DNA of 64,000 nt from an uncultured delta proteobacterium (lineage in GTDB: Bacteria; Myxococcota_A; Polyangia; Polyangiales; Houyiibacteriaceae), in contig CAVOVB010000003.1 in assembly GCA_963699755.1 (NCBI GenBank), forward strand, positions 384,001 to 448,000, given 5' to 3'. The notes below the pieces were generated by a model. It was not told the DNA's origin. It was given only the letters and a program-made list of their open reading frames with translations, and ran no database searches. The position numbers and the translations under genes were made by a program. Below are positions 1 to 64,000 of this stretch, piece by piece; position 1 is the first letter of the stretch, and the number at the start of each line of letters is the position of its first letter.

Positions 1-759
1 CGACTCCGCCCGGTCGCGTGGTCTGACATCGCTACCCCAGGAGCGGATTCGCGCACACAGCGCCTCGCGAAACCAGGGCCAACCACCGCTTGGCTCGGAG
101 ACGCCCGATAGAACGTGGGCGTGCAAGCGCGCGCGGCTCAAGTCCGAATGCTGCCCGGGGAGGAGTCCTGAGAGATGGGGGAGGACCGCTTCGAATGCCG
201 TCCGCAATGGATGGCGCACAGGGAGTTGGTTCCACGAAGTCCAACCTTGCCCTTGCCGGTCGAATCGTTGCGCTGTCGCCCTCAGCGAGAATCGCTGGCG
301 CTCGAGGAACGTTTCCGCAGGCCAAGTGAGCCCGCGAGCCACCACGGCGTCGAGCTCGCCTCGAACCTCGGCTAGCGTCCGGGTGATGTCGGTCGCCTGG
401 CGCTGCACGCGCGGGAGCTCCCGGCCGACCTCTGCAAGCCACCTGTCGGCTTCGGGGTAGACATCCAAGCGATGCTCGGGCAGGAGCAGCTGGAACAGGG
501 TGGGTCGATCCAGCATGCGCTGGCGGAGATCCTGCCTCAGGGCGAGCTCCTCCAACGTGCTCTGAACGACGGGGCTCTGTGCCCCCGCGATCGTCAGTCC
601 GTACGGTTCGATCTCGACTTCTGCCAACGTGTACGACGGATCGGCCACGCCCTGACCGAGCACGAGCACACGGAAGCCATCGCGCGCCAGCAAGGCAGCG
701 CAGAGAAGCGGCTCGAGGTGAGTGCCGAGGACGACGACGTCGTAGAAACTCGTCAGCAC
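1..759 (-). CDS. Phytoene dehydrogenase/GDI-like Rossmann-fold protein, partial (runs off left edge; not in ORF track)
   Basis: GTG at 759, 4 nt after the purN stop. Open to position 1: MLTSFYDVVVLGTHLEPLLCAALLARDGFRVLVLGQG..., a beta-alpha-beta dinucleotide-fold pattern with degenerate GxGxxG. Confidence 0.7.
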   Translation of the reverse strand, partial: MLTSFYDVVVLGTHLEPLLCAALLARDGFRVLVLGQGVADPSYTLAEVEIEPYGLTIAGAQSPVVQSTLEELALRQDLRQRMLDRPTLFQLLLPEHRLDVYPEADRWLAEVGRELPRVQRQATDITRTLAEVRGELDAVVARGLTWPAETFLERQRFSLRATAQRFDRQGQGWTSWNQLPVRHPLRTAFEAVLPHLSGLLPGQHSDLSRARLHAHVLSGVSEPSGGWPWFREALCARIRSWGSDVRPRDRAES

Positions 760-763
760 GGCT

Positions 764-1402
764 CTAGGTGTCCGGCACGGACAGCGATCGAGAAGGGTCC
801 GCCACGGGCGTGCGCACGGTCAGTGGGTCGAGCGTGATCGCGCCGATCGCGATCTGTTGAATCACGGCGGGCAGGAGTCGGTGCTCCTGAACCTGGATTC
901 GGGCATGCAAGGAATCGGCACTGTCATCTTCGAGCACCGGGACGGCAGCCTGCGCGATGATCGGTCCGGTATCCACCCCTGCATCGACGATGTGGATTGT
1001 GCATCCACTGATGCGCACGCCGCCCTCGAGCGCATCTTGCGGAGCATTGTGACCCGGAAACGATGGAAGCAGGGCAGGGTGAACGTTGATGATGCGCCCC
1101 GCAAAGCGTTCGAGCAGCGGTGCACCCAAGACGCGCATGAAGCCGGCTAAGACGATCAAGTCTGGCTTCAAGGATGCCACGGTTTCGGCCAGCAAATCGT
1201 TCCAGAGCGCGCGGTCATCGCCTTTGCGAAGCGAAACCAGGCGTGTCGGGATGCTCCGTTCGTCGGCAAACCCGAGCGCTGCGGCCTTCTTTCGATCGGA
1301 AACGACGCCGACGATCTTCGCGTCGCACTTCCCTGCGTCGATGGCACTGCAGATCGCTTTCAAGTTCGAGCCGCGACCAGAAACGAGAACCACAATGTCC
1401 AT
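764..1402 (-). CDS. purN: Phosphoribosylglycinamide formyltransferase
   Basis: MDIVVLVSGRGSNL, LAGFMR, INVHPALLPSFPG, DTGPIIAQ; downstream of purM. Start moved to ATG 1402. Confidence 0.97.
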   Translation of the reverse strand: MDIVVLVSGRGSNLKAICSAIDAGKCDAKIVGVVSDRKKAAALGFADERSIPTRLVSLRKGDDRALWNDLLAETVASLKPDLIVLAGFMRVLGAPLLERFAGRIINVHPALLPSFPGHNAPQDALEGGVRISGCTIHIVDAGVDTGPIIAQAAVPVLEDDSADSLHARIQVQEHRLLPAVIQQIAIGAITLDPLTVRTPVADPSRSLSVPDT

Positions 1403-1410
1403 CTGGGGCC

Positions 1411-2436
1411 CTAGGAGGAGAACTCGACGCCTTCGCGGTCGACGACCTCGCCCATGACGAACGCGCGCTCGCCAGTTGCGTTGAGCGCGTCCACCAGGTC
1501 GGCCGCGCGTTCGGGCGCCACGACCATGGTGAAGCCGACGCCCATGTTGAACGTGCGCCGCATCTCTGCGTCGGTCACGGCGCCTCGCTCCTGGATCAGC
1601 CTGAAGATCGGGTCGACCGACCATGCGGCTTGGTCAACGGCAATTCCGAGACCGTTGGGCGTCACGCGTGGAAGGTTTTCGGGCAGCCCCCCACCGGTGA
1701 TGTGACACATCGCATGAACGCCGTATTCCAGAGCAATCCGGGCAGCTCTCACGTAAATGCGCGTGGGCCGGAGCAGTGCATCACCGAGCGTCTCACCCGA
1801 CTCGAATGGAGCCCGGAGCGAGAGCGGCGTGTCGCCCTCGACCAGCACGCGTCGGGCCAGGGAGAACCCGTTCGAGTGCAATCCGGATGAGGCGACGCCG
1901 ATCAGCTTGTCCCCAAGGCGCATGGCTTTGCCGTCGACGATGCCCTTCCGACTGACGACGCCCACGGCGAAGCCCGCTAAGTCGTATTCCCCCGATGCGT
2001 AGAAGCCCGGAAGCTCGGCTGTCTCGCCTCCGAGAAGGGCGCACTCCGATTGGCGGCATCCTTCCGCGATGCCTTTCACTACGGCCTCTCCCTGGTCCAC
2101 GTCCAGCTTCGATGTCGCAAAGTAATCCAAGAAGAACAGCGGTCTGGCGCCGACGGTGATGATGTCGTTGATGCACATCGCAACGAGGTCGATGCCGATC
2201 GTGTCGTGCCGCTGGAGCTCGAAGGCCAGCTTCAGCTTGGTCCCAACCCCGTCCGTACCCGAGACGAGGATTGGATCCTCGATGTCGCTCGGTATCGAGC
2301 AGAGGCCGGCGAAGCCACCGAGAGAACCGAGCACATGCTCTGAGCGCGTCGACTGCGCGAGCGGCTTGATTCGCTCGACGAGCTCTTCTCCGGCTTCGAT
2401 GTCGACCCCGGCGTCGCGATAAGTCATCCCCGCCAT
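1411..2436 (-). CDS. purM: Phosphoribosylformylglycinamidine cyclo-ligase (AIR synthetase)
   Basis: TYRDAGVDI, GTDGVGTK, GGETAELPG, SSGLHSNGFSL, HITGGG, TFNMGVG. Confidence 0.98.
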   Translation of the reverse strand: MAGMTYRDAGVDIEAGEELVERIKPLAQSTRSEHVLGSLGGFAGLCSIPSDIEDPILVSGTDGVGTKLKLAFELQRHDTIGIDLVAMCINDIITVGARPLFFLDYFATSKLDVDQGEAVVKGIAEGCRQSECALLGGETAELPGFYASGEYDLAGFAVGVVSRKGIVDGKAMRLGDKLIGVASSGLHSNGFSLARRVLVEGDTPLSLRAPFESGETLGDALLRPTRIYVRAARIALEYGVHAMCHITGGGLPENLPRVTPNGLGIAVDQAAWSVDPIFRLIQERGAVTDAEMRRTFNMGVGFTMVVAPERAADLVDALNATGERAFVMGEVVDREGVEFSS

Positions 2437-2443
2437 GCCGCCG

Positions 2444-2472
2444 AAGCTAGGCGATCGCTTGGGGCGGGTCAA
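2444..2472 (-). promoter_or_regulatory. sigma70-like promoter of purM (leaderless geometry)
   Basis: TTGACC-N17-TAGCTT, then 7 nt to ATG 2436. Confidence 0.6.
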
Positions 2473-2486
2473 CGAGCGACGGTCCG

Positions 2487-2515
2487 TTGACGCTCATCGA
2501 GTCGTCGCGTAAACA
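2487..2515 (+). promoter_or_regulatory. sigma70-like promoter of the amidase gene
   Basis: TTGACG-N17-TAAACA, divergent from the purM promoter. Confidence 0.45.
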
Positions 2516-3701
2516 CGCGTCCATTCGAAGCGCGGCATACACGTCGAGGCTCCATCTGCTCGGGCTGCTGATCGCCGCCTCGGGCTGCCAGGCCGATTCT
2601 TCTCCCCGGCGCCAGCAGGAGCTTTCGGCGCCCTCGGTCGAGCTGACCACGCCGGCCCAGCCACAGCGCGACAAAGCCCATCTCTCCCGGATCGACGTGT
2701 ATGGCGCCGAAGGCGTAGATCCGGCTGGCGCGCGCGTGGTCCTTCTCTTCGAAGGAGTCCCACTCTTTCACCACAAGCAGCTTCCCGCCGAGGGGATTCT
2801 GCCACCACGTATTGCCATCGAGCTCGAGGACGTCGAATGGGGTGAGGGCGTCCCCGTTTCTCAGTCCGTCGAGCGAGGGGGCCTCGAGCGCGTCCGGCTT
2901 GCCACGCCCAACCCTCGTGTCGTCTTGGATCTGCAACCGAACGCTACCGGACGCGTCTTCTTTCTGACGGACCCGTACCGCATCGTCGTAGACGTGAGCA
3001 CGGCACGACCTTCGCGAAACAAGCGCAGACCGCTCGTGGTTCTCGATCCTGGGCACGGTGGTCCGGAACCTGGCGCCGCAAACGAAGAGTTCGGGCTCGT
3101 GGAATCACAGTTGGCGCTCGACCTGGCTGAGCTGACCGCTGCGCGGCTGCGCGCGATCATGCCGCGCGTCCGGGTGATGCTCACCAGGTCGAGCGATGTC
3201 GATCTCTCGCTCGAAGAGCGTTGTGCTTTGGCCAATGCAATGGAGGCGGACGCATTCGTGTCGATTCATTTCAATGCGAGCTCTGAGCCGGTTCGAAAAG
3301 GCGGCGTCACGACTTTCGTGCTCGACACGACGAACGACCGACAGGCACTTCGCTTGGCTGCGCGTGAAAACGGAACGCGCGTTGCCGAGGTGACCGGCAT
3401 TCAGAGTCTGCTCGCGAAGCATCATCGAAAGACCCAAACCGATGGCTCCTTGACCTTGGCTGGCAAGATCCAGCGGCACACCCTGAAACGAGGCCGCGCG
3501 TTTCTGCCCAGGCTCTCGGATCGCGGCGTGCGACGCGCGATGTTTTACGTCTTGGTGGGCGCCCGAATGCCCTCGGTGCTCGTCGAGGCGTCCTTTCTCA
3601 CCTACGAGCCCGAGGCGCGCGCGCTGACCAAGTATCGATACCGCCGCGCACTCGCCGGTGGCATGGCGTCCGGTATCGCTTCGTACCTCTTGACTCGGTA
3701 G
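2487..3701 (+). CDS. N-acetylmuramoyl-L-alanine amidase (AMIN + Amidase_3), probable lipoprotein; start uncertain (TTG 2487 or ATT 2523)
   Basis: Lipobox LIAASGC; AMIN-like RVVLDL...PYRIVVDV; catalytic motifs VVLDPGHGG, FVSIHFNAS, SVLVEASF; LAAREN. Confidence 0.92.
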   Translation: MTLIESSRKHASIRSAAYTSRLHLLGLLIAASGCQADSSPRRQQELSAPSVELTTPAQPQRDKAHLSRIDVYGAEGVDPAGARVVLLFEGVPLFHHKQLPAEGILPPRIAIELEDVEWGEGVPVSQSVERGGLERVRLATPNPRVVLDLQPNATGRVFFLTDPYRIVVDVSTARPSRNKRRPLVVLDPGHGGPEPGAANEEFGLVESQLALDLAELTAARLRAIMPRVRVMLTRSSDVDLSLEERCALANAMEADAFVSIHFNASSEPVRKGGVTTFVLDTTNDRQALRLAARENGTRVAEVTGIQSLLAKHHRKTQTDGSLTLAGKIQRHTLKRGRAFLPRLSDRGVRRAMFYVLVGARMPSVLVEASFLTYEPEARALTKYRYRRALAGGMASGIASYLLTR

Positions 3702-3748
3702 GCGGATTGCTTGCTCGCACCAGGGCTGACGGTCATACTCACCAGCGT

Positions 3749-6439
3749 TTGTCGAATGCTTCTAGTCCGGTCGTCGATCTCGGTGGGCTCGCACCCTCGC
3801 TCGGCAAGACCTGCAGTGGGTACCTCGGCGGTTACCGCCGAGCGTTCGAGGATGCCGTTCGCCGTGGGGAACCGGGTGTCGGCACGGCCCGTTCCTATGC
3901 TAGGGCCATCGATGGTCTTCTGAGCGCTCTTTACTGCGCCTCAGACGCGGCCACGCGAGTACTGGGCCAAGAGCCTCGAGGTCGCGTCTCATTGGTTGCG
4001 GTCGGCGGCTACGGCCGCTCGACCCTGGGTTTGAACAGCGACGTCGACGTCGTTTTCCTTTGTGACGACTCGGACGACCCGTTTGTCGGCGCCCTCGCCG
4101 AGGGGCTGCTTTACCCGCTTTGGGATCTCGGGGTCGACATCGGGCACGCGGTTCGAAGCGTCGAAGAGACCCTGCGTTTGGCTCGCCAGGACATCCGGAC
4201 CACCACGACGCTGATCGACTTCCGTCGCGTTGCCGGCAGCGGCTCACTTCTCGATCAGCTCGAGCGCGGAGCGCGCGAACAAGTCTTCGAGCCGTACCTG
4301 GTCGAATTCCTCGCCGCGCTCGAACAGGACACCGAAGAGCGGCACCGCCGTTTTGGAGGGAGTCTCTACCTGCTCGAGCCGGACGTGAAACAGGGGCGCG
4401 GAGGTCTCAGGGACATGGACGTGGCCGAATGGGCGGCACGAGCACGCTGGGGAGCTCGAAACGAGCAGGATTACGTGCGAACGGGAGCGCTTCTCGCGCG
4501 CGAGGTCCGGGAGCTCGAAGACGCCCGTGAGATGCTCTGGCGCGTTCGCAACCTTCTGCACTTGCGTGCCGGCCGCCAGCAGGACCGTCTCACGTTCGGC
4601 GATCAGGAAGACATCGCGCAGGAGCTCGGCTTCGTCGATGGTGTCACCCTCGGTGTCGAGCAATTCATGCAAGCCTACTATCGGCACGCCCGGATCGTAG
4701 CACTTACCGCGGAGCGGATGCTCGAGCGGGCGCGCCCGCGCAATCGCACTCGAGCTACCACTTTCCGGAAGCTCGCACACGGCATCGTCTTGGCGGACGG
4801 AAGCATCAACCTCGAGAAGCCGCAGCGGCTCGATGGTGATCCCGCGCTTGCGTTTAGGTTCTACCGACAAGCGCTCCGCTACCACAAACGGCCGGACCAC
4901 TCCGCCCTAGATGCAATCGCACGCATCGCGCCCGACAAGCGATGGCGGCTGAGGTTGCAGGATTCCGAAGAAGCCACTCAGCTCTTTTTGGCTCTTATCA
5001 AGAACATCGACGAGTCGGCGTTCAGAAGCGGCTCCACCGTTGCGGAGCTTCACGAGGTTGGGCTCATCGCGGCGATGATTCCGGAGTTCGAGCCGCTCGT
5101 GGGCCGGGTCTATCACGACGTGTTCCATGTCTACACCGCGGACATCCACGCGGTTAAGGCGCTCGAGCACCTTCAAGCGCTGAGCCGAGGTGAGAGTCGG
5201 GGGCGCGCGTTGTCAGCTCGACTCGCCGCGGAAGCCCCCAGGCGCCTTCCGCTCTTCTTGGCGGTGCTCTTGCACTCGCTTGGTCGCACGCGAGGCCGGG
5301 AGCAAGAAGAAACGGGTGCACGTCTTGCCGAAAGCGTGGCACTTCGTCTCGGCCTGAGCCCGGTAGACGCCCAGCACGTGGCGTGGCTCGTCCGTGAGCA
5401 GAATTCGCTATACCGATGGGCGACCCAGCGCGACATTCATGATCCGCAGGGCCTGGCTAAGGTCGTGAGGATGGTGGAAACGCCCGAGCGCCTTCGCGAT
5501 TTGTTCTTGTGTACCGTATCGGTCATCTCGACGGTCAACCCCGAGGCGATGACCTCTTGGAAGGCGCGCGCGCTCGAGGACCTCTATCTCGCGGCGCTCG
5601 CCCAGCTCGAATCGGGGAGCGCGCCGGTGCAGACCGAAAGCCGAGTCCTGGAGGTGAAGCTGCAGGCGGTGGTCGGATTTGCCGGAGACGCAGGCCAAGA
5701 AGAGCTGCAGAGCTTCATCGACGAGATGCCCGACCGCTACTTCCTCGCCAATCCTGTGGACGTAGTCCGGAGCCACGCGCGGATCTCACGCGACCGCGAC
5801 GAAGGCATCGTGACCGTTCGCGTAGGCCCGGGACCGAGTGAGGAGGTCGATTCGGTGGTCGTCATTTCCGCCGACCGTTCAGGCCTTCTCGCAGACCTTA
5901 CCGCGGTATTTGCCGCGCACGATCTCTCCATTCTCGACGCGCAGATCTATACTCGCCAACGAGAGAGCGGGGATGAGGTGTTCGACGTGTTTTGGGTGCG
6001 GGTGGGGCACAACACACCGTCGCCGGCGCGGCTCGCAGAGGCGCTTCAAGAAGACATCGCGCATCGAATCACCAACCGTGTTTCCACCCAGGATTTGCTC
6101 GCGCGACAAAGCACGCCTCCTCCCTGGTCGGTGCGACGAGGTCCCCAGGTTCCCACGCACATCAGCGTGGATAACAACGCGTCTCTGCGCTACACGGTCG
6201 TGGACGTCTTCACCCGCGACCGAATTGGCCTCTTGCACGAGATCTCGCGCACACTCCATCAACTCGATCTGACTATCGCGCTGGCGAAGGTGAACACCGA
6301 AGGCCAGAGCGTTGCTGACGTATTCTACGTTTCCGATGCGGACGGGAACAAAGTCCGCGACTCTGATCGTCTGAAGCGTTTGCAGCGGGTGCTCTACGAT
6401 CGCATCAGCGCTTTCCATGCGCGCGCCGAGGTGCCGTGA
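3749..6439 (+). CDS. glnD: [Protein-PII] uridylyltransferase with degenerate HD domain (alternative start 3707)
   Basis: AVGGYGR...SDVDV nucleotidyltransferase motif, LEPDVKQGRGGLRD, FHVYTADIH, two ACT domains (DRSGLL, DRIGLL). Confidence 0.93.
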   Translation: MSNASSPVVDLGGLAPSLGKTCSGYLGGYRRAFEDAVRRGEPGVGTARSYARAIDGLLSALYCASDAATRVLGQEPRGRVSLVAVGGYGRSTLGLNSDVDVVFLCDDSDDPFVGALAEGLLYPLWDLGVDIGHAVRSVEETLRLARQDIRTTTTLIDFRRVAGSGSLLDQLERGAREQVFEPYLVEFLAALEQDTEERHRRFGGSLYLLEPDVKQGRGGLRDMDVAEWAARARWGARNEQDYVRTGALLAREVRELEDAREMLWRVRNLLHLRAGRQQDRLTFGDQEDIAQELGFVDGVTLGVEQFMQAYYRHARIVALTAERMLERARPRNRTRATTFRKLAHGIVLADGSINLEKPQRLDGDPALAFRFYRQALRYHKRPDHSALDAIARIAPDKRWRLRLQDSEEATQLFLALIKNIDESAFRSGSTVAELHEVGLIAAMIPEFEPLVGRVYHDVFHVYTADIHAVKALEHLQALSRGESRGRALSARLAAEAPRRLPLFLAVLLHSLGRTRGREQEETGARLAESVALRLGLSPVDAQHVAWLVREQNSLYRWATQRDIHDPQGLAKVVRMVETPERLRDLFLCTVSVISTVNPEAMTSWKARALEDLYLAALAQLESGSAPVQTESRVLEVKLQAVVGFAGDAGQEELQSFIDEMPDRYFLANPVDVVRSHARISRDRDEGIVTVRVGPGPSEEVDSVVVISADRSGLLADLTAVFAAHDLSILDAQIYTRQRESGDEVFDVFWVRVGHNTPSPARLAEALQEDIAHRITNRVSTQDLLARQSTPPPWSVRRGPQVPTHISVDNNASLRYTVVDVFTRDRIGLLHEISRTLHQLDLTIALAKVNTEGQSVADVFYVSDADGNKVRDSDRLKRLQRVLYDRISAFHARAEVP

Positions 6440-7428
6440 ACCTACATCGCGCTCCCCTTCGCGGCTGGGCATCGTGCATCGTGCTGGTCGCCGCCTGTGG
6501 CTCGGGCCAGATCGCACCGGTCGAGGTACCGCCGCTTTCGAGCGTCAGTCGCCCTTCGGCCAGTCCCGAGGTGTTGCGCGGCGAGCGCTTGCTCGCGGAG
6601 GGTAAGGTTTCGGAGGCCCGTCGCGTTTTCGAACAGGCGCTCGCCGATGATCCAAACGACGCGAGGGCTTGGCTCGATTTGGGGCTCGCTCAAGAGGCGA
6701 CTGGCGATTGGGCTTCCGCTGACAAGGCCTACCAACGGGCTATCGCTGTCGACCCGAACTTTGCTGAGGCGTTCAACAACCTAGGGGTGCTGTTGCGTGA
6801 AGCCGGCAAGCTCTCTGAGGCGACGGCCAGGCTCGAACGCGCGGTCGCGTTGGACCCGACTCTCACCGCGGCTCGGTTCAATCTCGCGCTCTCCTACGAA
6901 GAGCAGGGGAAGATGACCGATGCCGAGCGCGAATATCTCGCCACCATCGATCGACTCCCCGACGACCCGATCCCTCGAGTCAATCTCGGGTTGATGCTTC
7001 TCGATGCAGGGCGACCGGAGGATGCAACTCCACAACTGCGCGCCGCTCGCTCGATGGTCCGCGGTGACGTCTTACTCTCGATTGCCGTTGGCGAGGGTTT
7101 GCGGCGTGCTGGCCTCCCGTCCGAGGCGCTGCCCGTTCTGCGCGAGGCGCTGAGCGAAGCCCCCGAGCCACCTCCGACGGAGCTTCTCGCCGAGCTCGCC
7201 TTGGCGGAGTACGCCACTGGCGATCTCGGTCGAGCGGAGGCGACCATGCGTCGCGCCGTCGGACAAGACGAGGTCGATCCGGGACTTCAGTACGCGTACG
7301 GTTCGATCCTCGCGAAGCAGGGCCAGCTCGGCAAGGCCAGAGCCCATCTGAGGCGGGCTGCAGAGCTCGATCCGAACGGGCCATACGCGGAGCGCGCACG
7401 CGCGCGACTCGAGGCGCTCAAGCGCTGA
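6436..7428 (+). CDS. TPR-repeat lipoprotein
   Basis: Lipobox VLVAAC; repeated TPR units (AWLDLGLA, AFNNLGVL, ARFNLALS); GTGA overlap with the glnD stop. Confidence 0.85.
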   Translation: MNLHRAPLRGWASCIVLVAACGSGQIAPVEVPPLSSVSRPSASPEVLRGERLLAEGKVSEARRVFEQALADDPNDARAWLDLGLAQEATGDWASADKAYQRAIAVDPNFAEAFNNLGVLLREAGKLSEATARLERAVALDPTLTAARFNLALSYEEQGKMTDAEREYLATIDRLPDDPIPRVNLGLMLLDAGRPEDATPQLRAARSMVRGDVLLSIAVGEGLRRAGLPSEALPVLREALSEAPEPPPTELLAELALAEYATGDLGRAEATMRRAVGQDEVDPGLQYAYGSILAKQGQLGKARAHLRRAAELDPNGPYAERARARLEALKR

Positions 7429-8008
7429 AAGGCCGAAAGCTCTGACCCACCAGGAACAGCTCGTAGCTCTCGTCGCGCGTTGCGTCTGGACGGATGATCC
7501 GAACTTTGTCGAAGACCTGGCGCATCGCCTTGCGCGCGTCATCGAACTCAGCGCCTTGGAAGATTTTCGCGACGAAGATGCCGCCCGGCTCGAGCAGCGT
7601 TTTTGCAAGCTCGAGCGCGCGCATGACGAGCTCGTAGCTTCGGTACTGGTCCGCATGACGCTGGCCACTCGTCTTGGGGGCCATGTCGCTGATCACCAGG
7701 TCGAAGGGCCCGCCCAAGCTCTCCGGATCGACCTCGAAGGCATCGAGCACGCGAATCTCGGCCTGGGCCGGTAGCGCTATGCCGGGGTCATTGAGGTCGA
7801 TTCCAATCACGCGGCCGCTCGGGCCGACCTGCTCGGCTGCGTAGAGTGTCCAGGAACCAGGGCTTGCTCCGAGATCGAGAACGCGCTGGCCCTTCTTGAA
7901 TAGACCTATGCGACGATCGATTTCCTCAAGCTTGTAGACCGAGCGAGCGGGGTAGCCCTCGCGCCGCGCACGGCGTCCGTGGTGATCCTGCTGACGGCGG
8001 CGGCTCAG
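7418..8008 (-). CDS. rlmE: 23S rRNA Um2552 methyltransferase RlmE/FtsJ; probable CTG start
   Basis: The frame extends upstream of the ORF-track start through GYPARSVYKLEEID and VLDLGASPGSW. K-D-K-E tetrad present (YKL, SDMAP, VAKIF, SYELF). The first codon after the in-frame rplC TAA is CTG. Confidence 0.93.
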   Translation of the reverse strand: MSRRRQQDHHGRRARREGYPARSVYKLEEIDRRIGLFKKGQRVLDLGASPGSWTLYAAEQVGPSGRVIGIDLNDPGIALPAQAEIRVLDAFEVDPESLGGPFDLVISDMAPKTSGQRHADQYRSYELVMRALELAKTLLEPGGIFVAKIFQGAEFDDARKAMRQVFDKVRIIRPDATRDESYELFLVGQSFRPFSA

Positions 8009-8734
8009 TTAGCCCTCGTCGGAGGCTTGCGGCGTCTCCGGGGCGGGCTCCTCTTTGGGCGCGCGCTCCGGAAGCGGGATGGATGCCTTCTTGATTGCGC
8101 CCTTCAAGGTGAGAAAACCGTTGCGCGGACCGGGCACCCCGCCGTCGACCAGTACGATGTTCTCATCGGATAGCACCTTGACCACGCGAAGGTTCAAGAT
8201 GGTAGCCTTCTTGTTCCCGTACTGGCCGGCCATCTTCTGACCACGGAGCGTATGAGCCGGCGTCATGTTCATGCCGATGGAGCCGCCGTGCCGCTTGGCC
8301 TCGTGCGTGCCGTGACCGACCGTGCCCGCACCAGCGAAGTTGTGTCGCTTCATGACCCCAGTGAATCCGCGGCCCTTGCTCGTGGCGGATACGTCGACGA
8401 ACTGGCCATCCTGGAAAATGTCGGCCGCGCCCAGAGTCTGACCGACCTCGAAGCGCTCGAGGAGCGACTCATCGATACGGAACTCACGAACGACCCGCGT
8501 TGCGTCCACGCCCGCCTTCTTGAAGTTGCCAGCCTCGGCCTTGTTCACGAGCTTCTCACGACGACTACCGAAGCCGAGCTGGAGCGCGGAGTAGCCGTCT
8601 TTGGCTGGGGTGCGCTTGCCCAGCACCACGCAGGGCCCTGCCTTGATCGCGGTGACGCGCCGGACCTCCCCGTCGTCGAGGAAGATTTGGGTATTGCCAA
8701 GCTTGGTGCCGATGAGGCCGGGATTCGTATTCAC
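8009..8734 (-). CDS. rplC: 50S ribosomal protein L3
   Basis: GLIGTKLGNTQIF, DGYSALQLGF, SKGRGFTGVMKRHNF, GSIG, KMAGQYG, GGVPG; SD GGGGAG before GTG. Confidence 0.97.
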   Translation of the reverse strand: MNTNPGLIGTKLGNTQIFLDDGEVRRVTAIKAGPCVVLGKRTPAKDGYSALQLGFGSRREKLVNKAEAGNFKKAGVDATRVVREFRIDESLLERFEVGQTLGAADIFQDGQFVDVSATSKGRGFTGVMKRHNFAGAGTVGHGTHEAKRHGGSIGMNMTPAHTLRGQKMAGQYGNKKATILNLRVVKVLSDENIVLVDGGVPGPRNGFLTLKGAIKKASIPLPERAPKEEPAPETPQASDEG

Positions 8735-8762
8735 AAGTGTTCTCCCCTGGAAAAGGGCCGCA

Positions 8763-8790
8763 AAGATAGTGATGCGCAGGGGCGAGTCAA
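8763..8790 (-). promoter_or_regulatory. sigma70-like promoter of rplC
   Basis: TTGACT-N16-TATCTT in the tatD-rplC gap. Confidence 0.55.
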
Positions 8791-8821
8791 GGCGGAGGCA
8801 TCTGGCAGTTCAAAGCCCCGA

Positions 8822-9613
8822 TTACTCTTGGATTCCGAAGATTCGGATCGCGTTTTCGTAGCTCGTCCGGGCCAGGACTTCCGGGTCTTGCCCACGGAGC
8901 TCCGCGATGCGTGCTGCTGTATAGGCTACATAGGCGGGTTCATTGCGTTTTCCGCGCCTGGGAATCGGGGCGAGGTAGGGGGCGTCGGTCTCGATCAGAA
9001 GGGCATCGGTCGGCTGCCTGAGCGCGGCATCCCGGACCGCGACGGCGGTTTTGAACGTGACGATCCCACTGAAGGAGGAAAGGAAGCCGAGATCGAGCGC
9101 TGCTTTGGCGAAGGGAGCGTCCTCGCTGAAGCAATGGATGATACCCCCCACGTCCTTCGCCTGCTCTTCGCGCAAGATTCGGAGCGTGTCTTTGGGCGCT
9201 GACCGGGTGTGAATCACCAGAGGTTTCTTGAGCTCTCTGGCGATTGAGATCTGTCTTCGGAAGGCTTCTTCCTGGGCCGGATGGGGCGAGTGGTCGTAGT
9301 GGAAGTCTAGGCCGGTTTCACCGATGGCCACCACGGTCGGGTCCGTCCCTGCGTCGCGAATCGCATCGAAGAGGGCGTCGTCGAGAAGCCTGGCGTCGTG
9401 TGGGTGAACGCCGACGGTGGCCGAGATTCGATTTGGATGTTTCCGTGCGATCTCGATCGCTGAGCTTGCCGAAGATGGATCGCTTGCGCAGCCTATGCTG
9501 GTGATGCGCCGCACGCCCGCCTCCGCTGCCCGTTCGAGCACGGCGTCGAGCTCCTCGAGCAGGCGCGGGTCATCCAAGTGGCAGTGGGTATCGAAGAGCA
9601 TGGCGGCGTCCAC
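8822..9613 (-). CDS. tatD: TatD family hydrolase
   Basis: DTHCHL, GVHPH, AIGETGLDF, VIHTR, IIHCFS, IETDAPYLAP, NEPAY. Confidence 0.95.
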   Translation of the reverse strand: MDAAMLFDTHCHLDDPRLLEELDAVLERAAEAGVRRITSIGCASDPSSASSAIEIARKHPNRISATVGVHPHDARLLDDALFDAIRDAGTDPTVVAIGETGLDFHYDHSPHPAQEEAFRRQISIARELKKPLVIHTRSAPKDTLRILREEQAKDVGGIIHCFSEDAPFAKAALDLGFLSSFSGIVTFKTAVAVRDAALRQPTDALLIETDAPYLAPIPRRGKRNEPAYVAYTAARIAELRGQDPEVLARTSYENAIRIFGIQE

Positions 9614-10623
9614 TACTGAGACTGATTCGCTTGGCGCAGGGAAGCAAGCAAGGCTTTGGCTTCCACGCTCTTCGGGGCGAGCTGCTCGAGGGTGGTTTCA
9701 TAGACCGGCATCTCGGCCTTTCGACTCTTTCGCAAGGCGCCGGCCAGGTCTGGTACGAGCGCTGTGAGCCCAAGCTCACCCACGAGCTCCACGGCGTACT
9801 GCCGCGCTTCGATACGCCAGCTTCGGACGAGCTTTCGAATCTCCTCCGTACCCGCAGGGTCACCCAGCAGAACCAGGGCGCGCGCGGCCGCGGCCCGCAA
9901 GATAGGGGAGCGCCACGGATGCGTCGCAAGCCGCGTGAGCGCAGCTATCGAGTCCCGGTCCCCGAGGTTGCCGAGCCCAAGCGCAGCAGCGAGGGCTCGG
10001 TGCGGTTGGCTTAGCGACGCTCGCAGGATTGGGGCACCTCTCGCATCGCCCAGGGTGGCGAGCGTCGTCGCTGCGGCGAAGCGAACGGCGTCCGAAGAGT
10101 CGTCCAACGAGCGCGCGATCGCCTCGAGGTTGCCGCGCGCGCCCAACTCGCCCAGGCATTGCATCGCGAGTATGCGAACTTCTTCGTCTCCATCCGCGAG
10201 CGCTTTCGCGATCTGGTCGGAATGCGCTGCGCCTAGGTGAGACAAGCTCCAAATCGCCGAAAAGCGCATCTCCGGACGCGGATCATCGAGTAAGCGCGCG
10301 ATCGAATCAGCACCTTGTTCCGGAGCAACGCGTCCCACCGCCAGTACGGCAGTTTGGCGGGCACCCATGTGCTCGTCCTCGAAGGCGTCGAGCAAAGTGC
10401 TCAATGCCTCGACCGCACCGAGCGTCCCCAGCGACTCGTACGCAGCCTCGCGCACCGCGCCGTGGTCGTCTCGTGCGAGGCTTAGAAGACCTGTGATCGC
10501 TTCTTGTCTTCTCCCGTTGGGCGGCTCGGCAAGACGTGCGGCTGCGGCGCCTCGAAATCGGGGCTGTTGGGCTCGCACGTCTCGAAGTGCCGCGTCGAAA
10601 GTCGGTGCCAGAGGCGGGATCAC
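9613..10623 (-). CDS. HEAT-repeat protein
   Basis: Repeats of the LxDxxxxVRxAAxxxLGxLG type; overlaps both metG and tatD. Confidence 0.85.
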   Translation of the reverse strand: MIPPLAPTFDAALRDVRAQQPRFRGAAAARLAEPPNGRRQEAITGLLSLARDDHGAVREAAYESLGTLGAVEALSTLLDAFEDEHMGARQTAVLAVGRVAPEQGADSIARLLDDPRPEMRFSAIWSLSHLGAAHSDQIAKALADGDEEVRILAMQCLGELGARGNLEAIARSLDDSSDAVRFAAATTLATLGDARGAPILRASLSQPHRALAAALGLGNLGDRDSIAALTRLATHPWRSPILRAAAARALVLLGDPAGTEEIRKLVRSWRIEARQYAVELVGELGLTALVPDLAGALRKSRKAEMPVYETTLEQLAPKSVEAKALLASLRQANQSQ

Positions 10624-12605
10624 TTGGCCGGTGATCCGGGTTCGACGTCTCTGTCGACGCTGAGTACACAGAGGCCGCTCTCGTCGCTGGCGGCGAGCAC
10701 CATCCCCTGCGACTCCAGTCCCATCAGCTTGCGGGGCTTCAAGTTGGCGACGATGACGACTCGCTGGCCGACCAGGTCTTCGGGAGCGTAATGCTCGGCG
10801 ATGCCAGCCAGGATTTGCCTCGGCTCGGCTTCGCCGGCGTCGACGACGAGCCGGATGAGCTTGTTGCTCTTCTCGACCTTCTCCGCTTCTTTCACCAGGG
10901 CGATGCGAAGGTCGACCTTCATGAACTCGTCGAACTCGATGAATTGGTCTTTACCCTGCTCGGTATCTGTCATGACGGTTGCCTTCTTCTGCTTTGCTTC
11001 AGGAGCCTCTACACCTAGACGCTCCAAGATCGAGCGCTCCTGGGCTTCGTCGAACCTGGGGAAGAGCGGGGTTGCGCTTCGTGTCTCCGTGCCCGGTCTC
11101 AGCCCGCCCCAGACGGTCGGCCAGAAGTCGACCTGCTCGGTTGGAAGCAGGGGGGGCATGCCGAGTTGCGCGCGAAGCTCGTTGCACTTCCCAGGCATTA
11201 CCGGGAAGAGCATGATCGAAAGCCATCGTAGCGTTTCGAGGACCGTGTAACAGACCTGCTCGAGCCGAGTCTTGTCGCCCTCCTTGGCCAGCTTCCAAGG
11301 CTCGGTCGAGTCGACGTACTTGTTTGCCGCCGATACGAGCTCCCAGATCGTGTCGAGCGCACGGTGGAACGCCAGCGCCTCCAGGTGATTGGCCGCTCCG
11401 GCGGATGCGGCCTTGGCTTTTTCGATGAGTCGTCGATCCATCGGGTCGAGGTCCTCTAGGTCGACCTTTGGTACTTGACCGTCGAGGTTCTTCTTCAGGA
11501 TGCTCGCGACGATTCGGTTCATGAGATTACCGAGGCCGTTGGCGAGCTCGCCATTGTATCGATTGAGGAGATTTTGGTGGCTGAAGTCGCCATCCTGCCC
11601 GAAGCCCACCTCGCGCATGAAGTAGTAGCGCAAAACGTCGGCCCCCACCGCTTCGACCAAGGGCCCCGGTGGGAGAAAGTTGCCGAGCGACTTCGACATC
11701 TTCTCGCCGTTCACAGTGAGCCAACCGTGCGCCCAGATTTGCGTCGGGAGCCGAATACCTGCGCTCATCAAGAATGCCGGCCAGTAGATCGTGTGGAAGC
11801 GAAGGATGTCTTTGCCGACGATGTGAATGATCGCCTCGGACGATCGCCAGAACTCGTCGTAGAGCGGAGCCTCGCCCGCTTCGGCGGGTCCACCGAGTGC
11901 GCTCACGTAGTTCATGAGTGCATCAAGCCAGACATAGACTACGTGCTCGGGGTCATCTGGAACTGGAACGCCCCAACGGAAGCTCGTCCTCGAAATCGAC
12001 AGGTCGCGTAATCCCTCTTTGACGAAGGACTTCACCTCGTTGAAACGCGCTTCGGGCCGCACGAAATCAGGATGCGCTTCATAGTGGTCGAGAAGCGGCT
12101 GCGCGTACTTGCTCAGACGGAAGAAGTAGCTCCGCTCCTTGATGCGCTCGACCGGCTTCTGGTGGATCGGGCAGAGGTTGCCTTCGAGGAGCTCCTTGTC
12201 GGTCTTGAAAGACTCGCAGCCGACACAGTACCAATCCTCGTAGTCGTCGAGGTAGATGTCGCCACGGGCCTCCATCAGCTTCCAAAGCGCCTGGACGTTC
12301 TCGCGGTGCTGGGGCGAGGTCGTCCGAATGAAGCCATCGTGGGCGCATCCCAGCTCTTCCCAAGCGAGTCGGAACGGCGCGGCCATCCGATCGACGAAAT
12401 CCTGGGGGGCAAGCCCCTCTTCTCTGGCTCGGCGCTCAATCTTCAGGCCGTGCTCGTCGAGTCCCGTGAGAAAGTACGAGGGCCGACCCCGGAGGCGCTG
12501 GTAGCGAGACAGCACATCCGCGGCGACCGTCGAGTAGGCATGCCCGATGTGCGGCCGATCGTTGACGTAGTAGATCGGCGTGGTGACGTAGAAGGGACGA
12601 GCCAT
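10620..12605 (-). CDS. metG: Methionine--tRNA ligase with C-terminal tRNA-binding domain
   Basis: FYVTTPIYYVN, HIGH, CVGC...CPIH, YVWLDAL, GKDILRFH, KMSKS, C-terminal ANLKPRKLMGLESQGM. Confidence 0.98.
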   Translation of the reverse strand: MARPFYVTTPIYYVNDRPHIGHAYSTVAADVLSRYQRLRGRPSYFLTGLDEHGLKIERRAREEGLAPQDFVDRMAAPFRLAWEELGCAHDGFIRTTSPQHRENVQALWKLMEARGDIYLDDYEDWYCVGCESFKTDKELLEGNLCPIHQKPVERIKERSYFFRLSKYAQPLLDHYEAHPDFVRPEARFNEVKSFVKEGLRDLSISRTSFRWGVPVPDDPEHVVYVWLDALMNYVSALGGPAEAGEAPLYDEFWRSSEAIIHIVGKDILRFHTIYWPAFLMSAGIRLPTQIWAHGWLTVNGEKMSKSLGNFLPPGPLVEAVGADVLRYYFMREVGFGQDGDFSHQNLLNRYNGELANGLGNLMNRIVASILKKNLDGQVPKVDLEDLDPMDRRLIEKAKAASAGAANHLEALAFHRALDTIWELVSAANKYVDSTEPWKLAKEGDKTRLEQVCYTVLETLRWLSIMLFPVMPGKCNELRAQLGMPPLLPTEQVDFWPTVWGGLRPGTETRSATPLFPRFDEAQERSILERLGVEAPEAKQKKATVMTDTEQGKDQFIEFDEFMKVDLRIALVKEAEKVEKSNKLIRLVVDAGEAEPRQILAGIAEHYAPEDLVGQRVVIVANLKPRKLMGLESQGMVLAASDESGLCVLSVDRDVEPGSPAK

Positions 12606-12644
12606 TTCGCGCCCGAGACTAGCCAATATCGGCCGAGATGCCAG

Positions 12645-13628
12645 CTAGCGGAGATTTCGAAGACCAAAGAGCATGGAGTCGAGCGCTACCTGCTTGTTGG
12701 CGTTCTTGTGGATCGATTGGACGCAGTCGTGAATCAGGGAGACACGCGCGGCGGCAGCGCTCGACGAAAGAGGCAGTGCACGTTCCAGGGCCTCCTCGGC
12801 CCGCGCCGAGAAACCGAGCCCTTCGCTTGGTAGGCCGAGCGCGCTGGCAGCGAGATCCCGATAGAAGATCTGGAGCGTGAGCAATGCGAGCTCGAGGTCG
12901 TCGCGCCGAGCCAGTTGCTCGGAAAGCTCGACCAGAATGCCTGGGCCGGAGCCGCGAACCGCATCGTCGATCGAGAACACCAACTCGCTCAAGGCGTCCA
13001 CGGCGCCATCGGTTGCGAGGGCTAGGGCGACGTCGGCGCGGCCTGCGCTCAACGCGATGGCCGCGGAGATGCAATCTTCCGGAGCTCCTTCCGACGCGAG
13101 GATCTCACCAAGAACCGCCCGAGGAAGGCGTCCGAATCGAACGCGCTGGCAGCGAGATCGAATCGTCGGCAGGAGCGAGTCAGGTCGCTCCGAAGTGAGA
13201 ATGAAGTGCACTTTGGGGCGGGGCTCTTCGAGCGTCTTGAGCAAGGCATTGGCCGCCTCGGGCTGAAAGCCGGGGAACGAAACGTCCGCCTCGGGAAAAA
13301 TGAAGAAGGTTGCCTCAGCCTCGAAGGGCGCAAACTGCGCGAGTGGAAGTATCTCGGTTCGAAGAACTTCGACCTGGATGTTGCGCTTGCCTTCGTCCCG
13401 CGGTCGGAACACCCGCACGTCGGGATGCGCACCCGAATCGATTCGCTCGGCGATATGTGGATCGCCAGAAGCGATGATGTCCGTCGCCAGTGCCAGAGCG
13501 GTGAGCTCTTTGCCGACCCCGCTAGGTCCTTCAAAGAGATAAGCCGACGCCAAACGCCCTTGCTCACGCGCTCGCGTGAGGCCTCGGATCGCAAGGTCCT
13601 GCGCCCGCACCGACTCGAGCGCGCTCAC
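12645..13628 (-). CDS. holB: DNA polymerase III delta-prime subunit (lacks Zn module)
   Basis: AYLFEGPSGVGK, HPDV, AANALLKTLEEP, LLPTIRSRCQ; upstream of metG. Confidence 0.9.
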   Translation of the reverse strand: MSALESVRAQDLAIRGLTRAREQGRLASAYLFEGPSGVGKELTALALATDIIASGDPHIAERIDSGAHPDVRVFRPRDEGKRNIQVEVLRTEILPLAQFAPFEAEATFFIFPEADVSFPGFQPEAANALLKTLEEPRPKVHFILTSERPDSLLPTIRSRCQRVRFGRLPRAVLGEILASEGAPEDCISAAIALSAGRADVALALATDGAVDALSELVFSIDDAVRGSGPGILVELSEQLARRDDLELALLTLQIFYRDLAASALGLPSEGLGFSARAEEALERALPLSSSAAAARVSLIHDCVQSIHKNANKQVALDSMLFGLRNLR

Positions 13629-14230
13629 TTGTCGGAGCCTCCAGTGAAGATCGAGATCGCAAGCGTCTGGATCGCATCGACCACATCGCCGGGGGAGAGG
13701 GCGTCGGGGTCGACGAATGCTTGCATCACCATGCCGTCGAGCAGGCCCATCACGATTCTCGGCAGAATCTCGACCGAGATTCGCGGCTGGAGTCCGAGCG
13801 AAATCAGGTTCTGCTCGAGATATGCTCGGATTTGCTGCGCGCCAAGCTCGTAGAACTCGGCCAATTTCGGACGCAGGGTTTCATCATACAAGCTCAGGGC
13901 GAGCAGGTCGGCGACCACCAGGGCTTCATCGCTCCGCTCTGCTCGCGTCGCCCAGAGCTCCTCGAGCGATTTCCGAAGCGCCTCGAAGGGATTGTCTGAA
14001 GGTGACCAGGCCTGCATCGTGCGACTTTGCACCGCGTTGCACGCCGTCTCGAGAACCGCGTGAATCAGTGCCTCTTTCGTCGGGTAGTGATAGTGCAGAG
14101 CGCCTTTGCTCATGCCGGCTTCTTTGGCTATCTCGAGCAGGCTGGTCTTGGCATACCCCTGGCGCGCGAGGACCCGGATCGCCGCATCGATGATCTGCTG
14201 GGAGCTGACCGCGCTCTTTGCGTACGCCAT
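13625..14230 (-). CDS. TetR/AcrR family transcriptional regulator
   Basis: IIDAAIRVLARQGY..TSLLEIAKEAGMSKGALHYHYPTKEAL helix-turn-helix. Confidence 0.93.
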   Translation of the reverse strand: MAYAKSAVSSQQIIDAAIRVLARQGYAKTSLLEIAKEAGMSKGALHYHYPTKEALIHAVLETACNAVQSRTMQAWSPSDNPFEALRKSLEELWATRAERSDEALVVADLLALSLYDETLRPKLAEFYELGAQQIRAYLEQNLISLGLQPRISVEILPRIVMGLLDGMVMQAFVDPDALSPGDVVDAIQTLAISIFTGGSDK

Positions 14231-14291
14231 GAACGTGGAACCATGACGCCTGCTCCTGGGGCTCGTCAACCGCTTGTGCTAAGGCCGGTTG

Positions 14292-15077
14292 GTGAGTGAA
14301 CAAGGTCAGTCACTAACGCGCCTCGTCGAGCTGATGCGCACCTTGCTCGGTCCCGAAGGCTGCCCCTGGGACCGCGATCAGACCCTCGAAACGCTCCGAC
14401 AGTACGTCCTCGAAGAGGCTCATGAGGTCGTCGACGCGATCGATCGAGGCACCCCGGAAATGCTCCGCGAAGAGCTGGGCGACCTCTTGCTGCAAGTCGT
14501 CTTTCAGGCTGTCCTGACGGAGCAGAAAGGCTGGTTCGGCATCGACGGGGTGGTCGATGCGATTTGCGAGAAGCTCGTTCGCCGCCACCCTTGGGTCTTT
14601 GGTGACGAAGAAGTCGACGACGCCAGTGGCGCCATCAACGGCTGGGAAGCGATCAAGGCGAAAGAGAAGAAGGACCGTGGTGCCCTGAGCGGAGTTCCGG
14701 TCGCCCTCCCGGGTCTCCTTCGCGCGGTTCGTATCGGGGAGAAGGCGAGCGCGGTAGGCTACGACTGGCCGGATGCCGGTGGTCCTCGCAAGAAGATCGA
14801 CGAGGAGCTCGAGGAGCTCGACCAAGCCGCCGAGGCCAGGGACATGGCCGCCCTCGAGCACGAGCTCGGCGACCTCTTGTTCGCGCTGGCGACGTACGGC
14901 CGCAAGCAAGGCTTGGATCCAGAAGCAGCGCTTCGGGGCTCCCTCAATCGCTTCTCTTCGCGTTTTCGGCACTGCGAGCTCGCCGCTCAGGCGGATGGCA
15001 AGACCCTCCGCGACTACGGCGAGCTCGAGCTAGACGAAATGTGGGAGCGTGCAAAGGCGGCTGAGCGCAAGCCGTAG
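14292..15077 (+). CDS. mazG: Nucleoside triphosphate pyrophosphohydrolase
   Basis: GCPWDRDQT, EEAHEVVDAI, EELGDLLLQVVF, KLVRRHPWVFG, second domain ELGDLLF. Confidence 0.96.
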   Translation: MSEQGQSLTRLVELMRTLLGPEGCPWDRDQTLETLRQYVLEEAHEVVDAIDRGTPEMLREELGDLLLQVVFQAVLTEQKGWFGIDGVVDAICEKLVRRHPWVFGDEEVDDASGAINGWEAIKAKEKKDRGALSGVPVALPGLLRAVRIGEKASAVGYDWPDAGGPRKKIDEELEELDQAAEARDMAALEHELGDLLFALATYGRKQGLDPEAALRGSLNRFSSRFRHCELAAQADGKTLRDYGELELDEMWERAKAAERKP

Positions 15078-15098
15078 CGTCCGGGGCGTTCTGGCTCT

Positions 15099-16013
15099 CT
15101 AGAGCTGCTCTTTCGGAAACGGCATCACGGCCTGGACCGACGCAGCGCCCAGCAGCAGCATCAACAAGCGGTCGACGCCAAGCGCGTTGCCGCCACTTTC
15201 GGGCATGCCTCGCTCGAGGTCGGCGAGAAATCGCTCGTCGACGGGATACACGGGGAGCCCAGCTGCTTGGCGCTCAGCCCGATCTCGCTCGAATCGTCGC
15301 CGTTGCTCCGCCGCGTCTGTGAGCTCGCCAAAACCGTTGCACAGCTCCACTCCGTGGAAGAACGCCTCAAAGCGATCCGCCATCCCGTTTGGCTTGAGCT
15401 TCGCAAGCGAAGCCATCCGCCCAGGCCAATCGGTCACGAATACCGGCCGCTCGCTCCCGAGACATGGCTGCACGTCCTCGGCCCAGACCCGAAAGAAGCA
15501 CTCCTCGTCGTCTTGCAGCAATCCGATTGTGACATTCGCGTGGAACTGCAGTGCCTCGTCCACGGTCATCCGTTGCCAAGGTGGCAGGACCTCAGGTGCC
15601 GGCTGATCGAGCGCATCGGCGACGAACGCTACGAGATCCTCCGTATCGCGCATCAGCTCGTCGGACGTCCCATCAGCACGGTACCATTCGAGCATCGTGA
15701 ACTCGCGCTCGTGATGGCGTCCTTGCTCCCCGCCTCGGTAGCTTCGACAGAGCTGGAAGATACGCTGCGCCCCGGCGCTGAGGAGGCGCTTCATTTGGTA
15801 TTCGGGGCTGGTAGCAAGCCAGCCAACCCGCTCGCCCTTGGGGTCGCGCACCTCGAAGGCGGACAGATGCACGTCGAGCCCCGGGGAGGGCACGATGGCA
15901 GGCGTCTCTACCTCGATGAAGTCGCGTTCTGCAAAGAAGCGCCGAATCGCCGCTAGCAAGGCGGCACGAAGCTCCAGGACCTGAAGCACTGCACCGTCGG
16001 CGTGCCCGGCCAT
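15099..16013 (-). CDS. epmA: EF-P lysine aminoacylase EpmA/GenX
   Basis: FIEVETP, LATSPEYQMKRLL, EFTMLEWYR, RFEAF..GVELCNGFGEL, ALGVDRL; no anticodon-binding domain; adjacent to efp. Confidence 0.95.
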   Translation of the reverse strand: MAGHADGAVLQVLELRAALLAAIRRFFAERDFIEVETPAIVPSPGLDVHLSAFEVRDPKGERVGWLATSPEYQMKRLLSAGAQRIFQLCRSYRGGEQGRHHEREFTMLEWYRADGTSDELMRDTEDLVAFVADALDQPAPEVLPPWQRMTVDEALQFHANVTIGLLQDDEECFFRVWAEDVQPCLGSERPVFVTDWPGRMASLAKLKPNGMADRFEAFFHGVELCNGFGELTDAAEQRRRFERDRAERQAAGLPVYPVDERFLADLERGMPESGGNALGVDRLLMLLLGAASVQAVMPFPKEQL

Positions 16014-16021
16014 TCGACTGC

Positions 16022-16585
16022 TCAGCCCTTGACGCGTTCCACGTAGGAGCCGGTGCGCGTGTCGATCTTCAGCCTGTCGCCCGCGTTGACGAAAAGCGGC
16101 ACGTTCACTTGCAATCCGGTTTCGAGCGTCGCTGGTTTCGTTGTGTTGCTGCTGGTGTCGCCCTTGAAGCCGGGCTCGGTTTCGGTGACCAGGAGCTCGA
16201 CGAAAGTGGGAGGCGTCACACCGATGGGACGGCCTTCGAAAAGCATGACATCGACTTCGGTTCCATCGAGAAGGTAGTGGACGCTTTCGCCGAGCTGCTC
16301 ATCCGTGAGGGAAAGCTGCTCGTAGCTTTGGGTGTCCATGAACACGCGCGAAGCGCCCTCTGGGTAGAGGTACTGCATGGTGCGTTCTTCGGTGTCGGCT
16401 TTCTCGATCTTCTCGCCGCTCTTGAAGGTTCGGTCGATCACCGCCCCGGTCATCATGTTCTTGATGCGGGTCCGAATGAAGGCTTGGCCCTTGCCCGGCT
16501 TCACGAATTGGTAGTCCACGACCGCGTACGGCACGCCGTCCATGAGCATCTTGAAACCTTTTTTGATGTCCGAGGTGTCTGCCAT
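16022..16585 (-). CDS. efp: Elongation factor P
   Basis: VKPGKGQAF, FMDTQSYEQ, KPATLETG, VPLFV, KIDTRTGSYVER; start ATG 16585. Confidence 0.98.
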   Translation of the reverse strand: MADTSDIKKGFKMLMDGVPYAVVDYQFVKPGKGQAFIRTRIKNMMTGAVIDRTFKSGEKIEKADTEERTMQYLYPEGASRVFMDTQSYEQLSLTDEQLGESVHYLLDGTEVDVMLFEGRPIGVTPPTFVELLVTETEPGFKGDTSSNTTKPATLETGLQVNVPLFVNAGDRLKIDTRTGSYVERVKG

Positions 16586-16589
16586 CTGT

Positions 16590-17009
16590 CTAATTCTCGC
16601 GGATTCTCTGGGAGGCGACCAGTAGGTCGCTCGGTTGATCGGGAGTGGCGCTGTTCTCTGCGGTGATTTGGACCTCGAACTCGCGCAAGGAGGTGGGAAT
16701 CGCAGCCCGGCCGACCTGTGTGTCGGCGTCATAGTCGAGCGCCTGCTGACGCTGAGGAAACTCGCCCACCGGGACGAACCACACGATGAAGTGCGTCAGT
16801 CCGAGCTCGATCCTCTCGGGCGGGACGAGGTGGTCCAAGGTCACCGTGATCAGAATCTGCTGCTTGTCGAGTTTTTCGACGTCGATTTCTCCGTTTGCCG
16901 CTGGCACGTACGCACTGCCTACCAACGCATAGTCAGCTGGCGGGTTGCAACTTGCGATTGCGGAAATCACGATGAAAGAGATAAGGCGCAGTGCCACGGA
17001 AACCTCCAC
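16590..17009 (-). CDS. Hypothetical lipoprotein (start GTG 17009 or 16997)
   Basis: Lipobox IVISAIASC followed by a beta-rich domain; ends 4 nt before efp. Confidence 0.7.
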   Translation of the reverse strand: MEVSVALRLISFIVISAIASCNPPADYALVGSAYVPAANGEIDVEKLDKQQILITVTLDHLVPPERIELGLTHFIVWFVPVGEFPQRQQALDYDADTQVGRAAIPTSLREFEVQITAENSATPDQPSDLLVASQRIREN

Positions 17010-17091
17010 GGCTCGGCTTGTAGGCGGCTCGTATGATTCCGTCAAGCGCCAGCGCTTGCCTCGCGTCCGGGTCAGCGGTACTCCGGGTTTC

Positions 17092-18009
17092 ATGCGAGAC
17101 GTCGACGACGAGGTGCGCGAGATCAAGAAAGAGATCGTCGAGAGCCGTGGCCTGATCATCAAGACCAACAACCTGGTCAACGCCTTGGGCGCGGACCTCA
17201 AATCGATCGCCAAGCGGCAGGCAGGCTACGAGCGCCGGTTGAACTGGAACAGTGGGGTCGCGATCGCCGTGATCGGCGTTCTGTCGTTTGTGGGGCTCAA
17301 GCTCTACTTCGACGCGCAGACCGGAGCGATGCAAGCCGACAAGTCGGCCGCCGAGGCCATCGCCGAGGAGCTCCGCAGCGATCTCGGAGACGAGGTGCGC
17401 CGAGCCTCGGATCGGGGTACGGCCGCCGCGAAGGCCGCGAAATACTACGACCTAATTCGCGCCCGGAAGCGCGCCGAGGTCGTGCGCGAGTATCCCGCGA
17501 TGGCCAAGGAGGCCTTGTCCCCGGCCGAGGCCGCTGTCTTCCGGGACTTCGAGCAGCAGTTCCGACAAGACCTGTCGCTCGAGGCCTATCAGAAGGGCCT
17601 CTCGCTTACCGAGGGTAAGAAGCAGGGCGACGCGATCGAGCGCTTCGAAGAGGCGATCGAGCTGGACCCAAACGGCTCCCACATTCCTGCGGTCAAGCAC
17701 AGCCTCGCGCTGGCGTTGCGCGGCGAAAAGCGCTCAGCGGAGGCGCTCGTGTGGGCGCAACAGGTAGCCGACCAAAAGACCGAGACCGCCCTTCAGGCGG
17801 ATGGATGGTGGCTGGTCGCACTTTGCGCGCGGGACATCGGCGATCTGGACACGGCGCGCGAGGCGCTCAAGCTCCTAATCAAGAAATGGCCGAGGTCAGC
17901 ACTCTCGCGCGACGCCAGACCGCTCCTTCGTGAGCTGACACGAGAGGCGTATCTCGGGAAGAGAACCGCGACGGCGACACCGGTCGGCAGCCTCCCGAGC
18001 GAGCCCTGA
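17092..18009 (+). CDS. Single-pass membrane coiled-coil/TPR protein (CpoB/BamD-like C-terminus)
   Basis: N-terminal coiled coil, TM VAIAVIGVLSFVGL, C-terminal TPRs ending LIKKWPRSALS. Confidence 0.75.
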   Translation: MRDVDDEVREIKKEIVESRGLIIKTNNLVNALGADLKSIAKRQAGYERRLNWNSGVAIAVIGVLSFVGLKLYFDAQTGAMQADKSAAEAIAEELRSDLGDEVRRASDRGTAAAKAAKYYDLIRARKRAEVVREYPAMAKEALSPAEAAVFRDFEQQFRQDLSLEAYQKGLSLTEGKKQGDAIERFEEAIELDPNGSHIPAVKHSLALALRGEKRSAEALVWAQQVADQKTETALQADGWWLVALCARDIGDLDTAREALKLLIKKWPRSALSRDARPLLRELTREAYLGKRTATATPVGSLPSEP

Positions 18010-18071
18010 GCAGTCAGCGCACGGGAATCGCGTGTCGACGTAGCGGGCGACCTGTGCCAGGTTGATGAGTG

Positions 18072-18992
18072 ATGGCCCGGCCGCGCGTCGCATTCGTAGC
18101 CTCTGGTGGTGCCGCGAAAGGCGTGGCTCACATCGGTGTCCTTCGTGCGATGCAGGAGCTGGGCATCGAAGCCGACATCTGTGTGGGTGCCTCAGCAGGC
18201 GCGATCGCAGGCGCGTTCTACGCACAGGGCTACACACCATCGCAAATGATCGACTGGTTTCGACCTTTTTGGCAGCGAGGCATCGAAAGCCCGCCTCTCA
18301 AGGCGCGATATTTCCTCGGTTTGCCCAACCAGGAGCAGCGTCGCAGCTGGGGCTATCTCAGCAGCGGTCTTCTCTCGATCGATCGATTCGAGGGCTTCGT
18401 CGCCGAGCGGTTGCCGAGCAACGACTTTCGCGACCTCGACAAGCACTTGATGGTGACGGCTGCAGACATCGATGGTCGCGGCAGGGTGGTCTTCGGTCGT
18501 GGATACCGCGATGACGTTCCGATCAGCAAGGCCGTCGCTGCCTCGACCTGCGTGCCTGGTCTTTTCCGTCCGCACCGTATCGGCGATCGCTTCTACATCG
18601 ATGGCGAGGTCGTCCGCACACTCAGTATCGACTTGGCGGTCGAAGCTGGCGCCGACGTCGTGATCGTCTCCAACGTCTACCGTCCTCATGTCGGCCGAGT
18701 AGGAAGCCCGTCGCTCGTCCATCAAGGTGGCCTCGCGGTCGTTCGCCAAGCGCTGAACATCATTCTCAATGAAAAAGAGAAACGCGGCATCGATTTGATT
18801 CACAAGATGTATCCGCAAATCCAGGTCCTCGTCGTATCCCCGGATCTCGGGCGACTGCCCTTCACCTCACGGATGCATGCCCGCACGATGCTTCGCAGGG
18901 GCTACCGCGACGCGCTGCGGATTTTGGCGAAGGCGAAGCGGCGAGGGGTGTTCGAGGTGGCTCCCAACGTACGCAGCATCGGCGAGGCTTAG
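18072..18992 (+). CDS. Patatin-like phospholipase
   Basis: SGGAAKGVAHIGV, GASAG nucleophile elbow, ASTCVPGLF, YIDGE. Confidence 0.92.
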   Translation: MARPRVAFVASGGAAKGVAHIGVLRAMQELGIEADICVGASAGAIAGAFYAQGYTPSQMIDWFRPFWQRGIESPPLKARYFLGLPNQEQRRSWGYLSSGLLSIDRFEGFVAERLPSNDFRDLDKHLMVTAADIDGRGRVVFGRGYRDDVPISKAVAASTCVPGLFRPHRIGDRFYIDGEVVRTLSIDLAVEAGADVVIVSNVYRPHVGRVGSPSLVHQGGLAVVRQALNIILNEKEKRGIDLIHKMYPQIQVLVVSPDLGRLPFTSRMHARTMLRRGYRDALRILAKAKRRGVFEVAPNVRSIGEA

Positions 18993-19013
18993 GAGGCCCC
19001 ACCTGGCCTCCTA
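18990..19013. terminator. Perfect 9-bp hairpin spanning the stops of convergent patatin and cutA genes
   Basis: TAGGAGGCC-CCACCT-GGCCTCCTA; no U-tract. Confidence 0.5.
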
Positions 19014-19334
19014 GGTTTGCGCGACGGCCCAAGCGAGGTAGCTGTCACTTACCCCCTCTGCCGCGAGTGCCACGATTTCCGGAACATCATAGGGATGATT
19101 TGCTCTGATCCACGCGGCTAGCTCGTCGTACCGGCCCCTGCGTGTCTTGATCAGGAGCTGAATCTCGGCGTCGGTTTCAATCTTGCCCCGCCACCGATAG
19201 ACCGACTTCAGGCCAGGAACCGCGCTCACGCAGGCCGCCAGTCTTTGTTCGACCAGCCCCTTCGCCAGCTTCTCCGCCGTCGTCTCGTCCGGCACCGTGC
19301 ACAGCACGATCAATAGCTCGTTCTCGTGGCTCAC
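19011..19334 (-). CDS. cutA: Divalent-cation tolerance protein CutA
   Basis: LVEQRLAACV, SVYRWRGKIE, LLIKT, HPYDVPEI. Confidence 0.96.
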   Translation of the reverse strand: MSHENELLIVLCTVPDETTAEKLAKGLVEQRLAACVSAVPGLKSVYRWRGKIETDAEIQLLIKTRRGRYDELAAWIRANHPYDVPEIVALAAEGVSDSYLAWAVAQT

Positions 19335-19347
19335 GGGTCGGGCAACC

Positions 19348-20160
19348 TCAAATTGCGTGAACCCGCACGTCTAAACCGCGGTCGATGACTGCGACAGAGC
19401 GCTCAGGGACGGTTTCATAGCCAACGTGCTCTTCTTCAGCGCCGCAGACCAGCATGACGTAGCGAAGTGGCGTGCTGCCGGTGGGCGGAGGCCTGTAGTC
19501 GTCGGGCGGATCGTGAAGACCCTGGCGTTCGACGTAGATCATCGGTGCACCGTGTCTCAGCGCGTACATCGAGCGGCCGTTGGTAAGGATGAAACTGAGG
19601 CTGGTGTCACGGCTGCCGACTTCGGCGGTGAGCCGTTCGACCAGTGTGACCGCAGCGCTCAGGGCAGGCAGGGCTTGCGCTTCATTGAGGTCGGGGTTGT
19701 CGAGCTGACCCGCATCGTGCAGCAGTGTGAGAACCGTGTGGAAGAGATACTCGCTGTCGGTCTGTCCGCGGATGTTGCGGCGCAGGAAGTCAGGGATCAT
19801 CTCGGCGAGGTTGTCACGGATTGCGTCGAAACGGCCGATCGTACCCTGATGCGCGAAGAGCCAGCTCCGCATTCGAAACGGATGGGCATTCTCCGCGCGG
19901 AAGTCGCCCACGGTCGGTTGACGCATGTGCAAGACGGCGCAGTCCGAATGAACGTCACCGGCGATGCTCTGCCAATCGACGCGCTCGCCGGCGCGGGTTG
20001 GACGCTTCTTATGGAGTACCTCGTCCCCGTGATAAAAGCCGATGCCCCAACCGCTAGCGTCTGCCGCCGCTGTCTCGTGGCGAAGCACGGCGCGCTCTTG
20101 GTACAAGGCGTCGCGCATTCGGTCAGCGCGGTTCGCGACGTAGCCAATGAGCCTACTCAT
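19348..20160 (-). CDS. Class II glutamine amidotransferase-like (YafJ/EgtC family) protein with Ser at the nucleophile position
   Basis: MSRLIGY, SGWGIGFY, HMR, ENAHPF, WLFAHQG, GQTDSE; SD GGGAG 8 nt upstream. Confidence 0.85.
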   Translation of the reverse strand: MSRLIGYVANRADRMRDALYQERAVLRHETAAADASGWGIGFYHGDEVLHKKRPTRAGERVDWQSIAGDVHSDCAVLHMRQPTVGDFRAENAHPFRMRSWLFAHQGTIGRFDAIRDNLAEMIPDFLRRNIRGQTDSEYLFHTVLTLLHDAGQLDNPDLNEAQALPALSAAVTLVERLTAEVGSRDTSLSFILTNGRSMYALRHGAPMIYVERQGLHDPPDDYRPPPTGSTPLRYVMLVCGAEEEHVGYETVPERSVAVIDRGLDVRVHAI

Positions 20161-20323
20161 CGTTTGAGCTCCCAAGCGAAGTGTAAGTAGAGTACTGAAT
20201 CATCGTTCCCCATGTTCATGAATACCACGCGTCCAGATCCCCATCAACGAACTGGAGTGCCCCCAGGTCGGGGGTGGACGCACACAAAGTGGGCTGATGG
20301 AATGGATTGTGGTAGCGGTTGGT

Positions 20324-21217
20324 ATGTCCGTCGCATTGGACGGTGCGTTGGATGACTACATTCAGCACTTGCGCGTGGAACGAGGCCTATCGAGACACAC
20401 GGTGGACGCCTACGCCCACGATCTCGCTCGTTTCGTCAGCTGGCTCGTCGATGAAGGCTTGGCGTTCGACCAGGTCGATGATGCACGAGTCGCCGCCCAT
20501 CTCGTCACCTTGTCACAATCAGGCCTCAGCGCGCGCACGCAGGCGAGGGCGTTGAGCTCGATTCGCGGCTTCTTTCGCTTCCTCGTCGAGGAAGGCCGAC
20601 ACCCAGTCGACCCGACCGTTCTCCTGGAAGGGCCGCGCCTTCTACGCACGCTGCCGGACATCCTCAATCGCGACGAGGTCATTCGGCTCTTGAACGCGCC
20701 GAGCGGGACCAAGCCAAACCGCGTTCGCGATCGCGCCATGCTGCAGACGATGTACGCTGCCGGCCTCCGGGTCACCGAGCTCGTAGAGCTCGACCTCGGC
20801 GACGTGAACCTCGAGGACGGTTTCGTCTCGGCGCTGGGCAAAGGCAAGAAGCGGCGGATCGTCCCCATCGGAGCCCCGGCGCGCGCAGCATTGATCGGCT
20901 ATCTGACTGAGGTGAGGCCGAGATGGGCACGACCCTCTGGCCGTGCCTGCTTCGTCACTGCGCGCGGAAACGCAATGACCCGCCAGGCTTTCTGGAGTCT
21001 GGTCAAGCGATATGCGCGGGCGGCCGGAATCACGAAACCGATCTCGCCGCACAAGCTCCGGCACTCTTTTGCGACCCACCTGCTCGCAGGTGGCGCCGAT
21101 CTCCGCTCGGTACAGACGATGCTCGGTCACGCCGACATTTCGACCACCCAAATCTACACTCACGTCACCGGGGAGCACCTGAGGAAGATGCACGAGCGGT
21201 ACCACCCCCGCGGGTAG
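20324..21217 (+). CDS. xerD: Site-specific tyrosine recombinase XerD (alternative start 20297)
   Basis: [79 protein letters not shown]. Confidence 0.93.
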
Positions 21218-21383
21218 ATCCACGCGATCAAATCGGGGCGAACGACTCGCTCATGACGCCCTGAGGACAGTCCCGGACAATGGTCGCAAGCGGACTGAAT
21301 CGGTATTCGGGCGCCTCCGTAGACTCGTGCTATAGGCCTGCCGCTCTGCACGCAATGAGGTCGACCTTGAGGAGGCAAGCACC

Positions 21384-22562
21384 GTGAACATTCACGAGTA
21401 TCAAGCAAAAGAACTGTACCGGAGGTACGGTATACCGGTGCCGAAGGGCATCCCCTGCATGTCGCCCGAGGAAGCGACGCAGGCGGCCAAGAAGCTCATC
21501 GAGGAGACCGGCAACGAGGTCGTCGTGGTCAAGGCACAGATTCACGCAGGCGGCCGTGGTAAGGCAGGAGGCGTCAAGGTCGTCAAAGGCGTGGGCGCCG
21601 CAACCGAGGCCGCAAGAGACATCTTTGGCAAGACACTCATCACCCATCAGACCGGTCCCGAAGGCAAGGTCGTGCAGCGCCTTCTAGTCGAGCAAGGTCT
21701 CGCCATCAAGAGCGAGCTCTACCTCGCGCTCGTCGTCGATCGCGAGACTCGTCGCATTGCGATCATGGCGTCGACCGAAGGCGGCATGGACATCGAAGAG
21801 GTTGCGGCGAGCACTCCGGAGAAGATTCACACCATTTCGATCGATCCGGCCGTCGGCTTGCAGGCCTACCAGATTCGTCAGCTCGCATTCGCGCTCGGCC
21901 TCTCCAAGCAGGAGCAAAAAAACTTCAGCAAGCTGCTCAGCGGACTTGCCACGCTCTTCGAAAAGGAAGACTGCTCGATCGCCGAAATCAACCCGCTCAT
22001 TCTCACCGAGGACGAGCAGGTCATCGCGCTCGATGCAAAGGTGAACTTCGATTCAAATGCCGAGTTCCGGCACAAGGCGTTCTGGGATTCGGTTCGCGAC
22101 CTCTCGGAGGAGGCGCCGACGGAGACGGAGGCCAAGGAAGCCGGCCTCTCGTTCATTCAGCTCGACGGCAACATCGGCTGCCTGGTCAACGGTGCAGGCC
22201 TCGCCATGAGCACCATGGACACGATCAAGCACTTCGGCGGCGAGCCCGCGAACTTCCTGGACGTCGGTGGCGGAGCGAGTCAGGAGGCCGTCACCAAGGC
22301 CTTCCGGATCATTCTCCAGTCGGATGCCGTCCAGGGCATCTTCGTGAACATATTCGGGGGCATCATGCGCTGCGACACCATCGCCAACGGCGTGGTCGCG
22401 GCCACCAAGGAGCTCGGCTTGAAGGTACCGCTCGTCGTCAGGCTCGAGGGCACCAAGGTCGAAGAGGGCCGCAAGATCCTCGACAGCTCCGGGCTTGCCA
22501 TCACGTCAGCGGCCACGATGGCCGAGGGCGCCCAGAAAATCGTCGAGCTGGCAAAGGGATAA
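21384..22562 (+). CDS. sucC: Succinyl-CoA ligase beta subunit
   Basis: [54 protein letters not shown]. Confidence 0.98.
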
Positions 22563-22567
22563 GGGCG

Positions 22568-23437
22568 ATGTCGATTCTCGTAGACAAGAACACCAGGCTC
22601 GTCGTTCAGGGCATGACTGGGAGCGTCGGTCAGTTCCACACCGAGCAAATGATCGCCTACGGCACAAACATCGTGGCCGGCTGCACGCCAGGCAAGGGCG
22701 GCCAGTCGCTCCTGGACGTGCCGATCTACGACACGATGCGGGACGTGGTGAAGGAGACCGGGGCCAACGCTTCGTGCATCTTCGTGCCTCCCCCGTTTGC
22801 CGGAGACGCCATCCTGGAGGCGGTCGATGCCGAGGTTCCGCTCGTCGTCTGCATCACCGAGGGAATCCCAGTGATGGACATGATCAAAGTTCGACGGGTT
22901 CTCGATTCACAGGACAAGACCCGCCTCATTGGTCCGAACTGCCCCGGAGTCATCACGCCCGATCAGTGCAAAATCGGCATCATGCCCGGTCACGTTCACA
23001 AGGCTGGCCGCATCGGTGTCGTCTCGAAGAGCGGTACCCTGACCTATGAAGCGGTCGGCCAGCTCACCGCCCTCGGCATCGGCCAGAGCACGGCGGTTGG
23101 CATCGGGGGCGATCCGATCAATGGGACCGACTTCATCGACATCCTGAAGCTCTTCAACGACGACCCCGATACCGACGGGGTGATCTTGATCGGCGAAATC
23201 GGTGGCAACGCCGAGGAGCAGGCTGCGGCCTGGATCAAAGACAACTTCAAGAAGCCCGTCGCCGGGTTCATCGCGGGACGCACGGCGCCTCCGGGAAAGC
23301 GCATGGGTCATGCGGGCGCCATCATCAGCGGGGGCAAGGGCACCGCGGACGCGAAAATCGAGGCCCTCGAGGATGCCGGTGTGAAGGTCGCACCGACGCC
23401 GTCCGATATGGGCAGCACACTACAGAGCCTTCTCTAA
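22568..23437 (+). CDS. sucD: Succinyl-CoA ligase alpha subunit
   Basis: [36 protein letters not shown]. Confidence 0.98.
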
Positions 23438-23461
23438 ACAAGGAGTGGGCGGGAGAAAATC

Positions 23462-24445
23462 ATGTCGAAAAAACCGATGCGTGTCGCGGTCACGGGCGCC
23501 GCAGGCCAGATTGGCTACAGCCTTCTCTTCCGAATCGCCGCAGGTGAGATGCTTGGCAGTGATCAGCCGGTCATTCTGCAGCTCATCGACATTCCGCCAG
23601 CGATGAAAGCCGTCAGCGGCGTGATGATGGAGCTCGAGGACTGCGCGTTCCCGCTCCTCGCCGGCATGGAAGCCAGCGACGAACCCAGCGTGGGCTTCAA
23701 AGATAGCGACTTTGCGCTGCTCGTCGGCGCTCGTCCGCGCGGCAAGGGCATGCTCCGCAAAGACCTGCTCGAAGCCAACGGTGCAATTTTCACGGGGCAG
23801 GGCAAGGCGCTGAGCGATGCAGCTAGCCGAGACGTCAAGGTGCTGGTCGTTGGCAATCCAGCCAACACCAACAGCTACATTGCGATGAAGAATGCGCCGG
23901 ACCTCGACCCATCGTGTTTCACCGCAATGGTCCGCCTCGATCAGAACCGTGCGATATCGCAGGTTGCCGCCAAGACGGGACGCGCAGTGACGGACATCAA
24001 GAAGGTCACCATTTGGGGCAACCACTCGGCCACCCAGTACCCCGATCTCTTCAACGCCGAGATCGACGGCAAGAGCGTTGCCGCTCTCATCAACGACAAG
24101 GCTTGGATCGAAAACGACTTCATCCCAACCGTTCAGCAGCGCGGCAAGGAAATCATCGAAGCCCGCGGCCTTTCGAGCGCGGCTTCTGCGGCAAACGCTG
24201 CCATCGATCACGTTCGCGATTGGCATCTCGGTACGGTCGCCGGCGATTGGGCCTCGATGGCGGTACCTTCGGACGGCAGCTACGGCATCCCTGAAGGTAT
24301 CATCTACGGCTTTCCCTGCACTTGCAGCGGTGGGAAATGGTCGATCGTCCAGGGGCTCGAGATCAACGAGTTCAGCCGCGCCAAAATGGATGCCACGGCC
24401 GCGGAGCTGCAAGAAGAAGCTGCTGCGGTCGCTCATTTGGTTTAG
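23462..24445 (+). CDS. mdh: Malate dehydrogenase (cytosolic/Thermus type)
   Basis: [44 protein letters not shown]. Confidence 0.97.
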
Positions 24446-24481
24446 TCTTCGGCCAGTTCCAACCGGGGAGGCGGTGCCGGG

Positions 24482-25381
24482 ATGCGAAAGCCGAGGCTGG
24501 TCGAAGAGCACGAAGCGGCGGGCAAACGCATCGTAGTCGACGGCCAGCACATCTTCGTTCGCGAGCACGGCGAGGGCGAGCCGGTTCTCCTTCTTCATGG
24601 CGTCCCGTCGAGCTCCTTCCTCTATCGGAAGATGCTTCCAGAGCTCGCCGGTCACGGGCTTAGGGCGATCAGTTTCGATTTCCCCGGTGTGGGATTGAGT
24701 GACAAGCCCCAGGACATCGACTACGACTGGCATGCGCTCGCGAAATGGGTCGGCCGCGTCGTGGACACGCTAGCCCTGCCACCGGTGCACTTGGTCCTTC
24801 ACGACATTGCAGGTCCGATCGGCGCGGAGTGGGCGATTCACAATCCGGTGAAGGTGCGCTCCATCACCTTCACCAACACGGTGATGGATGTGGCGGACTT
24901 CATCCCCGCATTTCCGATTCGGGCCCTGCGCGTTCCGGTCCTTCGCCACGTCGTCTTTTCGACGATGAACATCTCCACCGCCCTGAAGCTCTTCCGTCAC
25001 AGTGGGGTCAAGAACCCCGATGCGATCGACGAGGACGTTGTCGCCGCTTATCTCTACCTGCTGAGGAACAACGGGGGGCACCGCAGCTTCCTCGAGATCA
25101 TGGACGGCTTCGACCTCAGCGAGAAGTATCGCGACTGGCTGCGCGACGGCCTTCTGGCAATCGACAAGCCCATGCAGCTGGTATGGGGAGAGCAAGAGAC
25201 TGCAATCCCGAAGGCGCAGCTCCACTACATCAAGCAGGTGTTTCCCCTGCGCGCAGAGCACCGAGTCGACGCTCGCCACTTCTTGCAGGAAGAGCAGCCT
25301 GCCGTCATCGCCGCGCATATAGCGGCCTTCGCCCAGGACATTGCTCAGCAATCAAAACGCGCTACAAACGCGCCTGGCTAA
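24482..25381 (+). CDS. Alpha/beta hydrolase (haloalkane dehalogenase/epoxide hydrolase-like, Asp nucleophile)
   Basis: LLHGVPSSS, DFPGVGLSDKP, LVLHDIAG, HFLQEEQP. Confidence 0.88.
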   Translation: MRKPRLVEEHEAAGKRIVVDGQHIFVREHGEGEPVLLLHGVPSSSFLYRKMLPELAGHGLRAISFDFPGVGLSDKPQDIDYDWHALAKWVGRVVDTLALPPVHLVLHDIAGPIGAEWAIHNPVKVRSITFTNTVMDVADFIPAFPIRALRVPVLRHVVFSTMNISTALKLFRHSGVKNPDAIDEDVVAAYLYLLRNNGGHRSFLEIMDGFDLSEKYRDWLRDGLLAIDKPMQLVWGEQETAIPKAQLHYIKQVFPLRAEHRVDARHFLQEEQPAVIAAHIAAFAQDIAQQSKRATNAPG

Positions 25382-25444
25382 CCCCGGTAGAACGCCCCTA
25401 ACGCCACGGGGCTTTCCCCCAGGAACAGTAGAAGAGGAGCCCAG

Positions 25445-25864
25445 ATGGCTGTCGAACGGACCCTTAGCATCATCAAGCCCGACGCGGTCGAGCAGAACAA
25501 CATCGGGAACATCCTAGCCATGGTTCAGAGCGCGGGTCTCAAAATTCTCGGCATGCGCATGCTGCGTCTGAGCCGCGCACAGGCCGAAGGGTTCTACGCG
25601 GTTCACAAAGAGCGCCCGTTTTTCGGTGAGCTCGTCGAGTTCATGACCCGCGGCCCCGTGGTCGTGACGGCCCTCGAGGCAGACGACGCCGTGGCGCGGT
25701 ACCGGGCGCTGATGGGTTCGACGAACCCAGCCGAGGCGGAAGAGGGCACCATCCGCAAGGCCTACGGCACCGACATCGGTGAGAATGCTTGCCATGGCTC
25801 CGACAGCGTCGAGAACGGCCGGATCGAAGTCTCGTACTTCTTCCCCGAGTACCTGCTCAGGTAG
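25445..25864 (+). CDS. ndk: Nucleoside diphosphate kinase
   Basis: [35 protein letters not shown]. Confidence 0.98.
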
Positions 25865-25867
25865 GCG

Positions 25868-26701
25868 ATGAGCGATTCCATCGAAAGTCGGTTGCGCCCA
25901 CTCATCGAGCAAGCGTTCGAAGATCGTTCGAAGCTCGAGGGGGCGGAGCACCGCTCGGCGATTGAAGAGACCATCGAGCTACTCGACAAGGGCAAGCTTC
26001 GAGTCGCTAGCCGCGGCCATGACGGCGAGTGGACCGTGCACGCCTGGACCAAGCAAGCGATTCTCCTCTACTTTGGCATTCGTGCGATGGAGCGGGTCGA
26101 GGTCGGCGCGTACGAGTACCACGACAAGATTCCCCTGAAAAAGAACCTCGACCAGCAGGGGGTGCGCGTGGTGCCGCCCGGTACGGTTCGGTACGGCGCG
26201 CACATGGAGCCCGGCTCGATTCTCATGCCCGGCTACGTGAACATCGGTGCGTATGTGGGCGCTGGCTCGATGGTCGACACCTGGGCCACGGTCGGTTCTT
26301 GCGCGCAAGTCGGCAAAGGTGTTCATCTTTCGGGCGGCGTCGGTCTCGGTGGCGTTCTCGAGCCCCCCGGCGCAGAGCCGGTGATCATCGAAGATGGCGC
26401 GTTCATCGGCTCGCGGGCCATCGTCGTCGAAGGCTCGCGGATCGGCGAAGAAGCCGTGCTCGGCGCCAACGTCGTCATCACCTCGAGCACAAAGATCATC
26501 GACGTCACTGGCCCTGAGCCCGTCGAAACCCGCGGCTACGTTCCGCCGCGATCCGTCGTCATTCCAGGTACGCGTGCCAAGAAGTTCCCTGCAGGGGAGT
26601 TCCAGGTTCCCGTTGCCTTGATCATCGGGAAGCGGAAGGCCAGCACCGACAAGAAGGTCACGCTGAACGAGGCGCTCAGGGACTTCGGAGTGTCGGTCTA
26701 G
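25868..26701 (+). CDS. dapD: Tetrahydrodipicolinate N-succinyltransferase
   Basis: DKIPLK, RVVPP, VNIGAYV..GSMVDTWATVGSCAQVG, HLSGGVGLGGVLEP. Confidence 0.96.
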   Translation: MSDSIESRLRPLIEQAFEDRSKLEGAEHRSAIEETIELLDKGKLRVASRGHDGEWTVHAWTKQAILLYFGIRAMERVEVGAYEYHDKIPLKKNLDQQGVRVVPPGTVRYGAHMEPGSILMPGYVNIGAYVGAGSMVDTWATVGSCAQVGKGVHLSGGVGLGGVLEPPGAEPVIIEDGAFIGSRAIVVEGSRIGEEAVLGANVVITSSTKIIDVTGPEPVETRGYVPPRSVVIPGTRAKKFPAGEFQVPVALIIGKRKASTDKKVTLNEALRDFGVSV

Positions 26702-26729
26702 CAGCGGAAGCGATCGGTTTGCCAGGGAG

Positions 26730-27431
26730 GTGCTCGTGAAAGAACTGTCGTTCGACGTCGCCATGCTGGCAACACCTCACATCGACCACTACGCGAAGGC
26801 AACTCAGGCCAACTGGCAAGCCTACTGCGATCGCCATGGCTATCGCTTCGTCGCTTGGCGAGAGGTCGTGCTCGATGACATGCATCTCATCTGGTCGAAA
26901 ATCGAGTGGATGCGCCGCCACATGCGCGACATGACGGCCGACTGGCTGGTGGTCGTCGATGCCGATACGATGGTGAACCGGCCTGAACGAGAGCTCGCTG
27001 AGCTCGTGCACGCGCATCCGGGCAAGGATTTCATCATATCGGAGGACTGCTCGCGCAGGTTCGGGATCCCATTGCCGTTCACCCTGCGCGCAGTCATCTC
27101 TGCCCGCACCCTACGCCCGCCCAACTGCGGCTTCATGATGATTCGCAATTCCGACTTCGGAGTCCGCTTTCTCGATGAATGGCTCGAAAACGGTCGCGGG
27201 AGATTTGCCCACATCGCCGACGTCTTTCCGCGCGAGCAATGGGTCCTCTGGCTGTCGCTCTTTCGCGAGCAACGTGCTCGGATCGCGGTTCTGGGGAAGG
27301 AAGTCATGAGGATTGGCAATCAGCCTTTGCTCGATTGGACCACGGATTGGAGTGATGCGTTCGTGCTCCACGACAAGCGCCTTCCAAGCTGTGAATCGCT
27401 CAGCGTCGACGATTTACCGCTGAAGCGCTGA
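26730..27431 (+). CDS. GT34-like glycosyltransferase (GMA12/MNN10 family)
   Basis: YCDRHGY, WSKI, WLVVVDAD (DxD), NCGFMMIRNS..FLDEW, EQ. Confidence 0.75.
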   Translation: MLVKELSFDVAMLATPHIDHYAKATQANWQAYCDRHGYRFVAWREVVLDDMHLIWSKIEWMRRHMRDMTADWLVVVDADTMVNRPERELAELVHAHPGKDFIISEDCSRRFGIPLPFTLRAVISARTLRPPNCGFMMIRNSDFGVRFLDEWLENGRGRFAHIADVFPREQWVLWLSLFREQRARIAVLGKEVMRIGNQPLLDWTTDWSDAFVLHDKRLPSCESLSVDDLPLKR

Positions 27432-27502
27432 GGCTATCTGACGCTAGTCGGGCCCGAGATTCTCGTGTTGTAGTCACCGGCCCATCCGTGCTTAGATGCC
27501 CG

Positions 27503-28495
27503 ATGCGCAGCATCTCCCTCCTCTTGCTCGTCGCCGTCCTCATCAGCGGAGACTCGTTCACCGCCGAAGCCCGAGCGGAAGCAACCCATCAGTTGCGAAT
27601 CGCCACCCTGGCTCCGCGCGACTCGCCCCTTGGCGACGTGTATCAGAACCTCAAAGTCGGCATGAAGAACCGGACCAACGGGCAGGTGAACATGAAGATG
27701 TACTACGGCGGCATCGCCGGCGATGAGATCACCGTCGTTCGGAAGATGCGCGTAGGACAACTCGATGGTGCTTTGATCACTGCGACCGGCTTGTCTGCCC
27801 TCGTTCGACAGGTGCTCGTCATGGAAGCACCAGGGCTGATACGAAGCTATCCCGAGCTCGACGCGGTGCGCGAAGACCTCGCTCCCGAGCTCGAAGCGCT
27901 CTTCGACAAGGCAGGGTACAAGCTCATTGCCTGGGGCGATGCGGGCAAGACCCGAATCTTCTCCACGAGCAAGATATTCTCACCGTCCGATCTGCAGAAC
28001 GTTCGGCCTTGGGTGTGGCGGGACTCGGCGACGATGAAAGCGTTCATCAAGGCTTCGGGTGCCAACGGCGTCTTGCTCAATCTGCCGGAGGTCTACTCCG
28101 GCCTCCAGACGGGGATCATCGACACGGTCATCGCCTCATCGGTCGCCGTCCTCGCCTTCCAGTGGCACACGAAGCTCAAGACCATGGCGAAGCAGGCGGG
28201 CGGTATCGTGACGGGCGCCTTCGTCATCAGAAAGGATCACCTCGAGACGCTCCCCAAGGAAGCTCGAGACTACCTCGACGAGGTGTCGGGCGAGACCGAA
28301 GAGGTGTTTCGGAGGGAAGGCCGAAAGATCGACGACGAGGCGGCGGTCACGCTTTCGGAGCGTCTCAAGGTGGTCAATCTCTTCCGAGCTCAGCGTCAGT
28401 GGGAGGCCGTCCAGTTCCAAGCCCGCGAGTCGCTCGTCGGCCGGATGTACTCCCGTGCGCTCCTCAACCGAGTTCAGCAAGTCCTCAAGAAATAG
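27503..28495 (+). CDS. dctP: TRAP transporter substrate-binding protein DctP
   Basis: Signal peptide; LRIATLAP..S, YYGGIAGDE..VVRKMRVGQLDG, PEVYSGLQTGIID. Confidence 0.88.
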   Translation: MRSISLLLLVAVLISGDSFTAEARAEATHQLRIATLAPRDSPLGDVYQNLKVGMKNRTNGQVNMKMYYGGIAGDEITVVRKMRVGQLDGALITATGLSALVRQVLVMEAPGLIRSYPELDAVREDLAPELEALFDKAGYKLIAWGDAGKTRIFSTSKIFSPSDLQNVRPWVWRDSATMKAFIKASGANGVLLNLPEVYSGLQTGIIDTVIASSVAVLAFQWHTKLKTMAKQAGGIVTGAFVIRKDHLETLPKEARDYLDEVSGETEEVFRREGRKIDDEAAVTLSERLKVVNLFRAQRQWEAVQFQARESLVGRMYSRALLNRVQQVLKK

Positions 28496-28520
28496 CCCCG
28501 ACCAGGGGCACGGCGCGGGA

Positions 28521-28739
28521 CTACCCCTCTTCGAGCAAGGGAGGATTCTCCTGCGCCCACTGGTACGCCATGTACGAGGACAGCAGATGGCAAATCCAGC
28601 CGAGAAAACCACCGCTCCCAATCCAAAGACCGGGCGTGATGATCAGCCAAATCAAACCCCGCAAGAACTTACCGTTATAGAATTGGCCGAGGCCCGGAAT
28701 GATGAACGATAGGACTGCAGCCGTACCAGGTCGATCCAT
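28521..28739 (-). CDS. Small TM2-like membrane protein
   Basis: AAVLSFIIPGLGQFYNG motif plus hydrophobic helices; has its own promoter. Confidence 0.8.
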   Translation of the reverse strand: MDRPGTAAVLSFIIPGLGQFYNGKFLRGLIWLIITPGLWIGSGGFLGWICHLLSSYMAYQWAQENPPLLEEG

Positions 28740-28745
28740 GTCCTG

Positions 28746-28773
28746 AAGATGCGTCGCTTCCGCCGCCTGTCAA
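28746..28773 (-). promoter_or_regulatory. sigma70-like promoter (leaderless geometry)
   Basis: TTGACA-N16-CATCTT, then 6 nt to ATG 28739. Confidence 0.55.
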
Positions 28774-28828
28774 CGGCCGCATTCGGCGTGATTGCGCCAG
28801 ACCCCAAACTCTGCCACCGCTCAGGGTC

Positions 28829-29938
28829 GTGAAGCTCTCAGCCGATAGATTGGCGCCTGCCTCGCATCCGATCGCGCGATTACCCGCCGAATGGGAAGAC
28901 CGCCTCGTGAGCTGGGGCGAGCCTCGCTATCGAGGCAAGCAGATCTTCGACTGGATCCATCGCCAGGGCGTCCTCGACCCGGACGAGATGAGCAATGTTC
29001 CAAAGCGTCTTCGAGAGCGACTGACAGCGGAAGGCCTCGGCTGGCCCATCGACATCGTTTCCACGCACGAGTCGGCCGATCAGACCAAGAAGCTCCTGGT
29101 CGGCATGCCCGATGGCGAGAAGGTCGAGACTGTGCTCATCCCGCAGCTCGAGGACGACCGCGTCGTGACCCAGTGCATTTCGAGCCAGGTCGGCTGCGCC
29201 ATGGGATGCGTGTTCTGTGCCTCCGGCGTGGCAGGCCTGAAGCGTCAGATGACCGACGCGGAGATCATCGCCCAGGTCTTGCTCGGTCGGCGTGAGCTCA
29301 ATCCCAACCAGAAGATCCGCAACGTGGTCTTCATGGGTATGGGCGAGCCTCTGCACAACTACGACGCGGTCGCGCGTGCTCTCGTTTTGCTGACCCACCC
29401 AGACGGCCTCGGCCTTTCCAAGCGGCGAGTCACGGTCTCCACAAGCGGCCTAGTCAAGCAAATCGATCGACTCGGCGAAGACTTTGCTGGCCAGGTGCAG
29501 CTCGCGATTTCCCTTCATGCGGTTCGTGACGAGGAACGTAGCACGATCATGCCGGTGAACCGCAAGCATGGTCTTGGCGAGCTCACCGATGCGTTGCGCC
29601 GCTATCCGCTCTCCAAGCGTCAGCGGATCACCATCGAATACACCTTGATCGAAGGCGTCAACGATTCGGTTCGTGATGCAAAGGAATTGGTCGAGCTGCT
29701 GCGTGGCATTCCAGTCAAGGTCAATCTGATTCCGATGAATCCGATCTCCGCATCGGATCTCCGCGCGCCCGACACCAGTCACGTGACGCGGTTCCAAGAG
29801 CAACTCACGCGGCGTGGGCTTTCAGTGTTCATCCGAAAGACGCGCGGAGACGACGTCGCCGCCGCCTGCGGGCAGCTCGCGTTCCATGGCTCACCCCGTA
29901 GAACGCTGCGTGGGGCCGCTGTGGACGACTCGGACTAG
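28829..29938 (+). CDS. rlmN: Dual-specificity RNA methyltransferase RlmN
   Basis: CISSQVGCAMGCVFCASG, VFMGMGEP, ISLHA, VNLIP, AACGQL. Confidence 0.96.
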   Translation: MKLSADRLAPASHPIARLPAEWEDRLVSWGEPRYRGKQIFDWIHRQGVLDPDEMSNVPKRLRERLTAEGLGWPIDIVSTHESADQTKKLLVGMPDGEKVETVLIPQLEDDRVVTQCISSQVGCAMGCVFCASGVAGLKRQMTDAEIIAQVLLGRRELNPNQKIRNVVFMGMGEPLHNYDAVARALVLLTHPDGLGLSKRRVTVSTSGLVKQIDRLGEDFAGQVQLAISLHAVRDEERSTIMPVNRKHGLGELTDALRRYPLSKRQRITIEYTLIEGVNDSVRDAKELVELLRGIPVKVNLIPMNPISASDLRAPDTSHVTRFQEQLTRRGLSVFIRKTRGDDVAAACGQLAFHGSPRRTLRGAAVDDSD

Positions 29939-31053
29939 AGGCTACCTCTCGCTTTGAGCGCTTTCACGATGTGCGGGCGCTCCTTGTCCATGTCGTCAGG
30001 GGTCTTGATCGGCTGAAAGCGTGCATCGGGCCCATGCCGCTCGACGCGAAGGAATGCTGAGTCGAGGAACGATGTCAGCTCGCCCACGAGCCGCTCGAAC
30101 TGGATGGCTGGCTTGCCGTCGACCGTCTTGTTCACCGCGAACCAAGTCAGAGGGAAGTCCGCGTCGATGGCCGCCGCGTCCAAAACGAATGTATTGGTGT
30201 TGAAGACCGGGATGCGCTCCTGGTCGAAATCTTCCGGGAAGCGAAACGCCTCGACGATTTGAGGCTTGCCATTGACGCGTGCTGGGGCTCCGCCCTTGTC
30301 GCCTGCCTCCTTGGGCGCCATTTCGGCGGTCAGGGCCGCGCCGGATTCCAAGTGCGCCCCGATGATCGCGGGGTCGAGCGTTGCGGTCAGGTTGTCGACG
30401 TTCGACATCATGAGCACCCGACCGCCAGAGTCGCGAAACTCTTTCAGGATTCCAGAACGACGAAGCGCGAAGGTGAGGTCTCCATGACCGGGGGCGTGTG
30501 GCGAGAGCGCATCGTAGCCATCTCGAAACAACTCGCCATCGGGCGCGACCCGCAGTGAAATGAACTGCCCGAAGGTCTTGATGGGTACACGCTCGGTGCT
30601 GAGCGGCTCAGCCATCTTCCGAATCGCGTCGTCGGTGGCGAAGCTCGACATCAGGTAGACCGGAATCCTGGCATTGGCACGCTCTGCCACGGCGGCGATG
30701 TCTTTGAGCTTGAGCTCGAGGAACGACTGGCCGTCGAGGACCTCGACCGCCGCTTTCACGACACCGCCGAAGCGAGTCGCCATCCCGCCAGCGAGGATGA
30801 CGGCTGCGACCTCGCCGCGGCGCATCGCCTCTTGACCTCGCTCGGTAAGCGCCTGACGGAGGTCGGAGCCGAGTGGGGGTAGGGCTCTCAGGTCCCCCTC
30901 TTCGGGCGGCTCCACGCTGCCGGTGATCCGGTTCTGGGCTTCTCCGAGCTCTCCTCGGAGCATCCGTTCCTTGAGCGACTCGAAGGGAATGTCCTCGAAT
31001 CCATACCTTTGAAGAAGTTCAGCGGTGTCTGCGTCTATTTCTCGTGATGCCAT
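29935..31053 (-). CDS. Eukaryote-type UTP--sugar-1-phosphate uridylyltransferase (UDPGP family)
   Basis: LAGGMATRFGGVVK, MSSFAT, APGHGD, SNVDNL, DKGG, FNTN, RFQPIK. Confidence 0.88.
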   Translation of the reverse strand: MASREIDADTAELLQRYGFEDIPFESLKERMLRGELGEAQNRITGSVEPPEEGDLRALPPLGSDLRQALTERGQEAMRRGEVAAVILAGGMATRFGGVVKAAVEVLDGQSFLELKLKDIAAVAERANARIPVYLMSSFATDDAIRKMAEPLSTERVPIKTFGQFISLRVAPDGELFRDGYDALSPHAPGHGDLTFALRRSGILKEFRDSGGRVLMMSNVDNLTATLDPAIIGAHLESGAALTAEMAPKEAGDKGGAPARVNGKPQIVEAFRFPEDFDQERIPVFNTNTFVLDAAAIDADFPLTWFAVNKTVDGKPAIQFERLVGELTSFLDSAFLRVERHGPDARFQPIKTPDDMDKERPHIVKALKARGSL

Positions 31054-31070
31054 CAGAATCGCCAAAACCG

Positions 31071-31090
31071 AAGCACTTTCTAAGCACTTT
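31071..31090. promoter_or_regulatory. Tandem 9-bp direct repeat with 11-bp period in a divergent intergenic region
   Basis: AAGCACTTT-CT-AAGCACTTT. Confidence 0.45.
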
Positions 31091-31163
31091 GTCGAGCGGG
31101 CCGCGCCCGCTCAGCGACGAGGGGGTGACGGCGGGCCCGGACGGACATACAGATAAGAGAGGA

Positions 31164-32498
31164 ATGATGGATTTCACCGCTCGGCTTACGGTAGTTCTCA
31201 CTGTTGGTATGGCCCTATTGATGGCCTTTCCGGTGTTAGCTGACTACGATGGTCCGGACGGCTATGGCGGCTCGACAGGGTATGGGTTCGAAGTCTCGCA
31301 CGACGGTTACAAGCGAGAAGGGCAGAGCACGGCAAGCCCCAACGAGGCGGATTACGTGGTCGTCGAAGCTGAAGAGGGGACCACCGAAGTCGTCGATGGG
31401 GAGACCGTGATCGTTGTGCAAGAGCCCGAGCCCATTGCCGCCACCGAGGAGGCGCCGCCGCCTCCGCAGACCGTCGTGGTCGTACAGCCCGAGGTCCAAT
31501 GTCCCGGGGCGATCTGGGTCGACGGTCACTGGGCCTACGGTAACGGTGAATACGTCTGGGTCGACGGGCACTGCGTCGTGGAAAGGGTCAACTACGTCTT
31601 CGTGCAGCCGCGCTGGGACTTCTATGCGAGCGTGTGGTGGTTCGTTCCGGGCTACTATCGACCGTGCGGCGTCTACGTGGGCTTTGGTTATTACCGACCC
31701 TGGCAATGGTTCCCGCCCTACTATCATCCGTACTACCGCGGGCGTTACCCCGTCCCGGCGCAAAGAAGCGTCCCGCGCCGCCCGACAACCGTTCAGGCAA
31801 GGCCTCCCGCTGGGCGACCGAGCCGCGGCGTCGTGAGTCGCCCCAGCTCTGCGCCTCGGGGCACTGCGAACGCCGGCCGCCGGCCTCCGACGAGCTACGG
31901 ACGCACAGGCACTGTCGGCCGCACGGGCAGTGCCACCCCCACCCGCACTGGAACCGTTGCGCGAGCACCAAGCACTCGCGCGGGCGCTGTGACACGCACC
32001 CCGCCAGGCACGAGCCGCGTCGACGCGGTCGGCCGCGCCGGGACCAGATCATCGCCTACGATGGTCGTACAACGGCCTCCTGGTGCGGCGGCACGAACCG
32101 CCGCAGTCGGCGGCGCCGGCCGGGGGCCTACGCTTACGAGCTCCGTCCCGCGGTCCAGACCAAGCAGTGCGCTGGTTAGCCAGCCTCGAGTCAACCCCTC
32201 GCGCACGAGCAGCGTCGGGCGGACAACATCACCGACGATTTCCAGACCTTCCGTCAACCGTACCCCGTCCTCGGGCGGCGTATCACCGGGTAGCACCGTG
32301 CAGCGTCCCAGCTCCGGCTCATCGCGTGGTGGCGGTTTTGCCCGACCTCGCGTCGGGGGCTCCAGCTCACGCACGGGGGTTTCCCGCCCGAGCTTCGGAG
32401 GCGCGCGTCCGAGCATGGGCAGAGGCGGAGGCTTCAGCAGACCGCCTTCGGGGGGTTTTGGCGGGGCCCGCAGTGTACCGACCGCCCGTGGCCGTTAG
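31164..32498 (+). CDS. Secreted YXWGXW-repeat protein with a long Arg/Ser/Gly/Pro/Thr-rich tail
   Basis: SD AGAGGA; signal peptide; IWVDGHW, YVWVDGH, WWFVPGYY; low-complexity basic C-terminus. Confidence 0.8.
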   Translation: MMDFTARLTVVLTVGMALLMAFPVLADYDGPDGYGGSTGYGFEVSHDGYKREGQSTASPNEADYVVVEAEEGTTEVVDGETVIVVQEPEPIAATEEAPPPPQTVVVVQPEVQCPGAIWVDGHWAYGNGEYVWVDGHCVVERVNYVFVQPRWDFYASVWWFVPGYYRPCGVYVGFGYYRPWQWFPPYYHPYYRGRYPVPAQRSVPRRPTTVQARPPAGRPSRGVVSRPSSAPRGTANAGRRPPTSYGRTGTVGRTGSATPTRTGTVARAPSTRAGAVTRTPPGTSRVDAVGRAGTRSSPTMVVQRPPGAAARTAAVGGAGRGPTLTSSVPRSRPSSALVSQPRVNPSRTSSVGRTTSPTISRPSVNRTPSSGGVSPGSTVQRPSSGSSRGGGFARPRVGGSSSRTGVSRPSFGGARPSMGRGGGFSRPPSGGFGGARSVPTARGR

Positions 32499-32575
32499 CC
32501 CTTTGACGACTCTTTGCCCGCCAGGGGGGACAGTGCAACCTTATAAAAGGGAGTAGACTATCACCCTGAGGTTTC

Positions 32576-34167
32576 GTGCGTCGTCGTTACAGAGAACCAG
32601 TCGCCATTGCGTTCGCGCTTGCGTTGCTCGCATCGCTCTCGGTGCATCTTCCCGTGTACGACATTCTCGGCGGGCTGGCTGACCGTATTCGCCTTGAGCA
32701 AGAAGAAGCGAGAAATAGGCAGACCTTCGAGCCGGTCGAGGTGGACTTCGAAGCCACGGGAGATACCGATGCCAAGCGGCCCGAGAAGAAGGAGGCGCGC
32801 GAGCGCCAAAAGGCCAAGCGCGAGCGCGTGATCAAGACCGTGGAGGCACAGGCAGAGGCGCAGGTCCAGACGAAGCAGAACGCTCGGCCCCCCGAGCTGA
32901 CATCGCCGCAGGCTGTGCAGCAGCACAGCACCAATCCAGACGTTGAGCCGGAGAACCCCGAGTTCATCGCGGAGGAGAACAACCGAGTCGAAGAGCAGAC
33001 CGTCGCCCAGGTCCGCAACATGATTCGCGATGACAAGATGCCGTCGCCCGGTCGGCAGGAGAAACCTTCCGATACCCTGGAAGAGCAGGGCAATGCGCGT
33101 GACGAAGAAATCGCCGAGCTCCGCAACAAGGAGGGAAGCGACGCGCGCAAGGTCACCGACGCGGAAGCTAGCCGTGAGCGCCCCGACAAAGCCATCGAGG
33201 CGGACCCGATCAAGGCCGAGCGCGTGAGTAACCGGGCGCCGGATGGAAAGCGGTCGAACGACGCTGGCGACCGCACGGCAGAGGCCGCCGAGGAAACGAT
33301 CACGATTACCGATCCGGCTGGGACGTTCAGCATTCGACGCCCGAGCAACCCCGCGCAGGGCGGCGGCGCGAAGGGGCAAGGCCCGGGTGGAAAGATGGCC
33401 TGGTCCGAGTTCGAGGCAGCAGTGGGCTCCGACAAGCTCGATGAGGATCGCAGAGCGTACCTCGCCGAGCGCAAGTCTTCGCAGCGTGGCATCACGCGGG
33501 AAAAGACTTGGAACGAATTCCGCGCAGCCATTGAGAACTACGTACCCGGCGTGAAGCGGGGAGCGACCACCGCGCTGAATGCAGCCGCCTCGCCCTTTGC
33601 GACTTACATCGCGGCGGTGCATCGACGTATCCATCAGGAGTTTGCTGACCGTTTTTTGCGGAGCCTACCGATCGGTGGCAGCCCGTATCAAGATCCCACG
33701 CTCATGACCAAGCTCGAAATCGTTCTCAACCGCGACGGTTCGGTTCATCGAGTTGGTGTGGTCCGGTCGAGCGGACTCTTGCCGTTTGATTTTGGCGCTT
33801 TCAACTCGGTGCTCCGCGGTCAGCCGTATCCGCCGCCGCCGGATTCGATTCTCAGCGGCGATGGGCGGGTCTACTTCCACTGGGGCTTCTATCGAAATCA
33901 GCGTCAGTGTGGCACGTTCAATGCGGAGCCCTACATCATTGCGAATCCTCGCGGTGGAAAGGGACGGCAGGATGGCCTCACCGACGCGCCCGACTCCGAT
34001 ATCGTCGTTCCCGTAGATGCCAAACCGACTTGGCGAACGCGCGAGGAGAAATCGAACGAACAGAACGAGCCCAAGCAGCCTCGCCAGAAGTCTCCGCCCG
34101 CGCAGCCTAAGGAGCCAGACGAGGAGGCGCCCGTGGTGCCACTTCCGCCCCCCGGCTCCGGCCTGGG

Positions 34168-34171
<4 letters not shown>
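32576..34171 (+). CDS. TonB/TolA C-terminal domain protein
   Basis: TM with SxxxH (LASLSVHL), charged Pro-rich linker, LEIVLNRDGSV..VVRSSG..FD..A..PYPPPP. Confidence 0.85.
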
Positions 34172-38394
<4,223 letters not shown>

Positions 38395-38478
38395 AGCCGC
38401 GTGCTAACCGCAGCAGGATTCCCGGAGGCCAAAATCAGGGGTGAAAACGGCTTCTGGGGCTTGGGAGGAAGGCGGCCG

Positions 38479-40725
38479 ATGCGATTGTTCTTGTTGGTGC
38501 TCACGACCCTTTGGGTGGCGACGGCCTGTAGCCGCAGTCGGTCCAAGTCGGACCCGTTCACGGGGCTTCAACCCCATACGGATCTAATCGAGATTCGTCA
38601 TCTGGCCGAGGTGCGCGATGGCGGCTGGTATCTCGATTTCGGCACGCCCGCACAGGCGAAGTACACGGTGGGTGACTGGCGTAGTGGCTGGGTTGGCAAG
38701 GGCGTCGACGGCGACACGAGTTACGCGCACGCAGGTATACGTGGCCGGCTGTACTTCAACGCAGACGTTTCCGAGGCGCTCGTCGCGCGTGTCCGGCTGA
38801 GGCCGCATGGCACGCACGCGCTCACACCATACCTCAACAACCAGCAGCTCGCGTCGATTCACCTCGGCAAGGGCGACGGGTTCGCAGCATACGAGATCGA
38901 GCTTCCGAAGGAGCGCGTGCAAGTCGGCGAGAACTACTTGTTGCTAGCCTTCGGGGGAACGACCCCGATCGATCGGCAGGACGTTTCGGTCGCCGTCGAT
39001 TCGATTTGGATTCGAAAGAAGTCCGAACCGTCCAAGACCGCGCCCGTGCCTACCTATGATGCCATGGTCGCCAAGGTTCGCCTTGGCGACGAAGAGCGGC
39101 AAGCGGTCGCCTTGTCGCGAGCGTCGACGTTGCGGTACTACGTCGCGGTTCCGACGGAGGGCTCCTTGGGATTCGGCGTCGGTGTCGAAGGCGAGGGGGA
39201 TGCAGCTTTCGCGATCGAGGTGACGGCAGATGGGCAGCCGAGCGAGGAACTGCTCGCGGGCACGGCATCGGGCACCTGGACCGACCACCGGGTCGACTTG
39301 AGCCGCTTTGCGGGCGAGACGGTCCGGATCGATCTTCGTGCGCAAGGCCAGGGACCAGGGCGATTGGCTTGGAGCTCGCCGCGCATCTTGGTGCCGGAAC
39401 GAAAGAATCAAGCGCTCGAGCCGGCAAAGAACGTCGTCCTGCTGGTCATCGACACGCTTCGCGCCGACAAGCTTCGCCCCTTCAACCCCGAGACTCGCGT
39501 GAAGACGCCCGCGATCGACAAGCTCGCATCCGAAGGCGTGGTGTTCGAGCTCGCGCAGTCACCCGAGAACTGGACCAAGCCAGCGGTGGCTTCGATCCTG
39601 ACCGGACTTCACCCACAAACGCACCAGCAAAAGACGGGCGACGCCGCGCTGCCGAGCTCGGCGGAGCTCTTGAGCGAGCACTTGCGAGACGAAGGGTTCG
39701 CGACCGGCAGCTTCATCGCGAACGGCTATGTCTCCGATCGCTTTGGCTTCGACCAGGGCTGGGACGACTACAGCAACTACATTCGCGAGGGCAAGAGCAC
39801 CGAAGCGAAGGACGTCTTCCGGGAGGCCGGGAACTGGATCGAAGCCCACCGGGACGAACGCTTCTTCGCGTACATCCAAACCATCGATCCGCACGTGCCT
39901 TATGATCCTCCCGGCGAGTACCTGCGGATGTACGACCCGAGCGAGTACGACGGGCAGGTCAAGCCGCGGATGACGGGCGACCTGCTGGAGAAGGCCAAGC
40001 GCAAACCTCCGCAAGTCGTCTTCGACGCCAGCGACAAGCGTAGATTGAAGGCGCTGCACGACGGCGAGATCACGAAGCATGATCACTTCTTTGGCGCGTT
40101 CCTCGAGCGCCTGAGTGAGCTCGGGCTCAGTGACGACACGCTGATCGTGGTGACTGCGGATCATGGCGAAGAGCTCGATGACCACGGATCGTGGGGTCAC
40201 GGCCACTCCGTGTATCAAGAGCTTCTTCACGTGCCCTTGGTGTTTCGCCTTCCGAAGCGGCTACCCGCTGGTACGAGGGTCGGCGATGCGGTCAGCACGC
40301 TCGACATCTCTGCGACAGTGACCAAGCTCCTGGGCGTGCCCGCCATGGCCGATAACGAAGGGCAGGCGCTCGTTGGGTTGATGCTCGGGGACGCGCCCGC
40401 TCGGCCAGCCGTTGCGTTTAGCGATTTTCAGGACGACCGCCGCGTGGTGACCAGCCGCAGATGGAAGCTCGTCCTGCGCGGGAACCTCAGCTCGACGATG
40501 TTCGACCTGGTAGCCGACCCCTTGGAGAAGCAACCGCTTGGCGCTTCTGCGTTTCCCATTGGGCGTCGCTATTCGCGGATGTTGCTCGGGCAGTTCCTCG
40601 GAGCCGGCAACCGCAGGGACTGGTTGAGCGCGGAGCAGAAGGGCGGTACACAGCTGGAGCCGGAGAACGCCGAGATGGACGACACCATTCGAGATCAGCT
40701 ACGCGCGCTCGGCTACGCGCACTGA
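38479..40725 (+). CDS. Sulfatase/alkaline-phosphatase superfamily lipoprotein (Thr at the nucleophile position)
   Basis: SD GGGAGG; lipobox VATAC; DTLRAD, WTKPAVASILTG, DPHVPY, TADHGE, LHVPL. Confidence 0.88.
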   Translation: MRLFLLVLTTLWVATACSRSRSKSDPFTGLQPHTDLIEIRHLAEVRDGGWYLDFGTPAQAKYTVGDWRSGWVGKGVDGDTSYAHAGIRGRLYFNADVSEALVARVRLRPHGTHALTPYLNNQQLASIHLGKGDGFAAYEIELPKERVQVGENYLLLAFGGTTPIDRQDVSVAVDSIWIRKKSEPSKTAPVPTYDAMVAKVRLGDEERQAVALSRASTLRYYVAVPTEGSLGFGVGVEGEGDAAFAIEVTADGQPSEELLAGTASGTWTDHRVDLSRFAGETVRIDLRAQGQGPGRLAWSSPRILVPERKNQALEPAKNVVLLVIDTLRADKLRPFNPETRVKTPAIDKLASEGVVFELAQSPENWTKPAVASILTGLHPQTHQQKTGDAALPSSAELLSEHLRDEGFATGSFIANGYVSDRFGFDQGWDDYSNYIREGKSTEAKDVFREAGNWIEAHRDERFFAYIQTIDPHVPYDPPGEYLRMYDPSEYDGQVKPRMTGDLLEKAKRKPPQVVFDASDKRRLKALHDGEITKHDHFFGAFLERLSELGLSDDTLIVVTADHGEELDDHGSWGHGHSVYQELLHVPLVFRLPKRLPAGTRVGDAVSTLDISATVTKLLGVPAMADNEGQALVGLMLGDAPARPAVAFSDFQDDRRVVTSRRWKLVLRGNLSSTMFDLVADPLEKQPLGASAFPIGRRYSRMLLGQFLGAGNRRDWLSAEQKGGTQLEPENAEMDDTIRDQLRALGYAH

Positions 40726-40729
40726 GATC

Positions 40730-42601
40730 ATGCCCCTCATCGAACAAACTCCGGCGCGGTATTTGAGAAGCCCGCGTTTGGAGCCGGTGGCAGACGGAGG
40801 TGCGCTCTTGCATGTCTTCGCTTGGGCCGGCGATGAAGAATACGTTCTCCGATTCAACGTGGCCGAGGACGGCTCGGTGCTAGGGGAGGCGGGCGCGACG
40901 GACCATTGCCCTGGCATCATTGCTTGGGCGCCAGGGGTTTCGCATCCGATCAACGATCCGAGTGCGGAGCTCGCAGCGGAGCATCAGGGCTGGCGGGTGG
41001 AAGTCCAACACCTGGGCCCTCGGTCGAGCGTGGTCGTTGCGCCGCCGTCAGGCGGAGAGTTCGTCGTCTGGACGGCGTTCGGAATCGCAGCGGCGCCCTG
41101 CATCAGTGCTGCGCCGGGTGGCGCCTGGGTTGGATTTCATCACGACGTGCGAGAAGACACGGGGGTACCGGACATCGCGAAGTGGATCGCGGTGCGCTTC
41201 GTCGATATGGAGGGCCGCGTATTCGAGCCGGCCGGACCGATGACCGACCGCAATCGGGACCTCGAGGGCGAACAACAGGGTTTCGAGTTCCCGACGATCG
41301 TGGTTGGAGAGGATGGGGCGATCGACCTGTTCGGACGCGGCTCTCACGCGATCTACCGGCAAAGGCTCAACGGCGATGGCTTCGCGCCCCGGGAGCCGCT
41401 CGACGATGGCCGTTGGGGATGCCGGGGAAGGCGCGTCAGCGCGGTTGGCCTGGCCAGCGGAACGACGCTTGCGGCGTGGCGCGGCCGCAAAGGCATTCAG
41501 ATCGAGTCCTTCGATAGGCCATCGGGCGGAGCGCCCGAGCTCGTCGAAGCGAAGGTCGACGTCGGCGACTTCGAGCCCGTGCCGGTGCACGCGGCCGCAT
41601 GGTCTGGGCCGCAGGTCTTGTTTGGTGACATCCAGCAGCATAGCGCCCATTCCGACGGCGTGGGCAGTGCGGACGAGGCCTATCTTCGCGCGCGCTACCG
41701 CTACGGCGACGACTTCGCGGCACTGACTGATCACGAATCGTTTCTCGGCAAACGAATCGGGCCGGGCGAGTGGGCCTATCTGCAGGCGGTGACCGAACGG
41801 CACGACGAGCCAGGTGAGTTTGCCACCATCGTCGCGTACGAGTGGACGGGCAAGGCGTATCCAGGGCCCGGGCACAAGTGCATTTACCTTCCAGGCCCGG
41901 GCCTTCCGATCATCTCTCGCGATGAGGTTCCCGAAGGGCGTGAGATCGTTCAGCGGATTCGCGCCCAGGGAGCGTTCACGGGGCCGCACCACATCGGCTG
42001 GACGGGCGCGGACGTGCCCGGTCACGATCCCTTGGGCCAACCGGTTTGGGAGATCTGCTCCTGCCACGGCTGCTACGAGCACCCCGATCATCCGCTCGGG
42101 TATCGAGGCGAGCTCGTCGATCAGTTTGCCAAGCCATTGCTCGACAGCGGGCTGCGGTTCGGCTTCATCGCGAACTCCGACAGCCATGGGCTCCTTTGGC
42201 ACCATGGGGAGTGCCGAAAACGCGATCCGTTTCGCACTGGGCTGACCGCCGTCATTTCCTCGACGCGCACCCGCGAGGCGATTCTCGAAGCAATTCGTGC
42301 GCGTCGCTGCTACGCAACCAGCGGTGCCAAGATTCTGCTCGACCTGCACGTCGCCGGCTTTCCGATGGGAAGCGAGCTCGACATTGATGGACCGGTCGAG
42401 GTGCACGCGCGAGCGCTCGGAACGACCGACATCGAACGCATCGAGCTGCTGACGCCCGCGGGGGTGGCGGCATCAGACAAGCCTAAGTCCCCATCGGCCT
42501 CGTTCGTCGCCGAGGTCGACGCAGCGTACGTCTACTGCCGCGTCATGCAGGCTGATGGCGAAATGGCCTGGTCTAGCCCCATCTTCTTCAACCGCGCCTA
42601 G
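40730..42601 (+). CDS. PHP-fold metallohydrolase (DUF3604/CehA-McbA-like) with beta-rich N-terminus
   Basis: GDIQQHSAHSDG, AALTDH, YEWT, PHH, NSDSHG, GLTAV..TREAILEAIRARRCYATSG, AWSSPIF. Confidence 0.82.
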   Translation: MPLIEQTPARYLRSPRLEPVADGGALLHVFAWAGDEEYVLRFNVAEDGSVLGEAGATDHCPGIIAWAPGVSHPINDPSAELAAEHQGWRVEVQHLGPRSSVVVAPPSGGEFVVWTAFGIAAAPCISAAPGGAWVGFHHDVREDTGVPDIAKWIAVRFVDMEGRVFEPAGPMTDRNRDLEGEQQGFEFPTIVVGEDGAIDLFGRGSHAIYRQRLNGDGFAPREPLDDGRWGCRGRRVSAVGLASGTTLAAWRGRKGIQIESFDRPSGGAPELVEAKVDVGDFEPVPVHAAAWSGPQVLFGDIQQHSAHSDGVGSADEAYLRARYRYGDDFAALTDHESFLGKRIGPGEWAYLQAVTERHDEPGEFATIVAYEWTGKAYPGPGHKCIYLPGPGLPIISRDEVPEGREIVQRIRAQGAFTGPHHIGWTGADVPGHDPLGQPVWEICSCHGCYEHPDHPLGYRGELVDQFAKPLLDSGLRFGFIANSDSHGLLWHHGECRKRDPFRTGLTAVISSTRTREAILEAIRARRCYATSGAKILLDLHVAGFPMGSELDIDGPVEVHARALGTTDIERIELLTPAGVAASDKPKSPSASFVAEVDAAYVYCRVMQADGEMAWSSPIFFNRA

Positions 42602-42721
42602 TGTGCGGATCGTTTCACCTGTGGTCGGCTTACCTCCTCGCTCACTCCCTGCGAGGTACCGACGTACCTCTCAGTCGCTCCCTGTGGGCGCGCTCGACCA
42701 CAAGCGAGAATCTCTCGCACA
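42602..42721. repeat. ~120-bp nested palindromic element (REP/MITE-like) between convergent genes
   Basis: TGTGCG/CGCACA, TGTGGTCG/CGACCACA and GAGGTAC-CGAC-GTACCTC nested arms. Confidence 0.6.
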
Positions 42722-42732
42722 GCCGTGCGGGG

Positions 42733-43992
42733 TCACTTGAACAGGAGGGCGTGGACGCGGCGCGCGGCCTCGGCGCGTCGGATCTGCTCCTGGGTCTTGT
42801 TTTGAAGGTCCTTGAGCTGGACGACCCCTTCTTCGATTTCGGACTCACCGAGGATCATCGCGATTCGAGTGTTGAGCTTGTCGGCGCGGCGCAGCTGACT
42901 CTTGAGCGAGCCGCCCCGCAGGTCGCTCTCTACGCGAAGCCCGGCTTCTCTGAGCTCGCGGCCCAGTAGCGTCGCCTGGCCGCGAACGCTGGCCTGCGCT
43001 GCGACGATGAAGACGTCGACGTGCGAATCCGGGTCCGCTTCAGGCATAGCCATCAGCAAGCGCTCGAGGCCCATCGCGAAGCCGATCGCGGGCGTGTCCG
43101 GTCCGCCGAGGTTCTTCACCATCTGATCGTAACGACCTCCGCCGAGCAGCGCGTTCTGTGCGCCGAGCCCTTCGCCCTTGCCCAGTACCTCGAAGAGCGT
43201 TCGGCTGTAGTAGTCGAGGCCTCGCACGAGCGAGCCGTCGACGCGGTACGGCGTACCGAGGATGGTCAAGGTCTCTTGAAGGCCTTCGAAGTGTGTGCGG
43301 TCGTCGTCAGTGAGGTGTCTCAAGATCGATGGCGCCGCCGCTGCGATTTCGGCACAGCGCGGGACCTTACAGTCGAGCACCCGAAGTGGGTTCGCGTCCA
43401 TGCGCCGCTGGCAGTCGGGACAAAGCTCGGCGCGAAACGGCATGAGATAGGCGAGCAGCGCTTCCCGGTAGCTCTCCCGCGTCTCCGGTCCTCCGATCGA
43501 GTTGATTAGGACTTCGACTTCGCTGATGCCGATACTCGAGATGAAACCGACCACCATGTCGATCACTTCGGCGTCGACGTATGGACCGGGATCGCCGAAG
43601 ACTTCGATGCCGGCTTGGTAGAACTGCCGGTAGCGCCCCTTGGCGGGACGTTCCCGCCGATACATGGGGCCGATGTAGAACCACTTCGTGACCGGCTCGC
43701 GGGCTTGGACGCTGTGCTGCGCGTACGCACGCACGGCTGAGGCCGTACCCTCGGGACGCAAGGTGAGCGACTTCTCGCCGCGGTCGGTGAAGGTATACAT
43801 CTCTTTTTCGACGATGTCCGTCGTTTCGCCGATCGAGCGGACGAAGAGCTCAGTCGGCTCTACGATCGGGAATCGCGCTTCGCGGAAGCAGTAGCTCTGG
43901 ACGCAGTCGCGGAATGCGTTCTCGAGGCGATGCCATTTCGAGATCTCGTCCGGCAGGATGTCCTTCATCCCTTTCACGGCGCGCAGGCTCAT
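42733..43992 (-). CDS. hisS: Histidine--tRNA ligase
   Basis: KGMKD, KEMYTF, LRPEGTA, RERPAKGRYRQF, VRGLDYY, GGGRYD, GLERL. Confidence 0.98.
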   Translation of the reverse strand: MSLRAVKGMKDILPDEISKWHRLENAFRDCVQSYCFREARFPIVEPTELFVRSIGETTDIVEKEMYTFTDRGEKSLTLRPEGTASAVRAYAQHSVQAREPVTKWFYIGPMYRRERPAKGRYRQFYQAGIEVFGDPGPYVDAEVIDMVVGFISSIGISEVEVLINSIGGPETRESYREALLAYLMPFRAELCPDCQRRMDANPLRVLDCKVPRCAEIAAAAPSILRHLTDDDRTHFEGLQETLTILGTPYRVDGSLVRGLDYYSRTLFEVLGKGEGLGAQNALLGGGRYDQMVKNLGGPDTPAIGFAMGLERLLMAMPEADPDSHVDVFIVAAQASVRGQATLLGRELREAGLRVESDLRGGSLKSQLRRADKLNTRIAMILGESEIEEGVVQLKDLQNKTQEQIRRAEAARRVHALLFK

Positions 43993-44074
43993 GGCGTCCG
44001 GTTACTCGATGCGACTGCTGCAAGCAAGGGCGAAGCCACGTGGGCCATGCTCAGCGTCGGTCTGGGGGTTGGCT

Positions 44075-44572
44075 CTACGGGGCCGACGGCTTCTTGGGGA
44101 ACTTGACGAAGACATAGTTGAAGCCGTCTTTCCCCTTCGACTGCGTGATGCTGGGCGGGACGTCCTCGCGCATCTCGAAAATCATCACCAGGTCTTCCCT
44201 GCCTTTGCGTTGTACGGTCGCCCGCAGCACCGGCGTGTCGAAGAACTGGGTCTCGAGCGGCAGGTAGTTGTTCTTGAGATGAACCCGCGTGCGGTGCATG
44301 ACCAGCTCGAGGCGGCCCTCGGAGTTCCTGGTGCCGAACTTCACCGGCTTGGACGTCTGGACGAAGAAGACGGAGCCGTTCTCGGTCATCATGAAGCCGG
44401 GCCAGGTGAGCATGAGCGCGCCTTCGGGGATCTCTTCCGCCTTCGGCGGCAGGTTCTCCGAAGTCTCGGAGCCAGGGGTCACGCCTCCGTACGAGGACCC
44501 ATCGGCAGAGGCAATCGCTGCCGAGGCAGCCAACACGATGGCAAGCACCGTGGTCATGGATGTCTTCCCCAC
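44075..44572 (-). CDS. Secreted AMIN-like domain protein (start GTG 44572 or ATG 44557)
   Basis: Signal peptide ending ASA-D; beta-rich domain SVFFVQTS, NNYLPLETQFFDTPV. Confidence 0.65.
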   Translation of the reverse strand: MGKTSMTTVLAIVLAASAAIASADGSSYGGVTPGSETSENLPPKAEEIPEGALMLTWPGFMMTENGSVFFVQTSKPVKFGTRNSEGRLELVMHRTRVHLKNNYLPLETQFFDTPVLRATVQRKGREDLVMIFEMREDVPPSITQSKGKDGFNYVFVKFPKKPSAP

Positions 44573-44640
44573 GGCTTCAGGGTACGCGACCTGGAGGCGC
44601 GAGCCCAAATTTCGCTCCGGGAGCCGGATTTTCAGGCGAC

Positions 44641-45828
44641 TCAGTGGCCCTTTCCGCCCTTGAGCAGATGGCTGACGCCCTCGCCGAGCCCTTCCAGGGT
44701 CAGAGGGAACATCTCGAACGTCTGGCGGACGTACTCGATCGTGTTTCCGGTCCAATAGCGCTGCGGTTCCGGGTTGAGCCAGATGCTGCGGTGGTAGTGT
44801 TGGCTGAGCATCATGAGCCACTGCAAGCCTTCGATACCCCGGTCGTCGCCGAGGTCGAGTGAGCCCCCGGCCGCAAGCAGCTCGTACGGCGCCATCAGGG
44901 CGTCGCCGACCATGATGAGCTTGTAGTGAGGGCCCGTCTCGTGAAGCAGGTCACGGACCTTGATCGGCGCATCGAAGCGCTCGGTTTCGTAGACGTGCCC
45001 GTAGACGCAGTTGTGGAAATAATAGGTACGAAGCTCCTTGAAATGGCTCGACTTCTTGGCCGCCGAGAAAAGACGCGAGCAAAGGTGAGCAAAGGGATCC
45101 ATGGAACCGCCGACGTCCATCATCAAGATGATGCGCGTGTTGTGGCGACGGGGAGGGCGGGTGACGACTTCGAGCTCGCCGGCGTTTTGCGCCGTCGCAT
45201 CGATGGTGCCTTCGAGGTCTAGCTCTTCTTCGCCGCCTTCGCGCGAAAAGAGTCGCAGCTTCCGAAGCGCGACCTGCATCTGCCGAACGTCGAGAGTCAG
45301 ATCCTGCCGATACGGTCGATATAGACGCGCGTCGGCCACCTTGACCGCGCTTCGGCCGCCACCGGAGCCGCCAATGCGAAAGCCTTTGGGAGCGCGGCCG
45401 CTGTGACCGAACGGCGAGGTGCCGCCAGTACCGATCCACTTGTTGCCGCCGTCGTGCTGCTCGTCTTGCTCGGCGAGTCGCTCTTCGAATAGCTTGCGAA
45501 GCTCGTCTAGGTCGAGGTTTTCGACGAGCTCGCGTTGCTCGTCGGTGAGCTCTCCCATGTTTTCCTTGGCTTGCTGCAGCCAGTCCCAGAGCTCGTCTTT
45601 GAGCTTCTTCGATTCGATCTCGATGCCCTTGAAGAACGACAGGAATGCTTCATCGAAAGAATCGAGGTGCGCCTCGCTGTGGACCATCACCGAGCGGGCC
45701 ACGTTGTAAAACCCGTCGAGTGAGCTTTCATGAAGCCCGGCTTTCAGCGCCTGGGCGAGCGCAATGACCTCTTGCGTTCCCACGGGGACGCCTCGGCCGC
45801 GTAGCTCGTACATGAAAGGGACTAGGAT
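44641..45828 (-). CDS. VWA domain protein (CoxE-like); start ATC 45828 or ATG 45813
   Basis: HDGGNKWIGTGGTSPFG, LDLEGTI, MDVGGSMD, YFHNCVY, VGDALMAPYEL, WLNP. Confidence 0.9.
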   Translation of the reverse strand: MLVPFMYELRGRGVPVGTQEVIALAQALKAGLHESSLDGFYNVARSVMVHSEAHLDSFDEAFLSFFKGIEIESKKLKDELWDWLQQAKENMGELTDEQRELVENLDLDELRKLFEERLAEQDEQHDGGNKWIGTGGTSPFGHSGRAPKGFRIGGSGGGRSAVKVADARLYRPYRQDLTLDVRQMQVALRKLRLFSREGGEEELDLEGTIDATAQNAGELEVVTRPPRRHNTRIILMMDVGGSMDPFAHLCSRLFSAAKKSSHFKELRTYYFHNCVYGHVYETERFDAPIKVRDLLHETGPHYKLIMVGDALMAPYELLAAGGSLDLGDDRGIEGLQWLMMLSQHYHRSIWLNPEPQRYWTGNTIEYVRQTFEMFPLTLEGLGEGVSHLLKGGKGH

Positions 45829-45829
45829 T

Positions 45830-46672
45830 TTAGCTTCTCCACTGGCGGCCGCCCGAGAGCTGATCTGCAAAGGCGACGAGGTCTTGTTCCTTCTTGAGCA
45901 GGGCGCCCAGGAAGGGAAGGTTTTCTTCGAGCTTCACGCTGTCGATGCCGGCGCGCTGAAGCACGGCGATCCAGTCCACCAGCTCGCTCGTGCTGGGGCG
46001 TTTGCGGAGACGCCGCATGTTGCGGATTTCGTAGAAAGTCTTGAGCGCCTGCTCGACCAGGCTCTCGTGGACTTTGGGATGATGGACCTGGACGATTTCG
46101 GTCATCAACTCCGGCGTCGGGAAGTCGATGAAATGGAACACGCAGCGTCGAAGGAATGCATCGGGCAGCTCCTTTTCGGCGTTGCTCGTGATGATCACGA
46201 TGGGGCGCTGCGTGGCGACGATGTCCTGCTGTGTCTCGTCCACGTGGAATTGCATTCGGTCGAGCTCGTTCAGAAGGTCGTTGGGGAACTCCACGTCGGC
46301 CTTGTCGATTTCGTCGATCAGGAGGACCACTCGCTTGTCGGCGTTGAAGGCTTCGCCCATCGGGCCGAGCTTGATGTACTGACTGATGTCGTTCACGTCC
46401 TTGTCTCCAAACCGGGAGTCGTAGAGACGCTGGACCGTGTCGTACACATAGAGGCCGTCCTGGGCGCGCGTGGTGCTCCGGATGTTCCAGCGGAGGAGCG
46501 GCATCCCAAGTGACTCGGACACCGCCTCGGCCAGAAGGGTCTTGCCCGTGCCTGGCTCGCCTCGAATGAGCAGGGGGCGCTCGAGCACGACCGCACAGTT
46601 GACGGCGGATTCGAGGGCCTCGCTGGTCAGATAGGTGGCGGTTCCGGAAAAACGTCGAAAATCGTCTGCCAT
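45830..46672 (-). CDS. MoxR family AAA+ ATPase (CoxD-like)
   Basis: RPLLIRGEPGTGKT, LLIDEIDKAD..FPNDLL, TSNAEKELPDAFLRRC. Confidence 0.95.
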   Translation of the reverse strand: MADDFRRFSGTATYLTSEALESAVNCAVVLERPLLIRGEPGTGKTLLAEAVSESLGMPLLRWNIRSTTRAQDGLYVYDTVQRLYDSRFGDKDVNDISQYIKLGPMGEAFNADKRVVLLIDEIDKADVEFPNDLLNELDRMQFHVDETQQDIVATQRPIVIITSNAEKELPDAFLRRCVFHFIDFPTPELMTEIVQVHHPKVHESLVEQALKTFYEIRNMRRLRKRPSTSELVDWIAVLQRAGIDSVKLEENLPFLGALLKKEQDLVAFADQLSGGRQWRS

Positions 46673-46883
46673 GGCGGGCGAATCTATCATGGTCCTGCCG
46701 ATTGGCGACCGGGAGGGGGCTAGCAGGCACGGGCTGCAGGGGTGCAGGGGGTGGGAACCCGGGACCTGGCCGCGGGGCCGTGGCGATGGTGGAGTCCAGG
46801 GCCATGAGCGGGTGCGGGACGGGGCGGGAAAGTATTTACATTACGACAAGTTAGCTAGTCGGTTGGGAGCCGAGGCACCCTCC

Positions 46884-46912
46884 TTGACAGTCCGCAGACC
46901 ACGGCGAATAGT
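46884..46912 (+). promoter_or_regulatory. sigma70-like promoter of the yceD-rpmF-fab operon
   Basis: TTGACA-N17-AATAGT. Confidence 0.5.
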
Positions 46913-46951
46913 AGCGCGTTCTTCTGGCCTCGGAGCCTCGCTTGGCCGGCG

Positions 46952-47521
46952 GTGATCACCCTGAATTCAATGTCTACCTTCGTCCTACAGATCCAGGACC
47001 TCGACGAGGCCGGGACGGATTGGAATTTCGTCATCGGGACGGATTGGCTGGGGTCTGCGCTGGCCGAGACCGAGCTGAGCGCGGGTTCCACGGATGGGCA
47101 ACTGTCGGTGCATGCGCAGCTCAACGGGACCGATGTGCTCGTGCAAGCGCACCTCGAGGTAGAGCTCATGGCCACTTGTGCGCGCTGCCTCGGAGACATT
47201 GCGCTCCCGGTGGACCTGGCGGTGACCGCCCTTTTCAGTCCGCAGCACATGCGTCCTCACGGCAGCCATGAGATCGATGTCCAGTTGGACGAGGTCAATC
47301 GGGACTACTACAGCGGGAGCCAGGTGGTCTTGGACCCGATGGTGCGCGAGTGCTTGCTTCTCGAAGCGCCGATGAAACCCCTTTGCTCTGAAACTTGTGA
47401 GGGGATCCCCATTCCGGAGCATCTCCGGCCTCCCGACGAGGTCTTTGGGGATGCGGCGCCCGATTCGCGCTTCGCCCCCTTACTCAAACTCAAAGAAGCA
47501 CTTACGAAGAACGAGGAGTGA
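46952..47521 (+). CDS. yceD: YceD/DUF177 protein
   Basis: CARCL, LDPMVRE.LLLEAPMKPLC, DSRFAPL; precedes rpmF. Confidence 0.88.
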   Translation: MITLNSMSTFVLQIQDLDEAGTDWNFVIGTDWLGSALAETELSAGSTDGQLSVHAQLNGTDVLVQAHLEVELMATCARCLGDIALPVDLAVTALFSPQHMRPHGSHEIDVQLDEVNRDYYSGSQVVLDPMVRECLLLEAPMKPLCSETCEGIPIPEHLRPPDEVFGDAAPDSRFAPLLKLKEALTKNEE

Positions 47522-47525
47522 CCCC

Positions 47526-47720
47526 GTGGCAGTACCGAAACGCAGAACCAGCCCAATGAAGCGCGACCAGCGGCGCGCCCATCACGACAAAGTCACCGCC
47601 CCAAACGTGAGCGTATGCCCCAATTGCGGCGATGTCATGCTTCCGCATCGGGCCTGCCCAGCATGCGGCTTCTACAAGGGCCGTCAGGTGACCAAGGGCA
47701 AAGCCGAAGAGCTCGAGTAG
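47526..47720 (+). CDS. rpmF: 50S ribosomal protein L32 (Zn-ribbon form)
   Basis: GTG-AVPKRRTS..KRDQRR, CPNCG..HRACPACGFYKG. Confidence 0.96.
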   Translation: MAVPKRRTSPMKRDQRRAHHDKVTAPNVSVCPNCGDVMLPHRACPACGFYKGRQVTKGKAEELE

Positions 47721-47723
47721 CGA

Positions 47724-48470
47724 GTGTTCGACCTGGCCGGGAAAATCGCCATCGTGACCGGTGGGTCACGCGGCATCGGCCGTGCAACCAGCCTTGCGCT
47801 CGCGCAGGTTGGCGCGCATGTCCTCGTCAACTATCGCTCCAATGAAGAGGCCGCGCGGGAAACCTTGCGGCTCATCGAAGAGGCGGGTGGGCGAGCGGAG
47901 CTCATCGCCTTCGACGTTGCTGACCCGGATTCAGTAGACCGCAGGATCAAGGAGGCGGTGGCGCGGCACGGGCGCATCGACATTCTCGTGAACAACGCGG
48001 GAATCTCGATCGATCAATTGTTGTTGAGAGTGTCGGCGAAGGACCTCGAAATGACGTGGGCGACCAATGTGAACGGGGCGGTGTTCTGCGCGAAAGCCTG
48101 CATTCGCCCCATGATGAAGCAGCGCTGGGGGCGCATCATCAATCTTTCGAGCGTTGTGGGAGAGTCCGGCAATGCCGGCCAGGTGGTCTACTCTTCCTCA
48201 AAGGCGGCACTTTTGGGCCTCACGCGCTCGTTGGCTCGCGAGTACGCCTCTCGGGGGATCACCGTGAACGCCGTTTCCCCTGGATTCATCGAGACGGACA
48301 TGACTGCAGAGCTGCCGGACTCGGCGAGGCAGGGCATCGTGGATCAGACGCCGCTAGGCCGAATTGGTCGCCCCGAGGAGGTCGCCGCAGCAGTTGTGTT
48401 TTTGGCAAGCGAAGAAGCGAGCTATATCACCGGGCAAGTAGTCCGGGTCAACGGAGGCATGCACATCTGA
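47724..48470 (+). CDS. fabG: 3-oxoacyl-ACP reductase
   Basis: TGGSRGIG, NNAG, YSSSK, PGFIETDMT, VNGG. Confidence 0.95.
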   Translation: MFDLAGKIAIVTGGSRGIGRATSLALAQVGAHVLVNYRSNEEAARETLRLIEEAGGRAELIAFDVADPDSVDRRIKEAVARHGRIDILVNNAGISIDQLLLRVSAKDLEMTWATNVNGAVFCAKACIRPMMKQRWGRIINLSSVVGESGNAGQVVYSSSKAALLGLTRSLAREYASRGITVNAVSPGFIETDMTAELPDSARQGIVDQTPLGRIGRPEEVAAAVVFLASEEASYITGQVVRVNGGMHI

Positions 48471-48493
48471 GGTGTGTGTGACGGAGGAAGCAG

Positions 48494-48727
48494 ATGGACA
48501 TCGCCGAGAAGGTCAAAGAAATCGTGTCGGATAAGCTCGACGTCGACGGGGCCGACATTCAGGAAGAGCAAGACTTCATCGAAGATCTCAAGGCCGACTC
48601 GCTCGCGATTGTCGAGGTCGTCCTGGCGCTCGAGGAGCAGTTCGAGATCGAGATTCCGGACGAGGACACTGAAAAGATCAAGACCGTCCGCGACGCGATC
48701 GAATACATCAAGGCGCACAAGGGCTGA
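48494..48727 (+). CDS. acpP: Acyl carrier protein
   Basis: [31 protein letters not shown]. Confidence 0.97.
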
Positions 48728-48760
48728 GGGTCGAGTGCGCGTCCGTCACGGGGCGAGTCG

Positions 48761-49999
48761 ATGCGGCGAGTAGTCATCACAGGCTTGGGCACCGTGAGCC
48801 CATGCGGCGCGGACGTAGCGACCACTTGGAAAAACGTCTCCGAGGGGCGGAGCGGGATCGCGCGCATCGAAGGTTTCGACCCTAGCGATTTCGCTTCGCA
48901 GATTGCAGGCGAGTGCACGGACTTCGATCCGCTCCAGTACGTGCCGAAGCGGCGCCTGCGGGAGGGCGCGCGATTCATTCAGCTCGCCATCGCCGCAAGC
49001 GCACAGGCTATCAAAAGCTCCGGCTTCGAGCCCAGCGATGAAGAGAAGGAGCGGGTAGGCACCTTCATCGGCGTCGGTTTCTGCGGGCTCGAAGTGTTCG
49101 AGGAGACCTGCAGGACCCTGCTCGAAAAGGGGCCGCGCCGGGTTTCGCCGTACTTCATACCTTCGGTCATCGCCAACCTCGCCCCCGGGCAAGTCACGAT
49201 CGATTGGGGATTCAAAGGGCCGAGCTACACGCATACCAGCGCCTGCGCATCGGGCGCGCACGCGATCGGCGACGCGTTTCGCTGGATTCAGCGGGGCGAA
49301 ATCGATGCGGCTGTCGCCGGCGGCGCGGAGGCTGCAGTCACGCCCGTCGGCGTAGCCGGGTTCACGTCGATGCGGGCGCTGTCACGGCGTAACGACGAGC
49401 CCCATCTCGCAAGTCGTCCCTTTGATTCGGGCCGGGACGGCTTCGTCATTGCCGAGGGTGCTGGCGTGCTCGTCCTCGAAGAGCGCGAGGCTGCGATGGC
49501 GCGAGGCGCGGAGGTCATGGCAGAGATCGTCGGCTACGGCGCAACCTCGGACGCGCATCACATGGTGCAACCTGCACCCGAAGCGGAAGGGGCGCAGCGT
49601 GCGATGAAGCTCGCGCTGAGCGACGCAAAGCTCAACGCCGCGGACATCGACTACATCAACGCGCACGGCACCTCGACGCCGCAGGGCGACGTAGGGGAGC
49701 TCCAAGCGATTCGCAAAGTCTTTGGTGAGCACGCTACCCACGGGCTCGCCGTTTCGAGCACCAAGAGCATGAGCGGGCACTTGCTCGGCGCAGCAGGTGG
49801 GCTCGAGCCCGTTCTGTGTGTACTCGGGATACGCGACGGCCTCCTTCCACCCACGATCAACTTGGACGATCCCGATCCGGCTGCGAAGGGGATCAACCTG
49901 GTTCCCAACCAGGCGCAGGAGCGACCGATTCGCGCGCTGATGAACAACTCCTTCGGCTTCGGCGGAACCAATTGCGCGCTCGTGCTAAAGGCCCCTTAG
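48761..49999 (+). CDS. fabF: Beta-ketoacyl-ACP synthase II
   Basis: RRVVITGLG, SACASG, NAHGTST, KSMSGHLLGAAG, NSFGFGG. Confidence 0.96.
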   Translation: MRRVVITGLGTVSPCGADVATTWKNVSEGRSGIARIEGFDPSDFASQIAGECTDFDPLQYVPKRRLREGARFIQLAIAASAQAIKSSGFEPSDEEKERVGTFIGVGFCGLEVFEETCRTLLEKGPRRVSPYFIPSVIANLAPGQVTIDWGFKGPSYTHTSACASGAHAIGDAFRWIQRGEIDAAVAGGAEAAVTPVGVAGFTSMRALSRRNDEPHLASRPFDSGRDGFVIAEGAGVLVLEEREAAMARGAEVMAEIVGYGATSDAHHMVQPAPEAEGAQRAMKLALSDAKLNAADIDYINAHGTSTPQGDVGELQAIRKVFGEHATHGLAVSSTKSMSGHLLGAAGGLEPVLCVLGIRDGLLPPTINLDDPDPAAKGINLVPNQAQERPIRALMNNSFGFGGTNCALVLKAP

Positions 50000-50001
50000 G
50001 C

Positions 50002-50439
50002 ATGCCGAAGACTCTCATCGTCGGTTCCGATCACGCTGGCCTCGAGCTGAAGCGTCAGCTTTCGGCTGTTGCGACAGAGCTCGGCTACGAAGTGGTCGAC
50101 CTCGGCACGCACAGCAGCGATTCCACCGACTACCCAGACTGGGCGCACCTGGTTGCGGGCGCCGTCGGGCGCGGTGAAGGGCTCGGCCTCTTGGTGTGTG
50201 GAACAGGGGTCGGCATGTCGATCGCTGCCAACCGCCACGGCGGGGTGCGCGCTGCGCTCTGCGGTGATGTGTTCAGCGCGTCGATGAGTCGGAGGCACAA
50301 CGACGCCAACCTCCTTTGCATCGGTGCCCGGGTCGTGGGCGCAGGGCTCGCTGAGGAAATTCTGAAGGCGTTCCTGAGCGCTACCTTCGAAGGCGGTCGG
50401 CACGTGCGCCGCGTCAACAAGATTGAGCCTTCCGCATGA
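50002..50439 (+). CDS. rpiB: Ribose-5-phosphate isomerase B
   Basis: GSDHAG, DYPD, CGTGVGMSIAAN, HNDAN, FEGGRH.RR. Confidence 0.96.
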   Translation: MPKTLIVGSDHAGLELKRQLSAVATELGYEVVDLGTHSSDSTDYPDWAHLVAGAVGRGEGLGLLVCGTGVGMSIAANRHGGVRAALCGDVFSASMSRRHNDANLLCIGARVVGAGLAEEILKAFLSATFEGGRHVRRVNKIEPSA

Positions 50440-50630
50440 AGGTCGAGCAAGACGAACGCTTTCGCGAACAGCGAGAGCGGTTTCGGCTCAAGTGGAACTG
50501 CGAGGACTGCGTGTTGTTCGATCCCGATCGGGGATGTGCGCACGGCTTCCCGCCCCACCGGCATCGAAAGTCCCGGTACGACGACCCAAGCGCCGCACTG
50601 CTCTTCTGCAAAGACTTCGAGCTGACCTAG
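50436..50630 (+). CDS. Small Cys4 protein (putative metal-binding)
   Basis: ATGA overlap with rpiB; CEDC-x8-CAH...FCKDF; coding-like codon usage. Confidence 0.7.
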   Translation: MKVEQDERFREQRERFRLKWNCEDCVLFDPDRGCAHGFPPHRHRKSRYDDPSAALLFCKDFELT

Positions 50631-50941
50631 GCGATAGTGTGGGGGCGGTGGGGCCGGATCAACCGCCGTCGCGCGAAGAGCGCAAGCACATCGGCTGGTT
50701 CCCCTTCTCCGGCGAAATCGCGGCAGAGGGTGCGTGCCTTCACGTAGCGGCGCTCGGAGTCGAGACAGCCTCCAAGCACTCATGCCGGTTTCGATGTCCA
50801 TCTCGACTAGGGGCCCAAGCACGCTGATCCAGCTCGCCCTCGAATGTGCGATTGGACCGCGCCAGATCGACGCACGCGAAGTCGAAGTGCCTCAAGCTCT
50901 CGGAGATGTTCGACGCAGCGACGGGCGCCGATGATCTCGGC

Positions 50942-50973
50942 GCAGGCGGTGCACCCAGAGGCGCGCCGCCTGC
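50942..50973. terminator. GC-rich hairpin just downstream of the beta-helix gene stop
   Basis: GCAGGCGG-N16-CCGCCTGC; no U-tract. Confidence 0.35.
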
Positions 50974-50984
50974 TCCGTCGTGCC

Positions 50985-52949
50985 TCAGTCACACGCGGGC
51001 GGCTGCCACGGTAGCGGTGGCGGGTCCGGAAGGTTGGGGTCCATAGCCAGGATCAAATAGAACAATGAGAAGAACGACGCATCGTCCGGATCATTGTTCT
51101 CGTAGCAGTTGCCGTGGAACGGCGTCAGGTCGTCCGCGTCCTGCTCGGGGAACGGCGGAATCGGGAACCCCAACTCCGTCAGGTCCCAGGGCACCGTGAG
51201 CAAAGACAGATCCGCGGCGAAGAATCCGAACGGTGGAGGCGGCGGGTTGCCGGAGTTGTTGACGAGCACGTTGCTCTCGACGCGATTTCGATTCGACGAT
51301 TGATCGTAGAGGAACTCGATCGAAATGTCGGGGTCTGCCGCGCAATTGAAGTTCTCGAACCCTTCCGTGACGGCGCAGTAGTCCGCAATTGCGATCCCGA
51401 CGTACTCGTTGTTTTCCACGAGGTTCCCTTGGATCAGAGAGTCGTCCACGCCCAAGTAGAGGATGCCGATCCCCTTGGGGATCAACGAGAGAATCGAACC
51501 CGGCCGGGCCGTATTCTCCTTGTTGTTGTCGTGGATCCAGTTGTTCACGATATCGATGCGTTTGGCGCTCTTCCGGCCTTCGTCATCAAAGATGTCCGGC
51601 AGAAGGAGAATCGCGGCGCCGACCGTGTTGTTTCGCATCTCGTTGTTCATCAGGAGGATGTCGTCGCTGTTCGACACCTCGATGCCGTTGACGCTGTTCT
51701 CGACGACGTTGTTGATCACCAGAACGTGCTCGGAGGTTTCGACCCAGAGCGCGCTGTCCAAGTCGGAGCCCGTCGAGTAGCTGTTGCGGACGATCCCGTT
51801 TCTCGAGAGCACGGGGAAGATCCCGTAGTTGCGGTTGTTGATTGACGTCACGTCATCGAACACGAAGCCGTCGACGTGCCGGGTGAAGATCCCGTTGTTC
51901 GAAAAGCCGTCGATGGTGATGCTTTCGACCTCGATATCGTAGAGCCAGGGATCACCGGTCGGATCGACGATCGGTACGTCCGGAAACAGAGGGAATGGTG
52001 GTGCCATGTCCGTGTGACAGCCCATGCAGTCGGTGTGCTCGACCTCTCTTCCCAGGGGTTGGGCCGCTGCCGGAACTTCCGGTGCCACGATGGCGATTCC
52101 ATTGCGCTGACCGTTTGTGCTCTTGAGGATCACGCGCTTGTTCTTGTTGCTTTGCCCGACCAGGTGGATGCCGCTCTTGGTAATGTTGAGCCCATTCGTC
52201 GGGTTGCAGGGTTCCTCGTAGACGCCACCGTGAACAAAGATCCGGGTGCCCGGCTGCGCACGGTCGATCGCCTCCTGAATCGACTGGCCCGGCTTGACGA
52301 CGATCGTACCGCGCTCGAACTGGCCGGGCGGTATCCTCTCATGGCCGGGGTCGCAGTCGACGCCGCCCGTGCCGCCGGTGCCTCCGACGCCGCCCGTGCC
52401 ACCGGTTCCACCGGTACCACCGGTACCACCGGTACCACCGGTGCCACCGGTTCCACCGGTTCCACCGGTTCCACTCGGATCGTATGGCTCGAGCCCCGGG
52501 AACGGAGGCTGGTTGAACACGTCGCCCGTATCAGAAAAGATCGTGTTCGTGTCTAGCGCAGTCCAGCCCGGCTGGGTGCTCGCGTTGATCTCCGTGATGT
52601 TATCGTTCGCGCCAGGGTCCATGTCGGAGTCCACGCCCTCGATGCAGGCGAAGGCCTCATCGAGGCTGATGTTGCCATCCGGTGTGGAACCGTCGGCGCC
52701 GTCACAGTTCGGGTCGCCGATCGCCAGACGGATGTCCCAACCGTATCCGTTCCAAGAGGGAGGTTGGGTATTGAAGTGGCATAGCTGACAGTTCGCATTA
52801 GCCGGAATGGGGCCGTAAAAGCCCGTCCAGGCGTTCCGTATCGTGGAGTTCGCGCTCATCGGCGAAGGGCTGAGAAGCGAGACCGCAAGTGCCGCGCCCA
52901 GGACGAGGGCGCAAGACATCCACGGCCTAGTGAAAACGGATCTGCCCAT
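50985..52949 (-). CDS. Secreted parallel beta-helix protein with two CxxCH heme c motifs
   Basis: SD GGGAG; signal peptide; CQLCH; (GGT)n linker; SIQEAID.AQPG; CMGCH; YGIFPV..S..NN.V..GIEVSNS repeats. Confidence 0.85.
   Translation of the reverse strand: MGRSVFTRPWMSCALVLGAALAVSLLSPSPMSANSTIRNAWTGFYGPIPANANCQLCHFNTQPPSWNGYGWDIRLAIGDPNCDGADGSTPDGNISLDEAFACIEGVDSDMDPGANDNITEINASTQPGWTALDTNTIFSDTGDVFNQPPFPGLEPYDPSGTGGTGGTGGTGGTGGTGGTGGTGGTGGVGGTGGTGGVDCDPGHERIPPGQFERGTIVVKPGQSIQEAIDRAQPGTRIFVHGGVYEEPCNPTNGLNITKSGIHLVGQSNKNKRVILKSTNGQRNGIAIVAPEVPAAAQPLGREVEHTDCMGCHTDMAPPFPLFPDVPIVDPTGDPWLYDIEVESITIDGFSNNGIFTRHVDGFVFDDVTSINNRNYGIFPVLSRNGIVRNSYSTGSDLDSALWVETSEHVLVINNVVENSVNGIEVSNSDDILLMNNEMRNNTVGAAILLLPDIFDDEGRKSAKRIDIVNNWIHDNNKENTARPGSILSLIPKGIGILYLGVDDSLIQGNLVENNEYVGIAIADYCAVTEGFENFNCAADPDISIEFLYDQSSNRNRVESNVLVNNSGNPPPPPFGFFAADLSLLTVPWDLTELGFPIPPFPEQDADDLTPFHGNCYENNDPDDASFFSLFYLILAMDPNLPDPPPLPWQPPACD
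52362..52472 (-). repeat. 9-bp tandem repeat encoding a (GGT)n linker
   Basis: (CCACCGGTN)n on the plus strand, about 12 units, degenerate at the left end. Confidence 0.9.
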
Positions 52950-52974
52950 GATGAACTCCCATCTGCAGCGAGTG

Positions 52975-52990
52975 GCTGGCGGCGTGCCAA
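52975..52990 (-). promoter_or_regulatory. sigma54-like -24/-12 promoter
   Basis: TTGGCACGCCGCCAGC (GG-N10-GC), 25 nt upstream of ATG 52949. Confidence 0.45.
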
Positions 52991-53089
52991 TGACCGACGC
53001 GTGCGAAGCGATCGAGTACCATGACGCCACCGATACAATCAATGGTCAGATCCGGACTCACGTATCAAGATTGAACCGAACAGTAGCGC

Positions 53090-54349
53090 CTACGCGGCGA
53101 AGAAGCGCTTCATGACGTCGATCATTTTCGGTACGTCGGCGGCGGCGGCGACTTCGCGACAGGAGTGCATGGAGAGCATCGGGTTGCCGGCGTCGACCGT
53201 CCGAATGCCGAGCTCGGCAGCGGTGATCGGGCCGATAGTGCTGCCGCAGCCGAGATCGGAGCGAACGACGAAGCGCTGCGTGGTCACGTCGGCCTCGCGT
53301 GCCCAGCGTTCGAAGCTCGCCCAGCTTTCGCCGTCGGTGGCGTACCGCTGATTGACGTTGACCTTCACGACCGGGCCGCCGCCCAGGACAGGTTGGTGCT
53401 GGGGCTCGTGAAGGTCGGCGTAGTTCGGGTGAACCGCGTGAGACATATCGGCCGAGATCAAGAACGACTTGGCGATGGCGCGGTGGTAGGCCTCGGTCGA
53501 ATCGCCGCAGAGTCGCTGCAAGCAGCTTCGCAAGAAGTCCGACGCTGCGCCCTGTGCGCTTCGGCTCCCGACCTCTTCATGATCGTAGAGAACGATTCCT
53601 CGGCTGATCTCGGTTTCGCGTTCGGAGGCGAGCAGGGCGCTCAGGCATGCGTGACAGCTCGCGAGGTTGTCGATGCGGGCGGCGTGGATAAACTCCCGGT
53701 TCACGCCGCTACGCGTTCCGGGCTGTAGGTCGTACGCCATCAAGTCCCAGGCGATCACGTCGCTTGCATCGACGTCGCCCAGCTCTTTGGCCAGCAAGGC
53801 CCGGAGGTCCAATTCGCCGAGGTCGCTCAGGGCAACGATGGGCGCCATGTGCTTTTGCGCGTTCACCTGCAAGCCCTCGCTGTTTACCTTGCGGTTCAAA
53901 TGAATCGCCAGCGATGGAATTCGGAGGAGCTCGCGTCGGAAGTCGACGAGCCTCGCGTTGCCATTCGCGAGCGAGACACGCCCTGCAAGCGAAAGGTCGC
54001 GATCGAGCCAGGTGTGTAACAGGACCGCGCCGTACGGCGCGACGCCAAGCTGCCCGTACCCTGCGTTCTGGAGCTCGGGGTTCGGCTTGACCCGAAGGTT
54101 GGGCGAATCGCTGTGTGCGCCGACGAGATGAAAGCCCGCTTCGTGGGCCGGGGCGCTCCCGAGGTGAAATGCCGCGACGGAAGCTCCGCCCCTGACCACA
54201 TACACCTTGTCTACGGGTTTGACTTCCCAGACCTCGCCTTCATCGAGACGGCGATAGCCCCGAGCTTCGAGGCGCGCGACGGTTTCGGCTACCGCGTGGA
54301 ACGGGGTTGGGGACCTGTTGATGAATGCGAGGAGATCTTGAACTGGCAC
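53090..54349 (-). CDS. M18 family (aspartyl) aminopeptidase
   Basis: SPTPFHAV, GAHSDSP, TWLDRDL, RIDNLASC, DHEEVGS, SADMSHAVHPNY, CGSTIGP, LSMHSCRE. Confidence 0.95.
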   Translation of the reverse strand: MPVQDLLAFINRSPTPFHAVAETVARLEARGYRRLDEGEVWEVKPVDKVYVVRGGASVAAFHLGSAPAHEAGFHLVGAHSDSPNLRVKPNPELQNAGYGQLGVAPYGAVLLHTWLDRDLSLAGRVSLANGNARLVDFRRELLRIPSLAIHLNRKVNSEGLQVNAQKHMAPIVALSDLGELDLRALLAKELGDVDASDVIAWDLMAYDLQPGTRSGVNREFIHAARIDNLASCHACLSALLASERETEISRGIVLYDHEEVGSRSAQGAASDFLRSCLQRLCGDSTEAYHRAIAKSFLISADMSHAVHPNYADLHEPQHQPVLGGGPVVKVNVNQRYATDGESWASFERWAREADVTTQRFVVRSDLGCGSTIGPITAAELGIRTVDAGNPMLSMHSCREVAAAADVPKMIDVMKRFFAA

Positions 54350-54358
54350 GTGCTTCCT

Positions 54359-55279
54359 TTACCTCGCAAGCGAGCGGACGCCGGCGCGGTGCACCTTGCC
54401 CGGTAGCTCTCGGCCTACGATGGCCTCGGCGACCTGGCCGGCTTGCCAGAGCTTCTCGAGGTCGATTCCGGTTTCGATACCCATGCCGTGCAGGGTGTAC
54501 ACCAAGTCCTCCGTCGCGAGATTGCCGGCTGCGCCTGGCGCGTAGGGACAGCCGCCAAGGCCAGCCACCGAGGCATCGAAGGTGGTGATGCCAGCCTGCA
54601 GGCCAACGAGCACGTTGGCGAGCGCGGTCCCGCGGGTGTCGTGCAGGTGAAGGGCGATCTGCTCCAGCCGAAGCTCCGAGAGGAAAAGCTCGAGAATCTG
54701 CTCTGTTTGAACCGGCGTGCCGACGCCGATTGTGTCGCCTAGCGAAACTTGATAGCAGCCCGCGCCGAGCAAGCGCTTCGCCAGCTCCAAGCCGCGCTGT
54801 GGGTCGACGTGACCCTCGTAGGGGCAACCCCACATCGTCGAAACGTAACCTCGAACGCTGAGCCCAGCATTGACGGCAGGCCCGATGACCGGCTCGAACC
54901 CCTTCAGGGTTTGATCGATCGTCTTGTTGACGTTCTTGTTGTTGTGGGTCTGGCTCGCGCTCACGAACACAGCGATTTCGTCGACCTTCGCAGCGAGTGC
55001 GCGATCGAGGCCGCGCGCGTTGGGGCAGAGGGCGGCGTAGGTCACGCCCGGCCGACGCTCGATCATGGTGCAGACCTCGTCCGCGTCGGCCATCTGAGGC
55101 ACCCATTTCGGGGCGACGAAGCTCCCAACCTCGATGCGTCTGATACCGGCATCGACGAGGGCTTCGATCAGCCTGACTTTCGCATGGGTGGCCACCTGGG
55201 CGCTCTCGTTCTGCAGGCCGTCCCGAGGGGATACCTCGTAGATGGAAACGCGGCGCGGGAGCTTCGAGGAGGGGGCCAT
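54359..55279 (-). CDS. Hydroxymethylglutaryl-CoA lyase
   Basis: EVSPRDGLQNE, SFVAPKWVPQMAD, LGDTIG, HLHDTRG, GLGGCPYAPGA.GNLATED. Confidence 0.95.
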   Translation of the reverse strand: MAPSSKLPRRVSIYEVSPRDGLQNESAQVATHAKVRLIEALVDAGIRRIEVGSFVAPKWVPQMADADEVCTMIERRPGVTYAALCPNARGLDRALAAKVDEIAVFVSASQTHNNKNVNKTIDQTLKGFEPVIGPAVNAGLSVRGYVSTMWGCPYEGHVDPQRGLELAKRLLGAGCYQVSLGDTIGVGTPVQTEQILELFLSELRLEQIALHLHDTRGTALANVLVGLQAGITTFDASVAGLGGCPYAPGAAGNLATEDLVYTLHGMGIETGIDLEKLWQAGQVAEAIVGRELPGKVHRAGVRSLAR

Positions 55280-55376
55280 ATCTTTCCTCTACTGCGCCTC
55301 GGGCCTCGTGAAAAGCCGTTGCAGGTCGGATAGAGACCTGGCCCCTGCCACCGATTTGGTAGATACTCCGGCCGCC

Positions 55377-56069
55377 ATGGCCACTTTGACCGCCTTGATG
55401 CTCGCTACGCCCCTCTTTGGTCTGTCCTTGCACATCGACCCATCGATGCTCGAAGCCCCGTCGGCCGCGATCGAGCCGAGCGTGGTCCTGGCGATGGAGG
55501 TCTCCACGGACCTAGGAGAGCCGAGCGAACCGAGCACCGCCGACCTGGTTCGGAAGCGCAACAAGATCAAGAAGATCCACAAGTGGTTCGGGGTCGCCAC
55601 TTGGTCGCTGATGACATTGTCGGTCGCTTCGGGATTCATCCAGTTCCACAACCAATACGGATGGTGGCAGAGCCAGGCGACCAACCCCTGCGTCCAAGGG
55701 AACGCGATTTTCACCCAAGATGCGTGCAGCGGGGTGCCGACCGCGCACGTGACGCTCATCGCGCTCACATCCGCTGCCTACTTCACTACTTTTGGGCTTT
55801 CGTTTGCCATGCCGGACCCGCTCAAAGTGAGCGAAGGCAATAGCGATTTCGCCAGGAAGCTCCGAACACACAAGGTGCTCCGCTGGGTCACGTTCGCGGG
55901 AATGATCGCCCAGATCGGCCTCGGGGTTGTCTCGGCGAATTCCGAGCGCTTCGGCCTCGATCGGGCCAACGACTACAAAGCCGTGCGCGGGATTGCGACC
56001 GCTCACCTGGCGGTCAGCCTGGTGACCTACGGCGCCCTGACCTGGGCTGGCGCGATCATGATCTTCTGA
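55377..56069 (+). CDS. Hypothetical 4-TM membrane protein with one His per helix
   Basis: Four hydrophobic helices starting IHKW, AHVT, THKV, AHLA. Confidence 0.75.
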   Translation: MATLTALMLATPLFGLSLHIDPSMLEAPSAAIEPSVVLAMEVSTDLGEPSEPSTADLVRKRNKIKKIHKWFGVATWSLMTLSVASGFIQFHNQYGWWQSQATNPCVQGNAIFTQDACSGVPTAHVTLIALTSAAYFTTFGLSFAMPDPLKVSEGNSDFARKLRTHKVLRWVTFAGMIAQIGLGVVSANSERFGLDRANDYKAVRGIATAHLAVSLVTYGALTWAGAIMIF

Positions 56070-56120
56070 GAGCAGCCTCACCAAGCTCCGCTTTCCACAG
56101 AATTTCTCTGAAATCGGAGC

Positions 56121-56150
56121 TTGCCCATCCGATCGTCCCGCCGCTAACAT
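56121..56150 (+). promoter_or_regulatory. sigma70-like promoter of the giant TPR gene
   Basis: TTGCCC-N18-TAACAT. Confidence 0.45.
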
Positions 56151-56265
56151 GAGAGCATACCTGCGCTGTGGGGACCTTAGGTCGCAGGATCCTTTTGCTT
56201 TTGGGGGTTTCATGAGATCACCGAAGGGTGCAAAAATCCTTTCGAATCGGCGCGCGGCGACGGAG

Positions 56266-59200
56266 ATGACCGAGCAGACCTTGGCCAAGTACCTGGGCCG
56301 TCTATGGAAGGACCCATACGACACGGACCTCATCGAGGGCCTCCGCGAATTGCTGAAGAGTCCTCTGCCCGCCAACGACGACCAGGACCCGCTCCGACTG
56401 CTCGAGGCAGCGCGCGGAGGGCACGAGCGGCGCGGTGAATTTTTGGCGGCTTCGTGGTTGATGGAGCTCGAGACCGAGCTGGTTTCTGACGATCCCGATT
56501 TTCAGAAGGTCCTGGTCAAAGAGCTCGGCCGGGTGCGTCGTGACGAGCTGATGGACGACCGTGGCGCTCTGGTTGCCTTCGAGAAGCTCGGCGGACTCCA
56601 ATCCGATGACCCTGAAGTCGCCCAAGCGGTGGATCAGATTCAGCAGGTCGAGGAGAAGTGGGCGGAGGTTGCGCGCCGCTTCATCGAAGAAGCCCGCGAT
56701 GCCGCGGATCGACGGCTCAAGACTTCCTTGCTCAGCCGCGCTGCGTCCTTGATGTGGCAGTACGGCGGCGACGCAGCCGTCGAGGAAGCCGATCTGATCT
56801 TCGATGAAGCGTTGGCCGCCGATCCATCGCACATGCCCACGGCGCGCCAGTATGCGTTGAGCCTTCGCGCACGCGGCCGATGGGACGACGTGGTGTCGGT
56901 GTTCATTCGCGCAGCCAAGGCGGCACGTACACGCGAGGAAAAGGCGAGCGCCTGGCTCCAGGCGGCGCGCGTGCTCCGGAGCCCGCTCGACGAGACAGAG
57001 CGCGCTGCCGATGCCTACCGCAAGGTCTTGAAGCTTTCGCCCACCGACGAAGAGGCGCTGGGCGCGCTGGTCGAACACTATACCGAGATCGAGGCGTGGG
57101 ACGAGCTCGCGGAGATGTACGAAAGCGCGCTTCGCTCGCGGCAGAAGCTCGAAGCGGAGAAGGGCATGCTGCTCCAGCTGGCGATGGTCCATTGGCGCTG
57201 TCGCGAGGACCCCGAGTCGGCGGAGCCATTCTTTGCACGCCTTCGAAAGATCGATGCGGCTCACCCGGGCATGCTGGACTTCTACCGGGGCCAAATTGGA
57301 GACGAGGATCCAAAAGGCCGCTTCTTGACGATCCTAGGGGATGCACTTCGGACCACGACGGAGCAGAAGCAGCAGCTCGCCTTGGCGCGAGAGCTCGGCC
57401 ACCGAGCGCAGCTCGCCGACCGACCCGAGCGTGCTCTGGAAGCCTGGAAGCTGGTGGAACGGCTGGCGCCCGACGACGTCGATGCGCGCGCCGCACTTCA
57501 GCAGCTCTACCAGCATAGCGGCAAGTGGAACGCTCTGTCCGAGTCCATTCGCGGCGAGATCGAAGCCCTCTCGGTCGAAGCAAAGGAAGAGAAGCTGCGT
57601 CTGTTCCGCGATCTGATCCCGATCTATCGTGACGCGCTCCAGCTCGATTCGATGTTGATCCAAGTCTACGGGGAGATCCTGTCGCTCTCCCCCTCTGATG
57701 CCGAGGCGCTGAGCGCCTTGGCGAAGCTCTACGAAGACACCGGAAGATGGAACGAGCTGATCCAGATTCTCGATCGCCAGGCCGAGGTTGCCGAGGACTC
57801 GGCGGCAAAGGTTGCGCTCTACATGCGCATCGCAGGCCTTTGGCTGGAACGTTTTGGCAACCTGAAGCAAGCGACGAGACCGCTCGAGCGAGTCCTCCGG
57901 CTGCAACCTGCGCACGACGATGCCATTGCACAGCTCAAAGACATCTACACGAAGAAGCGCAATTGGGAAGCCCTGCTCGGGATCCTGGGCCGCGAAGCTG
58001 AGCTCGCGGCCGATCCCGCGGAGCGTCTCGAAAAGAAGACCGAAATGGCGCAGCTCTGCACCGAGCGGCTGCACCAGAACGCTACCGCAATCACGCTCTG
58101 GAAAGAGATCCTAGACGAAGCAGCTGACCCAGCACAGGCGCTAGACGCGCTCGAAAAGCTCGCGGAGCGCGAGAAGGACTGGGAGACGCTCGCCACTGTC
58201 GTGCAGATCCGCGCAGAGGGCGCAAGCGGCGACTCCGAACAGCTCGAGCACCTGCACCGGCTCGGGACCTTGTTCATGGAGCGGCTCGAGCGCCCCGCCG
58301 ACGCCATTTCGATTTGGGAGCGCGTGCTCGAGCTCGAACCGGACAACAGCCGTGTTCGGCGAATGTTGAAGGACGCGTACCTGACCCAGGGCGATTGGGA
58401 ATCCTTGGAGGGGCTCTTCCAAGAAACGGAAGACTGGACGGGCTTTGCGGAGCTCCTTGGGCAGACCGCCGAGCGAGCCGAGGAGCCGGAGTCGATCGTG
58501 CAGTTGAGCCTTCGCGCTGCGGAGCTCTACGAAGATCGCGTTGGTGATCTGCACCGCGCCGCGCGCTACTACGAACGTGCGCTCTCGACCGACCCCACGA
58601 ACTTGCAAGCGGCCACAGGGCTCGTGCCGATCTACGAGAAGGAACACAACTGGCCGGACTACGCGAAGAGCCTCGAGGTCGTCGTGTCAGCCACGGACAA
58701 GAGCGAGGGCCTGGACGTTCGGCTCCAACGCCTGCTGTCGCTTCGTAGCGTCCACTTGAACCATCTCCGTGATCCGGAAGCCTCGTTGGGATGGGCCACG
58801 CGAGCGTATCTCCTGGCGCCTTCCGATCCGTCGGTCGTCGCAGGGCTCGAAGAATCGGCCGAGGCGTCGGGCGCTTACGCGGACCTCGTCGCCTTGTTTC
58901 GCGATCGACTGGACACAGCCTCGGTTTCGGATGCCGAACGCCTGGATCTGCAGCGCCGGATCGCGTCCATCGCAGGCGAACGGCTCGGCGAGTCGGAGGA
59001 ATCAATTCGGCAACTCGAAGCGATCCTGGAAGTCGTCCCCGACGATGCTGAGGCGATGGCCGTGCTGGATCGGCTGTATCGAGCCGAACGCCGATTCGCC
59101 GACTTGCGTGCGCTCTATGAGCGCCGCCTCAAGAACGTGGCCGATCCCTCGGAGCTGTGGGTCCTTCTCAATGAAGTCGCGCAGGTCGAAGAGGAGAAGC

Positions 59201-62200
59201 TAGGAGACCTTCCCGCGGCCGCGGAGCGCCACTGGAACATCCTCGAGAACAATCCGCACGACGTAGACGCCTTACGCGCGGTGGAACGTCTCTCGCAGCA
59301 ACTCAAGCAGTGGGATCGCTTGGACGCGGCGCTTACGCGACGTCTGCAATCGAAGGTAGGCGACGAGGACCGGCTTTCGATCTATCTGCAGCTCGCGGAT
59401 CTGCGACGGATCTATCTCGACGACGCGGTCGGTGCGCTCGAGTGCTACCGCAACGCCTTGGCGCTCGACGGTCGGAATGAAGTTGCGATCGGTGGCCTCG
59501 AAGTGCTCTCAGCAGAGGGAGGCAACCTTGGCGCTGAAGCGATCGATCTCCTCGAGCCCGCGTATGCCAAACGGGGGCATTTCGCGAAGCTCGCGGGGCT
59601 ATTGCGCGCGCGACTCGAAAGGTCGAAAGACGCCGAGGAGCGACGGAAGCTGAAACTGCGACTGGCGGACCTATCCACCTCGGAGCTCGACGACGCGTCG
59701 GGCGCCTATGATGCGCTCGAGTCCGTGTTCATCGACAACGCCGATGACCTGGCTTTGCTCGACCGCTTGTCAGGGGTCGCGGAGGCGTCGGCCCAACAGG
59801 AAGCCCTGGCGAAAGCCTTGGTGCTCGTGCTCGATGCGGGTGAGGTTCGGGGTGACGTCGAGCTGACGATCTGCCGACGCGCCGCCGATCTCTACGATGT
59901 GGCACTCGGCGCCCCAGAAGAGGGGGCGCGCTTTCACCGCCGTATTCTGGAAGCCGAGCCGGACGATGCCGCCGCGTTCGCAGCGCTGAAGCAAGTCTAC
60001 ACCAAGCACGAGCAGTGGAACGAGCTGCGTGCGCTCTACCAGGGGCGGATCGAGGCCAGCACCGACGCGGCCGGGAGGCTCGACTTGCTTCTCCAGCTTT
60101 GTTTTCTGTTCGAGGAAATCCTCGACGAGCCCGAGCATGCGATCTCGAGCTACGAGCAGGCGCTCGAGCTCGACCCGACCCACACCCCATCGCGCCGGGC
60201 GTTGCAACGGCTCTACGGCCGCCTGGGGCGTTGGCCGGAGCTCGCCGAGCTTCTTCGGCGCGACCTAGACGAGGCCACAGGACAGGAAGCGGTCGATCTC
60301 GCCTACGAGCTGGGCACCATTTACGAGACGCGTCTGGCTCGGCCTGTCGACGCCGTCGACCACTTCGAGCTCGTATTGGAGTCGAGCCCGACCCATCTTC
60401 GCGCCCAGGAGGCGCTCGAGCGGCTGATGAGCCATCCCGATCAGCGGCAGCGCGCGGCCTCGATCCTGCAGCCCATCTTCGAATCTCAGGGGGCCTGGGG
60501 TGAGCTTTCCAAGGTCTTTGAGGTGCAGCTCGAGGACCTGAGCGATCCAACCACCCGCGCCGCGCAACTCGTGCGCATCGGTGAGCTCAGCGAGACCAAG
60601 CTCCGCGACGACGAGCTCGCGTTCGACGCCTACGCCCGCGCCGTTCGTGAGGATGTCGCTGATGGGGCTGCGCGATCGGATTTGGCGCGGCTCGCCTCGA
60701 AGCTCAGACGTCATCGTCAGCGCGCCGAATTGCTCGAAGCAGGCCTCGCCTCCGTCAGTGAGGACTTCGTCAAGGTCGAGCTTCTCCTCGAGCTCGCCGA
60801 GCTCTGGGACGTGTCGGAGCCCGAGCCCGAGCAGGCGGAGCGAACCTATCGGCAGCTCATCGAGATGGAGCGCGACAATCCCGAAATCGTTCTCAAGGCG
60901 TCACGCGCCCTCGAGCGCCTTCACGCGGCATCCGAGGACCATGCCGCCCTTGCACAGGATCTTCGCCTCCAGCTTCAGTTCGAAGAAGAACCGGCACGGC
61001 GCGACGAGCTCTATCCAAAGCTCGCCGAGCTTCTCGAAACGAGCTTGGACGATCCGGACGCCGCGATCTCAGTTCACCAGGCGCGCCTCGAAAACGACCC
61101 GACCCAGGCCGATGCCCTCACCGCCCTCGAGCGCCTCTACGAGCAGCAGGCGCGCTGGGAGCCCTTGGTCGAGGTGCTCGAGCGCCGCAGCGAGCTCAGC
61201 GACGACGAGGAGGAGCAGCTGAGTCTCGCGCGCCGCGTGGGCGAGGTTTACGAAAAGCGGCTTGGCAGCGTCGAGAAAGCGATCCGCGCCCATCGCGATG
61301 TGGTTTCGCGCTTCGGTTCCGACGAAGCGAGCTTGGCCGCGCTCACGCGACTCTACAAACAGACGGAACGTTGGCAGGAGCTCCTCGAAATCACCGAGAT
61401 GCGAGCCGAGGACAGCGATGTCGCCGAGCAACGCACGGCCTTTAAGTTCGAGGCAGCCGAGCTCATGCGCAAGCAAACCGCCGAGGTCGAACGAGCCTTC
61501 GAGATCTACCGAGAGATCCTCGAATCCGTGCCGGGGCATTCGCCCAGCGTGGCTGCGCTCGAAGAGCTTGCGGCCGGTTCGGATGAGCGACTAGGAGTCG
61601 CTGCGGCCACCCGGCTGCTCGAGCAGTATCAAACCGACGGCCGCCATGCCGATCAGATTCGAATGTTGGAGATCGTGGCAGCTGGGGACGAGCCGAGCGA
61701 ACGGGCGCGTGCTTTGTTGCGTGCTGCCGAGATTAGCGAAGGGGGTACCCAAGACATCGACGCAGCATTCGAGTTTACGGGACGCGCGCTCCGCGAAGGG
61801 GTCGACCTCGACGATATCGAACGCGTGCTTGGTGACTACGAACGTCACGCTGAGTCCACCGGACGCTTCTCCGAGCTCACGGTTACGCTGGCAAAGGTTG
61901 CAGCCGAGCTACTCGACGCGGATTTGCGAAGCCGGTTACGGATGCGGGCGGCGAAGATCGCGGAGGAGCGTCTGGGAGATGCGGACTTCGCGAGGGCTCA
62001 GTACCAGCGTGTCCTCGAGGAGCAACCCGACCATCGGGGAGCGCTCGATTCGCTCTTGGCGCTGGTGGAGAACGCGGGGGCGATCGACGACCTGGTCGAT
62101 CTCCTGCGACGCAAGGCGGAGCTCTGCGAAGATCACGAAGAGCGAGCAGCACTGCTGGTGCGGCAGGCACACCTCTACCAGAGCGAGCTTCATGATCCGG

Positions 62201-64000
62201 ATTCCGCAATCGAGGCACTGGACCGCGCGCTTGGCGAAGCGGACCATCCCCTGGCCTATGAAGGACTCGAGCGCCTCTATCGCCGAACCCAGCGATGGGA
62301 CGATTTGGCCGCTCTCTACGAGCGAGAAATCGATCAGCGGATCGGCGACCCAGCCGCGGCCCGATACGAGCTCGGGGAGCTCTGCATGCAGCGCCTTGGG
62401 GAGCCCTTGCGCGCCTTTGACCAATTCCGCGAGGCCCTGAGACAGAACCCAGAGCACGAGCCCACCGTGCGCGCGCTCGAGCGTTTGGTCGGAGAGCCTG
62501 AGCATCGCGGGGCGGCCGCGGAGCTGCTCGAACCACTGTACCTGCGCCGAATGGACTGGCCCAAGGTGACCCAGATTCTCGAAGTCCGCCTCGACGTGGA
62601 AGAGAACCCGACCCAACGGCTCGAGCTCCTGCGCCACCTCGGCGACGTGCAGGAGTCCCATCTCGAAGACCTCGACGGGGCCCTCGAAACCTATGGCCGG
62701 CTCTTTGCTGAAGACCCGCACGATGCACACAGCCAGGAGACCCTCACTCGCTTGGCGCGTTCGCTCGGGCGCTGGGATCGACTGGCCGCGATTTTCGACG
62801 AAAGTCTTCGCAATGTCGAAGTCGACGACGCGGACACCGCGGCGCTCGCGTTCACGACGGCCAAGCTCTACGACGAGCGCTTGGTGGACCTCGACCGCGC
62901 AGGTTACTTCTACCAGCGCGCGCTCACGTACGACCCGAGCAACAAGGAAGCGGGCAAGGCGCTGGCTTCGGTCTATACGCGGAGCCGCCGATGGGAAGCG
63001 CTTCTCGAATTGGACCGCGAGCGCGAGAGCTTTGCCGAGAACGACCAGGAGCGGATCACCATCCTGCACGAAATCGCGCGCACCGAAGTCGATGAGCTCG
63101 AGGCTCCGCAGGACGGCATCATCACCTACCGGAGGATCGTCGAGATCGATCCGGCCAATGCCCAGGCGGTGACCCGCCTCGACCAGCTTCTCGAAAGGGA
63201 AGAGCGATGGGAAGAGCTCGCCGCTCACATCGAGTTCCAAATCGGGAGCTCCACTGATGCGCGCATAGGCCTCGAGCTTCGGCAGCGCCTAGGCTCGATC
63301 ACCGAAACCAAGCTCGGCAACCCGGCGGGCGCCCTCGACATCTTCGAAGACGTGCTAGCCGACCGGGTCACTTACGAGCCAGCGCTTGAGGCTGTATCGC
63401 GCTTCGTCGAGGACGAGGAGCACGGGCCGCGGGCAGTCCAGATTCTCGAGCCGATCCATCGGCAGAGCGGCAACTGGCAGGCGCTGGTCGGCGTCCTCGA
63501 TGCGAAGGCGCGTCAGGCAGAGGACCCCTTCGAGCAAGCCGCCACCTGGCGCGAGGTGGGCCGCCTGCACGAGGGGCTGGGCGGCAATGCAGCGAAGGCC
63601 TTCGACGCCTGGGCCAAGGCCCTGGTTTCCGAGCCGGCCGATGAGGAGACGCGCGCCGAGGTCGATCGCCTGGCCGAGGCGCTCGAGAGCTGGGAGGCGT
63701 ATATCGAGACCTGCGAGCGGGCTGCCCTGGGCGCGGAAGAGCCCTCGCTTCGAGGCTCCTTTCTAAGGAGCATCGCCGAGACGCAAGACCGTGAGCTCGG
63801 GGATCCCAGAGCTGCGATCAAGACTTACCGCCGGACTCTCGAAGCGGATCCCGATGCAGAACAAGCCCTCGATGACTTGGAAGGGCTTCAAGTCATGGTC
63901 GGCGATTGGCCAGGCCTTTCATGGGTTTACGAGCAGAAGCTCGAACGCGCAAGCGAGCCTGAAACGCGCGCAGCGCTTCTATGCCAGCTCGGTAGCCTCT
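56266..64000 (+). CDS. Giant TPR protein, AgmK/GltI-like, partial (>2570 aa; not in ORF track; alternative start 56212)
   Basis: Frame is open to the window end (MTEQTLAKYLGRLWKDP...ETRAALLCQLGSL). Recurrent motif A..AL.RLY....RW..L...L followed by L..LG..Y...L.D...A. Confidence 0.85.
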   Translation, partial: MTEQTLAKYLGRLWKDPYDTDLIEGLRELLKSPLPANDDQDPLRLLEAARGGHERRGEFLAASWLMELETELVSDDPDFQKVLVKELGRVRRDELMDDRGALVAFEKLGGLQSDDPEVAQAVDQIQQVEEKWAEVARRFIEEARDAADRRLKTSLLSRAASLMWQYGGDAAVEEADLIFDEALAADPSHMPTARQYALSLRARGRWDDVVSVFIRAAKAARTREEKASAWLQAARVLRSPLDETERAADAYRKVLKLSPTDEEALGALVEHYTEIEAWDELAEMYESALRSRQKLEAEKGMLLQLAMVHWRCREDPESAEPFFARLRKIDAAHPGMLDFYRGQIGDEDPKGRFLTILGDALRTTTEQKQQLALARELGHRAQLADRPERALEAWKLVERLAPDDVDARAALQQLYQHSGKWNALSESIRGEIEALSVEAKEEKLRLFRDLIPIYRDALQLDSMLIQVYGEILSLSPSDAEALSALAKLYEDTGRWNELIQILDRQAEVAEDSAAKVALYMRIAGLWLERFGNLKQATRPLERVLRLQPAHDDAIAQLKDIYTKKRNWEALLGILGREAELAADPAERLEKKTEMAQLCTERLHQNATAITLWKEILDEAADPAQALDALEKLAEREKDWETLATVVQIRAEGASGDSEQLEHLHRLGTLFMERLERPADAISIWERVLELEPDNSRVRRMLKDAYLTQGDWESLEGLFQETEDWTGFAELLGQTAERAEEPESIVQLSLRAAELYEDRVGDLHRAARYYERALSTDPTNLQAATGLVPIYEKEHNWPDYAKSLEVVVSATDKSEGLDVRLQRLLSLRSVHLNHLRDPEASLGWATRAYLLAPSDPSVVAGLEESAEASGAYADLVALFRDRLDTASVSDAERLDLQRRIASIAGERLGESEESIRQLEAILEVVPDDAEAMAVLDRLYRAERRFADLRALYERRLKNVADPSELWVLLNEVAQVEEEKLGDLPAAAERHWNILENNPHDVDALRAVERLSQQLKQWDRLDAALTRRLQSKVGDEDRLSIYLQLADLRRIYLDDAVGALECYRNALALDGRNEVAIGGLEVLSAEGGNLGAEAIDLLEPAYAKRGHFAKLAGLLRARLERSKDAEERRKLKLRLADLSTSELDDASGAYDALESVFIDNADDLALLDRLSGVAEASAQQEALAKALVLVLDAGEVRGDVELTICRRAADLYDVALGAPEEGARFHRRILEAEPDDAAAFAALKQVYTKHEQWNELRALYQGRIEASTDAAGRLDLLLQLCFLFEEILDEPEHAISSYEQALELDPTHTPSRRALQRLYGRLGRWPELAELLRRDLDEATGQEAVDLAYELGTIYETRLARPVDAVDHFELVLESSPTHLRAQEALERLMSHPDQRQRAASILQPIFESQGAWGELSKVFEVQLEDLSDPTTRAAQLVRIGELSETKLRDDELAFDAYARAVREDVADGAARSDLARLASKLRRHRQRAELLEAGLASVSEDFVKVELLLELAELWDVSEPEPEQAERTYRQLIEMERDNPEIVLKASRALERLHAASEDHAALAQDLRLQLQFEEEPARRDELYPKLAELLETSLDDPDAAISVHQARLENDPTQADALTALERLYEQQARWEPLVEVLERRSELSDDEEEQLSLARRVGEVYEKRLGSVEKAIRAHRDVVSRFGSDEASLAALTRLYKQTERWQELLEITEMRAEDSDVAEQRTAFKFEAAELMRKQTAEVERAFEIYREILESVPGHSPSVAALEELAAGSDERLGVAAATRLLEQYQTDGRHADQIRMLEIVAAGDEPSERARALLRAAEISEGGTQDIDAAFEFTGRALREGVDLDDIERVLGDYERHAESTGRFSELTVTLAKVAAELLDADLRSRLRMRAAKIAEERLGDADFARAQYQRVLEEQPDHRGALDSLLALVENAGAIDDLVDLLRRKAELCEDHEERAALLVRQAHLYQSELHDPDSAIEALDRALGEADHPLAYEGLERLYRRTQRWDDLAALYEREIDQRIGDPAAARYELGELCMQRLGEPLRAFDQFREALRQNPEHEPTVRALERLVGEPEHRGAAAELLEPLYLRRMDWPKVTQILEVRLDVEENPTQRLELLRHLGDVQESHLEDLDGALETYGRLFAEDPHDAHSQETLTRLARSLGRWDRLAAIFDESLRNVEVDDADTAALAFTTAKLYDERLVDLDRAGYFYQRALTYDPSNKEAGKALASVYTRSRRWEALLELDRERESFAENDQERITILHEIARTEVDELEAPQDGIITYRRIVEIDPANAQAVTRLDQLLEREERWEELAAHIEFQIGSSTDARIGLELRQRLGSITETKLGNPAGALDIFEDVLADRVTYEPALEAVSRFVEDEEHGPRAVQILEPIHRQSGNWQALVGVLDAKARQAEDPFEQAATWREVGRLHEGLGGNAAKAFDAWAKALVSEPADEETRAEVDRLAEALESWEAYIETCERAALGAEEPSLRGSFLRSIAETQDRELGDPRAAIKTYRRTLEADPDAEQALDDLEGLQVMVGDWPGLSWVYEQKLERASEPETRAALLCQLGSL

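Follow-up and report, generated by a model that had tools for sequence, protein, structure and literature searches.

The GlnD encoded in the window, by which we mean the whole 64,000-nucleotide stretch of DNA analysed here, has very probably lost its eraser, the HD hydrolase. Judged from the sequences compared, this eraser-dead GlnD is real, shared across the family to which the source organism belongs, and convergent with losses elsewhere in its order. GlnD is a textbook bifunctional enzyme, one protein that writes and erases the PII mark, and this coupling is thought to be the source of the speed and robustness of the switch. How would such a switch work when only the writer is left? The reading we favour, with a probability of roughly 0.5, is that this single-copy orthologue is a writer only, that its HD domain is kept as a pseudo-hydrolase acting as scaffold or relay, and that PII is reset by stopping the writer together with turnover and new synthesis of PII. 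The comparative alignments show conserved transferase and ACT domains, the absence of both HD Asp residues across the family and a retained Tyr51 in PII.

The gene, glnD, lies at 3707..6439 on the + strand and has 910 codons counted from a TTG at 3707, from which all residues are numbered here; a TTG at 3749 is the likelier start, several relatives having a stop inside the first 14 codons. Its product passes TIGR01693 over the full length (602.4 bits against a curated cut-off of 519.4) and shares with E. coli GlnD (NP_414709.1) the order transferase, PF08335, HD, ACT and ACT, at 28% identity over 889 columns. The nucleotidyltransferase motif GGYGR..SDVD (residues 100-114, 4004..4048, + strand) is intact: G100, G101, G103, R104, S111, D112 and D114 pair with E. 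coli G93, G94, G96, R97, S104, D105 and D107, and D112 and D114 are present in all 46 family copies covering them. Downstream on the same strand come the GlnD_UR_UTase helical domain (Pfam PF08335, residues 201-337, 4307..4717), an HD-fold domain with a degenerate metal site (about residues 456-630, 5072..5596, placed by alignment, model and fold search), a first ACT domain (PF01842 from residue 717, 5855..6076, the end approximate) and a second (PF24931, residues 819-896, 6161..6394). Both ACT stretches score above their Pfam cut-offs; together with the E. coli alignment this bears out the initial annotation, made from the letters of the DNA, which had described the transferase motif and both ACT domains as intact. 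The Pfam HD model gives 13.7 bits on the product, below its cut-off of 22; it matches 71 of 90 aligned GlnD members at E<=0.001.

What is left of the metal site? Uridylyl removal is assigned to the HD domain by one review (PMC4285133) and by a passage of a second (PMC3480911), and an excerpt of a third source gives the metal motif of the HD superfamily as H-x20-50-HD-x60-140-D (PMC3249071). The window GlnD does not fit this motif (H481, H523-S524, V606, neither Asp being present), and its site reads H-H-S-V where the intact form reads H-H-D-D. Paired with E. coli K-12 GlnD by profile alignment, and all on the + strand, the first motif His is retained as H481 (E. coli H471; 5147..5149; His in all 47 family copies), the His of the HD pair is kept and its Asp lost as H523-S524 (E. 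coli H514-D515; 5273..5278, CAC TCG; Asp in 1 of 47), and the last motif Asp is replaced by V606 (E. coli D597; 5522..5524, GTC; Asp in none of the 46 covering copies). The core site of four ligands has thus lost both of its Asp, and besides them two ancillary His have been replaced, one by Q533 (E. coli H524; 5303..5305, CAA; His in 4 of 47) and one by Q565 (E. coli H556; 5399..5401, CAG; His in 5 of 47). Work by Zhang and co-workers in 2010 reportedly showed that substitutions at H514/D515 of E. coli GlnD abolish uridylyl removal. The four altered motifs singled out by the initial annotation (LLHSLGR, QEETGA, LVREQNSLY and CTVSVI) are all present at these positions, and they do align with UR metal-site positions, namely E. 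coli D515, H524, H556 and D597. The complete HD metal site of a UTase/UR is missing, and by its sequence the window protein is a GlnD orthologue and a variant, outside the bifunctional UTase/UR class.

Neither an artefact nor a dying gene accounts for these changes. A sequencing or assembly error, against which the initial annotation had rightly argued, is ruled out by the alignment of copies and by a contig from run X1 that spans 4904-5712 with 0 differences to the window; a contig from run X2, a separate study, spans 5206-6042 with 5 differences, some of unspecified position, and X1 or X2 may be the source of the assembly. A pseudogene or decaying gene is ruled out as well, the frame being open and dN/dS being 0.03-0.11 across domains within the genus.

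Is the HD domain as a whole still under constraint? Of the columns that are conserved to 90% or more in intact copies, a set of 15 family rows retains 32 of the 62 that fall in the HD domain. The same rows retain 59 of 62 transferase-half columns, 7 of 10 linker columns and 25 of 28 ACT-region columns. In two intact clades the HD is the most conserved domain (83% against 70% for the transferase, and 74% against 55%); in all three dead groups its conservation falls below that of the transferase. Going by these columns, decay is limited to the HD pocket, and the transferase and ACT domains are conserved. The HD domain is nevertheless under purifying selection, with dN/dS of about 0.08 within the genus (31 sequences, dS partly saturated). 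Its fold appears to be retained: an HD model built on 90 aligned rows reached pLDDT 92.9, and since most of those rows are intact relatives the model supports compatibility with the fold and not a state of the metal site. A full-length AlphaFold model from a 6-row alignment gave pLDDT 44 and was set aside. The nearest fold in a Foldseek search is the HD domain of a tRNA-processing enzyme (3wf*, labelled poly A polymerase in the PDB; TM 0.73), and the same HD domain is the nearest solved relative by profile (E 1.3e-13); a full-length query matched no solved GlnD structure. That enzyme has a complete metal motif and acts on tRNA, whereas the motif of the window HD is incomplete.

Aligning GlnD across the order, as the initial annotation had suggested, maps the loss to the whole of the window's family (f1) and to a few lineages beyond it. 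The alignment holds 161 copies from 149 genomes of the order; five further copies from the genus, G123 and 24 further matches lie outside it. The family contributes 47 copies, 35 from the genus and 12 from other genera, and the full H-HD-D set is present in none of them, against 99 of 100 comparators within the order. The one remaining comparator has Asn for Asp524, and a frameshifted copy with a complete motif (L032) was left out of the comparator count. Within the family Asp606 is missing in 46 of 46 covering copies and Asp524 in 46 of 47. The replacements vary, being S, A, G, I or H at residue 524 and V, I, A or T at residue 606; close relatives share 77-91% identity over the HD region. Further degenerate copies in the order form a 10-copy clade in a second family (f3) and occur singly in G029, G079 and G046. 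The copy in G046 lies near a contig end. Outside the order, all 33 GlnD copies from a 91-genome draw of the phylum have a complete motif, as do two more from the order. Among the nearest 150 clusters at 50% identity, of which 149 were aligned, 137 are complete, 9 degenerate and 3 incomplete.

How often has the HD site been lost? In a 64-row IQ-TREE quick tree, built with the HD columns removed, the dead sets of f1 and f3 each sit on one branch and 5 changes are needed; a 136-row FastTree agrees. Forcing all 23 dead rows together was rejected (p-AU 0.027), for a grouping that was named after the first tree had been seen. G029 is a long branch of unsure placement. Because of this placement and of the late naming of the group, we take three to five origins in the order as the safe range that the trees suggest. 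In f1, G079, G046 and G029 the last Asp has become mostly Val or Ile, and the HD pair is kept in G075, G079 and G046; these residue patterns suggest that the last motif Asp was lost first. Among the dead copies of f3, H481 is also lost in 6 of 10.

On what does the remaining writer act? PII is in all likelihood the target. The source genome (G000; 100% complete, 9% contamination) encodes one canonical PII with Tyr51 (G000:C4:49557) and one divergent PII-like gene, found by the genome search that the initial annotation had proposed. Its remark that the window holds neither glnB nor glnK is true of the window and misleading for the genome, whose glnB sits on a different contig. Searches recovered PII from 22 of 24 relatives in the genus, from 13 of 13 family genomes of other genera and from none of the 7 tested genomes that gave no glnD match, and Tyr51 is kept in all parsed family PII sequences. 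The exceptions to this co-occurrence are G164, with PII and no glnD match, and G096, G032 and G035, with glnD and no PII match; G080 has weak PII matches only and no glnD match. All five are fragmented assemblies. In a single case (G038, no glnD match) PII carries Phe51. Ammonium transporters occur in 25 of 25 genus genomes. The proposal of a one-way enzyme stands in its first part, with a UR site that is very probably dead and a transferase under selection as far as sequence can tell; the alternative attached to it, a target other than PII, is not supported by this distribution.

The PII proteins of the order have a peculiarity of their own. Position 39 is Thr in every canonical PII parsed from it, with intact and dead GlnD alike; two sources state that the usual Gln39 contributes the final ligand of the Mg bound together with ATP and 2-oxoglutarate (PMC8395244; PMC4274968). 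Did this change cause the loss of the HD site? Outside the order Gln occupies the position in 6 of 10 genomes and Thr, Ser or Gly in 4, all with an intact HD (two loci were unparsed), and a substitution that is order-wide and whose non-Gln counterparts also stand beside intact HD domains elsewhere is rejected as the cause. Thr39 is possibly a permissive background, at most. In addition, effectors can switch the binding of PII to its targets without modification (PMC4274968; PMC4285133), a property that may make the eraser less costly to lose.

In the writer-only reading, nitrogen limitation would lead the N-terminal domain to nucleotidylate PII at Tyr51, UMP being assumed and AMP possible. The HD domain would no longer hydrolyse the tag; its fold would be kept as the link from the ACT sensors to the transferase, serving as scaffold or allosteric relay. 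Once nitrogen is back, the ACT domains would bind ligand and so stop the writer; PII that is already modified would then disappear only gradually, as it is turned over and replaced by newly made protein, and the switch would be slow and memory-like. These steps on the return of nitrogen are the weakest. Changes in the HD domain of E. coli GlnD can reportedly alter the glutamine control of transfer, as Jiang and colleagues are said to have found in 2012. By analogy, the HD domain is best read as working like the pseudo-hydrolase of RelA, an inactive HD domain that is kept and regulates the writer, as described in an excerpt of PMC8012599. Taken by itself, passive reset falls somewhat short of an even chance among the routes by which PII could be reset. 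In most other genera of the family glnB is immediately followed by glnA, so fresh PII could arrive with that operon.

The kept GlnE cascade is harder to reconcile with a slow reset. GlnE and type I glutamine synthetase are retained in 12 of 13 family genomes from other genera. A dead GlnD was examined in 12 of these genomes, 11 of which retain both; the adenylylation-site Tyr motif of the synthetase was found in 6 parsed loci. Fast shut-off through this cascade normally needs unmodified PII, and slow reset fits it poorly. Did the eraser die when the cascade was lost? The 25 genomes of the genus gave 0 true GlnE matches and 0 TIGR00653 matches above cut-off, and G000 has two GlnII genes. Death of the eraser through loss of GlnE and type I glutamine synthetase is rejected by the 12 of 13 genomes that keep both, and this retention beyond the genus indicates that the eraser died first; the later loss is common to the genus and only G160, its sister in the tree. 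In g51 and g7, two genera with an intact HD, no GlnE match was found at E<=1e-45. A search for NtrC in 5 genomes, with dead or intact GlnD, gave no match above cut-off.

Could another protein do the erasing? An unlinked phosphodiesterase, acting in trans on PII-UMP in a division of labour like that of RelA and SpoT, is the strongest of the rival explanations, though we consider it rather unlikely. Five separate losses within one order suggest a permissive background, and the GlnE cascade is kept by most family genomes. A further argument comes from f3, where a second intact glnD is frequent: it occurs in 7 of 10 genomes whose native copy is dead, against two copies in 4 of 88 intact-only genomes (these relatives are not independent), and in G026 the dead copy sits at the ancestral locus. 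This hints that an active eraser is wanted and counts against the writer-only reading. In f1, by contrast, the window glnD is the sole copy found in G000 by genome search, a check that the initial annotation had advised, and profiles of the HD half and the transferase half detect no second GlnD-type domain of either kind in that genome. Five near-complete family genomes (G008, G086, G128, G155 and G160) likewise have no second GlnD-type HD, and a second glnD or a transferase-dead paralogue serving as eraser is rejected for these six genomes. The weak matches of the HD-half profile in G000 are confined to a standalone HD protein and the CCA-adding enzyme. The standalone protein (G000:C8:128306-129214), a relative of the CCA-adding enzyme HD, is the one candidate returned by the suggested search for such proteins, and it is present in G000 and in 22 of 22 other family genomes tested. 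Across 80 genomes it turns up in 65, among them 6 of the 8 that have no glnD match, and it was not found in any of 15 f21 genomes, G079 with its dead HD included, so it is not dedicated to PII. Its distribution tracks neither GlnD nor PII, and it is rejected as a dedicated eraser. Nor does any family-specific gene lie beside glnB within 1.5 kb.

Alternatively, the transferase site itself might run backwards, by pyrophosphorolysis or phosphorolysis, in which case the HD site would not be needed. GlnE, which has a related fold, takes off AMP by phosphorolysis; the Pfam GlnE model weakly matches the GlnD transferase region, and lineages with a dead HD show high conservation of the transferase half. 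That half shows no convergent new residue in those lineages, R414 and L464 being the only family-specific ones, and the reviews cited above place removal in the HD domain; we regard this back-reaction as improbable. More broadly, the family and at least three to four other lineages of the order may have split the GlnD cycle independently, with GlnD writing, an undescribed trans-acting eraser or the transferase back-reaction removing the mark, and the GlnE cascade being driven in most genera. We hold this wider proposition tentatively, as the less favoured side.

It is also improbable that a site remodelled on the kept His and Asp residues lets the HD domain go on removing the tag. All 47 family copies have H481, H523 and D479, and the purifying selection on the domain would fit such a site. 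The kept residues are invariant in intact enzymes too, so none is a gained substitute; no conserved acidic residue has been gained at the replaced positions in family copies; H481 has gone from most dead copies of f3, and decay has reached half of the conserved HD columns. Still, H470, D471, H474, D479, H481 and H523 are nearly invariant in the family and could form a residual metal or phosphate site, and this weighs most against a fully dead one.

That GlnD has moved to a target other than PII, or acts with the TPR lipoprotein next door, is very improbable: the end of glnD overlaps the TPR start codon and the Thr39 of the order makes its PII not fully canonical, but that residue stands beside intact and dead GlnD throughout the order, the PII retains Tyr51, no GlnD substrate other than PII is known (PMC4285133) and the TPR synteny is common to intact copies. 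The TPR protein (6436..7428, + strand, with a lipobox-like N-terminus) follows glnD at 10 of 14 intact-HD loci, and an N-acetylmuramoyl-L-alanine amidase, upstream in the window (2487..3701, + strand), precedes it at 5 of 14. With both genes beside intact glnD, the neighbourhood is ancestral and untied to the HD loss; the functional tie to the TPR lipoprotein that had been read from the coupling of the genes is not borne out, and TPR coupling is rejected as an explanation.

How does the window GlnD compare with known systems? It differs from E. coli GlnD in lacking both motif Asp and two ancillary His, a state fixed in the family and found in a single copy in the genomes checked. RelA resembles it as a writer-eraser whose HD domain is inactivated and yet kept; the two have unrelated writers and substrates. 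SpoT, a paralogue, backs up RelA; the dead and intact pair of f3 approaches that arrangement, whereas f1 has no such paralogue in the genomes checked. Actinobacterial GlnD adenylylates GlnK, an indication that GlnD chemistry and PII control vary. The actinobacterial gene sits in an amtB-glnK-glnD operon (PMC4285133), unlike the window glnD, and a passage of PMC9397018 mentions proteolysis of GlnK for Streptomyces coelicolor. The literature searched yielded no account of a GlnD that has lost its eraser in nature and none on glnD in Myxococcota; subscription reviews with GlnD alignments could mention one.

If the reading holds, a writer-only GlnD has evolved repeatedly, the coupling of writing and erasing would be dispensable, and the question becomes how PII is reset. 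Intact and dead orthologues at about 55-60% identity, the intact one of G028 being at 59% to the window GlnD, offer natural experiments on roles of the HD domain besides hydrolysis. The dead ones are also a possible source of one-way uridylyltransferases, of the type proposed, in an excerpt of PMC6490700, for ammonia-excreting engineered diazotrophs. Annotation pipelines would label an eraser-dead glnD bifunctional, probably wrongly. As for where the gene occurs, an RNA run (X8) yields contigs on glnD, which cannot show transcription, and DNA may be present. The two runs best supported on the gene, with those of small word shares excluded from the habitat reading, come from sediment and marine sediment.

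In all canonical PII sequences parsed from this order (loci L001, L044-L072 and L258-L287), the usual Gln39-Lys-Gly-His is replaced by Thr39 and a G-G-K stretch; the copy in the window's own genome lies at L001:1501-1839 (G000:C4:49557). When 2-oxoglutarate is bound, Gln39 helps to coordinate Mg (PMC8395244, PMC4274968), and its replacement by Thr therefore suggests, from sequence, that effector sensing may differ from the usual. In genome G038 (L067), PII position 51 is Phe, and this genome has neither a glnD nor a GlnE match.

The window's genome also carries a divergent PII-like gene (L002:1492-2790, contig C1), immediately 3' of a membrane permease gene, a pair which we take to resemble the SbtA/SbtB bicarbonate-transport pair. 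In the window's genus, the glnB-linked type I glutamine synthetase and GlnE have been replaced; this genome has two near-identical genes for the glutamine synthetase GlnII (L086:1474-2508 on contig C1; L087:1159-2193 on contig C7), a duplication that may be a product of the 9% contamination of the assembly.

A standalone HD protein of 303 residues is encoded on the minus strand (L288:1498-2409; G000:C8:128306-129214). It resembles the C-terminal half of CCA-adding enzymes, lacking their transferase domain, and was found in 65 of 80 genomes from the order; it was not found in any of 15 family f21 genomes.

In family f3, the dead native glnD is often accompanied by another copy that is intact and belongs to a distant clade (L037 and L041 in G026; L168-L183), a split like that of RelA/SpoT. 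The G111 glnD (L188) has a single change, HD to HN, with the rest intact, which may mark the beginning of a loss or simply be an error.

The window glnD likely starts at TTG 3749 rather than TTG 3707, both candidates lacking a clear ribosome-binding site. Its neighbours are ordinary housekeeping genes: purN- and purM-like upstream (764-2472) and, downstream on the minus strand (8009-13628), rplC-, tatD-, metG- and holB-like, with purM and tatD labelled by search and the others by inspection.
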